DNA from: Eledone cirrhosa
Lineage: Eukaryota
Length of the DNA: 64,000 nt
Reading direction: 5' to 3'
Assembly (NCBI GenBank): GCA_964016885.1
Contig: OZ024740.1
Location: forward strand, 219,480,001 to 219,544,000
Part shown: piece after piece, positions 1 to 64,000 of the stretch
Position numbering within the stretch: the first letter of the stretch is position 1
Layout of the letters: each line of letters starts with the position of its first letter
Notes under the pieces: generated by a model
Database searches by the model: none
The model's input: only the letters and a program-made list of their open reading frames with translations
Told to the model about the DNA's origin: nothing
Position numbers and translations under genes: made by a program

Positions 1-1150
1 GGTTTTTATATGGTTTTTAATGTTCTTTTAAGTAGTTTTTATAGAGATTTTAATGATCTTTATATACTCTTTACAGTGTCTTTAGATAGTCTTATATGTT
101 CTTTATACAGTCTTTATATAGTGTTTATATAGTGTTTATATTGTCTTTATATGGCCTTTATATTCCACCAGTGGTGCCTGTGTAGGATCATTCATGTGTC
201 CTGGCACAACCGAGTGTGAAACAAAAAAAATCCTGCAGGATGCCGAGTCGTGGACATTGCAGAGGATGGTCATGGAGCACCAGTTTTACCTGGCTGGCCA
301 TATTCTGCGCCTGCCTAATAATCGACACTCAAAAACAGTAATGAACTGGACTCCACCTGGCGGGAAACGGCATTGCCCCAGGATCACCTGGTGACGAACG
401 TTCCAAAAAGACCTGATGGCAGCCAACATCACTTGTTACAGATGTGAAAAAGCCGCTGCTGATTGTGACCATTGGTGACTACTTACTGCTCAATGGGCCG
501 AAAGGCATGGAAGAACCTAAGACAAAGACTAAGTCTTTGTATAATCTTTATATGATCTGTGTATAATCTTTATATGGATATGGTCTTTAATTTTTATCTA
601 GTCCGTATATAGCTTTTATATGGTCTTCATATTTTTAAATAGTCTTTATATAATCTTAATAGTCTTTATATTCTCTTTACATGGTCTGTATATGGTCTTC
701 ATATAGTGTTTATAAAGCTTTATACGATCTTTGTATGGTTTCTATATAGTCTTTATATAGTCTGTATAATTTTTATATGGTTTTATATAGGTTTTATTTT
801 GCCTTTATATTGTCTTGATATTGTTTGTTAACTTTGCCTTTCATCCTTACAGGGTCGATAAAATAAAGTACCAGTAATGTACTGGGTAATTGCTGGCCTT
901 GTGCCAAAAGTTGAAACAATTAGTTTTATGTTGTCTTTATATAATATTTATATAGTCTTTATATGATAATTATATTGTCCTTATATTGTCTTTATATGAT
1001 AATTATATTGTCCTTATATTGTTTTTATATTGTCTTTATATGATCTTTATATTGTTTTTATATGATAATTATATTGTCCTTATATTGTCCTTATATTGTC
1101 TTTATATTGTCCTTATATTGTCTTTATATTGTTGTTATATGGTTGTTATA
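1..1150. repeat. Degenerate ~11-bp minisatellite (TCTTTATATAG/TCTTTATATTG-like) interrupted by a LINE fragment and a SINE
   Basis: Repeated tctttatatag / tccttatattg units seen directly. Confidence 0.75.
165..535 (+). mobile_element. Degenerate 3' fragment of an RTE-like LINE ORF
   Basis: LAGHILRLPNNRHSKTVMNWTPPGGKR..PRITW resembles the RTE C-terminal GHxxR...GxRxxGRPxxxW motif; contains stops. Confidence 0.65.
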
Positions 1151-1411
1151 TTGTTCAGGTTACTATTCTATTTTTATCTTCATCTTTTTAAGATTTCAAA
1201 ATTTAAGAATTTGTCATATTTAGGTTTTATTTATGTTCAAGTGTGTATTTAATGTGATGAAATGCCAGAGATACTTGAATGTTGGATAGAATACTTGGCA
1301 GTCCATCTTCCTGCTCTCTATGCTCTTGAGTTCAAATTATGCTAATGTCATCTTTGCTTTTCATCTATTCAACATTGATAAATAAAGAGTACCAGTCCAG
1401 TACTGGCATTG

Positions 1412-1495
<84 letters not shown>

Positions 1496-1759
1496 ACACA
1501 CACACAGTGTGAGTGTGTAAGAAATCAGCCTTGTTCAGACTTGGGGAGAGATCTACCATTGTAAGTCACAACAGTGTCCCTATGATTCCATCAGAAGTTT
1601 AGGGTCCATGAATGATGGATGGAACTGTGTACTTGTCTGTGTGAACACATGTCAATGTGCATGCATGCCCATATTTGTATGTATGTATGTATGTATGTAT
1701 GTATGTATGTATGTATGTATGTATGTGTGTACATGTATGTATGTATTATGTATGTATGT

Positions 1760-2323
1760 TTCTCTTTCTTTTAATTTCGGGTACACTTTTGACCAGCCAC
1801 CTTCCTGGTGGCAAAGTTGTAAAAGAAAAGAAATTGGCATCCCTTGAATCGCAAGAATGTTTTTCAAACATACAAATATTTCTACATAAGTGTTTGAACA
1901 GTTCATATATTGCAACACATCTATTTATATGAACAATACATATGTATGTATGTATGAATGTTTCTCCTTCTCTTAATTTCGAGTACATTTTTGACCGACC
2001 ACCTTCGTGGTGGCAAGGTTGTAAAAGAAAAGAAATTGTCATCGCTTGAATCACAAGAATGTTTTGCAAATTTTGAAGGTGCCAGCTATCGCAGCCATTT
2101 GTAGTCTATGAATTAGAGAGCTGTGTTCTTCGTCCACAAATCCAAGTTCAGTTATACTTTGGTCCAAGCGGGTTGGTATATAACCTGTAGCTCCAACAAT
2201 GATGGGTATGAAGCTGAAGGTGTATCTTGGATACTGGATCTGCAACTCCTCATCAATGGTCCATAGATGTCCTCCTTCTCTTGTATTTTTCTTACAACGT
2301 TGACATCAAGTGGGCAGCTGATC
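1760..2323 (-). mobile_element. R4/Dong-like non-LTR retrotransposon 3' fragment (restriction-like endonuclease C-terminus) with partly duplicated 3' UTR
   Basis: YPRYTFSFIPIIVGATGY...GTFKICKTFL ends at 2051. The UTR block at ~1960-2050 is repeated at ~1760-1865. Confidence 0.7.
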
Positions 2324-4067
2324 TGTATGTATGTATATATGTATGTAACTACTGAGCCACAGGTTTTATATCGGAGTTATCCCAGTTTCCTGAGTTGCCT
2401 TCTCTTAGAAGAATGCCCTGACAAAGGCTAGGGGTCCTTCACTCCCAGTGGTTTAACTGCATGGTACATGTGTATATACATATTTACACACTTTCGGATG
2501 GCCGTTGTCTCTTATGAGTTCTTCCACTGATGATGTTGATATGATATTTTCTTCTTTTCGGGTTATAGCTACTGTCGCTCAGAGAGTGGGATTGGCTCAG
2601 TGCACAGTCTTTCCTCACTTTAAAAAATATCTTCATGCACAAGCATTGCATGATAGAATTAGTTAATAATCATTAATAATGGTATATCGTGCAATGGCCA
2701 TACTCGATAACGAAGGGGCAGCCATCATCATCATATATATATGTATGTATCTTTGTGTATGTGTGTGTGGACACAGCTTGGTCAAATGGTTAAAAAAATA
2801 TGCTTTGCAGCAATTAAGTCTTAGGTTCGATCCCACTTTGTGACATACTTGGGTGTCATTTACTATATCCTTGAGTTGACCCATACCTTGTGATTGAAAC
2901 TGGGTAAACAAAATATGTTTGGAAACCCCTCAGATCAACTGTACTTGAAATACAAAGGGCCAGCTTTGTCACACACTGTCATGCTGAATCTCCCTGAGAA
3001 TTACATTAAGGGTTACATGTATCTATAGCATGCTCAGCCATTTGCATGCTAATTCTATGAGCAGGCTGTTTCATTGATCAAGCAACTGGAAGACTCAATG
3101 TTGAAACTGACAGGGATCCATTTCATTTTCCATTCCGCGCGTGTGTGAGAGAATATGTGTGTGTGGGGGGAGGATATTTGTGTGTGTGTGTATGTGTAGG
3201 TATGTATGTGTGTATATGTGTGTATGTCTGTGTGAGTATATGTGTGTGTGTCTGTGTGTGAGTGTGTGTATGTGCCTGCAAGTATGAATACTTGGTATCG
3301 TTCTTAGATTTATAGTACCAATATTTATTGATTCATAACAAGATTAAAAGACCTTTAAACCACGTAGCTGATACCCCCAAGGATAAGTTAATTATTGACC
3401 AATTTCTCCATCTTTTTCCTGATTTTTTTCAGCAATGTTTTCTCTGACAGAATGAAGAATCTTGTTACTATATATTTAATGCATGATGGGCACCAATATT
3501 CTCCATTTACTCATTCATTAGAACTAAACTTTATTGCAATCATTTTTAGAAGATATTTAGTGGAAGGAAAACTCAAATATTCTAGGTATTAAGCAAATAG
3601 TCTAAAAAAATCTTCATATATATTTTCCTGTGTTGCTCATTAGAACCAATTTTTATTATAATCATTTTTAGAAGCTACTTAATAAAAAGTAAAACTGAAA
3701 TAAGCTAGACATTAGGTAAATAGTCGAAGATCTTCATATATATTCTCTTGTGCTGTTCATATTGCATATTTGGTTTTTCTTTTGCACTTTAGAGATTTTG
3801 TATTCTTTATGATATTTTTATTACTAAAAGAAAATAAATATTTATTCTTTTACTGATCTCAGTTATTAGACAACGGCCATGTAAAGGCACTATTTTCAAG
3901 GAATTTAGTTGATCATATCAACTGTACTACTTATTGTTTTTCAAGCCTGGTACTTATTTTATCAATATCTCTTTGTTAAACTGCTAAATTCCAGGACATA
4001 AATGAAAAGTAAATATATAGACAAACATACACACACACATGCATTCATACATCCATCATAGATACAT

Positions 4068-4640
4068 TCAAGCATAACAGACCAGATCTAATGATATGGG
4101 ACATGGAAAAGAAGGCATGTACAGTAGTGGAAGTTAGCTGCTCAGCAGATGCCAATATAATATTAAAGATCAGCGAAAAGGAGAATATTTATGCAGAACT
4201 AATGAGGAATTTGCAGATGTTCCACCCTGATTATACCTTCAGATTTATACCTGTGATTATTGCAGCACTGGGATATGTTAGTAACGGCCTCAGTACAATT
4301 CTTGAGAAGCTGGGCTTCACAGAACCAAAAAGAACATGACTAATTAGGAAATTACAAGTACAATCCATTCATGGAACAGTAAAAATATGTAAAACATACC
4401 AAAAATTCTGCATGTAATAACTGCATGTATACATGTATAGATACAAAACATATGCACATGCACACTTATAACGCAAAACATACACATCCACACATACAAT
4501 AACATCCATACCTGCAGACACATGCATGCATGCAGGCATATCTACCTAGTTGATGTTTTTAAATTCCAATGAGAGAGTCTATGTTAGAAACTGACTCTCT
4601 CTGTATTGGTAAACATTTATAAAAATTATAAAACCAGAAC
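4068..4640 (+). mobile_element. R4/Dong-like non-LTR retrotransposon 3' fragment (RLE domain plus UTR)
   Basis: KHNRPDLMIWD...VVEVSC..D...KENIY..L...IPVIIAALG...GTVKICK is the PD..(D/E)xK RLE signature; one in-frame stop at 4337-39. Confidence 0.75.
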
Positions 4641-7600
4641 ACACATATGAACATAATGGGATTCCCTACAGTCTCCCAAATTTTACTCTCTAGGCATTGG
4701 TCAGTCTGAGGTTAGAGTAGAAGGCACTTACCCAAAGTGCCATGCAGTGAGACAGAACACAAAGACACATGGTTGTGAAATGAAATCTTCATCTCTACAG
4801 TCATGCCTGTATTTTCTTGTGTGTGTTACTGAAAATATAAGCAACAATTGATTTTCTTGAACCAACTAAGTTATCTGTGAATATCTTTGGTACACACAAG
4901 TTAATAAGTAAGATTTTCTAAAGGAATAGTACAACACAGCCTCATTAGGTAGATATTCAATCTAACAACTAAGAAAACTAACTCAATTTCTATTGGTAAA
5001 TAAAATTATTATTCCTGATCTTTTAGTGTAGATTGCTTCAATACACGAAAGAAGTACATGTTATTTAATCAGCAACTGACACTTGAGCTCTCATACAAAG
5101 AAAGTTTTTAGGAAACCCCTGAAAGATAATAATTTCATTTCATTAAAAGAAAATTCTATGTCTTTATATATACACATTTTATATTGTTGGTAAAAATGTA
5201 AACGTAAATGTTATATAGCTTTTGACTTCACCATCTTTTTATCACCTGTGAGAGGAGATGTCTCTGGTGAGCAGCTGGAAAAAAACATTATGGACCAGGT
5301 CAGAATCAAAAACATTAGGTAGATAGTTGGTATCATACCTAACAATCTGCTCATAGCTCATCAACTCATCAAATAGTTTGCTCACCTGATTAGAAGACCA
5401 ATCAACTAGCTAGCTCTGCGTGCCTATAACACTAAATACTCAGGTTTCAGAGCATGAGAAAAACCATCCTTGCAATGGATTTATGAAGTTACAGACATAT
5501 TTTACACCCACAGCTTAACACTACTACAGGTTTCACACCTTGCTGCAGATTACCAGCTTTATTTTCCCCTGATACCTTCTTTGTAGAAGCATCTAGAATA
5601 AAGAAGAAGAATTTATCACTGAAGATCATTCTATCTTAAATATGATGTGCTATTTTTTTACTGTCTCCTTTGAGTCGACAGTTATAACTTGGAATGAAAT
5701 CAAATTGTTCTTTTATCCTATTTTATACCACCACCATCATTGAGCCCCTAATTTCTGTTGGTTTTTATTCATCAATCCTGAATGGATGAAAGACAAAGCT
5801 GACTTTAGTTGGATTTGATGCCTCATACATCTTAAATGATCCAGTGAAAGAAATATATATATATATATATATATTGTATTCTGTGTACTTATTAGTGTTA
5901 CCAATAAAACAAGGATTCTTGGAAGTAATATTCCTCTGTTTCAGTATCCAGAGGCTTTTAGTTGCAACACATTTATGGTTTATATATTGTATGAAGCTAC
6001 CCCCAATTCCTACCACAGTATTGAACTATTTACAAGATCCTATCATAATATCTATTTTTCTGAGTCTTAGTATCAGAATCAATCCCAGGAGGTCAGTAGC
6101 TCCACTTGAGTATTGATTCGATCTGTGACAACCAGTCCAACCCTTGTTAGTAAGGAAAACTGACATTAAAGGATGATGATGATGATGAGCATATTTTGAT
6201 TTCAGTTCAGCTTTTATGTTTGTGAAGTGTTAAGTCTTCTTAAGCAACTGTTATTTGTAAATGTACTCCCTAATGATAATGATGTGATAAAATGCACCCA
6301 TTATGCTCTGTAAAGTGGTTGTTGTTGGGAAGGGCATCAGACCATAGAAATCATGCTAATAAGAGTAGAGAAGAAGAGAAGAATCTTCAGTCTCATCAAG
6401 GACATGCCAACTTTTCTAGTACTGGGTACTGGTGCCTTAAATATAATGCTCCCAGTACACCCTGTTGTGTGGTTGGCATTAGAAAGAGTGTCTAGTTATA
6501 GAAACTATGCTAAAAATGGAAAGTAATAAATGAGATCCGAGTAAGGAGGGCAGTGGCTTTAAACTCTAATTAAGTACTAATTTGGTCTATAGTGACCTGT
6601 CCAACCCATGCCCGCATGGAAAAATAGCCTGATGCACTGTGATGATGATGTGCTTTAAATATTCTAATCTTAAATGATATAGTCATTGATCTTAGTTCTT
6701 TACAACATTTCATTTTTTTTTTATTTCAATTTTATTTTACTTTTATCCATTGTTAAGACATCTTGGTGAGTTAATCACAGTTTTTATGGTAGTTAACAGT
6801 CAGAAATATCTGACTTCTTCCTGAATGGAAGGACATCAGTTGTATATCACCACACTAGTACATCAAGTAGTATTGTTTATGGAAGTATCTGTCAACACTT
6901 CAGTCTCTACACAAACATACTATCAATTCAACCATCTGCAACTATTTCCTCCTACTGTTTTTACATACTAAATTGACATATCTAACATACACAGCCACTA
7001 AGATATATTTGTTTACCATAGCTGGGTGTCTTCTTTGTTTCTTACACATATAAAATATTCCTACTTTCTCTGTAAGCTGTCCAATAATATAGACTGGCTG
7101 TTCTTTCTTCTCTGCAATATTTTAATTCTTTTATCCACTACAAAAAAAAAAAAATGGCAATAAAAAATGCCATAAAGAAATTATTCTGTAACAGATTTCT
7201 GACACTTCCTTTGAAGCTCAGTTTTATTAAAAGGATCTTATTGGGAAACATTAGATGCGCATTTGCTTAACTCTTATTCATGTGGTGCAGTTGTTGATAT
7301 TATTCATTTTTATTGTAGTGTTTTTTTTACTATATTTCTTTATGTACTTTACAGCGCTGTCTTTGTGACATATTAATATGATGCTTCTTCACAATACTCC
7401 AAGAAATCTTAGACAAAACTTTACCAAGTCTTATCTGTCTTGTTTCTTCTCTTTGATTTAGTTTTATAGATAGAAGAAAATTTTATATTAAAACTTCTTT
7501 TGTCTTCAAAATGAGAAAACTTTTATTTCAGTGCAATAGAGAATATGCAATACAAACATATTTGAATATTTTCGCATATTACTAAATGTCCTTACTGTTA

Positions 7601-7649
7601 GTTAGTCTTCTCTCTTTCTAAATGCCTTTATGCATCTTTCTAATTTCAG

Positions 7650-7816
7650 CAAATACTTTCCCAATTGATGGTATTGATCAGTTTGGTCGTACTCCACTCA
7701 TGTACTGTGTGTTAGCAGATCGACCTCACTGCGCCAAACTTTTACTTAAAGCAGGTTCCAATGTTAATATCAAAGATAAAGGTGGTCGCACTGCTCTGCA
7801 TGGGGCTGCTCATAAG
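7650..7816 (+). CDS. INVS: Inversin internal coding exon (167 nt, phase 1 to 0), ankyrin repeats
   Basis: tttcAG acceptor at 7648-49 and AAG|GTAAGT donor at 7817. Encodes NTFPIDGIDQFGRTPLMYCVLADRPHCAKLLLKAGSNVNIKDKGGRTALHGAAHK, matching recalled vertebrate inversin DQFGRTPLMYCVLADRLDCADALLKAGADVNKTDHSQRTALHLAAQK. Confidence 0.93.
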
Positions 7817-8731
7817 GTAAGTCTTTTCATGTACTACCAGTTTCACCACCCCCCGCCCTATATATATGTATATAAATTTAGGAAAATTAACAAAGAATGA
7901 AAAGGCAAAACAAGAAACAATTTTTTAAAGGGAAATCTTTGAAAAATCATTTATTGAAAATAAAAATACAAACGAAAAACACAGAACTCCAGAATCTTCA
8001 GGCGTTGTGATGGACTTTGGCAGTTTTCACCCCTACCAATGGTACTGCTAGTCCAACTGGGTTACAAGCCAAAGTCCATGGTGTAAATATCCACTTTGGT
8101 CACAAATGACCATGGGATTTGCAACTAGAAAGTTCCCCTCCGAGATACAAGTCCAAACAAGGTTTTTTGTGGTATAGCAGTCTCCCTTGCATACCAATCT
8201 CCCTTCTCCCCACCACCAATGTTGTCCAAGGGAATAGTAAGGGCTGATACGTCATGGCACCAGTGACATCCCAACTAATTTTTACAGCTAAGTAAACTAG
8301 AGCATATGAAATAAAGTACATTGCTCAAGGACACAATCCATCACTTGGTCTGGGAATCAAACTCACAACCTCACGATTGCAAGCCCAATGCTCTAACCAC
8401 TAAGCCATCCACCTATATATATATAAAAACAAATAGTAGAAAGGAAAAAGATTAGAGAATGAACATATAAGTGAAAATTAATTTTTCTTCCCCTTTTTAT
8501 TTTCATTTTCTTCATTATTGTTATTATCACTATTTGTACAAATATGCAGCTTAACAATATTCTGCATATCTGCAATTGACAATGCATTTAATGCTGAAAC
8601 CGGTATTGTAAATAAATTAATGTTTTGATATTTCACTGAAAAAATTTCTTCAACATTTTCTACTGAAAGAATCTTTTTCTTTTCTACTATTTGTTTTTAT
8701 ATATATCAACTCATGTGTTACTTTTCTACAT

Positions 8732-8775
<44 letters not shown>

Positions 8776-8784
8776 TATATACAT

Positions 8785-8830
<46 letters not shown>

Positions 8831-8833
8831 ATA

Positions 8834-9950
8834 CTAGCTGGCCCGTCCGGCTGGCGCCCGGCTAGGTATACCTGCCCCCACCACTCCACTGCAAAGATAC
8901 CACACATCCTCCCGTGTCACATTGTCCTTCCGACTCTCTCTCTCTCCCTCCCTCTCTCTCTCTCTCTGAATAACTAACACTTTAATCGTATCTCTCTCTC
9001 TGTCNNNNNNNNNNNNNNNNNNNNNNNNNNNNNNNNNNNNNNNNNNNNNNNNNNNNNNNNNNNNNNNNNNNNNNNNNNNNNNNNNNNNNNNNNNNNNNNN
9101 NNNNNNNNNNNNNNNNNNNNNNNNNNNNNNNNNNNNNNNNNNNNNNNNNNNNNNNNNNNNNNNNNNNNNNNNNNNNNNNNNNNNNNNNNNNNNNNNNNNN
9201 NNNNTTTCTGTAGATGTGTGTATGCTGTTTTCCTAATCTTTCTTTAAATCTCTCTGTGTCTATATATTGAAGTGAGATACGGAAACTAAAACAGTGTTGT
9301 CATATAGAGAGTGAAGAGCGACAGAGAGAGTAAAGCAGTTGAACTATAGAGAGGGGGAATGATCTTAGATACATACATATAAAGTATAGATATGTGTGTG
9401 TGTGTGTTTGTGTTTGTGTATGTGTGATTGTGCATGTGTGTGTCTGTGTGTTTTGTTTTGATGTTATCTGGCAATTGGCAAAATCAGGTGTGAAAGTATG
9501 TGTGTGTGTGTGTGTGTGTGTGTTACTTATGCGAGCGACAACAGAAAAAGTGTGTGGGATACATACATTATTATATTTGTCTGTATTTTCGTTCTGCAAC
9601 CATTATATTATGATATTTGTATCCAAATGATTTTAGATGTATGTATTACATGCTGTCATATAGAGTGAAGAGAGACAGAGAGTAAAGCAGTTAAATTATA
9701 GAGAGGGTGAAAGAGGGAGAGAGAGAGAGAGATGACGCTTAGCTTTATAATATTAGAGAGTGAAGAGCAACAGAGAGTAAAACAGTTAAATTATAGAGAG
9801 GGCGAATGATCTATTATAGAGAGGGCGAATGATCTATTATAGAGAGAGGGAAGAGCAATGGAGAGAGTAAAGCTAAGAAACAATAGGGAGGTGTGTAGTA
9901 TACATACATAATACATACACACAACACTCAGCTTTATAATATTATATAGA
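8834..9950 (-). mobile_element. Non-autonomous Helitron (spans assembly gap)
   Basis: Minus strand starts TCTATATAATATTATAAAG at 9950 and ends with a GC hairpin (GCCGGGCGCCAGCCGGACGGGCC) followed by CTAG|T at 8834. Confidence 0.7.
9005..9204. other. Assembly gap (200 N)
   Basis: Run of N. Confidence 1.
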
Positions 9951-10010
9951 AATATATATATAAACTAAGAATACACAAAGTTTTTCACTGAATCCCCTAT
10001 ACTATATATA

Positions 10011-11592
10011 TCATCATCATCATCATCACCGTTTTACATCCGTTCTTCCACGCTAGCATGGGTTAGACGGGTTGTCCTGTTGTGGGCAGTGTCTGGTCGG
10101 CTGATCATACCTTGCTCATACATGAACTGATTTTGGCTTGATTTCTGCAGCTGGATGCCCTTCCTAACACCAACCTCATTTACAGTGAGTGCTGGGTGCT
10201 TTTTTCGTGGCGCCTACACGTCCACTTTACAGTGTGGGCTGGGTGTTTTTTTGCTATGGCACCTTCACGACCACTTTGCAGTGGGAGGGTGTGGGGGCAT
10301 ATTGTCTAAATACTTCAGCTTCGGCTTGTACCCATGGGAGGTCGGGTACTCTGTATTACTGCATGACGCCAGAGGTCACGGTCGTGTGTCATCGCCTTTG
10401 AGAGGTGTAATTGGGTAAGGTCGGCTTTTATCACCTCATCCCAGGTCTTCTTGGGTCTCCCCACTCCGCAGTTTCCATTGACTTCTAGTGCTCTGCACCT
10501 TTTTATGCAGCTGTTATCCTTCATACGCATCACATGTCCATACCAACGCAACCACCTCTCCTGCACACAGCAATTGATTCCTCTTATCCTCAGTCTCTCT
10601 CTCAATTCATTTATGCTTTGCCGTTCGCGTATATTACTATTACACATCCATCAGAGCATGCAGGCTTCATTTCTTTCTAATCTACGTAAATCTTCCACCT
10701 TTAGCGCCCAGGTCTCACTACCATGTAACATTGCTGTTCGTATACACGCATCATACAGTCTGCCTTTCATTTTGAGGGAAAAGCCTTTTGCAGCTAGCAG
10801 TGGCAGTAGCTCCCTGAACTTCTTCCATCCTGTTCTTACCCTAGTTATTGTACTTTCTGAACACCCACCTCCGCTGCTAATTCGATCACCTAGGTAGCAG
10901 AAGCTGTCTACTGTTTCTACAGAGCCCTCCCAGAGTTTGGTGGTACTTGTTTCCTGTAGCTGTTTGCTGCTTGCTGTCCCAGCACAGCTGCTACATGTGA
11001 AGCCTACATTCTTAATTAAGCTTCCTGAGATCCCGCTACATCTCTTGTGTACATTGTTTGCATTTGGGGCAGAGAATGGAGTTCCTACCTACACCTTTCC
11101 TACATACTGAGCAAGGCCATTTTCCTGAGGGGATCTGGGTTCTGTTTTCTCGACTACTTACAAGAACCTTAGTCTTTCTCAGGTTGACTTTGAGACCCTT
11201 TCTTTCTAGTCCCTGCTTCCAAGTTTGGAATTTCTTCTCTAGTTCTACCATAGATTCAGCTATAAGTGTGAGGTCATCTGCATACAGGAGTTCCCATAGA
11301 CATCCGGTCTTAAACTCCTCCGTTATTGCCTGCAGGACTATGATGAACAGGAGAGGGCTAAGAACAGTCCTGGTGGACACCAACCTGTACACTAAATTCC
11401 TCGCTATACTCATTGCTAATCCTAACTTTGCTGACTGTTCCCCTATACATGGCTTGTACAGCTTTCACAAGCCATTCATCTACTGCTAGTTTTCTAAGAG
11501 CCCACCAGATTATAGCACGTGGAACTCTGTCAAAGGCTTTCTTGAGATCGACGAATGCCAGGTAGAGTGGCTTACTTTTAGCTTGGTACTTT

Positions 11593-11597
<5 letters not shown>
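10011..11597 (-). mobile_element. 5'-truncated, frameshifted RTE LINE
   Basis: YLAFVDLKKAFDRVPR, LLYADDL, cysteine finger and WYGHVMR...GRPKKTW spread over three frames; 3' UTR ends in (GAT)n at 10011. Confidence 0.92.
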
Positions 11598-11630
<33 letters not shown>

Positions 11631-11662
11631 AGAATACACAAAGTTTTTCACTGAAACCCCTA

Positions 11663-11708
<46 letters not shown>

Positions 11709-11740
11709 AGATCAAAAGATGGTTAAAAGAGTTCCATGTA

Positions 11741-11807
11741 TTTTATTATGCGCATTTCAAAAACAAATATCATCATGCAATAACATTTGTGTTTTCATCA
11801 GATAAAA
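11741..11807 (-). ncRNA. Type I hammerhead ribozyme motif (PLE-associated, minimal stem III)
   Basis: Minus strand: UUUUAU-CUGAUGA-[AAACACAAAUGUUAU..AUGAUAUUUGUUUUU]-GAAA-UGCGCA-UA-AUAAAA. Intact core, 6-bp stem I, palindromic stem III. Confidence 0.82.
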
Positions 11808-11888
11808 TAGGAAGACATGATATGAAGGTTAAAAAACACTTGTGGATAGTGCAGTTTTAAATCAATATATATATATATCATCATCATC

Positions 11889-11980
<92 letters not shown>

Positions 11981-12964
11981 TGGTTGGGTTATATGTTGAG
12001 GAAGGATGAAAGTGACTGAATGTGTAAAGACCAGAAAAGACATGTCTAAGAATGAAGGACGAACGTCATTGAAACTGAAGAGATAAGTATTTGTTGCACA
12101 TGTGAGGTCTGCCATGAATTATGGGAGAGAGACATGAGTGATGAACATGGAGAAGCAAAGATGACTTGAAGATTGGAAATGAAAATGGTCTAGTGAATGA
12201 GCAAAGTATCACTGAGAAAGAGGAAGACAATGAATTGCAGAAGATGATTGGAATAGAACTAGTGATGAATGCTGTGTAGAGAAATGGTATAAGATAGATG
12301 AGTTATGTGTTGAGGAAGGATGAAAGTGGCTGGGTGAGAGGAGTGATAGAAATGAATGTGGAAGGAAGTAGAGGAAGTGGAATAATGAGAATGACATGGT
12401 TAAATATGATAGAGGAGGAAATAAAAATCAGAAGGTATTGTGAGGTGGCGATGTAGACAATAGGGCAAACATGGGGACTGGAAAGCTAAACCCTACTTTA
12501 ACAAGGAGAATGTCCTTAAAGCACTTGTTGTAACCCAACCTATGCCAGCAGGGGAAAATAGACATAAAAGGATGCTTATGATGATGATGATAAATGTGTA
12601 AAGCAAATTGGCAGAGTTATTAAGGCATTGGATTGAATGTCTTGGTATTTGTTTAAGCTCACTGGCCTCCGAGTTCAAATTCCACCAAGATCAACTTTGT
12701 CTTTCATCCTTTTGAGGCCAATAAATAAAGAACCAATCAAGTAATGGGGATCAATTCTTCCTCTAGCTGTTTATCACTTTCTTTTGTTAGCTTTCCTTCT
12801 CTGGAAGAAAGTGTGTGTGTTCAAACTTGTTGTCCCTCTTCAATAAACATATAGATTGATTGACTTTCAAATATACCATACAAAGAAAATATTGTTATAT
12901 TTCCCCTAGAATTTTTTTCTGAGATATCATAAACGTTTCAACAATGTTTATTTCTTCACCCTGT

Positions 12965-13310
12965 ATCAGGTTGCTGCTCTGTTGCATTGCTGCACTCTAA
13001 TGTACACTAAACAGTTGTTGCTCTGTTGCATTCCCGCACTCTACTGCACACTAAACAGTTGTCAGTCTAGGGTCAACAAACCCAGCCTCTGTCAGGTTGT
13101 TGCTCTACTGCATTGCTGCACACTAAACAGTTGTTAGTCTTAGATTAACAAACCCAGCCTCTGTCAGGTTGTTGCTCTACTGCATTGCTGCACTCTGCTG
13201 TACACTAAACAGTTGTCAGTCTTAGATTAACAAACCCAGCCTCTGTCAGGTTGTTGCTCTACTGGTTGCATTGTTTCACTTTGCTGCTCTCTAAACAGTT
13301 GCCAGTCTCC
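12965..13310. repeat. Degenerate tandem repeat, ~75-85 bp unit
   Basis: Repeated cagcctctgtcaggttgttgctctactgcattgctgca...ctaaacagttg..agtcttagattaacaaacc. Confidence 0.8.
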
Positions 13311-13505
13311 AATGAACAAAACAACAAAACAAAACTTTAATATCTATATAACTTATGGTAGTGAAAATGCCTCCAGTGTACTCCGGTGGGAAATATATTA
13401 AGTCAAAATGTTTAAAATATCCTTAAGCTATGTAATATATTCTCTAGACACATAAACAATACATAAGACAACTTAGTTTATCCACTGAGATTGCTCCATG
13501 ATTAA

Positions 13506-13727
13506 CTCTTAACATCCTGTAATGATATACAAGAAAATATCTAAAAATTAGTTTGTTAATACAAATGCTTATACTTTATTTACTAGTGGACAGATCTTTG
13601 TGAACATTTTCAATATTAGAATGAATACTTAAATTTTTAATGTGATGCAGTCATAGAGCAGTACTATTGTGTATGTTTTCCAAAATGTCTTGTTAATGCA
13701 GTTTAATGTGGTACAGGATGTTAAGAG
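13506..13727. mobile_element. piggyBac-type MITE
   Basis: TIRs CTCTTAACATCCTGTA / TACAGGATGTTAAGAG flanked by TTAA on both sides. A similar right end occurs near 62077-62094. Confidence 0.8.
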
Positions 13728-14625
13728 TTAACCATGTTAGTCAGGGCTATGACTAATGTCTGTGAATAAAATAAACCGAAAGAGAGAATTTTGAATATAT
13801 ATATATACAGCATGTCTGCAGCCAAATAACTGAAACCAGTAAAAAAATAAAAGAATGCTACATAGTGTATATAAAGGTATCTTTACCCATGGGTATGCTT
13901 CTGGAACATCAGGATGCTGCAACAAATGTTTGTCCCGTCGGCCAGTATTGATAAAGGCATGTTCTCATTCTGCTAGACTACAATTAGTAATCAGCCACAA
14001 GAAATTACTATATAAAGTGAGTGTAAATTGCACCCAGTACACTCTGTAAACTCCTGTACACTCAGAACACTCCTGTACACTCAGTACACTCCTGTAAATA
14101 GGAATGGCACCCAGCCATAGAAAACACACCCAACAAAAAGGTAAAGAGGCTTTTTCAGTTGATCAGAAAAAGGATGACATCTCTAGTGCTGGTGCTATGA
14201 TAAAATGCATGGTGCACAGTGTAGAGTACAGGAACATATGAAAGCAAGATGTGGCCCTGGTCTATCTCATATATCAATGGCTCTGATTAAATACTGATTT
14301 GGTCTAGGGTCAAGGACAAACTATTCAACCCTTGCTAACAGGGAAAATAGACATTAAATGATGATGTTTTTGTTGATGGTGATGATGATGATGATGATGA
14401 TGATACTAAGTTGGTGCAAACCAAGGAAATAAAGAAATCACTTTTACATATAAGTAAAAAGTTTCTGTTTTAGCAAAGTAGTGAAAAGGTCTCGAGAGTG
14501 CTCTACTGGGAAATAGATTAAGTTACAATGTGTAAAAATATCCTGCAGCTATCTTACATCATAAATAGATACACATAAACAATACATTGTATATTTCAAT
14601 TCATCTGTCTATAAGCATACACTCA

Positions 14626-14668
<43 letters not shown>

Positions 14669-15200
14669 GTATTTATGTATGTATGTATGTATGTATGTAT
14701 GTGAATATTATACTATTTCAAAACTAAATTATCGGATCATTGAGCTGATTGAAATTATTAGAAAATGTAGAAAATATTGAGAGTCATTTAGCTCAATGGT
14801 ACAGAGCACTCAGCCGGAATTTGGGAGGTATGAAGCTTGATTGTTTGTAGCAACTGCTGGCCACTTCTTTCCATCTATAGGGGATTTTACCCGATTTTCT
14901 ACTCTATTATTTATAGCAATTGACTGTGTTTTCTACCATTGAGATTTCTACATTTTATAAGAATATATATCTATATTATATTATTTGTTATGTTCATACA
15001 TGGAACAAAAGCACTACCCAAGGTCCAAATTTGACCATTACATATATATATTTGACCATTACCATTATATATACTGTTATATTTGGGGAGGGTTATATTG
15101 TTATAATATTATAATATGACCCTCCCCAAATATAACAATATTTGTTTCAACACATGATTTCATATCAAAATCTTGCAAAACAAATTCATTGCCGTATATA

Positions 15201-15266
<66 letters not shown>

Positions 15267-16009
15267 TATGTATACCGACCATTATAATAAATGTTCGGTG
15301 AATCCATACGTACATATATATATGTGTGCATGTATGTATATATATATACATACTACTGTACATCTGTATACATATATGTATGTATGTGTACATACTTATA
15401 TTTAAGTAACAGCCGTACTAAGAGTGAGAAATGAAATTTCGTTTCATTTCTTCCGTTTATATATATATACCCTAAGTATTGAGTACTTTGGTGCGTTATG
15501 GTCCACCTGGTTCCTTACCACATTTCCTTCGTTATATATATGTATATATATATATGTTATCTTAAATAGCAACTACACAGCCATTTCTATTCTCCATATA
15601 TTTCATCATGTTTTCGCTTTGACCCTTCTCCTCTCCCCTTCTACCTACCTATTTCGCTACTTTCTACTCTCACCCCTCTTTCTTCCCCTCCCTTTCTCCC
15701 TATCTACTCTTACCCCACTTTCTTCCTCTCCCTTTCTCCCTCTCACTTTCATCCCCTCACCTGACCGTTTAGCAGTTCTCTTCTCACTTACAACTGCAGC
15801 GATCAGACGTGTGTCTTTCTCCTTCCTCTCGACCACTCAGTCTTCAACTTAAGTTCTCTTATCGAGTGGTCTTAGATTTCCTACCTATAGTTGCTCGCAT
15901 ATTGCTCGGTTTGTTGTTTTTTTTCACTGTTTAGTTACTGTTATCTCTTTTCTTCCCATTTATTCCCACTGCATTTTAAGTTACCTTAAATAGCAACTAC
16001 ACAGCCATT

Positions 16010-16150
16010 ATAGAAATGGCTTCAACAGGACTAAAACTGTTTCATTCGGGAGAAATCATCAGGATGTTTTCTCCCAAATGAAACAGTTCTAGTCCTGTAG
16101 AAGCCATTTCTCTATTAAATATTTATACTCTGCTATGTATTGATTACCTT
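16010..16150. mobile_element. PLE-derived fold-back element with HHR core (minus arm ~16020-16064); relatives at ~26860-27005 and ~55230-55285
   Basis: ~45-bp inverted arms. Minus strand reads CUGAUGA-UUUCUCCCGAAU-GAAA-CAG..CUG-UU-GAAG. The 3' flank is shared with the 26920-27005 copy. Confidence 0.7.
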
Positions 16151-16312
16151 ACAGATGAGTATTGACGTACATGTACGTCAATACTCATCTTTTTTCCATT
16201 TATCTGAGGGTTCTAAACCCCATTATCAGACTAAAATTTCTTTAGTCAAAAAATACATTGAAAGCTATTCTATTTTCTAATTTCAAACCTGCTCACTGTT
16301 TCAAAACATATT

Positions 16313-16363
<51 letters not shown>

Positions 16364-18099
16364 ATTTATTGGGTGTGTGTGTGTTGGACCTCCATGAGTC
16401 TCTTGTCTATGCAATCAACAGAATAGCCTGCTTGTGAAATTAATGTGCTGAACATTCCACAGACACATGTACCCTGGATGAATAGAACCAGTACATACAA
16501 AGATGAACAGCTCTATGTATAATTCATTATCATTATCAGGGGGTAGTTTAAGGGATATTTTACTACTATTTCTAGCAGGCTGAGTAACCACATAGAAGCT
16601 CCCTTTCTCTTATCTCTTCATGGTTCATTAACTTGCTTCATTAATTGCTTTATATAGAATTACTTTTTATAGAAACACATCAACTCTTGTCTGTTGAAAT
16701 TAGAGTGATTAGATTTGATTTTTGGTTACAGACTGGCTTTTTGTTTTCTTGATTGAACTTCAATTAATTGAAGAATAAAGAAATGTAGATCAAATTTAGC
16801 ACTAAAATACCAATAAGATTAGATTGGATATAAAATAAAGCAAAGGATACATTAGTTATTCCACAGACGTATTAAAAATAAATGAGAAAGAAAATGGCCA
16901 ACTTGCATCTTCTTTAATCAGATTCTAGTTTCACATTTGTATTGTTTCTCATTGAGAATCTTTGTGAAAACGTGGCAAGATGGCAAAGTGCCAGTCTTGA
17001 GGAGTTTCCTTCCTTCCTTCTGATAAACAACACTGATTGATACATAAAGGTGCAAAGAGATTCTGTCATTGCGACTGTCAGGATGCAAAAACGTGCAAGA
17101 ACTGTTCACCCTTTCAGTTGTCTAATCCACAAGAATGGGTCTTGTCATTTTGGTTCTTTACTATAGTTTGTCTCATCAAAGGAAATATAGAAATAAATAT
17201 TGATTTCTTTGGACTTGACAATAGGCCAATGTCTTAAAGTATTGGTATATATTTGTTGGTGGAACTATTCTGATTATATTACCATACTTTACAAAAATTT
17301 GTGCCTACAATTATGTCTATGTCTTGTGCTTTTATACAGTATCACATTGCATCTGTATTTTTATTTTGTTAATATTTTTCTTTATTTGTATTTATTGTGC
17401 TGTATATGACTGTGTTAGTTATTTCCATCAATGTTTACACACGGTTCTCTTTCTTATCTTTGTTGTTTGGTTTTCTTGCTTATTCATTCATGTTTGCTTT
17501 TGTTGCAAAAGAAAAATCTATTTTTCTTCTTTTGTACGTATGCATATGTATGATGTATGTATATATTTATGTATGTATGTACGTATGTTTGTATGTATGT
17601 ATATATGTATGTATATGTGTGTATATGTATATGTATGTAGCGTGGAAGATGGATGTTAAACGATGATGATGATGATGTATATATATATATATATCAAGCA
17701 TTAAACTAATATATTTTTTCTTTGTACTGTGTCGTTTGGTCTGTTATTTCTATTTACTGTTTGCATATATATATGTGTGTGTGTGTGTATTTATGTATAT
17801 ATATATATATATATATGTTTGTGTGTGTGTCTATATATATATATATATACATGTGTGTGTGTTTACAATTTGATTCATAAAAATAAATAAGCTTGTTATC
17901 AGGGAATGTTTATTATATAAGGATTAAAGAAATCAATTATCAACTTTGATGTTAGTTATAGAACACACCATTTCATGACTTAAATTTTCTAACTCAATTT
18001 TTATCTTAAAAGACCAACTTATCAGTATTGTTACCTGTTAACAGAGAATAGGTTATTGTTATATCAACCAGACCACATTAGCACTGACACAAACTTCCT

Positions 18100-18214
18100 C
18101 TACCACTTCATCATCATCATCATCATCTTTGCAACCAATGTTATTATTGTTTTCATCACCACCACCACTATCATCATCCACATCATCATCCACATCGTCA
18201 TCATCATCATCATC

Positions 18215-18258
<44 letters not shown>

Positions 18259-18620
18259 TTCTTCTTCTTCTTCTTCTTCTTCTTCCCCACCACCACCAAT
18301 GTCATTATCATTTTCTACATCATCACGACCACCACTATCATTTTCATCATCATCCACATCGTCAACATCATCATCATCATCATCATCATCTTTCTTTCTT
18401 TTTTCTTTCTTTCTTTCTTCTTCTTCTTCTTCTTCTTCTTCTTCTTCTTCTTCTTCTTCTTCTTCTTCTTCTTCTTCTTCTTCTTCTTCTTCTTCTTCTT
18501 CTTCACCACCACCACCACCACCACCACCACCACCACCACCACCAAGGTCATTATTATTTTCTACATCACCACCACCACCACCACTGCCGCAACTATCATT
18601 TTCATCATCATCATCATCAG
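18100..18620. repeat. Compound (CAT)n/(TTTC)n/(CTT)n/(CAC)n microsatellite; similar (CAT)n-rich tract at 19085-19350
   Basis: Seen directly. Confidence 0.95.
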
Positions 18621-21226
18621 TTGACTCTGATGTTGTCAACATTGGTTAAAAAAAAAAAGAAGTAAAAAATGATATTTTGGAGAAATATATATTGATAAAA
18701 GTGTGACTACTGATTTAAAACCGTTAATAACTATTGAATATTATATTAATTTATTTTCCATTCAATATATTTTATTGGTTTTTGTCAATCATATCATTAA
18801 GGATCACATGCTGAGTGCCAATTTCACAGTTGTTAATTTTAGATTTGATATAGTAGACAGTCATTTTTTTCCACATGTCCATTGTGAAAATGTATTTGCT
18901 AATATAGTTACACAATAGTGGAAGTGAACTTAATTTTCAAGATAGAAATCGAATACAATGTTTTACTAATTAGAGGCAGTTGATTCAATGTTTTAGTTTT
19001 AAAATGTAAATCTTTAAAAAATTGGCACCTGTAGCATATTTCTATGGATTTATTAACGATAAAAACCTGACATTAATTTTTAAAGCCGCCATCATCAGCC
19101 TTATCTTCATCCACTTCATCATTTTCTTGAAAATAATCATTACCACCACCATCATTGCCACCACCATCATTGCCACCACCATCATCATCATCATCATCAT
19201 CATCTTCATCATCATCGTTGTTATCAGTATCATCACCATCACCTTCATCATCCTCATCATCGTCCTCATCATCACCCTCATCATCATCACCCTCATCATC
19301 ATCACCGTCATCATCATCACCTTCATCATCATCACCGTCATCATCATTTTCATCTGTTAAATGTCAATGTTAACATTCTGTCATGGTGTTGATTGTCAGG
19401 AAGAAAAAAAAAAAACTTTTTTCAATCTCCTTGTTGTACCAGAACATAATTGTTTCCTTTGTGCAAGGCATAGGTCCAATATCTTTAAGAGTGATATCTA
19501 TTGATTCCTAAAATATTATGGGAACTTACTTTATTGACAGTTTATGCCTCTGTTCCAAATATAACAAAGATTTGATCCCAATATAATTTGAACATACTAC
19601 TGACTGCTTACTGATAGGTTTCTTGTTGAACTCATGGGATCCTAGGCCTGCAAACCACCTCCTTATTTAGTTTGATCAGGGTGGGGATGGCTATCTACAA
19701 GAATGAGCACTACAAGGATTCTGGCTCTTTCAGTTCATCTCCCCTCTGTCCACTAGGGTCACACATTCACCATTTTTGCCTGTCAGGGCCACAAAAAATG
19801 TATGTGATTTTCTTTGTTTATTATATTCACAAAATATGTTTTATTTGAACACATCAGTGAAGAACTAAATTAAACAGCAACAAGTCTAGTATGGTACTCA
19901 ATATTCTATGTGACTTCCTCGTAGCCTAAATACTAAGAAGTCATTAAAATTTTGAACCTTTTCTTACCATATTTCTAATGAAAAGACACCACACCACCTA
20001 TGATTTTCAAATATCTTTGAAAATTATCAAGAATGTTGTGGTATTTACTAATATCACTAATTTTCTCATTATTAAGATGGTGCAGTGTGGTGGATTGGCA
20101 GTATTGGTAGTGTGTCAGACAACATGTTTTGACACATATAGTTACGGCCCTTTATGTTCTGAGTTCAAATACCATCAAGGTTAGTTTTGCTTTTCATCCT
20201 TATGAGGTTGGTAAAATAAAGCACCAGTAATGCAATGGGGTTGATTTAATCAACTCCCCACAAAAGATTGTTGGCCTTGTGCCTAAATCAGAAACCATTA
20301 TTAAGATGGTGCTTGTAACATAAAGATTCTTACAAATTATCATGGAAGATTTTTAGATAAATATAGACACTTTAAAACAAACAATTTTGTATCTCAAGAT
20401 CAAGGGCGCTTTCAGGTGAGTTAGTATCAAGACAGTTAATGTTATTGAAATGTTCTATTCTTGTATGTCACAATAAGTTTACTTTGGTAAAACTAAATTG
20501 TTACCAAGCTTCATAGCTCTTGTTTCTATTTGAGGAAACAAAGTTGACTTTCAGAAGAAATTCTGGAAAAAGTGCCTGGAAATTTAAATGACTTTGTTGT
20601 GTGATCTTGAATAACAATATAAACCATTTATATTTATGTGTTAAATTAGTAGACATAGAAATTGAATGGTCTAGGAATGAGCTTTTGTGTAATAAAATTT
20701 CATTGTGTTCAATTAGTCAATGAAATGTAAATAACAATTTTAGTGGAGACTTGATTGTGTTCTGATAACTGGTGATAGATTTTGAAAAGTAACATTTACC
20801 TGGATGGGCTTTTGATGTTTATAGCAGTGAGGTATACTATCTTTATGGCTTAACTGCTAGATGGACTGGGTCATTAAGTTTTAAGTGATTGGATCATAGT
20901 CTCAATGTAATATCATTTAAAATGATATAAACAGCTAACTCACCTATAAATAATCTACTATTTTATCAACCAACAACCAGCTGTAATTTCTAATTATTAT
21001 ATCCCGCCAAGGTTAACTTTGTCTTTCGTCCTTACGGGGTCGATAAAATAAAGTACCAGTAATACACTGGGTAGTTGCTGGCCTTGTGCCAAAAAGTAGA
21101 AACAATTATATATATATATATAAATGTAATCTGAGTATTAATAGTAGTATTCAATTCATTTGCAATTATAGCCATGTCAATAGAATGGCCCCTCATTCTT
21201 GCTCTTGTGTTGGCATGCAAACTGAA

Positions 21227-21271
21227 CTGCAGATACTAATGTTTCTGTGTGATTACCCTTCATCAGTACAA
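21227..21271 (-). ncRNA. Type I hammerhead motif inside a PLE-derived repeat (~21150-21480)
   Basis: Minus strand: UUGUA-CUGAUGA-AGGGUAAUCACACA-GAAA-CAUUAGUA-UC-UGCAG. The sister copy near 23800-23840 has a perfect GGGU/ACCC stem II but a CUAAUGA core. Confidence 0.7.
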
Positions 21272-21564
21272 TATACTGCTTACCTGCCAACTGTCAAAGC
21301 TAGTGAAAATATATGATATTTTCTAAAATATACAGTGACTGATCTGCCTGATTTGCACATTAGCAGACTGCCTAATCAGTTTAGATATGCATATTAGCAG
21401 ACGCGCTAATCAACCAGATTTGCATATCAACAGATAGGCCAGTCAGTCTCATGTATACGAGCAATTAATGGCCGGCTTTGCCATATTCAAATAACTAACA
21501 AATACATTATCGCTCTACATGGCTGAATACAATAAATTTATATATGTATATATATATATATATA

Positions 21565-21899
21565 AAGGCACATGGCTTAGTGGTTAGAGCATTGGCCTTG
21601 CAAACGAAAGTTTGTGAGTTCAATTCTCAGACTGGGTGATGTGTTGTTTCCTTGAGCAAGACACTTTATTTCACATTGCTCCAGTTTACTCAGCTGTAGA
21701 AATGAGATGATAGGGACTGGGGTCCTTATCATTCCACTGAAAAGTGGACGTGTAGGCGCCACGGCAAAAAAGCACTCAGCACTCGCTGTAAATGAGGTTG
21801 GTGTTAGGAAGGGCATCCAGCTGTAGAAATCAAGCCAGAATCAGTTCCCGTCCCACCCTTGCAAGCAGGGAAGGGCGGACATAAAATGATGATGATGAT
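21565..21899 (+). mobile_element. tRNA-derived SINE with RTE-derived 3' tail (family A). Other copies: 27330-27662(-), 40957-41288(+), 48030-48377(-), 61572-61874(+, truncated); partial or related at 8200-8410(-), 36524-36640(+), 49300-49622(-)
   Basis: Box A TGGCTTAGTGG, box B GAGTTCAATTC, core CCTTGAGCAAGACACTTT. The 3' part GGTTGGTGTTAGGAAGGGCATCCAGCTGTAGAAA and the (GAT)n tail are shared with the RTE 3' UTRs in this window. Confidence 0.9.
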
Positions 21900-21911
21900 A
21901 TAAAAATAATA

Positions 21912-22135
21912 TTTAAAGTTTCATCCACTTAAGCATGTATGCATGTCCTTAGGTTTTGGAGTCCAGTTATGGCCTCCCCTGTATAGTGGAGGAGCCACTT
22001 CAACACTGGCTTCTCATTGGCTAGCATCCAATAAGAGGCCAGTGTTGAAACAGCTCATCCACTATACAGTGGTGGCCATAACTGGACCCCAAAACTCAAG
22101 GTCGTGCATACATGTTCAATGTATGAAACCTTAGA
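21912..22135. mobile_element. Fold-back (palindromic) MITE-like element
   Basis: Imperfect ~110-bp inverted arms centred near 22023 (ccagttatggcc..ctgtatagtgga..ttcaacactggc / gccagtgttgaa..tccactatacag..ggccataactgg). Confidence 0.75.
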
Positions 22136-22206
22136 TATTCTAAATAAGCTCTCTTGCAATAGATTGGGCACTGTTTTCCTTGATCTTTTATCTACAGATA
22201 TCTTGC

Positions 22207-22252
<46 letters not shown>

Positions 22253-22994
22253 GGCTGTGTGGCTAAGAAGTTTTCTTTGCAACAATGTGATTATAAGTTC
22301 AGTCCTACAATGTGGCATCTTGTAGAAGTATTTTCTAATACACCCTCATGTTGTTCAAAATTTTCTGAGTGAATTTTGGCTGTATGGAAGATTGTTATAT
22401 ACGTGTGTGTGTGCATCTGTGTGTGTGTGCATCTGTGTGTGTGTGTATGTGAGTGTGTGCATGTCATTGTGTACATTTATTGTTTGTTTATATCCTGTAA
22501 CTTAGCAGTTTGACAAGAAGAGATTGATAATCAAGCATCAAAGTTGAAAAAAAAACTAAGCGCTGTGGTCAATATGACCAAATAAATCCCTTGAAAGTTG
22601 TGCCCTGGCATGTCTACAGTCTAATGACTGAAACCAGTAAAAGAATGAAGGAATAAGAATATTATCATCATCATTTTTATGTCCTCTTTCCGCACTGGCA
22701 TGGGTTGGATAGGTTGTCACAGTCTGTGGTCTGAATAGAGCTGCCAATTTCACTCATTTCTTTCTATATTTGGCATGATTTTTTGTGACACCAACCACAT
22801 ATTCTGGTATGGTTGGTTGGTGCATTTTATCATGGTACTGACACTAACACTTTAAAAGGTGTACTGGATGCATTTTATTGTGCCACCAGCCCAACAAAGG
22901 CTGCCACATGTTAGGCTAGACTGAACAGTCCCCCCCCCCCATCCCAATATTGGCTACATGTGATTTTGATTACTAAACTGCTAATATATATGTG

Positions 22995-23033
<39 letters not shown>

Positions 23034-23231
23034 TAGTGTGGAAGATGGACGTTAAACGATGATGATGATGATGATATATATATTAAAATAACAGATTAAA
23101 GCTTAAGCAAAGAATTGCTGCTTTCACCCTTAATGGGATCTTCTGAAACTATATAAGTAACAAATAGTTTATCGCTCTACATGCCAGAATACAAGAAATG
23201 GGAATCTGAGTTTTTTTAATATTAATAATAA

Positions 23232-23703
23232 CTAGCAGAAAAACCACCCTTCGGGTGGTTTTCTGCCAACATGTGTAGTGTGTATATTGATATTATACGC
23301 AGGTATATATACATGTACATATGATGCATCAAATAAAATCGAATTAACAATATACACAGAAATTGAACGAAGACTGTGTTACACTATGTAATCAGTAATG
23401 TAATCCATGATACATTAAAAAAAGACAATATTATATATAAACTGCATTAGGAGAAAATTAATGAGAGAAATATAGGAATGTTTATTTAAGTGATCGCTAA
23501 CAGGTAGTGTTGACATTTGAAAATGTTAAAGAACTGAATCTTTAAATAAACAATAAAATATATTTAATAAACAGCTACGAAATTTAGTAGACAAATTATG
23601 TAATATTCATTCATTATTTATTCAAAGTAATCCAACTTATTTTACTATTTAAAAGAAATAAACCATACAGAGTCCCACACTCCTTACTTTATTATAGTTT
23701 AGA
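23232..23703 (-). mobile_element. Non-autonomous Helitron
   Basis: Minus strand A|TCTAAACTATAATAAAG 5' end, hairpin AAAACCACCC-GAA-GGGTGGTTTT, then CTAG|T at 23232; inserted at an AT site. Confidence 0.8.
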
Positions 23704-23705
23704 TA

Positions 23706-24050
23706 TTCGATTCATTTGCAATTATGCAAACAGTATCTTAAGCCATGTGAGTAGAACAGCCTTGTCATTCTTACTCTTGTGTTGGCATATAAACAGAATG
23801 GCACTAATGTTTCTGGGTGATTACCCTTCATTAGTACTATATACTGTTTACCAGCCAACTGTCAGAGCTAGTGAAAATATATGATATTTTCTGGAATATA
23901 TAGTGACAGGTCGGCCTGATTTGCATATTAGCAGACTGCCTTACCATTAGTGTCTGCCATTCTGTTTATATGCCAACACAAGAGCAAGAATGACAAGGCT
24001 GTTCTACTCACACGGCTTAAGAGGCTGTTTGCAGAATTGCAAACGAATAG
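23706..24050. mobile_element. PLE-derived fold-back element (same family as 21150-21480) with ~100-bp inverted arms
   Basis: 23708-23808 is the reverse complement of ~23946-24050; carries a degenerate HHR. Confidence 0.75.
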
Positions 24051-24071
24051 ACTATTATTATTAATAATCAC

Positions 24072-24262
24072 AAGGCGGTGGATTGGCAGTATCGGTAGAG
24101 GGTCGGACGCCATGCTTTGTAGCATAGTTACGTCCCTTTACGATCTGAGTTCAAATCCCGCCGAGGTTGACTTTGCCTTTCAACCTTACGGGGTCGATAA
24201 AATAAAGTACCAGTAATGTACTGGGTAATTGCTGGCCTTGTGCCTAAAGTAGAAACAATTAT
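24072..24262 (+). mobile_element. Short SINE family B (~190 bp). Other copies approx. 826-920, 20085-20300, 21002-21108, 29300-29470(-), 30025-30210, 32200-32392(-), 45478-45698, 45885-46065(-), 54010-54180(-), 62903-63090, 63818-63990
   Basis: GGCGGTGGATTGGCAGTATCGGTAGAG head, GAGTTCAAATCCC box B and conserved GGGGTCGATAAAATAAAGTACCAG. Target-site duplications visible (ATTAATAATCACAA here; CTCATAAATATAATAAT at 45870/46066). Confidence 0.9.
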
Positions 24263-24317
24263 TAATAATCACAAAACTCAAATTTACATTATATATATAT
24301 ATACATATATAAATATA

Positions 24318-24495
24318 ACAAAGAGGGTGTGGTAAGATACCAGGTGGACCATAACACACCAGAGTACTCAATACTTAGGGTAAGAGTGTGGGTAATAGGA
24401 AAAGAGTCAGGACCCCGACGGCTGAGATCCGGCTTAGTTCAGATCTAGCTGTCGAAACGGCCGGAGCTCAGCCGTTAGGGTCCTGACTCTTTTCA
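24318..24495 (-). mobile_element. Short Neptune-PLE terminal fragment (related subfamily) with 5' inversion
   Basis: Homologous to 56311-56430; hairpin AAAAGAGTCAGGACCC...GGGTCCTGACTCTTTT; TA-rich flanks. Confidence 0.75.
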
Positions 24496-24514
24496 TATAT
24501 ATATATGTATGTGT

Positions 24515-24555
<41 letters not shown>

Positions 24556-24670
24556 ATGAATAAGATCTTAAAACAAATGCATGCTACCTAAGGTTTCAAA
24601 CTTCAACCAGCATGCAACATAGACATTCTGTCTGCAAGCTTAGTTTTATTCAGTCATGTATATGTGTGTG

Positions 24671-24799
<129 letters not shown>

Positions 24800-24938
24800 A
24801 CATGTGTTTGTTTAATGTAAGTTAAGCATATATCTTTATTTATATCTATAAATGTATGTGTATGTGTGTACACATACAGACATACACACATACACACACA
24901 CACATATATGTGTGTGTGCACATGTGTGTATGTGTGTT

Positions 24939-24985
<47 letters not shown>

Positions 24986-25141
24986 TGAGAGACAGAAAGA
25001 GAGAGGGAAGAGAGAGAGAGACGATGATGATGATATATATATAAGATCAAATACATGTATTGGGATGTGATAATGCATGGAGTGTTTTGTCTATTGATAT
25101 ATTTCAGCAATAACATTGCTTTCTTTTCTTTATCTTATTAG

Positions 25142-25315
25142 GGTAATTTTCGTCTATTGAAATTACTGTTATCACGAAATGCAAACTGCCGAGAGAAAGA
25201 CAATGAAGGTCAAACTGCAATGCATTTGTGTACCAGGCATAAATCTTTAAAGAGTCTGACACTTCTGCTAAAACAATTGACACCCGGGGAAATAGATGAT
25301 CAGGATAAATACAAG
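25142..25315 (+). CDS. INVS: Inversin internal coding exon (174 nt, phase 0-0)
   Basis: Pyrimidine tract plus ttattAG at 25140-41, AAG|GTAAAT donor. Encodes GNFRLLKLLLSRNANCREKDNEGQTAMHLCTRHKSLKSLTLLLKQLTPGEIDDQDKYK, the direct continuation of inversin (GNYRFMKLLLTRRANW...PGEVDTQDKNK). Confidence 0.93.
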
Positions 25316-25337
25316 GTAAATAAAGTATTGAAAACTT

Positions 25338-25461
<124 letters not shown>

Positions 25462-25520
25462 CTTTATATCAGTTATAAAAATATTTACTTGTTGTATCCC
25501 AACAATTTTAAATAGAACTT

Positions 25521-25563
<43 letters not shown>

Positions 25564-25655
25564 ATATGAATATATATGTGTGTATGTGTGTGTGCGCGCA
25601 TGTGCGTGTGTGTAAAATTGCCTCCTGTGTTTTGATGTTTCAATTATTAACTATA

Positions 25656-25689
<34 letters not shown>

Positions 25690-25754
25690 GTTAATAATTA
25701 TTAACTATATATATATATATATATATGTGAATATATATATATATATATATGTGA

Positions 25755-25819
<65 letters not shown>

Positions 25820-26262
25820 TTATATATTTATATGTCTATGTCTATGTATGTATGTATATATATGTATGTATATGTCTATGTCTATGTATGTATGTATATA
25901 TATGTATGTATATGTCTATGTATGTATTTATATATATATTATGTATGTATGTATATATGTCTATGTATGTATTTATATATATATATATGTATGTATATAT
26001 GTCTATGTATGTATTTATTTATATATATATATGTATGTATATATGTCTATGTATGTATTTATATATATTTATATATATATGTATATGTCTATGTATGTAT
26101 TTATATATATATATATATATATGTATGTATATATGTCTATGTATGTATTTATATATATATATATATGTATGTCTATGTATGTATTTATATATATATGTAT
26201 GTATGTATATATGTCTATGTATGTATTTATATATATATATGTATATATGTATTTATAATATG

Positions 26263-26326
<64 letters not shown>

Positions 26327-26454
26327 ATATATATTCCATTTATTTAACATCAATTGAATACTTACTCCAGAAATCTGTCGAGTTTTTTGAATCAGTTGTA
26401 AACATCTATATTTGTTGGATTTCCAACAAATTAAATATCTCTTATATATATATA

Positions 26455-26600
26455 GGAACAAGTCCAGAATTAGCCGTCGAAACGGCTTGAGCTCTGCCAT
26501 CGGGGTCTTACTTGTTCCTATTACCCACTCTACTACCCTAAGTATTGAGTACTTTGGTGCGTTATGGTCCACCTGGTTCCTTACCACATTTCCTTCGTTA
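26455..26600 (+). mobile_element. Neptune-PLE 3' terminal fragment; shorter copy at ~15468-15533
   Basis: Near-identical to the reverse complement of 56311-56452; ends CATTTCCTTCGTT then (AT)n. Confidence 0.85.
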
Positions 26601-26766
26601 TATATATATATATATAAGGTTAATGCCTTCTTGACCACTTTTTCAGTTTGTTTGGCATTTTAACATATTGTTTAGCTCTAGTTTTTTAACTATTGGAGCG
26701 CTTGCCAGCATATCTACGATTTTGCGTTTTGTTTCGCTTTTTCTACCCGCCGAAATACGATTCTGA

Positions 26767-26807
<41 letters not shown>

Positions 26808-27039
26808 AATATATAGACATATACATACACACACACATATATATATATACACATATTTTATATAGAAATTACTTCTACAGGACAAGAACTCCTTCATTCA
26901 AAGGAAATCTAAGCCCAGATGATTTCTTTTGAATGAAATAGTTCTAATCCTGTAGAAGCCATTTCTATATTAAACATTTATACTCTGCTATGTATTGAGT
27001 GCCTTTTACCCCCGATTGAACCCGGGACACAGACACATA

Positions 27040-28136
27040 TCTATATATCTAAAACAGAGAATGTCTGTCTGTCTGTCTGTCTGTCTCCCTAAAACTTTAC
27101 ACATGTAATACTTATGGCCCTGTGAGTGTTTTGAGCAAAAAATATTTCAAATTTTGAATGCCCTAGGGACCGCGTTAGGTGCCGGTTTGTGATCTCTCTG
27201 TCTTTCTTAGTCTGTCTTTTGAGATAGATACATAGCTATAATGTCGCACCCTTATAATATCTGTCTGTATGTCTGGCTGTCTGCATTACGACATTATGAC
27301 ACTATCTGTGTGTGTGTATATATATCATATATCATCATCATTTTACGTCCACTTTTCCCTGCTTGCAAGGGTGGGACGGGAACTGATTCTGGCTTGATTT
27401 CTACAGCTGGATACATAGCTAACACCAACCTCATTTACAGTGAGTGCTGGGTGCTTTTTTGCCGTGGCACCTCCACGACCACTTTGCAGTGGAATGATAG
27501 GGACCCCAGTCCTATCATCTCATTTCTACAGCTGAGTAAACTGGAGCAATGTGAAATAAAGTGTCTTGCTCAAGGAAACAACACATCACCCGATCTGAGA
27601 ATTGAACTCACAAACTTTCGATTGCAAGGTCAATGCTCTAACCACTAAGCCATGTGCCTCCATGAGATAGATATAGGTATATATATGTATATATATATAG
27701 TGTGTAACGGTTTTTTCGAAATATTTACTTCTTCGTTCATAGATTGATTTTTTTAGTTTCAGAAAATCCTGTTAAGGGTGAAAGCAGCGATTCTTCGCTT
27801 AAACTTTAATCTGTTATTTTAATATATATATATATATATATATATAATTATATATTTGTGTACAGATATTTTTGCATACACAATAACAAAATATAAAAAA
27901 ACGTGTTTATTTCATGAGGCTCGACAGCAGCAAAAACAACAAAAAAGAGAGGGAACACAATTACATACTTTTGAAAAATCTTAATGGAAAATTATTTCCC
28001 TATTCACCCAAGGCAACTTCACTTTTTATTAGGACTGCATCAATTGGTGAACATACGACGAAAATGTTTCAGAAAGGAGGGATAAACATGCCGATCTATG
28101 TTTAGAATCCCGAGCAACGCTGGGCCATTCTGCTAG
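27040..28136 (+). mobile_element. Non-autonomous Helitron with nested SINE (27330-27662)
   Basis: A|TCTATATATCTAAAACAGAG 5' end followed by (CTGT)n; 3' CCCGAGCAACGCTGGG hairpin and CTAG|T. Confidence 0.85.
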
Positions 28137-28691
28137 TATATATATATATATATTTTCAACATCACTGTTAAATGTCCATTTTTCCATACTAGCATATAGG
28201 TTAGACAAGTTGTGAGACAAACCAGATCAGATGACTGAGTCTGGCTCATACAGAACTATGTGTGACTTAGTTTCTATATTATCATATGTATAGCCATGAT
28301 TGGGTGGTTAAGAAGTTTGCTTTGTAGCCATTTGGACTGGGTTCGATCCCACTGCATGGCACTTTGCACAAGTGTCCATATCATATATATGTGTGTGTGT
28401 GTCTGTGTGTGCATGTATGTGTGTGTGTGTCTGTGTGTGTATGTGTGTGTGTGTGTCTGTGTCCATATCTATATGAATATGCTGTGTCTCTGTATCCATT
28501 GCTGTTAATGAATTTTATCTCCACAAAAACTATTAAGTTTTATAATCCCCTATGTTTGTATTATCCAAGTATATAATAGTGGTGTCTATGAAGGCATATA
28601 TGATATTTTTATGTATAATAAACATACAAGTGTCTTGCTTTGAATATTTTAAGCTGTGTTCATGTCACAGCTATCTTGGTAGTCAATGAGA

Positions 28692-28736
28692 ATATCAGAT
28701 ATATGTTTCTGGTTGTTTATCCTTCATCAGTGACAT
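28692..28736 (-). ncRNA. Type I hammerhead motif in a tandem ~350-370 bp repeat (28575-29110)
   Basis: Minus strand: AUGUCA-CUGAUGA-AGGAUAAACAACCA-GAAA-CAUAUA-UC-UGAUAU. A degenerate second copy lies at ~29058-29104. Confidence 0.78.
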
Positions 28737-31139
28737 CTACTCACTTGGTACTGGGACAAGAATAAAATAAATCTTATATGGTTTTCTTGGATATGAAACA
28801 CCAGCTGGGGATGGTCATTTGCATATAGTGCAAATAAAATATTGGCTAGAGATGCTCCTTTGTATATAGTGTGAACTTGACTTGCTAGGATTAATTAGCA
28901 GTAGCATTAACATAATAGGGTTCATAATAGGTATGTATATGAAGACATATATGATATGTTTATGTATAACAAGCATACAAGAGTATGAATATTGTTCTGA
29001 ATATTGCTATGAATATTTTAACCTGTGATCATTATGACAGCTACCTCAGTAGACTGAGAATGTCAGACACCTGCTTCTGGATTTTTGTCCAGCATTTGTA
29101 ACATTTACTCCCACAAGACTGAGTTTAACTCTATATATCATTTATTGAATATCATAACAACAGCTAATAATGCTATCTTTAATTGAACACAGTAATTAAA
29201 TATAACTCAATTTGAATTGCTCACTATTGTAGATATTCAGATAGTTGTTTAAGTTTTAAGTATTTTTCTCCTAGAAAAAATACAGATTTTATGATGTTAT
29301 AATTGTTTCTACTTTTGGCACAAGGCCAGCAATTACCTAGTGTATTACTGGTACTTTATTTTATCGACCCCGTAAGGATGAAAGGCAAAGTTAACCTCGG
29401 CGGGATTTGAACTCAGATCATAAAGGGATGTAACTCTATGCTTCAAAGCATGGTGTCTGACATTACTAACATTACGTGGTAAGTGTGTTGCTCTTATGAT
29501 TATAATATCATGGGTTAAATTCCTGGACCAGGAAGTGTGTTATGTTCTTGATATAATTTACTTTTTTATGAAAATAAAATACAGTAAACAAGTAACTAAA
29601 AAACCCAATCTAACTCGAGAACAACTATCCATGTGTCTTCTATGTTTGCATGCCAAAGTATTAGCTAACACTAAATATTTTTCCTAAATATTACATTTAA
29701 CCCGAATGTTATTACAACTGATGTTGAAAATGTTGTAAATCATCAAATCCATGTATATAATAACACTGTGATGAACTAACATCCTGCCTTGTATTCTCAA
29801 TAGCTGAACCTCAGTGAAACTGGGATAAGTTCCAGTCTGATGAGCCTTTGGGTTCATGACAGATTTTAACCTCTTTTTTTTTTGCCTCCTGACTTAAACT
29901 TGAGACTTTGATTTCACAGAAAATAAAAAGGCTTTATTTTATATTAATCTGATGATCTCCAAAAAGAAAGATTTGTTGCTTCAAATGATTAAAACCTTGT
30001 GGTTTATATAATGTCTTCATTATTGGTGAATTGGCAGAGTCGTTAGAACGTCGGATAGAATGCTTTATGGTATTCGTTCCAGCTCTCTGCTCTCAGAGTT
30101 CAAATCCCGCCGAGGTCAACTTTGCTTTTCATCCTTACGGGGTCGATAAAATAAAGTACCAGTAATGCACTGGGATAATTGCTGGCCTTGTGCCAAAAGT
30201 AGAAATAATTATTAAGAACAAAAATATATATACAATGAAATAAAATAAATATAATTTTACAATGGAATGGTAATAACCATAAATTAATTCTGCCTCAAAA
30301 ATGCCTAATCCAATCCATGCTACCATCGTGAAGAAAATCATCATCGTTTAATATCCATTTTTCCTGCTAGCAATGGTTGGACATATCACAGATAGATCAG
30401 TGCTGAAGCAGAACCTCTGACTTCCAGGTAGGCTGGCTGCCTGACATACAATCCCATGCTCTACTAAGTGCATTTTATTGTGACACCAAACACTAGGGAA
30501 GTTGTCATGATATTGGAATCTTTTTGTTTGGCAAGTTTTCTATGGCTGAAAGCTTTTCCTATCACCTTCCACTCTACAGTGTGTACTAGATGGTCATTTA
30601 TCACGTAGATCAGGTTGGCATGTCTATGACACAGCTAAAGAGTCTTCTTGACCCTATATTTAGCAAGTCTTCTATAGTTTGATGCCCTTTTTATCACCAA
30701 CCTCTTTTCGAAGTGTACTGAGTCCTCTCAAACCTTTTGGCATAGTTTCTACAGTTGGGTGCTCTTCCTTTTGCCAACCACCTTACAGGGTGTAATAGAT
30801 ACATTTATTGTGGCACTGTCACTAGAGAATCTGTCATCATTGACTCAACTGAAGAGCCCTCTCTACTCTATGGACAGAGTTATGGTGTTGCCTAGTGTGG
30901 ACGTTTTTTTACAGGGTGAGGGGTAGTGAATGAGAGGAGGGATATTAGGTAGTGTGGGTGGTACAATGGTGATAACAGCTACTATGGGATTATGTCTGGT
31001 GTGTCAAAGTTAAGGAGTGTATCTAGAGTAGAGTGGAGGATGGGTGGGTGTGACGCTGGGTAGAGTGTGGTTCTGAGAATAGCTACTATAACTGTGGAAA
31101 TGGTGGCTTGTGGGGTGGGGCTACAGTAAAAGTGATGAT

Positions 31140-31600
31140 AGCTGGTAAGGGGTGACTGTGGTCAGCCCCCATTACTTCATCCCATGTCTTTGTGCATCTG
31201 TCTCTTCCACGAGTTCCCTCCACAAAGATTTCTCTGCACTTCTTTAAACAGCTGTCATCTTCCATGTACATCATATATCCATATCATTGCATTTTTCTAT
31301 CCTACACTAAATTTGATTCCTTTTATGCCAAGTTTTTTTCTCAGTTTACTTATGCTACATAGTTCATGCACACTAACATTACACATCCATTGGAACATAC
31401 TCACTGTATTTCTTTCTAGCCTTCTCAGGTCTTCTGTAGTCAAGGTGCATGTCTTATTGCCATGTAGCATTACAGCTGACATGCAGGCATCATACAGTCT
31501 ATCCTCCACTATGAGAGATATTATTCTTAATTTAGTTATCACAGTTTCAAAGCATCCTCATTCCCTGCTGATTAAGTCACATAAGTAACAAAAACTGTCA
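31140..31600 (-). mobile_element. Old degenerate RTE LINE fragment
   Basis: RLYDACMSAVMLHGNKTCTLTTEDLRRLERN..WMCNV aligns with the RTE ORF at 38164-40524. Confidence 0.8.
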
Positions 31601-32113
31601 ACAGTTCTAGGGAGCACCCCTTGCAGCTTTGTGTTCTTAGTGCTTACTTTTCTTGTAGTGAATAAATTTCATTGGGAATGAAGACATGTTCAGATGGGTA
31701 GAAACAGTTATAGTAGCAATAAAATAGACTGAGAGATAACATATCTTAATGATAGTGAATAAATATATAAATATTAATGTTTGGGAGAGAGGACAGAAGT
31801 AGAGGAATGGGAAAAAAGACATGGCAAAAGATGATGGAGAAGGAAATAAAAGCCTGGGCATTGGTGATAAAGGATGTAGAGGATAGGAAAATAGATGAGA
31901 TCGCCATGAGGCTAAAAAATGCTTTTTCTTAATGTATAATATTCAACAGGTAACAACATAGGGTAGAAAGGACTCATTAGTCATGCCCTGTGCCATGATA
32001 AATGCACCTACTACATTGTGTAAAGTGGTAGGCATTAGGAAGGAATCCAAAACTAGAGCGTGTGTGAGTACATGTGTAAGCAAAACATGGTCTCCCAATT
32101 CCATCTATGGTGG

Positions 32114-32144
<31 letters not shown>

Positions 32145-34353
32145 GGTGGTGGTGGTGGTGGTGGTGGTGGTGGTGGTGGTGATGATGATGCATTTAAGAA
32201 TAATTGTTTCTAATTTTGGCACAAGGCCAACAATTATCCCAGGGCATTACTGGTACTTTAGTTTATTGACCCCGTAAGGATAAAAGGCAAAGCTAACCTC
32301 GGCAGGATTTGAACACAGAACATAAAGGGTCATAACTTCATGCTACAAAGCATTGTGTTTGATGCTCTACCGATACTGCCAATCCACTGCCCTGCATTTA
32401 AGAATAATAAAATCTAACAGAGTGAACTACTTCATTCATAATATTTGAGCAATTATTCCATAGTGGTGATTCTGACTAGAGGTGTTGATTTTATTGAAAC
32501 CAAGCTGGGTGATATGCAAGTGCAAATTAACCAATTGCAAGACAAACTAAGCTTATGAGTTGCTAATTTCTATCAAGTCTAGGTTTATTGAAAATTATGT
32601 TTAAATCTAATGTAGCTAATGTATAGAAGAGGATGCTTTATAAAGTGTCCATTTTATTGTAGTTATGAAATAAGGTTCGGTTGAAAACAGAAGAAAATAC
32701 TGCTATTAGTGACAGAATAGTGTTACTGTGTTAGGATTGGTGAGTTCTGAGACAAGAGAAACACATAATTTAACTGACATATATTTTGGATTGTAGCCAG
32801 AAAGTGCAGTTATTTGGCAAACTGAAGTTTTATGAGTGTATGTGTATCCTTATGTTTATATGCTTGTGTGTATGTGTGTGTGTTTATGTACATGTAAGTG
32901 TGTATGTGCATGTATATAAGTGTGTGAATGTGTGTGTGCATGTGTGTATAGGCATGCATGTGTATATATGTGTGTGTGTGTATATGTGCATATGTGTGTG
33001 TGCATGTGTGTGTATATGTATGTATGTATATATATGTGTGTGTGTGGCTTAGTGGTCAGGGTGTTTGGTTCATGATTGTAAGGTCATGAATTTGCCTCCT
33101 GGCAATCATGTGTCCTTAATAAAAACACTTTGTTTCATGTTCTTCCAGTCCATTCAGCTGTACATTCAAAGGTCCAGCCTTGACCGGGGCCTATGAGAGG
33201 GAGGTCCAGCCAGTACTTTGTTCTGGGGCCCAAGAGCTAAGAAGGCCCCACAGCAACCATTTAATATCCATTTTGAGAAAAATCTTTGCCTGCTTCGGGC
33301 TCCAAAGGAGTCTTGTACCTCCTTGCAAAAATTTCTCTAGGAGGCCCTGACCTTGACACACATTCTGGCTACACTGAATCTCCCTGAGAATTACATTAAG
33401 GATACAAATGCCTGTGGAATGCTCATCCACTTGCACATTAATTTCATGAGCAGGGTATACCATTGATCAAACAACTGAACATTTATCATCATAATTGAAG
33501 GAGGTTTGACAGTGTGTGTGAGTGTGTGTTTGTGTGTGGGTGTGTGTGTGAGTGTGTGCGTTTGTGTGTGTGTGAGTATGTGTGTGTGAGTGTGTGTGTG
33601 TATGTGTGTATGTTTGTGAATGAGAGCGTGTGTATGAGAGCGTGTGTGTAATTGCATGTGAGTGAGTGAATGTGTGTGAGTGAATGAATGTGTGTGTGTG
33701 TGATTGTGAGTATGTGAGTGATTGTGTGTGTGTATGAGTGTTTGTGTGATTGAGTGTGTGTGCATGTGTGTGTGCGAGTGAGTGTATGATTAAGTATAAT
33801 GTGAGTGAGTGTGTGAATGTGTGTATGAGTGTGTGTCTGAGTGTGTATGTGTGTGTGTGTGTATCTGAGTATCTGTGTGTATGTGTATTTGTATTTTACA
33901 AATTTGTTATTAGCTGTTGTTATGGGTTGAAAGCTTTGAAAAATATAACCAAAAAGCTTTTTGTGTATTGAATGAAAAATGTGAGAGAATAAACCAATCA
34001 CTTTGATGAAGTGCTTTGAAAAGTTCTTTTTTTTTTTCCCCCATATTTGTGATTTGGTTTTCTATAATAATTGATCATAATGAACCATTGAAAACCATGT
34101 TTGTTTTATATTGTTCATACATTTTTAATTATGTAAATTTTTCAGTGAAAAAAAAGAAAAATAATCATCTTGGTATATGTTTGGAAAGTTAGCATATTTT
34201 GCTGCTGCTTTGACTATTTTACCCCCCCAAAATGACATATTTATGTGTGTGTGTCTTTGTATATATATATATACACACACATATATACACCCATGCAAGT
34301 GTGGAAAAATAGAAGTTAAATGTTGATGAAGATGATATATATATATGTGTGTG

Positions 34354-34412
<59 letters not shown>

Positions 34413-34496
34413 CATAATCATCATTTAACACCTATTTTTCCATGCTTGAATATATATATATATATATAAAAATAATATTACTATTAATAATAGTAC

Positions 34497-34528
<32 letters not shown>

Positions 34529-34614
34529 CATAGAAATATATAAACATGCATCTAACTATCTATTTATCTTTCTCTCTCCCTCTCTCTCTCTCTATATATA
34601 TATATATTTATATA

Positions 34615-34691
34615 CAGGTGTCCCCCAAAAATGTATACACACCTCATCAGTATTCTAATAAATGTGTGTATACATTTTTGGGGGACATCTT
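34615..34691. mobile_element. Tiny Tc1/mariner-type MITE; related left end at ~55394
   Basis: TA|CAGGTGTCCCCCAAAAATGTATACAC ... GTGTATACATTTTTGGGGGACATC. Confidence 0.7.
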
Positions 34692-34753
34692 CATATATAT
34701 ATATCATCATCATCATCACTGTTTTACGTCCATTTTTACATGCTTGCGTGGGT

Positions 34754-34819
<66 letters not shown>

Positions 34820-35921
34820 TACACAATCTGTTTAGGTCACTTAATATTAATCTAGGAAGGACTGAAAAAAAGAAAATTATTTCTCAATTTTTTAGTGTTT
34901 TTTTTTTTCTATTTTATGCTCATCCTAATTTCTAACACTGAAGTTATTAGCTGCGAATAATTACCCAAATTGATTTGTTGCTTCAGGTATTGATTTCACG
35001 CAGCTGATCAATTACTTGTCAACTTTCTCAAATATCCATAATGCATAATAACTAAAATGATCCAATCAGTGAAAAGCAAAGCTTCTAAGTCTGTTATCTT
35101 TTTTTTTGGGGGGGGGGGGGGGGGGGGGTCTTTTTGCTATATTATAATTATTATTATTATTACCATCATTATCATCATCATCATCATCATTTTTATTATT
35201 ATTATTTTTATTATTATTATTATTATTATTATTTATATATTTATTTATTTATTTATTTATTTGGGTTTTTTCCCTTTTAAATATTATAAATTTTATCAAT
35301 TTTTAATGACTTGTTACCGTTCGTTAGAAATCTACTTCACGAACATTGCCTGTTGCTCCTCTGTGAATTCCAATTAAGCGACACTAAATATATTGATTGG
35401 TAATTTCTGGTTTTGTTACAGTAAGTGATAATATCATTGCTTAGTCTCCACATGAACAAACTACATCAAATATTTCATTTCTGTTTGAGGTGGAACCAGT
35501 ATATATTATTATGTCCTGCTAACTGTAATAATAACATCTACAAGCTTCTATTATAACGAAACAACAACCAGCAATAATTATAAAATATTGAAAAAAATAA
35601 GAATTGTTTTTTCTCTAAATTAATATTTATTGCTTTACTAGATTGAAAATAAAGCCCCCCCCCCCCACACACACACACTCACACAAACATACACAAACAC
35701 ACACACACACACACTCATACACACACACACACTCATACACACACACACTTATATGTGTGTGTGTGTGTGTGGGGGGGGTTATGTATATACATTCATATAT
35801 ATTTAACCCATGAAAACATGGAAAATAGATGTTAAATAAGGATGATGATGATGATGATGATGTCTGCATATTCATATTTGTATGTATATGCAACCTCCTA
35901 CATATATACATAAATGAATAT

Positions 35922-35963
<42 letters not shown>

Positions 35964-36005
35964 GAATATTAATAAATGAAGACATTCACATAATCAAAAT
36001 ATATG

Positions 36006-36067
36006 TTTTATTATATATATTTCGAAGGTACTATGGTGTTTTTTCAGTACGTCCTCATCAGATAAAA
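36006..36067 (-). ncRNA. Type I hammerhead ribozyme motif
   Basis: Minus strand: UUUUAU-CUGAUGA-GGACGUACU..AGUACCUUC-GAAA-UAUAUA-UA-AUAAAA. Confidence 0.85.
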
Positions 36068-36182
36068 TACATGAATTGATGTATCACATAACTCAACATT
36101 CTTGATGGTTCAATTCCAGTATTGGCAATACTGGAATTGAATCATCAAGACCGTTGAGGTATGTCATACATCAATTCATGTA

Positions 36183-36245
36183 TTTTATCTGACGAGGACG
36201 TACTGAAAAAAACAGCACAGTACCTTCGAAATATATATAATAAAA
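36183..36245 (+). ncRNA. Type I hammerhead ribozyme motif (sense to INVS pre-mRNA)
   Basis: UUUUAU-CUGACGA-GGACGUACU..AGUACCUUC-GAAA-UAUAUA-UA-AUAAAA; predicted cleavage after 36239. Confidence 0.85.
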
Positions 36246-36389
36246 CATATATTTTGATAATGTGAATGTCTTCATTTATTAATATTCTGAATAATATTAA
36301 TAACTCCAGAAAACTTTTATTGTAGAGTGCTTTTAATCTATTGTAAAACTATATTCATTGAGTAATCAATGAACCATATTAATCTTTGG

Positions 36390-36427
<38 letters not shown>

Positions 36428-36471
36428 ATAATAATAAATGTGAAGACTAAAATCCAAAGATTTAATCTGTT

Positions 36472-36526
<55 letters not shown>

Positions 36527-37054
36527 GCGTGTGGCTGAGTGGTTAGAGAATTGGATTCGCAATCGTAAGGTTGTGAGTTCGATTCCTGGACCAGGCGATG
36601 TGTTATGTCCTTGAGCAAGACACTTTATTTCACGTTGCTCCTTCTACCTGGAGTTGCGACCGATAGATAGTATTAGCAATTGGAAAGACCAACGGAAACA
36701 TTGTTCCCTCGGTCTGATTTGACGAAAGTCGATCGTTCCTTATATATATATATATATATACATTGCAGGTTGTTCTAGAATTCTATGTGTATAAAATGTT
36801 ATAATGTTATATGAAATAGGAAAACACTTTATTAGTGTTGGCAGCATTGTTTATATATTACATACCATTAATAGAAGTGGCTAAATGCCAATGTATCAAA
36901 GCTTACATTTACTTTTGTTTATTGTGATATCAGAGATTCATTTGTTCTGCTATAGTTTATTAAAATATACCTAAGATGATTGCAGATATTAAAATCTTAA
37001 TGGTTACCATTTTCATTTAATTTATTTTTGATATAAAAGTGTTATAATGCAGTA

Positions 37055-37810
<756 letters not shown>

Positions 37811-40524
37811 CATCATCATCATCATCATCAACGTTTAACGTCCGTGTTCCACGCTGGCATGGGTTTGGACGGGGGTAGTCCCACTTGAGGCAAGAGTGAT
37901 TGTCTTGCTCGCATAGGACTGTCTGGCAGGTTTTCTACAGTTGGATGCCCTTCCTAACACCAACCACATTTACAGTGTGGGTCTGGGAGGTTTTTACCGT
38001 GTTGCCTACACGGCCACATTACAGCGTGGACTGTGTGTTTTTTTGTCGTGACACCTACACGATCTCATTTGTTTCGGCCTGGATGGCGCGGCACCAACAT
38101 AACTTTACATAGAACGGGGTGGTGTGGATGGGGTGGGGGTGGCGGCGGGAGGGGTGTATTTTGTTAGAGATGCCTACTGGCAAGGCGGGTCTTCTCTGTT
38201 ACTGAGTACCGCCAAAGGTCACGGTCCAGTGACATTGTCTTGGAGAGGTGTAAGTGTGTGAGGTCGGAGTTTATCAGCTCATCCCATGTTTTTCTAGGTC
38301 TGCCTATTCCGTGGCTACCGTCTATCTTTATTGCCCTGCACTTTGTAATACAGCTATCGGCTTTCATGCGCATCACGTGTCCATACCAACGCAGCCTTCT
38401 CTCGAGTAAACAACATCTGATCCCTCTTATCTCTAATTTTTTCCTTAGTTCGTTTATGCTTTGCCGTTCACGTATATTACTGTTACACATCCAGCGGAGC
38501 ATGCAAGCTTCGTTCCTCTCTAGTCTGCGTATATCCTCTGCACACAATGCCCAGGTCTCACTACCATGCAACATTGCTGTTCGTATGCAGGCATCGTACA
38601 ACCTGCCTTTCATTTTTAGGGAGAACCCTTTAGCAGCTAATAGTGGTATAAGCTCTCTGAACTTTTTCCAACCAGTTCTGACTCTAGCTACAGTACTTTC
38701 AGAGCACCCTCCCCCACTGCTGATTTTATCGCCCAGGTAACGGAAGCTGTCCACTATTTCTATAGAACCCTCTGCGCAATTGAAAGAGCTAGTATTTTGT
38801 GGGCACTTGCTGCTACTTATTGCACCAGAACACCGGCCACATGTAAAGTCTATGTTCTTAGTTAGCTTACCTGTGATCCCACTACATCTTTTATGCACCC
38901 ATACTTTGCATTTAGGACATAAGATGGAGTTTCTACCTACGCCTTTCCTACATACCGAGCACGACCATTTCCCAGAAGGGACCGCCGCCTTGTTTTCTTT
39001 CCTACAAACTAGAACTTTGGTCTTAGCCAGGTTAATTTTAAGTCCTTTTGACTCTAGGCCGTGCTTCCATGTTTGGAATTTCTTCTCTAGCTTGGCCATT
39101 GATTCCGCTATGAGTGTCAGGTCGTCTGCGTATAGGAGTTCCCATGGGCAGCCTGTCTTGAACTCCTCTGTTATAGCCTGAAGGGCAATAATAAATAGTA
39201 GGGGGCTGAGAACAGAGCCCTGATGGACGCCAACTTTTACGCTAAACTCTTCACTATATTCGTTGTTAATTCTAACCTTGCTGACTGTTTCTTTATACAT
39301 GGCTTGTATAGCCCTCACAAGCCATTCGTCAACGCCTAGTTTTCTAAGAGCCCACCAGATAATGGAGCGGGGGACTCTGTCGAAGGCTTTCTCCAGGTCG
39401 ACAAAAGCTAAGTAGAGGGGTTTACCTTTAGCTAGGTACTTCTCCTGTAGTTGTCGTACTATGAAAAGAGCGTCTGTGGTGCTTTTGCCTGACACAAACC
39501 CGAACTGCATTTCATCTAGATCAATTCTCTCTCTGATTAGTTGCGCTATTACTTTTTCCGTGACCTTCATGACCTGGTCGATTAATTTAATGCCTCTATA
39601 GTTACTCCTATCTAGGGCGTCTCCTTTACCCTTATAACAGTTAACGATGATGCTGCTATGCCAGTCCTTCGGAACAACCCCATTCTGTACGACTTGGTTA
39701 ACTATGCGGGTGACCATGGTGTGTCCCACCGTGCCAGATGCCTTCAGCATCTCAGCAACTATTTCCGAAGGCCCAGCCGCCTTACCAGTCTTCATATCCT
39801 TGATTGCCTTACTTATTATACTCCCCTCGACTAACACTGCTGGTCCCTCTATCGGGTCGATAAGGGGGAGACTGTCTTTCTCCCATTTATTCTCCTCATT
39901 TAGTAGCCTTTCATAGTGACACTTCCAAGCTACCTTCTTATCAGTGTCGGTGATGGCAAGTATGCCATCATCGTTAAGTACACACTTCTCCCCGACAATA
40001 TCACGGTTTTCCTTGACGCATTGCCTGGCAATCCTGAACACCTCACGTTTTTGGTCATCGCGTTGTAGAACATGCTTGAACTTTCTTTCCTCAGCTTCCC
40101 TTCTTGCTAAGTACACTTCTCTCCTAGCTTCCCTCCTGGCCACTTGATAGTCTACTCTACTTCCCCCATCCCGCCATACTTTCCAAGCCTGCTTTTTGGC
40201 CTTAATTGACCCCTCCACCCTATTGTTCCACCACCATGTTACTCTCCTCCTGCCTACAGGCCTGCTCCAGCCACAGACTTCGTCTGTCGCCAACAGCAGG
40301 TTTGCTTTCAGAAATTTCCACTGTCCCTCTATATTGTCCGATTCTAGATGCTCTTCCTTACTGTCGAAAGCATCAAGTAATATGCTTTGAAATTTATTTC
40401 TGGCTGTGGGGTCCTTTAGTTTCCATATTTTCCTCCTGAGGATAGTCCTCTTCTGCTGTCGGGTGCGTCTCGTCCTGACTATGAGGTCGCTAATTATCAG
40501 TCTATGTTGGGAGGTGCATTCTTC
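37811..40524 (-). mobile_element. Young 5'-truncated RTE LINE; uninterrupted ORF 40524-38164 (~787 codons): end of APE domain, RT, PHD-type finger
   Basis: EECTSQHRLI (APE end), NYRGIKL, QFGFVSGKSTTDA, FVDLEKAFD, GVHQGSVLSPLLF, YADD, FRYLG, WYGHVMR; (GAT)n tail at 37811-37829; both ends in (TA)n. The N-terminal IY repeats of the 950-aa track ORF are microsatellite. Confidence 0.97.
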
Positions 40525-40726
<202 letters not shown>

Positions 40727-40819
40727 TATATAATATATATATATAATATATATATATAATATATATATAATATATATATATAATATATATATAATATATA
40801 TATATAATATATATATAAT

Positions 40820-40958
<139 letters not shown>

Positions 40959-41895
40959 AGGCACATGGCTTAGTGGTTAGAGCATTGGCCTTGCAATCGA
41001 AAGGTTGTGAGTTCAATTCTCAGACCGAGTGATGTGTTGTTTCCTTGAGCAAGGCACTTTATTTCACATTGCTCCAGTTTACTCAGCTGTAGAAATGAGA
41101 TGATAGGACTGAGGTCCCTATCATTCCACTGCAAAGTGGACATGTAGGCACCATGGCAAAAAAAGCACCCAGCACTTACTGTAAATGAGGTTGGTATTAA
41201 GAAATCAATATGTAGAAATCAAGCCAGAATCAGTTCCCGTCCCACCCTTGCAAGCAGAGAAAAAGCAGACGTAAAATGATGATGATGATTTATATAAAGA
41301 TTTATATAATGGCTTGTAACTCCTTCATTCATTCATTTGCTTATATATATATATATATATATAACATATATTATATATATATTCCATATATATATAACAT
41401 ATATATTATATATATATATTCCATATATACATATATAATATACATATAACATATAAAATATATATATAATATATAATATATAATATATTATATATATATA
41501 TATATAACATATATATAACATATATAATATATATATATAACATATATATAACATATATATTATATATATATAACATATATATTATATATATAAAACATAT
41601 ATATATAACATATATATTATATATATATATATATAACATATATATTATATATATATATAAAACATATATATATATAACATATATATTATATATATATAAA
41701 ACATATATTCTATATATATATATAAAATATATATATTATATATATTCCATATATACATATATATATATTATATATATTCCATATATACATATATATATAT
41801 TATATATATTCCATATATACACACACATATATATATATATATATAAAACATATTTTAATTCAGTGTTCCTGTATTGTTTTTCTCTTGTTCTTCAG

Positions 41896-41961
41896 AGAAC
41901 AGCACTTCACAGAGCAGCATCCTATGGTAATATTGATCATGTAAAGATGCTTATTAAACAA
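41896..41961 (+). CDS. INVS: Inversin internal coding exon (66 nt, phase 0-0); not in the ORF track
   Basis: ttcttcAG acceptor at 41894-95, CAA|GTAAGT donor. Encodes RTALHRAASYGNIDHVKMLIKQ (inversin QTALHWSAYYNNPEHVKLLIKH). In frame with the previous exon. Confidence 0.9.
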
Positions 41962-42229
41962 GTAAGTTTCTAAAAATTAGCATATCTTCAACAAAATCCG
42001 TCTCTCTTTTTCTCTATGCCTCTCTCTCTCTCATTCATTCTTGTCACTCATTTTCACTCACATCTCTCTCTTATTCTTTCCCCCTTTTTCTTATTTTGCC
42101 AAAAAATATATATATGTATCTCTCCCTCTCACTCTCTCCCTCTCTCTATATATATATATGTCCTGCCCTTGCAAGCAGGGAAAAGCAGACGTAAAATTAT
42201 ATATATATATATATATACATTTATGTATG

Positions 42230-42320
<91 letters not shown>

Positions 42321-43475
42321 TTATATGTATATATATACACTTGTGTGTGTGTGTATGCAGAAATAAGTGTGTTATGGTGTGTGGGTTTTTTTATATATAT
42401 TTAAAACATGGCCGATTTTAATCATTTTTATTAATGGCTTTTCATATTTCCATATTAGTCCATTATGTTTATTTTGGAATGATAATATCCCTAATTCCAT
42501 TAAAGCATCCAGCCTCATCCCTTAAATGAAACTGATAAACATTGCATCACCAGATGATATAGTGTGGTAGTATTATCAACAAATGTTTTTCTATCTAGTT
42601 TTCTTTCATGTTCTATAGTATAATGTAGTATAATGTGCCGTAATGACTGCTTGATGTGTATGCATTCAGAACATGAAGCAAAGAAAGTCTTGAATTTTTA
42701 ATAGACATGAAACGTTGTTTTATAAATATATTCATGCACAAATCTACACACATAGGTACAAATTCATTCTGTGTATGTATGAATTTTTACACAAATGCAC
42801 ATGCACATATACAAATATAGAGATTGAAAGTGTGAGGTTTGTGTCTTAGAGATCTAGTGGAAACTGCAGAAGAGGTAGACCAAAGAAAACTTGGGATAAT
42901 GTGGTAAAAGCTGACCTCATATAACTTATAAAGGAAATGAGACAAGACAGAGTTGACTGGTAATGACTGCCATACTGCAGATGACTTGCTTCGTTACAAG
43001 GGCAGGGTGAAACAAACATAGTGAAGATGGTAGTAAAAAGCAGAGATGTGTAATACCATTTAGGTCCTCTCTATGTTGCCAATATGCCCCTTCACCCCTT
43101 CATTTTCTAACCTCCTTCTGCCACATATTATTTCACCTTTCATATTTTATCTCCCTCACCTGAGTCTTTTCCCTACCATATTCACATCCCTAATACCCAA
43201 TTGATTAACTCATGCTAGCAAGGAAAGACAGACACACTGCCATGGTGTACAGACTGATCTCACTTGCTCACTCTCTCACTCCAAAACTACCTCCATGATC
43301 CAATGCTTACTCTCACACACCCCACTCACATCCAATCCCTGAATTCCTTGTCCAACCATGCCAGCATAAAAATGGCAGGTAAACCTCACATTGTACTACC
43401 AGACATCATACTTTAAAGTACCTTAGTGTTGTAAAGGGTAATGTTAGTGCCAGTGCCACAATAAAATGCTTCCGT

Positions 43476-44537
43476 TACAGCCTGTGAAGTGATTGGCATT
43501 CAATATGACCCCACACCCCCCACCGCAAGTTGGTCGTGGCGGCGCCACGGCAAAAAAGCACCCAGCCCACACTGTAAAGTGGACGTGTAGGCGCCACGAA
43601 AAAGCACCCAGCACTCACTGTAAATGAGGTTGGTGTTAGGAAGGGCATCCAGCTGTAGAAATCAAGCCAAATCAGTTCCTGTATGAGCAAGGCATGGTCA
43701 GCCGACCAGACACTGCCCACAACAGGACAACCCATCTAACCCATGCTAGCGTGGAAGAACGGACGTAAAACGGTGATGATGATGATGATGATGATGATGA
43801 TTCAGCTGTAGAAATTATTCCAGAATGGAATGCATAAGCAAGATGAAGTCATCAGACCTGTCAGACCTCAGAATATGACAATTTCTCTAACTTATGCAAG
43901 CATGGTAAATAGACATATTTTCTGGTATGTTTACATGCCTACATATTAGATAGGTATATATATTTATGCTGCGTGCAGGAGAGGAGGTTACGTTGGTATG
44001 GACATGTGATGCGTATGAAGGATGACAGCTGCATAAAAAGGTGCAGAACACTAGAAGTCGATGGAAGCCGCGGAGTGGGGAGACCCAAGAAGACCTGGGA
44101 TGAGGTGATAAAGGGATAAAGACTGACCTTACCCATTTGCACCTCTCAAGGGCGATGACACACGACCGTGACCTCTGGTATCACGCAGTAATACAGAAGA
44201 CCAGGACCCCCCACCCCCATGGGAACAGCCGAAGCTGAAGCATATAGACAATATGCCCCCCCTCCCCACTGCAAAGTGGTCATGGAGGATTCACAACAAA
44301 AAGCACCCAGCCCACACTGTAAAGTGGACGTGTAGGCGCCATGGCAAAAAAGCACCCAGCACTCACTGTAAATGAGGTTGGTATTAGGAAGGGCATCCAA
44401 CTGTAGAAATCAAGCCAGAAGCAGTTCCCGTATGAGCAAGACAAGGTCAGCCGACTGGACACTGCCCACAACAGGACAACCCGTCTAACCCATGCTAGCG
44501 TGGAAGAACGGACGTAAAACGGTGATGATGATGATGA
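43476..44537 (+). mobile_element. Two RTE 3' fragments (43476-43800 UTR only; 43966-44537 ORF end plus UTR)
   Basis: Near-identical to the reverse complement of 10011-10570; each ends GGACGTAAAACGGTGATGAT(GAT)n. Confidence 0.88.
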
Positions 44538-44745
44538 AATGTCGGTGCAGTATTGATTACACACTGTATTTATACAGATATAATTTCATTATACATTTCG
44601 GTTGCTAGTGCACTTCTTACTATATATCTTAATTAATTACCAACATGCACTAATTAGTGCATCCATTTCAGAATAATACTAAGCATTAATTCGTATACAT
44701 ACCCATCAAATACATGTTTCCTTGTGGTTGATTTGATGGTATACA

Positions 44746-44792
44746 CGTCTTCTGATGAATGTTCAATAAGATCTGAAAATCAATTAAAGATG
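44746..44792 (+). ncRNA. Degenerate type I hammerhead motif
   Basis: CGUCUU-CUGAUGA-AUGUUCAAUAAGAUCU-GAAA-AUCAAU-UA-AAGAUG; stem I intact, stems II and III weak. Confidence 0.55.
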
Positions 44793-45225
44793 CTTATCAT
44801 TTTTCAATTTACAGGGTTTTCATTGGGTCAGTGCAGGCAGTTATCCCCCACTGCTTCTGCTGGAATCTGCTAGATGATGCTGACCATCAGCCTTTCAATA
44901 TTCATAGCTTGGCTTTCAAAATGTTTATTTATTAAACATACCGTATATCTTTAGATATACAAAATTCCTATATATATATATCTCATCGTCATCATCATCT
45001 TCGTTTAACGTCCATCTTCCATGCTAACATGGGTTAGAATATATATATATATATATATGTAAACGTAGTTGGTATTAGGAAGGGCATCCAGCCGTAGAAA
45101 ACCTGCCAGACAGTCCTATACGAGCGAGACGACCAATCTTGCCTCAAGTGGGACAATTCCCATCTAAACCCATGCTAGCATGGAAGATAGACATTAAACG
45201 ATGATGATGATGATGATATATATAT

Positions 45226-45835
45226 AAATAATTATTTTGGAAGCTTCAACAATGCAGATGGGTAAATCTCTGGGTAACAGAATCTGGTGATAGTGAGAGA
45301 GATGTAAGAGGAAGCATAGAAAGAGACATAGAGAGTGTAAAAGAATGTAGGAAAAGTGTAAAAAATAATAACACGAGATGGAAAACCCCCAGTTGATGGA
45401 TGCCAAATCCGAAATATAGGGACTATTACATCACTTTCAAGGTAACTCTATCTCATGTTATTATTATATTTTGCACTAGGGCGGTGGATTGGCAGTATCG
45501 GTAGAGCATCAAACACCATGCTTTGCAGCATAGAGTTATGGTTCTTTACAGTCTGAGTTCAAATCCCGCCGAGGTAAACTTTGCCTTTTATCCTCATGAG
45601 GTCAATAAAATAAAGCACCAGTAATGCACTGGGGTCGATTTAATCAACTTTCCCCTCCCCCAAATTACTGGCCTTGTGCTTGTAGTAGAAATCATTATCA
45701 TACCTGCGTTCTTTTACGCTCTCTACATCTCTTTCTATGCTTCTTCTTACATCTCTCTCTCTCATTACCACCTGATTCTGTTACCCAGAGATTTACCCAT
45801 CTGCATTGTTGAGGCTTCCAAAACAACTATTTTTA
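45226..45835. mobile_element. PLE-like fold-back element (~125-bp arms 45226-45351 / 45703-45835) with a degenerate HHR (45387-45421) and a SINE in the loop
   Basis: Arms read directly. CCC-CAGUUGA-U-GGAU..AUCC-GAAA-UA-UA-GGG is the minimal PLE HHR layout with 2 core mismatches. Confidence 0.65.
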
Positions 45836-46084
45836 TTATTCCACAATGCTTCAAGCAAACTTCAACACTCTCATAAATATAATAATTGTTTCTACCTTTG
45901 GCACAAGGCCAGCAATTACCAAGTACATTACTGGTACTTTATTTTATCGACCCCGTAAGGATGGAGGCAAAGTTAACCTCGGCAGGAATTGAACTCAGAT
46001 CCTAAAGGAACGTAACTGTGCTGGAAAGCATGTCCGACCCTTACCGATACTGCCACTTCACCGTCCTCATAAATATAATAATAA

Positions 46085-47470
46085 CATGATTTCCTTGTAC
46101 GGCAATTACAGGAGAAGTATCTAGCTAACAGTAAACCCCTCTACTTAGCTTTTGTTGACATGGAGAAGGCCTTTGACAGAGTCCCACACACCTTAATCTG
46201 GTGGGCTCTTAGAAAACTAGGAGTGGAAGAATGGCTTGTGAGAGCTATACAAGCCATGTATAGAGGAACAGTCAGCAAGGTTAGAATTAACGATGAATAT
46301 AGTGATGAATTTAGCGTAATAATAGGGGTTCACCAGGGCTCCGCTCTTAGCCCCCTCCTGTTTATTATTGTCCTACAGGCTATAACAGAGGGGTTTAAGA
46401 CTGGCTGCCCATGGGAACTTCTATATGCAGATGATCTAACTCTAATAGCTGAATCCATGGCTGAACTAGAGAGGAAGTTCCAAACATGGAAGCATGGCCT
46501 TGAATCAAAAGGTCTTTGAGTCAACTTCTCTAAGACTAAGGTTCTAGTATGTAGAAAGGAAAATAGGGGGTAGGTACCCTCTGGGAAATGGCCATGCTCA
46601 GTGTGTAAGAAAGGAGTAGGCAGAAACTCCATTCTATGTCCCAAATGCAAACTATGGGTACATAAAAGATGTAGTGGGACCAGAGGTAAGCTATCTAAAA
46701 ATGTAGATTTTATATGTGGCCAATGCGCAAGTGCAGTAAGTAGCAAGGACCCACTCGGTGATATCTCCTTCAACTGCCCAGATGGTTCTATAGAAATAGT
46801 AGACACCTTCCGTTACCTGGGTGACACAATCTGTAGCAGAGGCAGGTACTCTGAAAGTGTAGTAGCTAGAGTTAGAACGGGATGGAAAAAGTTGAGGGAG
46901 CTAATACCAGTGTTGGCCACAAGGGGTTTTTCTCTAAGAATGAAAGGCAGATTGTATGATGTATGTATACAAATGGCAGTATTATATGGTAGTGAGACTT
47001 GGGCATTGTGTGCTGAAGACCTGCGTAGATTAGAAAGAAATGAAGCTTGCATGCTCCAATGGATGTGTAACAGTAATGTGCGCGAAAGGTGAAGCATAAA
47101 CGAATTAAGAGGGTGACTAAGCATAAGAGGTATCAAATGTTGTGTTCTGGAGAGGAGATTGCGTTGGTATGGACATGTCATGCGTATCCTACCCCATCCT
47201 TCCTCTCCTATTCCACCCACTGTGTTGATGACACAACAGTCCATATTGTCAGGTGGCCATGGAGGAAACACGGTGAAAAGGCTCCCAGTCCACACTGTAA
47301 ATGTGGTTGGTGTTAGGAAGGGCATCCAGCTGTAAAAAAAACCTGCCAGAGACGCTTCTGTGCAAGTGAGACATGGTCTTTCAACCATTCCCGCATCAAA
47401 GGGAACAAATCCGTTTAACCCATGCTAGCGTGGAAGATGGACGTTAAACGATGATGATGATGATGATGAT
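46085..47470 (+). mobile_element. RTE LINE fragment with stops, internally deleted and joined to a 3' UTR
   Basis: MEKAFDRVP, YADD, PHD-like finger, WYGHVMR, then an abrupt switch at ~47187 to UTR ending in (GAT)n. Confidence 0.92.
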
Positions 47471-47480
47471 GATGTTGATG

Positions 47481-47534
<54 letters not shown>

Positions 47535-50500
47535 CAATAATAATACTGAAACAAAGACATCGGATAGAACCGAAGTACCTTTGATCTTTTTCCCCCTTAC
47601 TCAATGCTTTAATTAAGCCAGTACCATTAGGAAAGCAGAGTACACACTTATATGTTAAATAGTTAGAAAAACAATTTTGTGTGGGTATAGAGTTTGATTC
47701 TCTGGCCCCGGACTAATGCATTAGTTTCTGCTACTCCATCTGCTGGTGACAGTCCATATAGAGCTGCCGGGCACAGAAATTTGGTAATGCCATTAAGCAT
47801 TATGTAATTGGCTAAGAGAAGTTTCATCAGCGAGGAATTTACCTCTTCAGAATAGGTCAGCATGAGCCTACTGTCATGGTTTGAACTTGCCATTACAGCA
47901 GTAAGCTCAACTTTCAGTATCATGTGACAGTGAAGGAGTGGTAAGTTCAAAGAACACGTTGACACATTTTTTTTTTAAATTGAAAAAAAAAAAAGAACCA
48001 CAAAGCACTTTTAGCAGGCTATGAAACAATCATCATCATCATCATCATCATCATCATTTTGCGTCCACTTTTCCCTGCTTGCTAGGGTGGGACGGGAACT
48101 GATTCTGGCTTGATTTCTACAGCTGGATGCCCTTCCTAACACCAACCTCATTTACAGTGAGTCTGGGTGCTTTTTTTCCGTGGCACCTCCACGACCACTT
48201 TGCAGTGGAATGATAAGGACCCCAGTCCTATCATCTCATTTCTACAGCTGAGTAAACTGGAGCAATGTGAAATAAAGTGTCTTGCTCAAGGAAACAACAC
48301 ATCACCTGGTCTGAGAATTGAACTCACAACCTTTCGATTGCATGGCCAATGCTCTAACCACTAAGCCATGTGCCTCCACAATGATATTTATATTTGTATT
48401 TGTATCAACAGAGGTCACCAATATAGCAGTCATTTAATAGTCACCAGTTTAGCTATTAAATAATATTATGCCATGTAATAATAATATCAACAACAATAAT
48501 AATAACAATGATGTATTTTGTTGTAGCAGGGAAGGTATGGTTTGTTATATCAATAAATGTAAGTTGAATTTAGGTCCGGCTGTAGTCTTGGGTTCTGTTG
48601 TTGCTGTGATAATAACTCTAGAAAGAATCTTTCCATATCACATTTAAAGATTATGCTGTGGTAATAACATCACAAGACTTTACAATGTTTTTACATATTT
48701 TATTTACAAACCGATTACAAAGGTTGAGCTGGCATGCCAAACAAAGAAATAAACAAATTAAGGGTTTAGAAGGTATGGTCAACTGGTTGAAGTGTTAGCC
48801 AGGCCCCGTAGTTATGTTGTTGTCGTTACATATTGGCTAGTGGTTTCACGGCAAAAGAAAAATAGTGTTTACCTTTCCATGATCAAAGCTGCAAGAGAGA
48901 GAGTTTATCGAAAGTAGCAGGAAAATCTCAGTTTAGGCGTAAGTTGAAAATACAAATCTGTGTGCGGCTCATGGTTGGCCTGACTTAACCAAATCACGCA
49001 TGAATAGCCTATCAATGCACCAAAGGAAAGTAGCTTGCTACACACTCAACCAAGGCTTCCAAAAAGAAAGCAAAGACAAAAATTGCAAACAATTAATAAA
49101 AATCAAACTATAATAAACAGAGTAAAAAGTTCAACTTACAATTTGGATGCAGGTTATCCCTGGGAGTTTAAATAATAATACTGAAACGAAGTCACTTAAT
49201 AAGACCAAAATACCTTCTATCGTGTTTCCATTCACTCAATTCTTTAATTAAGCCAGTATCATTAATATACCAACCAAAGGTAAAGCAGAGTGAACACATA
49301 TATAGGTCCCCTTTGGTCATGAATGACAATGGGTGTGCACCTAGAAATTCCTCTCCCAGGCACAAGCCTGCACAAAGTATTTCTATGGAAGACCAGTGGT
49401 CACTCATGCATATCAGTGTCTCCTTGCCATGGCATTTGTGTTGTCCAAAAGAAAAGCAAAGTCCAATACAGCTTGGCACCAGTGATGTCGCAACTCATTT
49501 TTCCAGCTGAGTGAACTAGAGCAATGTTAAATAGGACACAATGCATTGCCTAGTTCTGGAATCAAATTCACAACCTCACCATTGAGAGTTCAACACTCTA
49601 ACCACTAAGCAACATACCTTCACAAACCCCCACAAATACACATAAGCAATAGGTTTTCTTACATGATTTCTGCCTACCATTTTTACATTTGCATTTATAA
49701 ATTTTATTTCGGGAAAAAATTCATAGCATTGTTGCTTTCTGAGGCTCAAATGTTAAGTCTCTTTATTCATCTATTGTTGATATAACTCTAAATTGGTCAA
49801 ACATACAGAAAAAGAAAGCAGTATTGGAAAGAACTATAAATGCCATAAATGAGAGGAAAAGGAGGAGAAGAGGAAGAATTGTTAGACAAGGGAAGAAAGA
49901 AGGGGAGAAAGGGAGAGGGTGGCAGACTTTACATCTAGGTCAGAGTGGTGTTTCATTTGCACCCTGCAGACAAAATGACAAAGGCATTTCCACGGATAAG
50001 GGCCAGCAACACCCGCTGCAACAGTCACCCCACATCACATGGCCCCTTCCACAGATGGGCTGCTATTGATCCAATTTTATGAAGGCGATCTGAAGCCATT
50101 GTGGAAAATAATTGCCTCAGGTGTTATGCAATGTGATAAAACCCAAGAGTACATAGTTTGCAAAAGAAACTTCTTAACCACACAGCCATTTTGTTATATA
50201 TACAGTATATATATATATGTATATAACAAAATGAAACAACAAAATAAATAAATAAGTCATTTTTCTATGAATAGTTTATATCTCAAGCCAACATGTTGTA
50301 CTATCACATTTCCTTGATCTTTCTCTTTCTATTCAACACTATTTTGTTTACCAATTATATTCTCAATCTAAACTATATCTCTCTATTCAATGATAACGGA
50401 AATGATTACTCATTCTTTATATTCGTCCTTTATTGATTTGAAATGACAAGCACAACTCATTTCTTGAAAATTTAATTTAATTTTTTATTTTCTATTAACA

Positions 50501-52498
50501 TTTTTCTTGTAATTTTTTTTTTTTTTTCATATTTTGGTATTTCTAAAAAGAAAACGAAAAAGCAAGAAATTTATTTCTTCCTAATTTTTATCATAAAATA
50601 AAGTCAATTTCTTTCTATGCAGATTATTGATTAAGACATGACTGCTAGAATCTGAATGAGGGTATACCTCACCATCTGCCTGTCTCTGTTATCAATACTG
50701 TTTTTAAAATATTGTATTTCAAAGACATTTTTTAATTCAACTTTTTTTTGTTTTTTTTTGTTTTTAATATTCTGACTTTTTCTTTTCCTGTCACAAATCA
50801 TGTTCGGTTTCACAGATGTAATGGGTTTTGTATATTTTATGTATGTATGTGATAAAAGATATTCTTGGCAGTCTCTAAATAAAGGAGCTAACTGAAATTA
50901 TATAGGAAGCTAGCTGATATGTTTAGCCAGCTAGAAGAGAAATTGAAAACTGGAAGTAAGCTGTAACAAGTATTTGAAGATTGAATATATATATGTGTGT
51001 GTGTGTGTGTTTGTAGTTGGCATTATGAAGAGCATCCAGCTGTAGAAATCTGACCAGAAACAGTTCTATATGAGCAAGACATGGTCACCTGACCTGACTT
51101 GTCTTGAATGGGACAAGCTAGCATAGAAAATAGACATTAAACAATGATGACGATGATGATGATATATATTTACATTGTTTAGTTAGAAGGGAAGTGCAAT
51201 GCATTTAGTTCTTTTTAGGGTATCTAAGACAGATAGGATGGAGAGTAAGGAAAGTGTCCTCAAACCAGAGATCAAGACCTGATCTGAATGCTTACAGAGT
51301 AGACTCTGCTAAAGGCACCCATGAGCCAGATGGTGATGTTAAACTGGATGATGGATTAAGTCTACAAACCTATGGTAGAATTTGAACTTTGCACACAAAG
51401 GGCTGGAACAAATTCTGCAAGGTACCTTATTTGCTGCTCTAACAATTCTGTCAGTCTATTCCGCTGGAATCGTGCCTTATTCATTGACCCCCAAAAGAAT
51501 GAAAACAAAGTTGACCCCAGAAAGGGAGGGATTTAAACTCAGAATGTAAGGAGCTGAAATAAATACTATAAGGCATTTCATCCTACACTTTTGTGACTAT
51601 TGATTTATAGCCTATGTTTTGAACAGAAACATAGTGAATGAAAACTATCCAGAACCATTTGGTAAATAGGTGTCTGAAGTGATATATATCAATGGAAGGT
51701 TAGAAGTTTGAAAGTATTAATATGACTGGCTTTTGAAGAAACAATAGGAAGGGCACAAGAAAATATTACTTTATGAAAAACTGACATTATATATAAATAA
51801 TTATGACTGCCAATTGCCCCAATTTGAATCTAAACAAATCTACACCAAACTAATGCTAACCCTGATGAACTCAGTTCATAAACCTACACTCAACCTCATT
51901 CAGAAGACATTTACTGCACAAGATATAAAGTAAAAATCCAATCCATCCTTCAAAACCATGGGTGTGATAGGCATCATCAGGCTACAGCTGTTGTGTTACA
52001 ACCATGACTGTGTGGTCAAGAAGTTTGCTTCAGAACCACTTGGATTTGGGTTTAACCCCACTGCCAATGTTCATATGATGACGATGATTATGGGTATTTC
52101 AAAACTTGATGTTATTTTTTAGTGAAGTATATTATAAATTGCGTTGCTGGGGTATTAAATTTTTTTTTTAAATGTTTGTTGTTTTTATAATGTTGTGTGG
52201 GTAATTACAAAGTTTATTTTGGAACCACATGGTTTTGGATTCACTCCTACTGCCTGACATGTTGGACAATATCTTTAATTATAGCCCTGAGCAAACCAAT
52301 GCCTTGTGAGTGTATTTGGTAAATGAAAACTTTAAGGAAGTCTGACACATACATGTGTGTGTGTGTGTGTGTGTATGCCAGTTCCAGTGCAAACCAATGC
52401 AATACTGTCTATAAAAAAGGGTGGCGCTTATGTTCTCCAAAGATAATACATCCTACAGTGTACCAGTTCAATAAACATATATATAAACACATATATAT

Positions 52499-53455
52499 AC
52501 TAGACATGAAAAATGCGCAAGCTCAAAAGTGCCACAGAATGTTATAATAAACCTTCAAAAGTGTGGGACTAGAGTTGTTGCTAAAAAATATTGTAATCAT
52601 TATATATCGTACATTCTGTGGCATCCTTTATAAAAATAGCTTAAACCAACGAAGCCTTTATTTTTACGCTATTTCACTTAGTTAATTCTTAGAGTGTAAC
52701 ATATAAAAATATCATTTACAACTATAAAATAAATTAATTAATATAATAACAGAGCTGCGGAGCTGAAATTTAGGAAATAATGGAGTATCGGATCCTGAGT
52801 TGGAGCCAGTCAATTTTTGGCCGACTCCGCAGCCCTGTATAATACATTTCATATTAAAGTTATTAATAAACCTATTTTACACTTCATGCAAATTACCACG
52901 AGATATTGATATTAGATATAAGATACAGCGCAATATCTACAGCTGTAAAAGTACGAAAGCGAAGTAATAATAAGTGGCTTAAGGTAATTCCAATATGAAA
53001 GTTTGTAGTGATAAAAATTTGATAATGCAATACGATTGTTAATATTATAGTTCTATGAAAATGTAACAATAGATAACTAAATTATTTTACTATTAGTATA
53101 TTTAAGAAATTATCATTATAGATTTGATCGTTCATATAAGCATCATATTAAGTTTCAACACAATTATTTTGTTACTATGAGTATATGATAATAATATTAC
53201 GTAATTATTTATAGCTGTTATTACATTAAACATAGATGTATTTATTTTTATATGTTACACTCTAAGAATTAACTAAGTGAAATAGCGTAAAAATAAAGGC
53301 TTCGTTGGTTTAAGCTATTTTTATAAAGGATGCCACAGAATGTACGATATATAATGATTACAATATTTTTTAGCAACAACTCTAGTCCCACACTTTTGAA
53401 GGTTTATTATAACATTCTGTGGCACTTTTGAGCTTGCGCATTTTTCATGTCTAGT
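52499..53455. mobile_element. Fold-back element with ~213-bp essentially perfect terminal inverted repeats (52499-52711 / 53243-53455)
   Basis: ACTAGACATGAAAAATGCGC... / ...GCGCATTTTTCATGTCTAGT; AT-rich non-coding spacer. Confidence 0.85.
52750..52837. mobile_element. 88-bp hAT-type MITE nested in the fold-back element
   Basis: TIRs CAGAGCTGCGGAG / CTCCGCAGCCCTG; 8-bp TSD TATAATAA / TATAATAC. Confidence 0.7.
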
Positions 53456-54572
53456 TTAATATTTTTTTAAGGCAACGCTTGTAATAACTCTAGTTAAACA
53501 GGATATATATTAATAATAAATTATCGTTGTAATGTAATTAGATTATGTAATTGTTATTATAAATTATCTTATAAATATTAGTGTAAGATGTATAAAAATA
53601 TTTTCAGACTTTTAATATAAACAACTACAAAAAACAATCAATATTAAATCAATATATTATACATAATAGAAAACATAAAATATACAATACAAAAACAAAA
53701 TATTTACATACAATTGCAATTATCAGTGTATATACATTTTCTTTATATTCCCTGAGCAAATTAATAAGATTTGTTTTTATTGTACATAATTTGATGACTT
53801 GTTGGAGTGTATTAAAAGATAGCAACAATTTGTGATTAAATTGTTATCTTAAGCAACTCACTTTTTAATAGTTGTTGGCTGAGCGAAATTGTAAAAGCCT
53901 ATGAGCAAATATAAAAAAAAATACACAAACAACATTTCCTTGTGTTATTACAACATTAGATAAAATAATTGAGCAATGTCGTTATATTTTGCTCTTATTG
54001 CACATTAATAGTGTTTCTATTTTTCGGCACAAATCCATTACGGCAGTCCATTACTGGTACTTTATTTTATCGAATTAGTAAGTATGAAAGTCGAAGTTAA
54101 CCTCGGCAGGATTTGAACTTAGAATGCAAAGGACCATAACAATACTGCAAAGCATGGTGTCTGACGCTCTACCAATACTTGTGTTGAGCTGGTCATTAAT
54201 TTATGGTGGTCGTGCGTGGAGTAGAGCAATCGCTAGTTGAAATATTATGAACAAAACATTTTTATTTGCCGAAGAACATATTTTCAATACTGTTTGTGAA
54301 TGTGACGAAGGAAATACATTCTGATATGGAACAGTGTACAAAGTGTGTCTGTGAATAACATAATGTTACCTCATGTTGTTGTCAAGACATAATGGATTTC
54401 GTATATCCAGTTAGAAGATGAAACCTAGCCATCTCGGATTAGTTATATTTCATGCCATGTGTAAACGTGTTTGATGATAGCAAAATATGCGCGTTAATTA
54501 TAATAATTAGTTAATAATATTACAAAATATACCTAATTAAACTCTTTGCTTGAAATTTTATCATTCTTCGTT

Positions 54573-54609
<37 letters not shown>

Positions 54610-56257
54610 GGAGAGAGATTTATCTAGTCCTTCGCTCAAGATTAATCTATAAGTTTAGATGTTTGCCTTCGTTTAAGTAAATATTACAGTAAGATTTTTA
54701 ATATAAACAACTACAAAAAACAATTAATATTAAAACGAAAAAATTATCAATGATAAAAGAAGCGGATGCAACTTTTTTTTTTATAAAGTTATATTCCTGT
54801 TTCTTTAAAGAACATTTCATTTTTGTTCTATTGTAGGCGAAATAATGCAATGGTTTAATAGGGAAGATATAACTTACGAATTATGTCTCTAACCGTGTAA
54901 CGCTTTTTAAGTAGATAACTACAATTGAAAATACTAAAGAAATGGAACCAACAATTCAATTTGAAAGTCGTCTAGTGACAGTGTATTACTGGTACTTTAT
55001 TTTATCGACCCCGTAACGATGAAAGGCAAAAATGCAAATGCTTAAAATTTAAATTGCCTTAATTCTATCGTCTGCTGTTTCATTAAAGGGAGATTATCGT
55101 CTGTATTTAATTCTATCGTCTACTGTTCCACTAAACAGATATACCTCCACTATCGTCTCTATTTATACATTTTAACTTATAACTTATACACATTTGATTT
55201 GAAATATTTTATCTAGTCCCCCCTCTCAATATTATGATGATTTCTTTCGAATGAAACAGTTCTAGTCCTGTAGAAACCATTTATATATATAATTGAACTG
55301 AGTTAAAAATTCACAATATTTATAATTAAATAAGCTCATATATATATGTGTGTATTTATCTGTTTATTGTATTATATATAATGTGTGTATATACAGGATG
55401 TCCCCCAAAAATATATACACACTTCAACAGCATTCTAATAACTATTGCCTGTACAGGTAATCAAAGTGTCAATCGAATGTTAGTTTCGTGTTTTAACAGT
55501 ACAAATTTACAATACACACATAAAACCAGTGTATATACATACATGAGTGTGTATACACATACATGAATGTGTATATACAATATATATGTATATATATATA
55601 GACACATATATTCACGGTGCAACGGTACATTAAAATATAGATGCGGGAGAGGGGGGGGGTGTATATATAGGGGCGCTGGGGATAAAGGAGTGTAAAGCGT
55701 GTGTAATTGATATATTGAAGGAGAGGAGCGTGCAGCGATAGAGTAACAAATATATAGAGAGGGGGAGAGATGGTATTGAAGGGGAGGAGTGCAAAGCGAA
55801 AGAGTAAGAGATATATATAGAGACGGAACAGATAGAGAGAAACAGGCGTAAGTAACAGTGGAAGAGATATAGAGAGAGGTACTCTGATTGGTTGAAAATT
55901 AGCCAATGACATACGATCACCACCACCACGGCTATCCCCGAAACATTTTTTAAGAAGCTACGCATATATGTTAGAACACGAAAAGTGAACATTCTGTTGT
56001 TTCACACTTTTCGTGTTCTAACAGATAAGGGAAATGACTCCTTAGGGGATTCACACCTAGAAAATTTCCCTTCCGAGGCACAAGTCTGGGTAAAGTTGTT
56101 TGTGGAAGACCAGCAGTCGCCCATGCATACTAGCCTCCCCTCTCCATGCCACTAATGTTGTCCAAGGGAAAGGCAATGGCCAATACAGCTTGGCACCGAT
56201 GATGTTGCAACTGATTTCTACAGCTGAGTGAAATGGAGCAATGTGAAATAAAGTGTC

Positions 56258-56307
<50 letters not shown>

Positions 56308-57596
56308 ATATAACGAAGGAAATGTGGTAAGGAACCAGATAGACCATAACGCACCAAAGTACTCAATACTTAGGGTAGTAGAGTGGGTAATAGGAACAAG
56401 TAAGACCCCAACGGCAGAGCTCAAGCCATTTCGACGGCTGATTCTGGACTAAATAAGAATTTTTAGCCTGGTAAATAAATAGTCGAACTTCTCAGGGGGT
56501 AATTCCATATATGGGAAAATAGTAATTGTCAAGAGGATTGGTCAAAAATCTGTTGTAAAGACAGTTGATTTTATCATGGCATTTAGTGGAAGGTGGGGTG
56601 GGGGTAGCTGAACTTGCCGGTAAAACAAAGAGGGAGTGGGGGAAGCCCAGTCAATCTTTGAAAGTGAAATCTATTACAGCAGATAGTGTATAGACGGTGG
56701 AAAAAAGTGTACTGGAGAAGAGGGGGGGCGGGGGGTTTGAAAAAGTAGGTAAATCCAAAGGGAGTAAACAAAGAGCCATTATAAACAAATATATAAACAA
56801 ACAGCAATTTCTGGCCACTACTCCATCCCCAAATCTCTCATTGGTATTGTTAAGCTATAGAAAAGTTTAATAGGTGGAGAAAAATGCTAAATACAGGATT
56901 GTAGTGAAAGCACTTTATAAAGCCATCTTTACATGGGGTCTGACACCACTACAAAAGTTAGTAGTAATCAGCCAATGCTATCTTACAATGACAGGTTAAT
57001 AAGTTGAGGACACACATACTAAAAACCTAATACGAACTATTAATTCAGAATGCTAATACATACTAATACCAAGAATACTAGAGCAAAAATACCACTAAGA
57101 ATTTTATAAAGCCATCTTTACAGGGTGTCAAACACCACTGCAATAGTTAGTAATAATCAGCCAATGCTATCTTACAATGACAGGTTTATAAGTTGAGGGC
57201 AAACATACTAAAAAAACTAATACAAAATATTAATTCAGAATACTAATACAATAAATACTAATACAAGAATACCAATGCAGAAATACCACTAAGAAACTTA
57301 GAAACCACTGAAATGGAGCAGCAACCAGAAAGAAGACAATTATCTGGGGTCTAACACATCTTCTATAAAAAACGTAATCGGCCAATTCTATCTTAAAATT
57401 AGGTGGGGGTGCTGAGGCTACAGAGGACTGATGGGCTGCATCAGGGTGGGCGAAGATTTGAAAAAAAAAGACGACAAGGGAGGAGATCTGGGGTGGAAGG
57501 ACTAGGAAGAGAGGGGGGAAGAAGGAACTATAGAGGAAAAGATTAAAAAAAAAATATAAAAAAGTTATGTCTACCTTTGTAAGCAGGGGTTACCCC

Positions 57597-58280
57597 TTAC
57601 AAAGTCGGAAAGTGGGGGTGTTTCAGCCCTTGTCTACCCCCCCCCCCCGGGTCATTTTGGGGTTTGAGGGCGAGGTAAGTCCTACGCAATCTGTGTTTGC
57701 ATGCAGTTACCAGTTCGTCTTTCTTGTTTAGGAGTTGGTCCTTCGAAAACACCATTTGTAATGTTTCCTCCGAGCATAAGTTACACGGACGGCATTCTCC
57801 CATGTAAGAGTTAGCTCTGGACAGTAAGCTCCAAGTGAGATTGTATGTTATATTATTAGCTTTGAGGTCCCAGATGTGGCCCGAGAGTGTAGTGGTGTGA
57901 TGCCGGGCCGAGTTTCGGAAAGTATGTCTGTGTAGGTAGAGCCGGGTCTTGAAGTCACAAGCGGTTAATCCTATATAAGCTTTGTTGGAGGTGTCCGTCC
58001 TCACATTGCACTGGTAGATCACATTACGATCTTGGCATCTGTTGTTGAGGGGGCAAAGGGATCTATCAGGACAGTTGTACCTCCTGGTCGGCTCTCCACT
58101 GCTGTCTCAGTTATTTCTTCCATAGGGGTTGAGTTTTTTGTTGTTAGAGGAGACGATGTTTTGTGCAAAGTTAGGTGCTGTGCTGTAGGAGAGTTTAATG
58201 GTGTTTTTGTTGATTATGTTGTGGTAGCGGTGTTGTAGTGGGAAGTGTTTTTCAATGAGTCTAAAGAAGATTTTCGACCT
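57597..58280 (-). pseudogene. PLE ORF remnant: Neptune linker plus GIY-YIG endonuclease, one in-frame TGA at 58107-58109
   Basis: FFRLIEKHFPLQHRYHNIINKNTIKLSYSTAPN...*...YNCPDRSLCPLNNRC...VIYQC...YIGLT...FKTR...H...CNLCSEE...LLNKKDEL...CKHR; the two track ORFs are in the same frame. Confidence 0.9.
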
Positions 58281-58482
58281 TCTATACACTATCCTTAGAA
58301 TCTGCTGTATAGATTTCACTTTCAACGCTTGACTGGGCTTCCCCCACTCCCTCTTTGTTCTACCGGCAAGTTCAGCTACCCCCACCCTACCTTTCACTAA
58401 ATGCCATGATAGAATCAACTGTCTTTACAACACATTTTTGACCAATCCTCTTGACAATTACTATCTTCCCATATATGGAATT

Positions 58483-58578
58483 ACCCCCTGAGAAGTTCGG
58501 CTATTTATTTACCAGGCTAAAAATTCTTATTTAGTCCAGAATTAGCCGTCGAAACGGCTTGAGCTCTGCCGTCGGGGT
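58483..58578 (+). ncRNA. Type I hammerhead-like motif with variant core (CUGAGAAG) and long stem II; mirror copy ~56405-56500 (-)
   Basis: ACCCC-CUGAGAAG-[UUCGGCUA...UAGCCGUC]-GAAA-CGGC(UUGAGCUCU)GCCG-UC-GGGGU. Confidence 0.68.
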
Positions 58579-58588
58579 CTTACTTGTT

Positions 58589-58660
<72 letters not shown>

Positions 58661-58666
<6 letters not shown>

Positions 58667-60432
58667 GTCCTTCATCAGTGATCTTCCAACCTTCATTGGT
58701 ATTTCATCGCTTTAAAAATCATATACCTCTGGTTGGTGCGAGCAATAACTAAATAAAGTTATTGGGACAAGTAAAATAGCGTGAAGTGAGCGAGACATGT
58801 AAACAAACCAAGATGGTATTGCAAAGGAAAGATAGGAACAGACAAGTACATGATATCTATAAGCTTAAGCTTGGTGAATTCATGGACGAGAGATACAGGC
58901 CGTCCGACATGGCTGAGATGTGAGCGAGAAAAGGATGTCACACAGGTCAAACGGGAGGGAGTGAGAGAGGAGGAGAAGTAGAGAGTGAGTGAGTGAGTGG
59001 AAGTGTGAGGAAGAGGCCAGCCGAGAGAAAGTGTGACTGGCAGAGGGGGTAAAAAGAAGGTGAGAGATACAGAGAGAGGGGAAGTAGTAAGAAAGAAACA
59101 GACAATCGCAGCAGAGGGGGTAAAAAGAAGGTGAGAGATACAGAGAGAGGGGAAGTAGTAAGAAAGAAACAGACAATCGCAGCAGAGGGGGTAAAAGGAA
59201 GGTGAGAGATACAGAGAGAGGGGAAGTAGTAAGAAAGAAACAGACAATCGCAGCAGAGGGGGTAAAAAGAAGGTGAGAGATACAGAGAGAGGGGAAGTAG
59301 TAAGAAAGAAACAGACAATCGCAGCAGAGGGGGTAAAAGGAAGGTGAGAGATACAGAGAGAGGGGAAGTAGTAAGAAAGAAACAGACAATCGCAGCAGAG
59401 GGGGTAAAAAGAAGGTGAGAGATACAGAGAGAGGGGAAGTAGTAAGAAAGAAACAGACAATCGCAGCAGAGGGGGTAAAAGGAAGGTGAGAGATACAGAG
59501 AGAGGGGAAGTAGTAAGAAAGAAACAGACAATCGCAGCAGAGGGGGTAAAAGGAAGGTGAGAGATACAGAGAGAGAGGAAGCAGTAAGATAGAAAGAGAC
59601 AATCGCAGCAGAGGGGGTAAAAAGAAGGTGAGAGATACAGAGAGAGGGGAAGTAGTAAGAAAGAAACAGACAATCGCAGCAGAGGGGGTAAAAGGAAGGT
59701 GAGAGATACAGAGAGAGGGGAAGTAGTAAGAAAGAAACAGACAATCGCAGCAGAGGGGGTAAAAGGAAGGTGAGAGATACAGAGAGAGGGGAAGTAGTAA
59801 GAAAGAAACAGACAATCGCAGCAGAGGGGGTAAAAAGAAGGTGAGAGATACAGAGAGAGGGGAAGTAGTAAGAAAGAAACAGACAATCGCAGCAGAGGGG
59901 GTAAAAGGAAGGTGAGAGATACAGAGAGAGGGGAAGTAGTAAGAAAGAAACAGACAATCGCAGCAGAGGGGGTAAAAGGAAGGTGAGAGATACAGAGAGA
60001 GAGGAAGCAGTAAGATAGAAAGAGACAATCGCAGCTGAGGAAAAAATATAAATATAAGAAAAATGGAGTGCTGCGTGGTTGCACATGGGTTACATATGAA
60101 TAAAATTAGATCCTTTTCTCGCTCACATCTCAGCCATGTCGGATGGTCTGTATCTCTCGTCCATGAATTCACCAAGCTTAAGCTTATAGATATCATGTAC
60201 TTGTCTGTTCCTATCTTTCCTTTGCAATACCATCTTGGTTTGTTTACATGTCTCGCTCACTTCACGCTATTTTACTTGTCCCAATAACTTTATTTAGTTA
60301 TTGCTCGCACCAACCAGAGGTATATGATTTTTAAAGCGATGAAATACCAATGAAGGTTGGAAGATCACTGATGAAGGACTAATTTTATTCATATGTAACC
60401 CATGTGCAACCACGCAGCACTCCATTTTTCTT
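58661..60432. mobile_element. Non-coding PLE-like element: permuted unit on minus strand (60109 to 58661) plus inverted partial copy (60110-60432)
   Basis: 58661-58936 is the reverse complement of 60110-60385, and 60056-60109 is the reverse complement of ~60379-60432; flanked by TA tracts. Confidence 0.8.
59040..60033. repeat. 71-bp minisatellite, 14 copies
   Basis: Unit GCAGAGGGGGTAAAARGAAGGTGAGAGATACAGAGAGAGGGGAAGTAGTAAGAAAGAAACAGACAATCGCA starting at 59040, 59111, 59182, etc. Confidence 0.97.
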
Positions 60433-60445
60433 TTATATATATATA

Positions 60446-61115
60446 TCATCATCATCATCATCATCATCAGGTTTAGCGTCCGTGTTCCACGCTTGCATGG
60501 GTTTGGACGGGGGTTTTCCCACTTGAGGCAAGAGTGGTTGTCTTGCTCGCATAGGACTGTCTGGCGGGTTTTCTACAGTTGGATGCCCTTCCTAACACCA
60601 ACCACATTTACAGTGTGGGGCTGGGAGGTTTTTACCGTGTTGCCTACACGGCCACATTACAGCGTGGACTGTCTGGCGGGTTTTCTACAGCTGGATGCCC
60701 TTCCTAACACCAACCACATTTACAGTGTGGGGCTGGGAGGTTTTTACCGTGTTGCCTACATGGCCACATTACAGCGTGGACTGTGTGTTTTTTTGTCGTG
60801 ACACCTACACGATCTCATTTGTTTCAGCCTGGATGTTGTGGGACCAACATAACTTTACATTGAAAGGGGCGGTGTGGATGGGGTGGAGGTGGTGGGACGG
60901 GAGTGTGTTTTGATAGAGATGCCTACTGACTGTAGTAGGTTTTTACTTTGTATTTAGGTAAGGCGGGTCTTCTCTATTACTGAGTACCGCCAAAGGTCTC
61001 GGTCCAGTGACATTGTCTTGGAGAGGTGTAAGCGTGTGAGGTCGGAATTTATCAGCTCGTCCCATGTTTTTCTGGGTCTGCCTACTCCGTGGCTACCGTC
61101 TATCTTTATTGCCCA
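60446..61115 (-). mobile_element. RTE 3' fragment of the same subfamily as 37811-40524, with a ~112-bp internal tandem duplication
   Basis: Matches 37811-38335; GGACTGTCTGGCGGGTTTTCTACAG occurs at ~60554 and ~60666. Confidence 0.9.
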
Positions 61116-61133
61116 TATATATATATATATATA

Positions 61134-61570
61134 TTATACTTGGGGAGGGTAATATTTGTGTAATATTGCCAGAATTAATAACAGAACACACTCACTGATT
61201 GGTTGGTTTTCACTTTTCGCTGCTGTGTTTTTTATATCGGTAATCTAATTTATTCGGTCCTCAATGTTGCCATTGACTGACCAACGGTCAAAAACGGGAG
61301 GAAACAATAGCGCCACAGACGATGTTGCAGATGTGCAGTGAAAGAACTTTGATAAACTATATATATGTGTTTGTGTCTATATTGTATCTGTATTATTTTT
61401 GACTGTTGGTCAGTCAATGGCAACATTGAGGACCGAATAAATTAGGTTACCGATATAAAAGATACAGAAGCGAAAAACGAAAACCAACCAAACAGTGAGT
61501 GTGTTCTGTTATTAATTCTGGCAATATTACACAAATATGACCCTCCCCAAGTATAACAATATTTGTTTCG
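61134..61570. mobile_element. Fold-back element with ~160-bp arms (61134-61295 / 61396-61556); same terminus in a short hairpin at ~15075-15200
   Basis: TTATACTTGGGAGGG... / ...CCCTCCCCAAGTATAACAATATTTGTTTC is shared with 15120-15150. Confidence 0.78.
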
Positions 61571-62387
61571 ACTTGCAATCGAAAGGTTGTGAGTTCAATT
61601 CTCAGACCAGGTGATGTGTTGATTCCTTGAGCAAGACACTTTATTTTACCTCCAGTTTACTCAACAGTAGAAATGAGATGATAGGGACTGGGGTCCCTAT
61701 CATTCCACTGCAAAGTGGTCATGGAGGTGCCACGTCAAAAAAAGCACCCACCACTCACTGTAAATGAGGTTGGTGTTAGGAAGGGCATCCAGCTGTAGAA
61801 ATCAAAGCCAGAATCAGTTCCCATCCCACCCTTGCAAGCAGAGAAAAGCGGACATAAAATGATGATGATGATGATATATATATATTACTTAAAATAAAAC
61901 ATGGATTGACATCAGGCAGTGTATCTAGCCATAATTAAAAAAATAAGTCTAAAACTGCTCTATGACTATATTACTCTGATACTGTAAGTTTTCACAATGA
62001 TCTGTACACCAGTGAAGATACTATAGATATTCGAATTGACAAACTGGTTTTTTATATATTTTCTACTAAAACATTATAGGATGTTAAGAGTTAAATAAGG
62101 AGATAGATAGTGGGGCATTGCTGGGTGAGTATATCTGCCATCATTTACAGTGAAGCCTGTTTTAGATATTAAGGGTTGTGACAGCAGTTATCATCAACAG
62201 GCATGAGCAAACACTTAGTGTTTGGAAAGATATGAGACTGCCAAAACAGCTGATTCTGATGAAGAGAAATGGATGAGAAAGAAATGGTGATGCCATCAGT
62301 ATCTGATACTGAATTTAAAATGTATACTATCATGGTATTTCCTATTCACATATGGTTTGGTGGCAATCCCCCCCCCATCTCTCTCTT

Positions 62388-62420
<33 letters not shown>

Positions 62421-62614
62421 CATATATGCATGCACATGTACACACACACTCGAAAATACACTCATGCGCACACATGAACAAATACACATATACATACACA
62501 TGCATGCACACACACAAATACATACACATGTGTGCACACAACTTATAAATGACTTTGCTGTATTTACAATTTTTCCTTTTTTTTCCTCTTAATTGTTCTC
62601 CACATACACACACA

Positions 62615-62645
<31 letters not shown>

Positions 62646-62835
62646 TCTCTCTCTCTCTCTCTCTCCTGTCTATATTGACCTAAAATGTTTTGTCTAACAA
62701 AAGTAACAAAAAATCAAAAGCAGACATAAATTCTTCTGTGGTGTATGTCCTACTTTCAACTTTGTAGTGGTTCTTTGCACTTTGTAGATTCCTACCAGCT
62801 GTCATGTCAAAAGTATATCTCATTCTCATCTTTAA

Positions 62836-63520
62836 CCCTTTCTTTACCCATATTGCTAATATTTCTAATGAAATATATACCAAGGTTTTCAAATCATTAT
62901 GAAAGGCGGTGAATTGGCAGTATCGGTAGAGGCTAGGACATGCTTTCCAGCATAGTTACGTCCCTTTATGATCTGAGTTCAAATCCCGCCGAGGTTAACT
63001 TTGCCTTTCATCCATACGGGGTCGATAAAATAAAGTACCAGTAATGTACTGGGTAATTGCTGGCCTTGTGCCAAAAGTAGAAACAATTATGAAAGTAATC
63101 CAGATTTTTTTTTGTATTTAGTAATATAACTAATTTTCAAATTTTTGTTCTGGTGTTTGGAGCATAGCTTAACAGAGTTTCTTAATTGAAATTATTATGG
63201 AAGGCTTTTAGATAAATATAAACGCTTTAACCCTTTAGCATTTACATTACTCTATATTTATTATTGTATTTTTCATGATAAAGGCTTGACCTCACATAAT
63301 TATCTCACATGTTATCGAATCTATGAGATTTTGATATTATTTATTAGGGGAACAATACCCTAACATCAGTATGAATGGCCAGTTACAGCTGGTTTGTACT
63401 GAAAGAGGTGAGAGAATTCTGGATAAATATGGCTGGTTTAAATGCCAAAGGGTTAAAATAAGTAGCTTTTTATCATAGAAATAATCAGGACTGGTTTTAG
63501 ATGATTTGATATCAAAAGGG
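62836..63520. mobile_element. piggyBac-type MITE containing a SINE and a nested second piggyBac-type MITE (63231-63452)
   Basis: Outer TTAA|CCCTTT...AAAGGG|TTGA; inner TTAA|CCCTTTAGCATTT...AAATGCCAAAGGG|TTAA. Confidence 0.72.
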
Positions 63521-63559
63521 TTGAATTAATATGTTGTCCACAATACTGGGATTTTGATG

Positions 63560-63795
63560 TGTGTGTCCAGGTGGACTGAACAGTGCCTTGTGTACCAGAG
63601 TAAGACATTCCATTTCACATTACTCCAGTTTACTCAGCTGAAAGTGAGCACCAACTATAGTTGGGGAATTTATCCTATAACAAACTGTTTTATCTGCCAG
63701 ATAGGAGTCTTATACTCTCAGTCTTATAATGCTAATGAAACTAAATGCTGGCCTGATGAGCATTTGGACTTGGAACAGACTTTAACTTTAACCTT
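63560..63795 (+). mobile_element. Old Nin/Deu-domain-type SINE remnant; another 3' remnant at ~29810-29875
   Basis: ATGCTAATGAAAC..GCTGGCCTGATGAGCATTTGG..CAGACTTTA resembles the recalled Nin-domain 3' consensus ATGCTAC.GAAACCGG.ATAAGCTCCGGCCTGATGGGCCACTTGG...CAGACTTTACC. Confidence 0.55.
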
Positions 63796-64000
63796 TCATT
63801 ATATAAGTCTATGTAAGGGTGGTAGATTGATAATATCAACAGAGCACCAGACAACATGCTTTGTGGCAATGAGTTATGGCTCTTTACATTCTGATTTCAA
63901 ATCTCGCCGAGGTTAGTTTTGCCTTTCATCCTTAAGGGGTCAATAAAATAAAGTACCAGTAATGCACTGGAATTGATTTAAAAGACTTTTCCCTCTCTGA

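Follow-up and report, generated by a model that had tools for sequence, protein, structure and literature searches.

A decayed hammerhead tandem repeat, probably of the non-LTR retrozyme type, in an intron of a cephalopod inversin-like gene

Is a short tandem repeat with a hammerhead motif in each unit a retrozyme, and could it still give rise to circular RNA? To address this question, we analysed 64,000 nucleotides of Eledone cirrhosa DNA (the window), in which a first, sequence-only reading had noticed that 28575-28750 recurs, diverged, at about 28930-29110. The repeat is real: 28573-28742 matches 28924-29110 (71% with gaps, E = 2e-24), with a local score of 185.5 against a maximum of 53 among 500 shuffles. 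Homology continues further, 28756-28879 being aligned with 29113-29247 (88 of 121 columns) at a score of 42.5 that none of 1,000 shuffles reached, the top one scoring 42.0. Because the alignment extends past the first-described ends, as far as 29247, the array is a near-dimer of about 1.9 units and not the "1.5-mer" proposed originally. The units, 351-368 bp long with a GC content of 29-33%, lie head-to-tail and abut directly, with no central region between the repeats:

28573..28923, minus strand: unit 1 (downstream in the RNA sense), 351 bp, 33% GC, delimited by alignment
28924..29247, minus strand: unit 2 (upstream in the RNA sense), about 325 bp alignable, 5' end approximate, delimited by alignment
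28984..29017, plus strand: local expansion in unit 2, 12 bp x 2.8
29280..29475, minus strand: younger interspersed repeat outside the unit, just past the 5' end of unit 2

The 12-bp expansion explains an 18-bp insertion in unit 2 relative to unit 1, and the final ~44 bp of unit 1 are without a match in unit 2. The neighbouring interspersed repeat is one that we take to be SINE-like. A third unit, sought on both sides by alignment and by model search, gave nothing significant; the best candidate, in the left flank, was equalled in 4 of 300 shuffles and consists of simple and SINE-like sequence. Around the array we found no convincing target-site duplication but only a 7-bp AT-rich repeat, and age would erase such a duplication. 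Stops occur in all three sense frames of the units, and no open reading frame of at least 120 amino acids overlaps them. Substitutions separate the two units at 68 of 290 aligned columns (23%), whereas three local SINE-like pairs differ by 5-7%; the insertion is therefore old, in keeping with the aged element that had been suspected.

How much of a ribozyme is left in each unit? Homologous hammerhead motifs stand at 28730 and 29098, the equivalent position of each unit, and the 28698-29066 monomer of the sequence-only reading was placed correctly, with H17 at 28698 and 29066, 368 nt apart:

28686..28744, minus strand: type I hammerhead of unit 1 (C3 at 28730, A15.1 at 28706, H17 at 28698)
29054..29112, minus strand: hammerhead relic of unit 2, with a GUC site (H17 at 29066)
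28698..29065, minus strand: would-be cut-to-cut monomer, 368 nt

The first hammerhead had been called complete. That holds for its core boxes (CUGAUGA and GAAA), its U-H site, and its stem I, which has 7 bp, a 2-nt bulge and another 5 bp, but not for stem III, where the triplet is AUC and carries a C15.2·A16.2 mismatch, nor for stem II, which has 2 pairs beneath an A·A opposition. This A·A replaces the canonical G10.1-C11.1 pair on the core; alternatively, there is one extra base on each side. The hammerhead fold has an energy of -5.4 kcal/mol against a predicted minimum of -7.6 kcal/mol, and stem I has a probability of ~0.02 in the folded context. The second hammerhead is decayed, as had been described: its boxes read CAAAUGC (three of seven positions changed) and GAAGC (one change), and it retains the GUC together with 7 bp of stem I and 4 bp of stem II. 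Stem III of these hammerheads is short and palindrome-like. Between units, 16 of 59 columns differ in the ribozyme region and 19 of 111 in the downstream part; neutral decay fits, because the ribozyme region is no better conserved than the sequence beside it. Since the core of unit 2 is lost, no circle is expected from the array, and the locus very probably makes none today. A ribozyme assembled across units, from the core of unit 1 and the GUC of unit 2, is complete on paper (7-bp stem I, 4-bp stem III); we rejected it, its fold lying 8.5 kcal/mol above the minimum with a probability of ~0.005 and offering one cut, not a monomer.

Does the unit occur elsewhere? The earlier proposal had spoken of a family, and the unit is indeed not single-copy, two distant solo relatives (e21 and e23) lying within 8 kb:

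21132..21480, minus strand: e21, distant relative, single copy, upstream end approximate
21218-21280, minus strand: hammerhead of e21, with both core boxes, an AUC site (H17 at 21232) and a damaged stem II
23703..23941, minus strand: e23, distant relative, 5'-truncated
23790-23848, minus strand: hammerhead of e23, with one core position altered and 4 bp missing from its cut site
23945..24070, plus strand: inverted 5'-truncated copy of the 3' end of e23, head-to-head with e23

The inverted piece has kept its GUC site and the 3' strand of stem I intact. The two relatives are 81% alike, with motifs at 21266 and 23834, and they align to unit 1 with scores of 57 (e21) and 63 (e23) against shuffle maxima of 51 and 47.5 (100 shuffles). 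Significant alignment lies mainly around the ribozyme: the upstream similarity taken alone was matched by 8 of 1,000 shuffles for e23 and was not significant for e21, and the downstream similarity alone was significant for neither. The 3' ends fall 125 nt (unit 1), 142 nt (unit 2, including its 18-bp expansion), 100 nt (e21) and 97 nt (e23) past the cut site, a common register that has weak homology beneath it because significant similarity to the relatives is confined to the ribozyme and its surroundings. When the four window copies are threaded on the hammerhead fold, 84.7% of 72 cells pair, a value reached by 2 of 500 shuffles and falling to 28-53% when the structure is slid, and 5 of 19 pairs are changed on both sides, as many as in 36 of 500 shuffles. 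These compensatory stem changes, drawn from four related sequences and a hand-drawn structure, are supportive, not proof, of past selection on the hammerhead fold. A model built from the four copies and searched on the window yielded no fifth copy, the next score being 15 bits.

Is the A·A at the base of stem II damage or design? It is found in three of the four window copies, in the place of the pair (G10.1-C11.1) that PMC3088659 ranks as the most conserved of the hammerhead after 15.1-16.1. We scanned prokaryotic genomes with the core motif; the query required A·A, so the match counts give no A·A frequency. Among 63 matches in 61 loci, three had a stem I of 7 pairs and a GUC, all of them in one array (L058, on contig CAXMWX010000005.1); another locus, L012, has a stem I of 6 pairs and no stem III, and the remaining matches look like chance. 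No DNA similarity between the scan loci and the units was found at E below 1e-3, and a search of a phage collection gave no match.

The L058 array is young. Its 341-bp unit (49% GC) is present 2.8 times at 98% identity, and the hammerheads have, beyond the features in the query, a 7-bp stem I, a palindromic stem III and a GUC. The array has an 11-bp target duplication and an inverted 5' piece, and its end lies 14 nt beyond the cut site; the octamer discussed below was not found in it. Its monomer is strongly self-paired (z -6.5, 0 of 60 shuffles). One flank encodes a DUF5641, a domain of BEL/Pao retrotransposons, and the other holds an open reading frame without a Pfam match; because of the former, L058 probably stems from an animal whose DNA was binned with bacterial sequence. 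It shares with the window unit the A·A at the stem II base, the palindromic stem III, the GUC, the 7-bp stem I and a tandem period of about 350 bp, but differs in its intact, near-identical units, its higher GC, its self-pairing, its target duplication and its want of an octamer, and there is no sequence similarity between the two beyond the ribozyme. The window monomer itself gives a self-pairing z of -0.3 to -0.7, which is uninformative because comparable decay erases the signal in the well-folded control: the L058 monomer decayed by 13% gave z from +0.5 to -2.9 in eight trials.

Recurrence of the A·A in three of four window copies and in three young, intact L058 copies suggests a natural variant of the hammerhead and not decay. 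Kept in such copies, it would widen hammerhead descriptors, and genome counts could miss this subclass. A text-only literature search for an A10.1·A11.1 variant found nothing relevant, and published figures may already show it.

Could such a unit be transcribed on its own? Promoters of the snRNA type use an octamer, and an octamer stands upstream of the ribozyme:

28817..28824, minus strand: exact octamer ATGCAAAT of unit 1, whose start lies 94 nt upstream of C3

An exact octamer also lies 92 nt upstream of C3 in e23, and e21 has one with a single mismatch; at the equivalent place in unit 2 it is absent, having been lost. The background rate of an exact octamer in such an interval is 0.11%, and the occurrences are not independent trials because the copies are homologous. 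We regard the octamer as a candidate promoter element. Retrozymes are said to lack promoters (the review PMC7761336), and a literature search at the level of titles found no description of a retrozyme with an octamer. A similar arrangement may be offered by newt satellite 2, likewise a tandem unit with a dimer-type hammerhead, for which PMC2220036 cites a report of an snRNA-type promoter; unlike the array, it is a high-copy, expressed satellite. The positioned octamer gives a testable handle on retrozyme transcription.

Where does the array sit? Three exons of a host gene were recognised in the window:

7650-7816, plus strand: further host exon, ankyrin repeats
25142..25315, plus strand: host exon, ankyrin repeats, inversin-like, upstream of the array's intron
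41896..41961, plus strand: next host exon found, ankyrin repeats

For the 7650-7816 exon the matches are inversin-like proteins; the best 120 of the 652 include mollusc and amphioxus sequences at 76-80% identity, and none of those 120 is named as octopus. The SINE and microsatellite profile of the window, by contrast, suggests an octopus. Because the exons at 25142-25315 and 41896-41961 join in frame, the array sits within one intron (25316-41895). It is antisense to the inversin-like gene, and its ribozymes are therefore unable to cut the pre-mRNA. The window also contains a Penelope-like element (PLE) at 57.6-58.9 kb, with a GIY-YIG fragment at 57597-58106; its open reading frame is recognised by Atlas and not by Pfam.

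We interpret the array, with moderate confidence, as a fossil non-LTR retrozyme-type element: a hammerhead repeat that was not autonomous and that PLEs either gave rise to or mobilised. The mechanism that we envisage is modelled on PMC7229834, PMC4209133 and PMC11167929. The ancestral unit would have been transcribed, perhaps via an internal octamer-containing promoter; the short palindromic stem III would have allowed neighbouring hammerheads to pair, with cutting at the GUC, and this dimeric cleavage would have released monomers of about 350 nt that then circularised. A PLE reverse transcriptase, starting some 100-125 nt downstream of the cut, may have run on past a single unit, either by circling a closed RNA or by following a multimer, such that about 1.9 units were inserted. 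The insertion, lying antisense to the host gene, would have left the pre-mRNA uncut, and both units would later have decayed. For an anole PLE, we calculate from PMC11167929 that reverse transcription starts ~85-92 nt past the cut site, with a second start one 30-40-bp tail away. According to the same paper, cleavage is unnecessary for insertion in vitro, and cleavage was seen in only one of nine predicted Xenopus dimers (bioRxiv 10.64898/2026.07.22.740005); the circle step is thus not assured even in young copies.

How closely does the array resemble known elements? It has in common with the metazoan non-LTR retrozymes of coral, mussel and axolotl, as described in PMC7229834, short, non-coding, head-to-tail units of low GC (below 50% there, 29-33% here), one type I hammerhead per unit, and a short palindrome-like stem III that implies dimeric cleavage; the mussel units of 350-390 bp compare with the 351-368 bp of the array. 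It departs from them in its damaged ribozymes, its mere 1.9 units, the absence of any detectable target duplication or self-pairing, its A·A in place of G10.1-C11.1, and its positioned octamer. Units of 150-450 bp, a highly self-paired monomer, the lack of an LTR, primer-binding site or polypurine tract and, where one is present, a target-site duplication of more than 4 bp characterise non-LTR retrozymes; the unit length of the array lies within that range. The retrozyme architecture claimed by the sequence-only reading is supported by the tandem, the hammerhead in each unit and the missing open reading frame, but neither ribozyme is intact. An active retrozyme is recognised by two consecutive complete hammerheads (bioRxiv 10.64898/2026.07.22.740005); here the core of unit 2 is broken and unit 1 is mispaired at 15.2/16.2, and we accordingly file the array as a relic and not as an active member.

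On this reading the array adds a fossil to a known class, that of the non-LTR retrozymes, and in itself is nothing out of the ordinary. As such it would extend retrozyme-type repeats to a cephalopod genome. A search of largely open-access literature on octopus and cephalopod hammerhead ribozymes returned no title on such elements. We would put forward more hesitantly, as a doubtful proposition, that there is an undescribed cephalopod retrozyme family whose young members make circles of about 350 nt from an octamer promoter and carry an active A·A variant shared with unrelated animal retrozymes such as L058.

Might the two units instead be pseudo-LTRs left by an autonomous PLE, inserted as a partial tandem so heavily truncated at the 5' end that no open reading frame survives? 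The ribozyme would then be that of the PLE itself, and the unit would have had no separate life as a small circle. We hold this, which the sequence-only reading had named among its refuting cases, to be possible, although clearly not our first choice. Most insertions of PLEs are partial tandems that lack their 5' part and come with inverted, 5'-truncated pieces (PMC8557442), and e23, with its inverted truncated copy, has just this geometry; both relatives are, moreover, solo copies. Compared with PLE pseudo-LTRs and their non-autonomous derivatives (PMC4209133, PMC8557442 and bioRxiv 10.64898/2026.07.22.740005), the array is alike in the distance of ~100-125 nt that separates its type I hammerhead from the 3' end, in the extra base after A9, and in the partial tandem. 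A small palindromic helix III also occurs in some PLE hammerheads (PMC4209133). However, a coding PLE has an open reading frame between its repeats, whereas the array units abut without any PLE-protein-like frame, and neither translations nor tblastn with the PLE fragment of the window detected a PLE protein remnant in or beside the array. The array helices have the canonical metazoan type I size, with a bulged stem I and a short stem II, in contrast to the minimal PLE form, which has a long stem II of 7-8 bp and a minimal stem III (PMC4209133). Nor was a matching autonomous partner found in the window: its own PLE shares only half a core with the units (3 of 100 shuffles). The two readings overlap, because retrozymes are proposed to derive from pseudo-LTRs, to which they are homologous in Xenopus (bioRxiv 10.64898/2026.07.22.740005).

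A retrozyme-type insertion of nearly two units at once also competes with a single hammerhead element that was inserted once, a subsequent local DNA duplication having made the second unit, in which case the tandem would be uninformative about an RNA circle. The region is rich in local duplications, unit 2 contains an internal expansion, a short repeat lies at the unit junction, and e21 and e23 are both non-tandem. Yet the duplicated stretch begins at the apparent 3' end of the element, at a distance from the cut site similar to that in the relatives; a random duplication need not respect that end, which disfavours this explanation and makes it, in our judgement, unlikely.

Could the motif belong to some other RNA? 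A decayed box C/D snoRNA like U24 would take UGAUGA as its box C and add a terminal stem and a guide. Rfam does report a SNORD24 match at 28663-28735 on the minus strand with a close 3' guide segment, and the minimum-energy fold closes the SNORD24 terminal stem, but the match scores 24.1 bits (E 0.21) against a gathering score of 41, box D reads CUGU in both units, and the guide segment is kept neither in unit 2 nor in the relatives, whereas the hammerhead stems covary. Intronic snoRNAs lie sense to their host gene, and this motif lies antisense. Sub-threshold score, altered D box, unconserved guide and orientation together largely refute the snoRNA reading, which we consider very improbable.

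Rfam recognised no hammerhead, either over the whole window at the gathering threshold (0 hits) or among the 13 matches at E up to 10 in 28400-29300; this negative says little, because the intact L058 array also stays far below threshold, at only 17-19 bits (E 0.15-0.92). Chance in AT-rich DNA, to which that silence and the commonness of bare CUGANGA...GAAA cores (15 in the window) would lend some colour, is hardly credible as the origin of the motif and is refuted by descriptor shuffles together with the conserved pairing at homologous positions in the four copies: with a type I descriptor composed after the motif was known and tolerating a single additional base to either side of stem II, the core plus a stem I of at least 6 pairs plus stem II occurs at four sites in the window against 0.005 per shuffled window (200 shuffles), and a stem I of at least 7 pairs leaves two window sites against none in 200 shuffled windows.

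Is a better-preserved hammerhead array available for experiment? As a test substrate, a young array outside the window is far superior to the window locus:

L058:330-1340 (contig CAXMWX010000005.1, locus range 809662-811568), young 341-bp array of 2.8 copies

This array, recovered by our core-motif scan of prokaryotic genomes, contains three type I hammerheads, whose stem II has A·A at its base. It has an 11-bp target duplication and an inverted 5' piece, and a DUF5641 frame adjoins it. By its title the record is a Gammaproteobacteria MAG; the locus is probably animal DNA inside a bacterial bin. The same scan returned three motif matches (L048-L050) spaced about 750-770 bp apart on a 3.7-kb contig (CAZOXE010000054.1). 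Hammerhead stems were absent at all three, and these matches are a repeat of another kind. Within the window, a sub-threshold Rfam match to SNORD24 (28663-28735, minus strand), lying over the unit 1 ribozyme, was judged to be chance.

The window also holds distant relatives of the unit and additional hammerheads:

21132-21480, distant relative of the unit (e21)
23703-24070, distant relative of the unit (e23) with its inverted copy
35963-36290, both strands, inverted pair whose arms differ at 4 of 113 columns
11740-11815, minus strand, another type I hammerhead, its C3 at 11801

The inverted copy of e23 is joined head-to-head, starting inside loop III. Element e21 carries a second, exact copy of the octamer (a candidate promoter element) 159 nt upstream of core position C3. 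The inverted pair bears two hammerheads on opposite strands (C3 at 36061, minus, and 36189, plus), which belong to a different family from the unit and are more intact than its hammerheads, with intact cores, a long stem II, a palindromic stem III and a paired 15.2-16.2. The hammerhead at 11740-11815, present as one copy in the window, has an 8-bp stem I, a long stem II and a palindromic stem III.

What else surrounds these elements?

7650-7816, 25142-25315 and 41896-41961, plus strand, inversin-like ankyrin gene (three exons)
38164-40500, minus strand, non-LTR retrotransposon, long open frame with RT and a PHD-like finger
57597-58270, minus strand, Penelope-like fragment
58661-58936 and 60110-60385, 276-bp inverted repeat (arms 99% identical)
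59040-60040, 71-bp minisatellite (14 copies), flanked by the arms of that repeat

Introns of the inversin-like gene are 17 kb long, and six of the seven main hammerhead motifs within them are antisense to the gene. Decayed relatives of the retrotransposon lie near 10.4-11.5 kb and 46.0-47.4 kb. The Penelope-like fragment comprises a stretch that we take to be RT-thumb-like, an in-frame stop and then a GIY-YIG-like ORF. The 276-bp inverted repeat contains the first half only of a hammerhead core.
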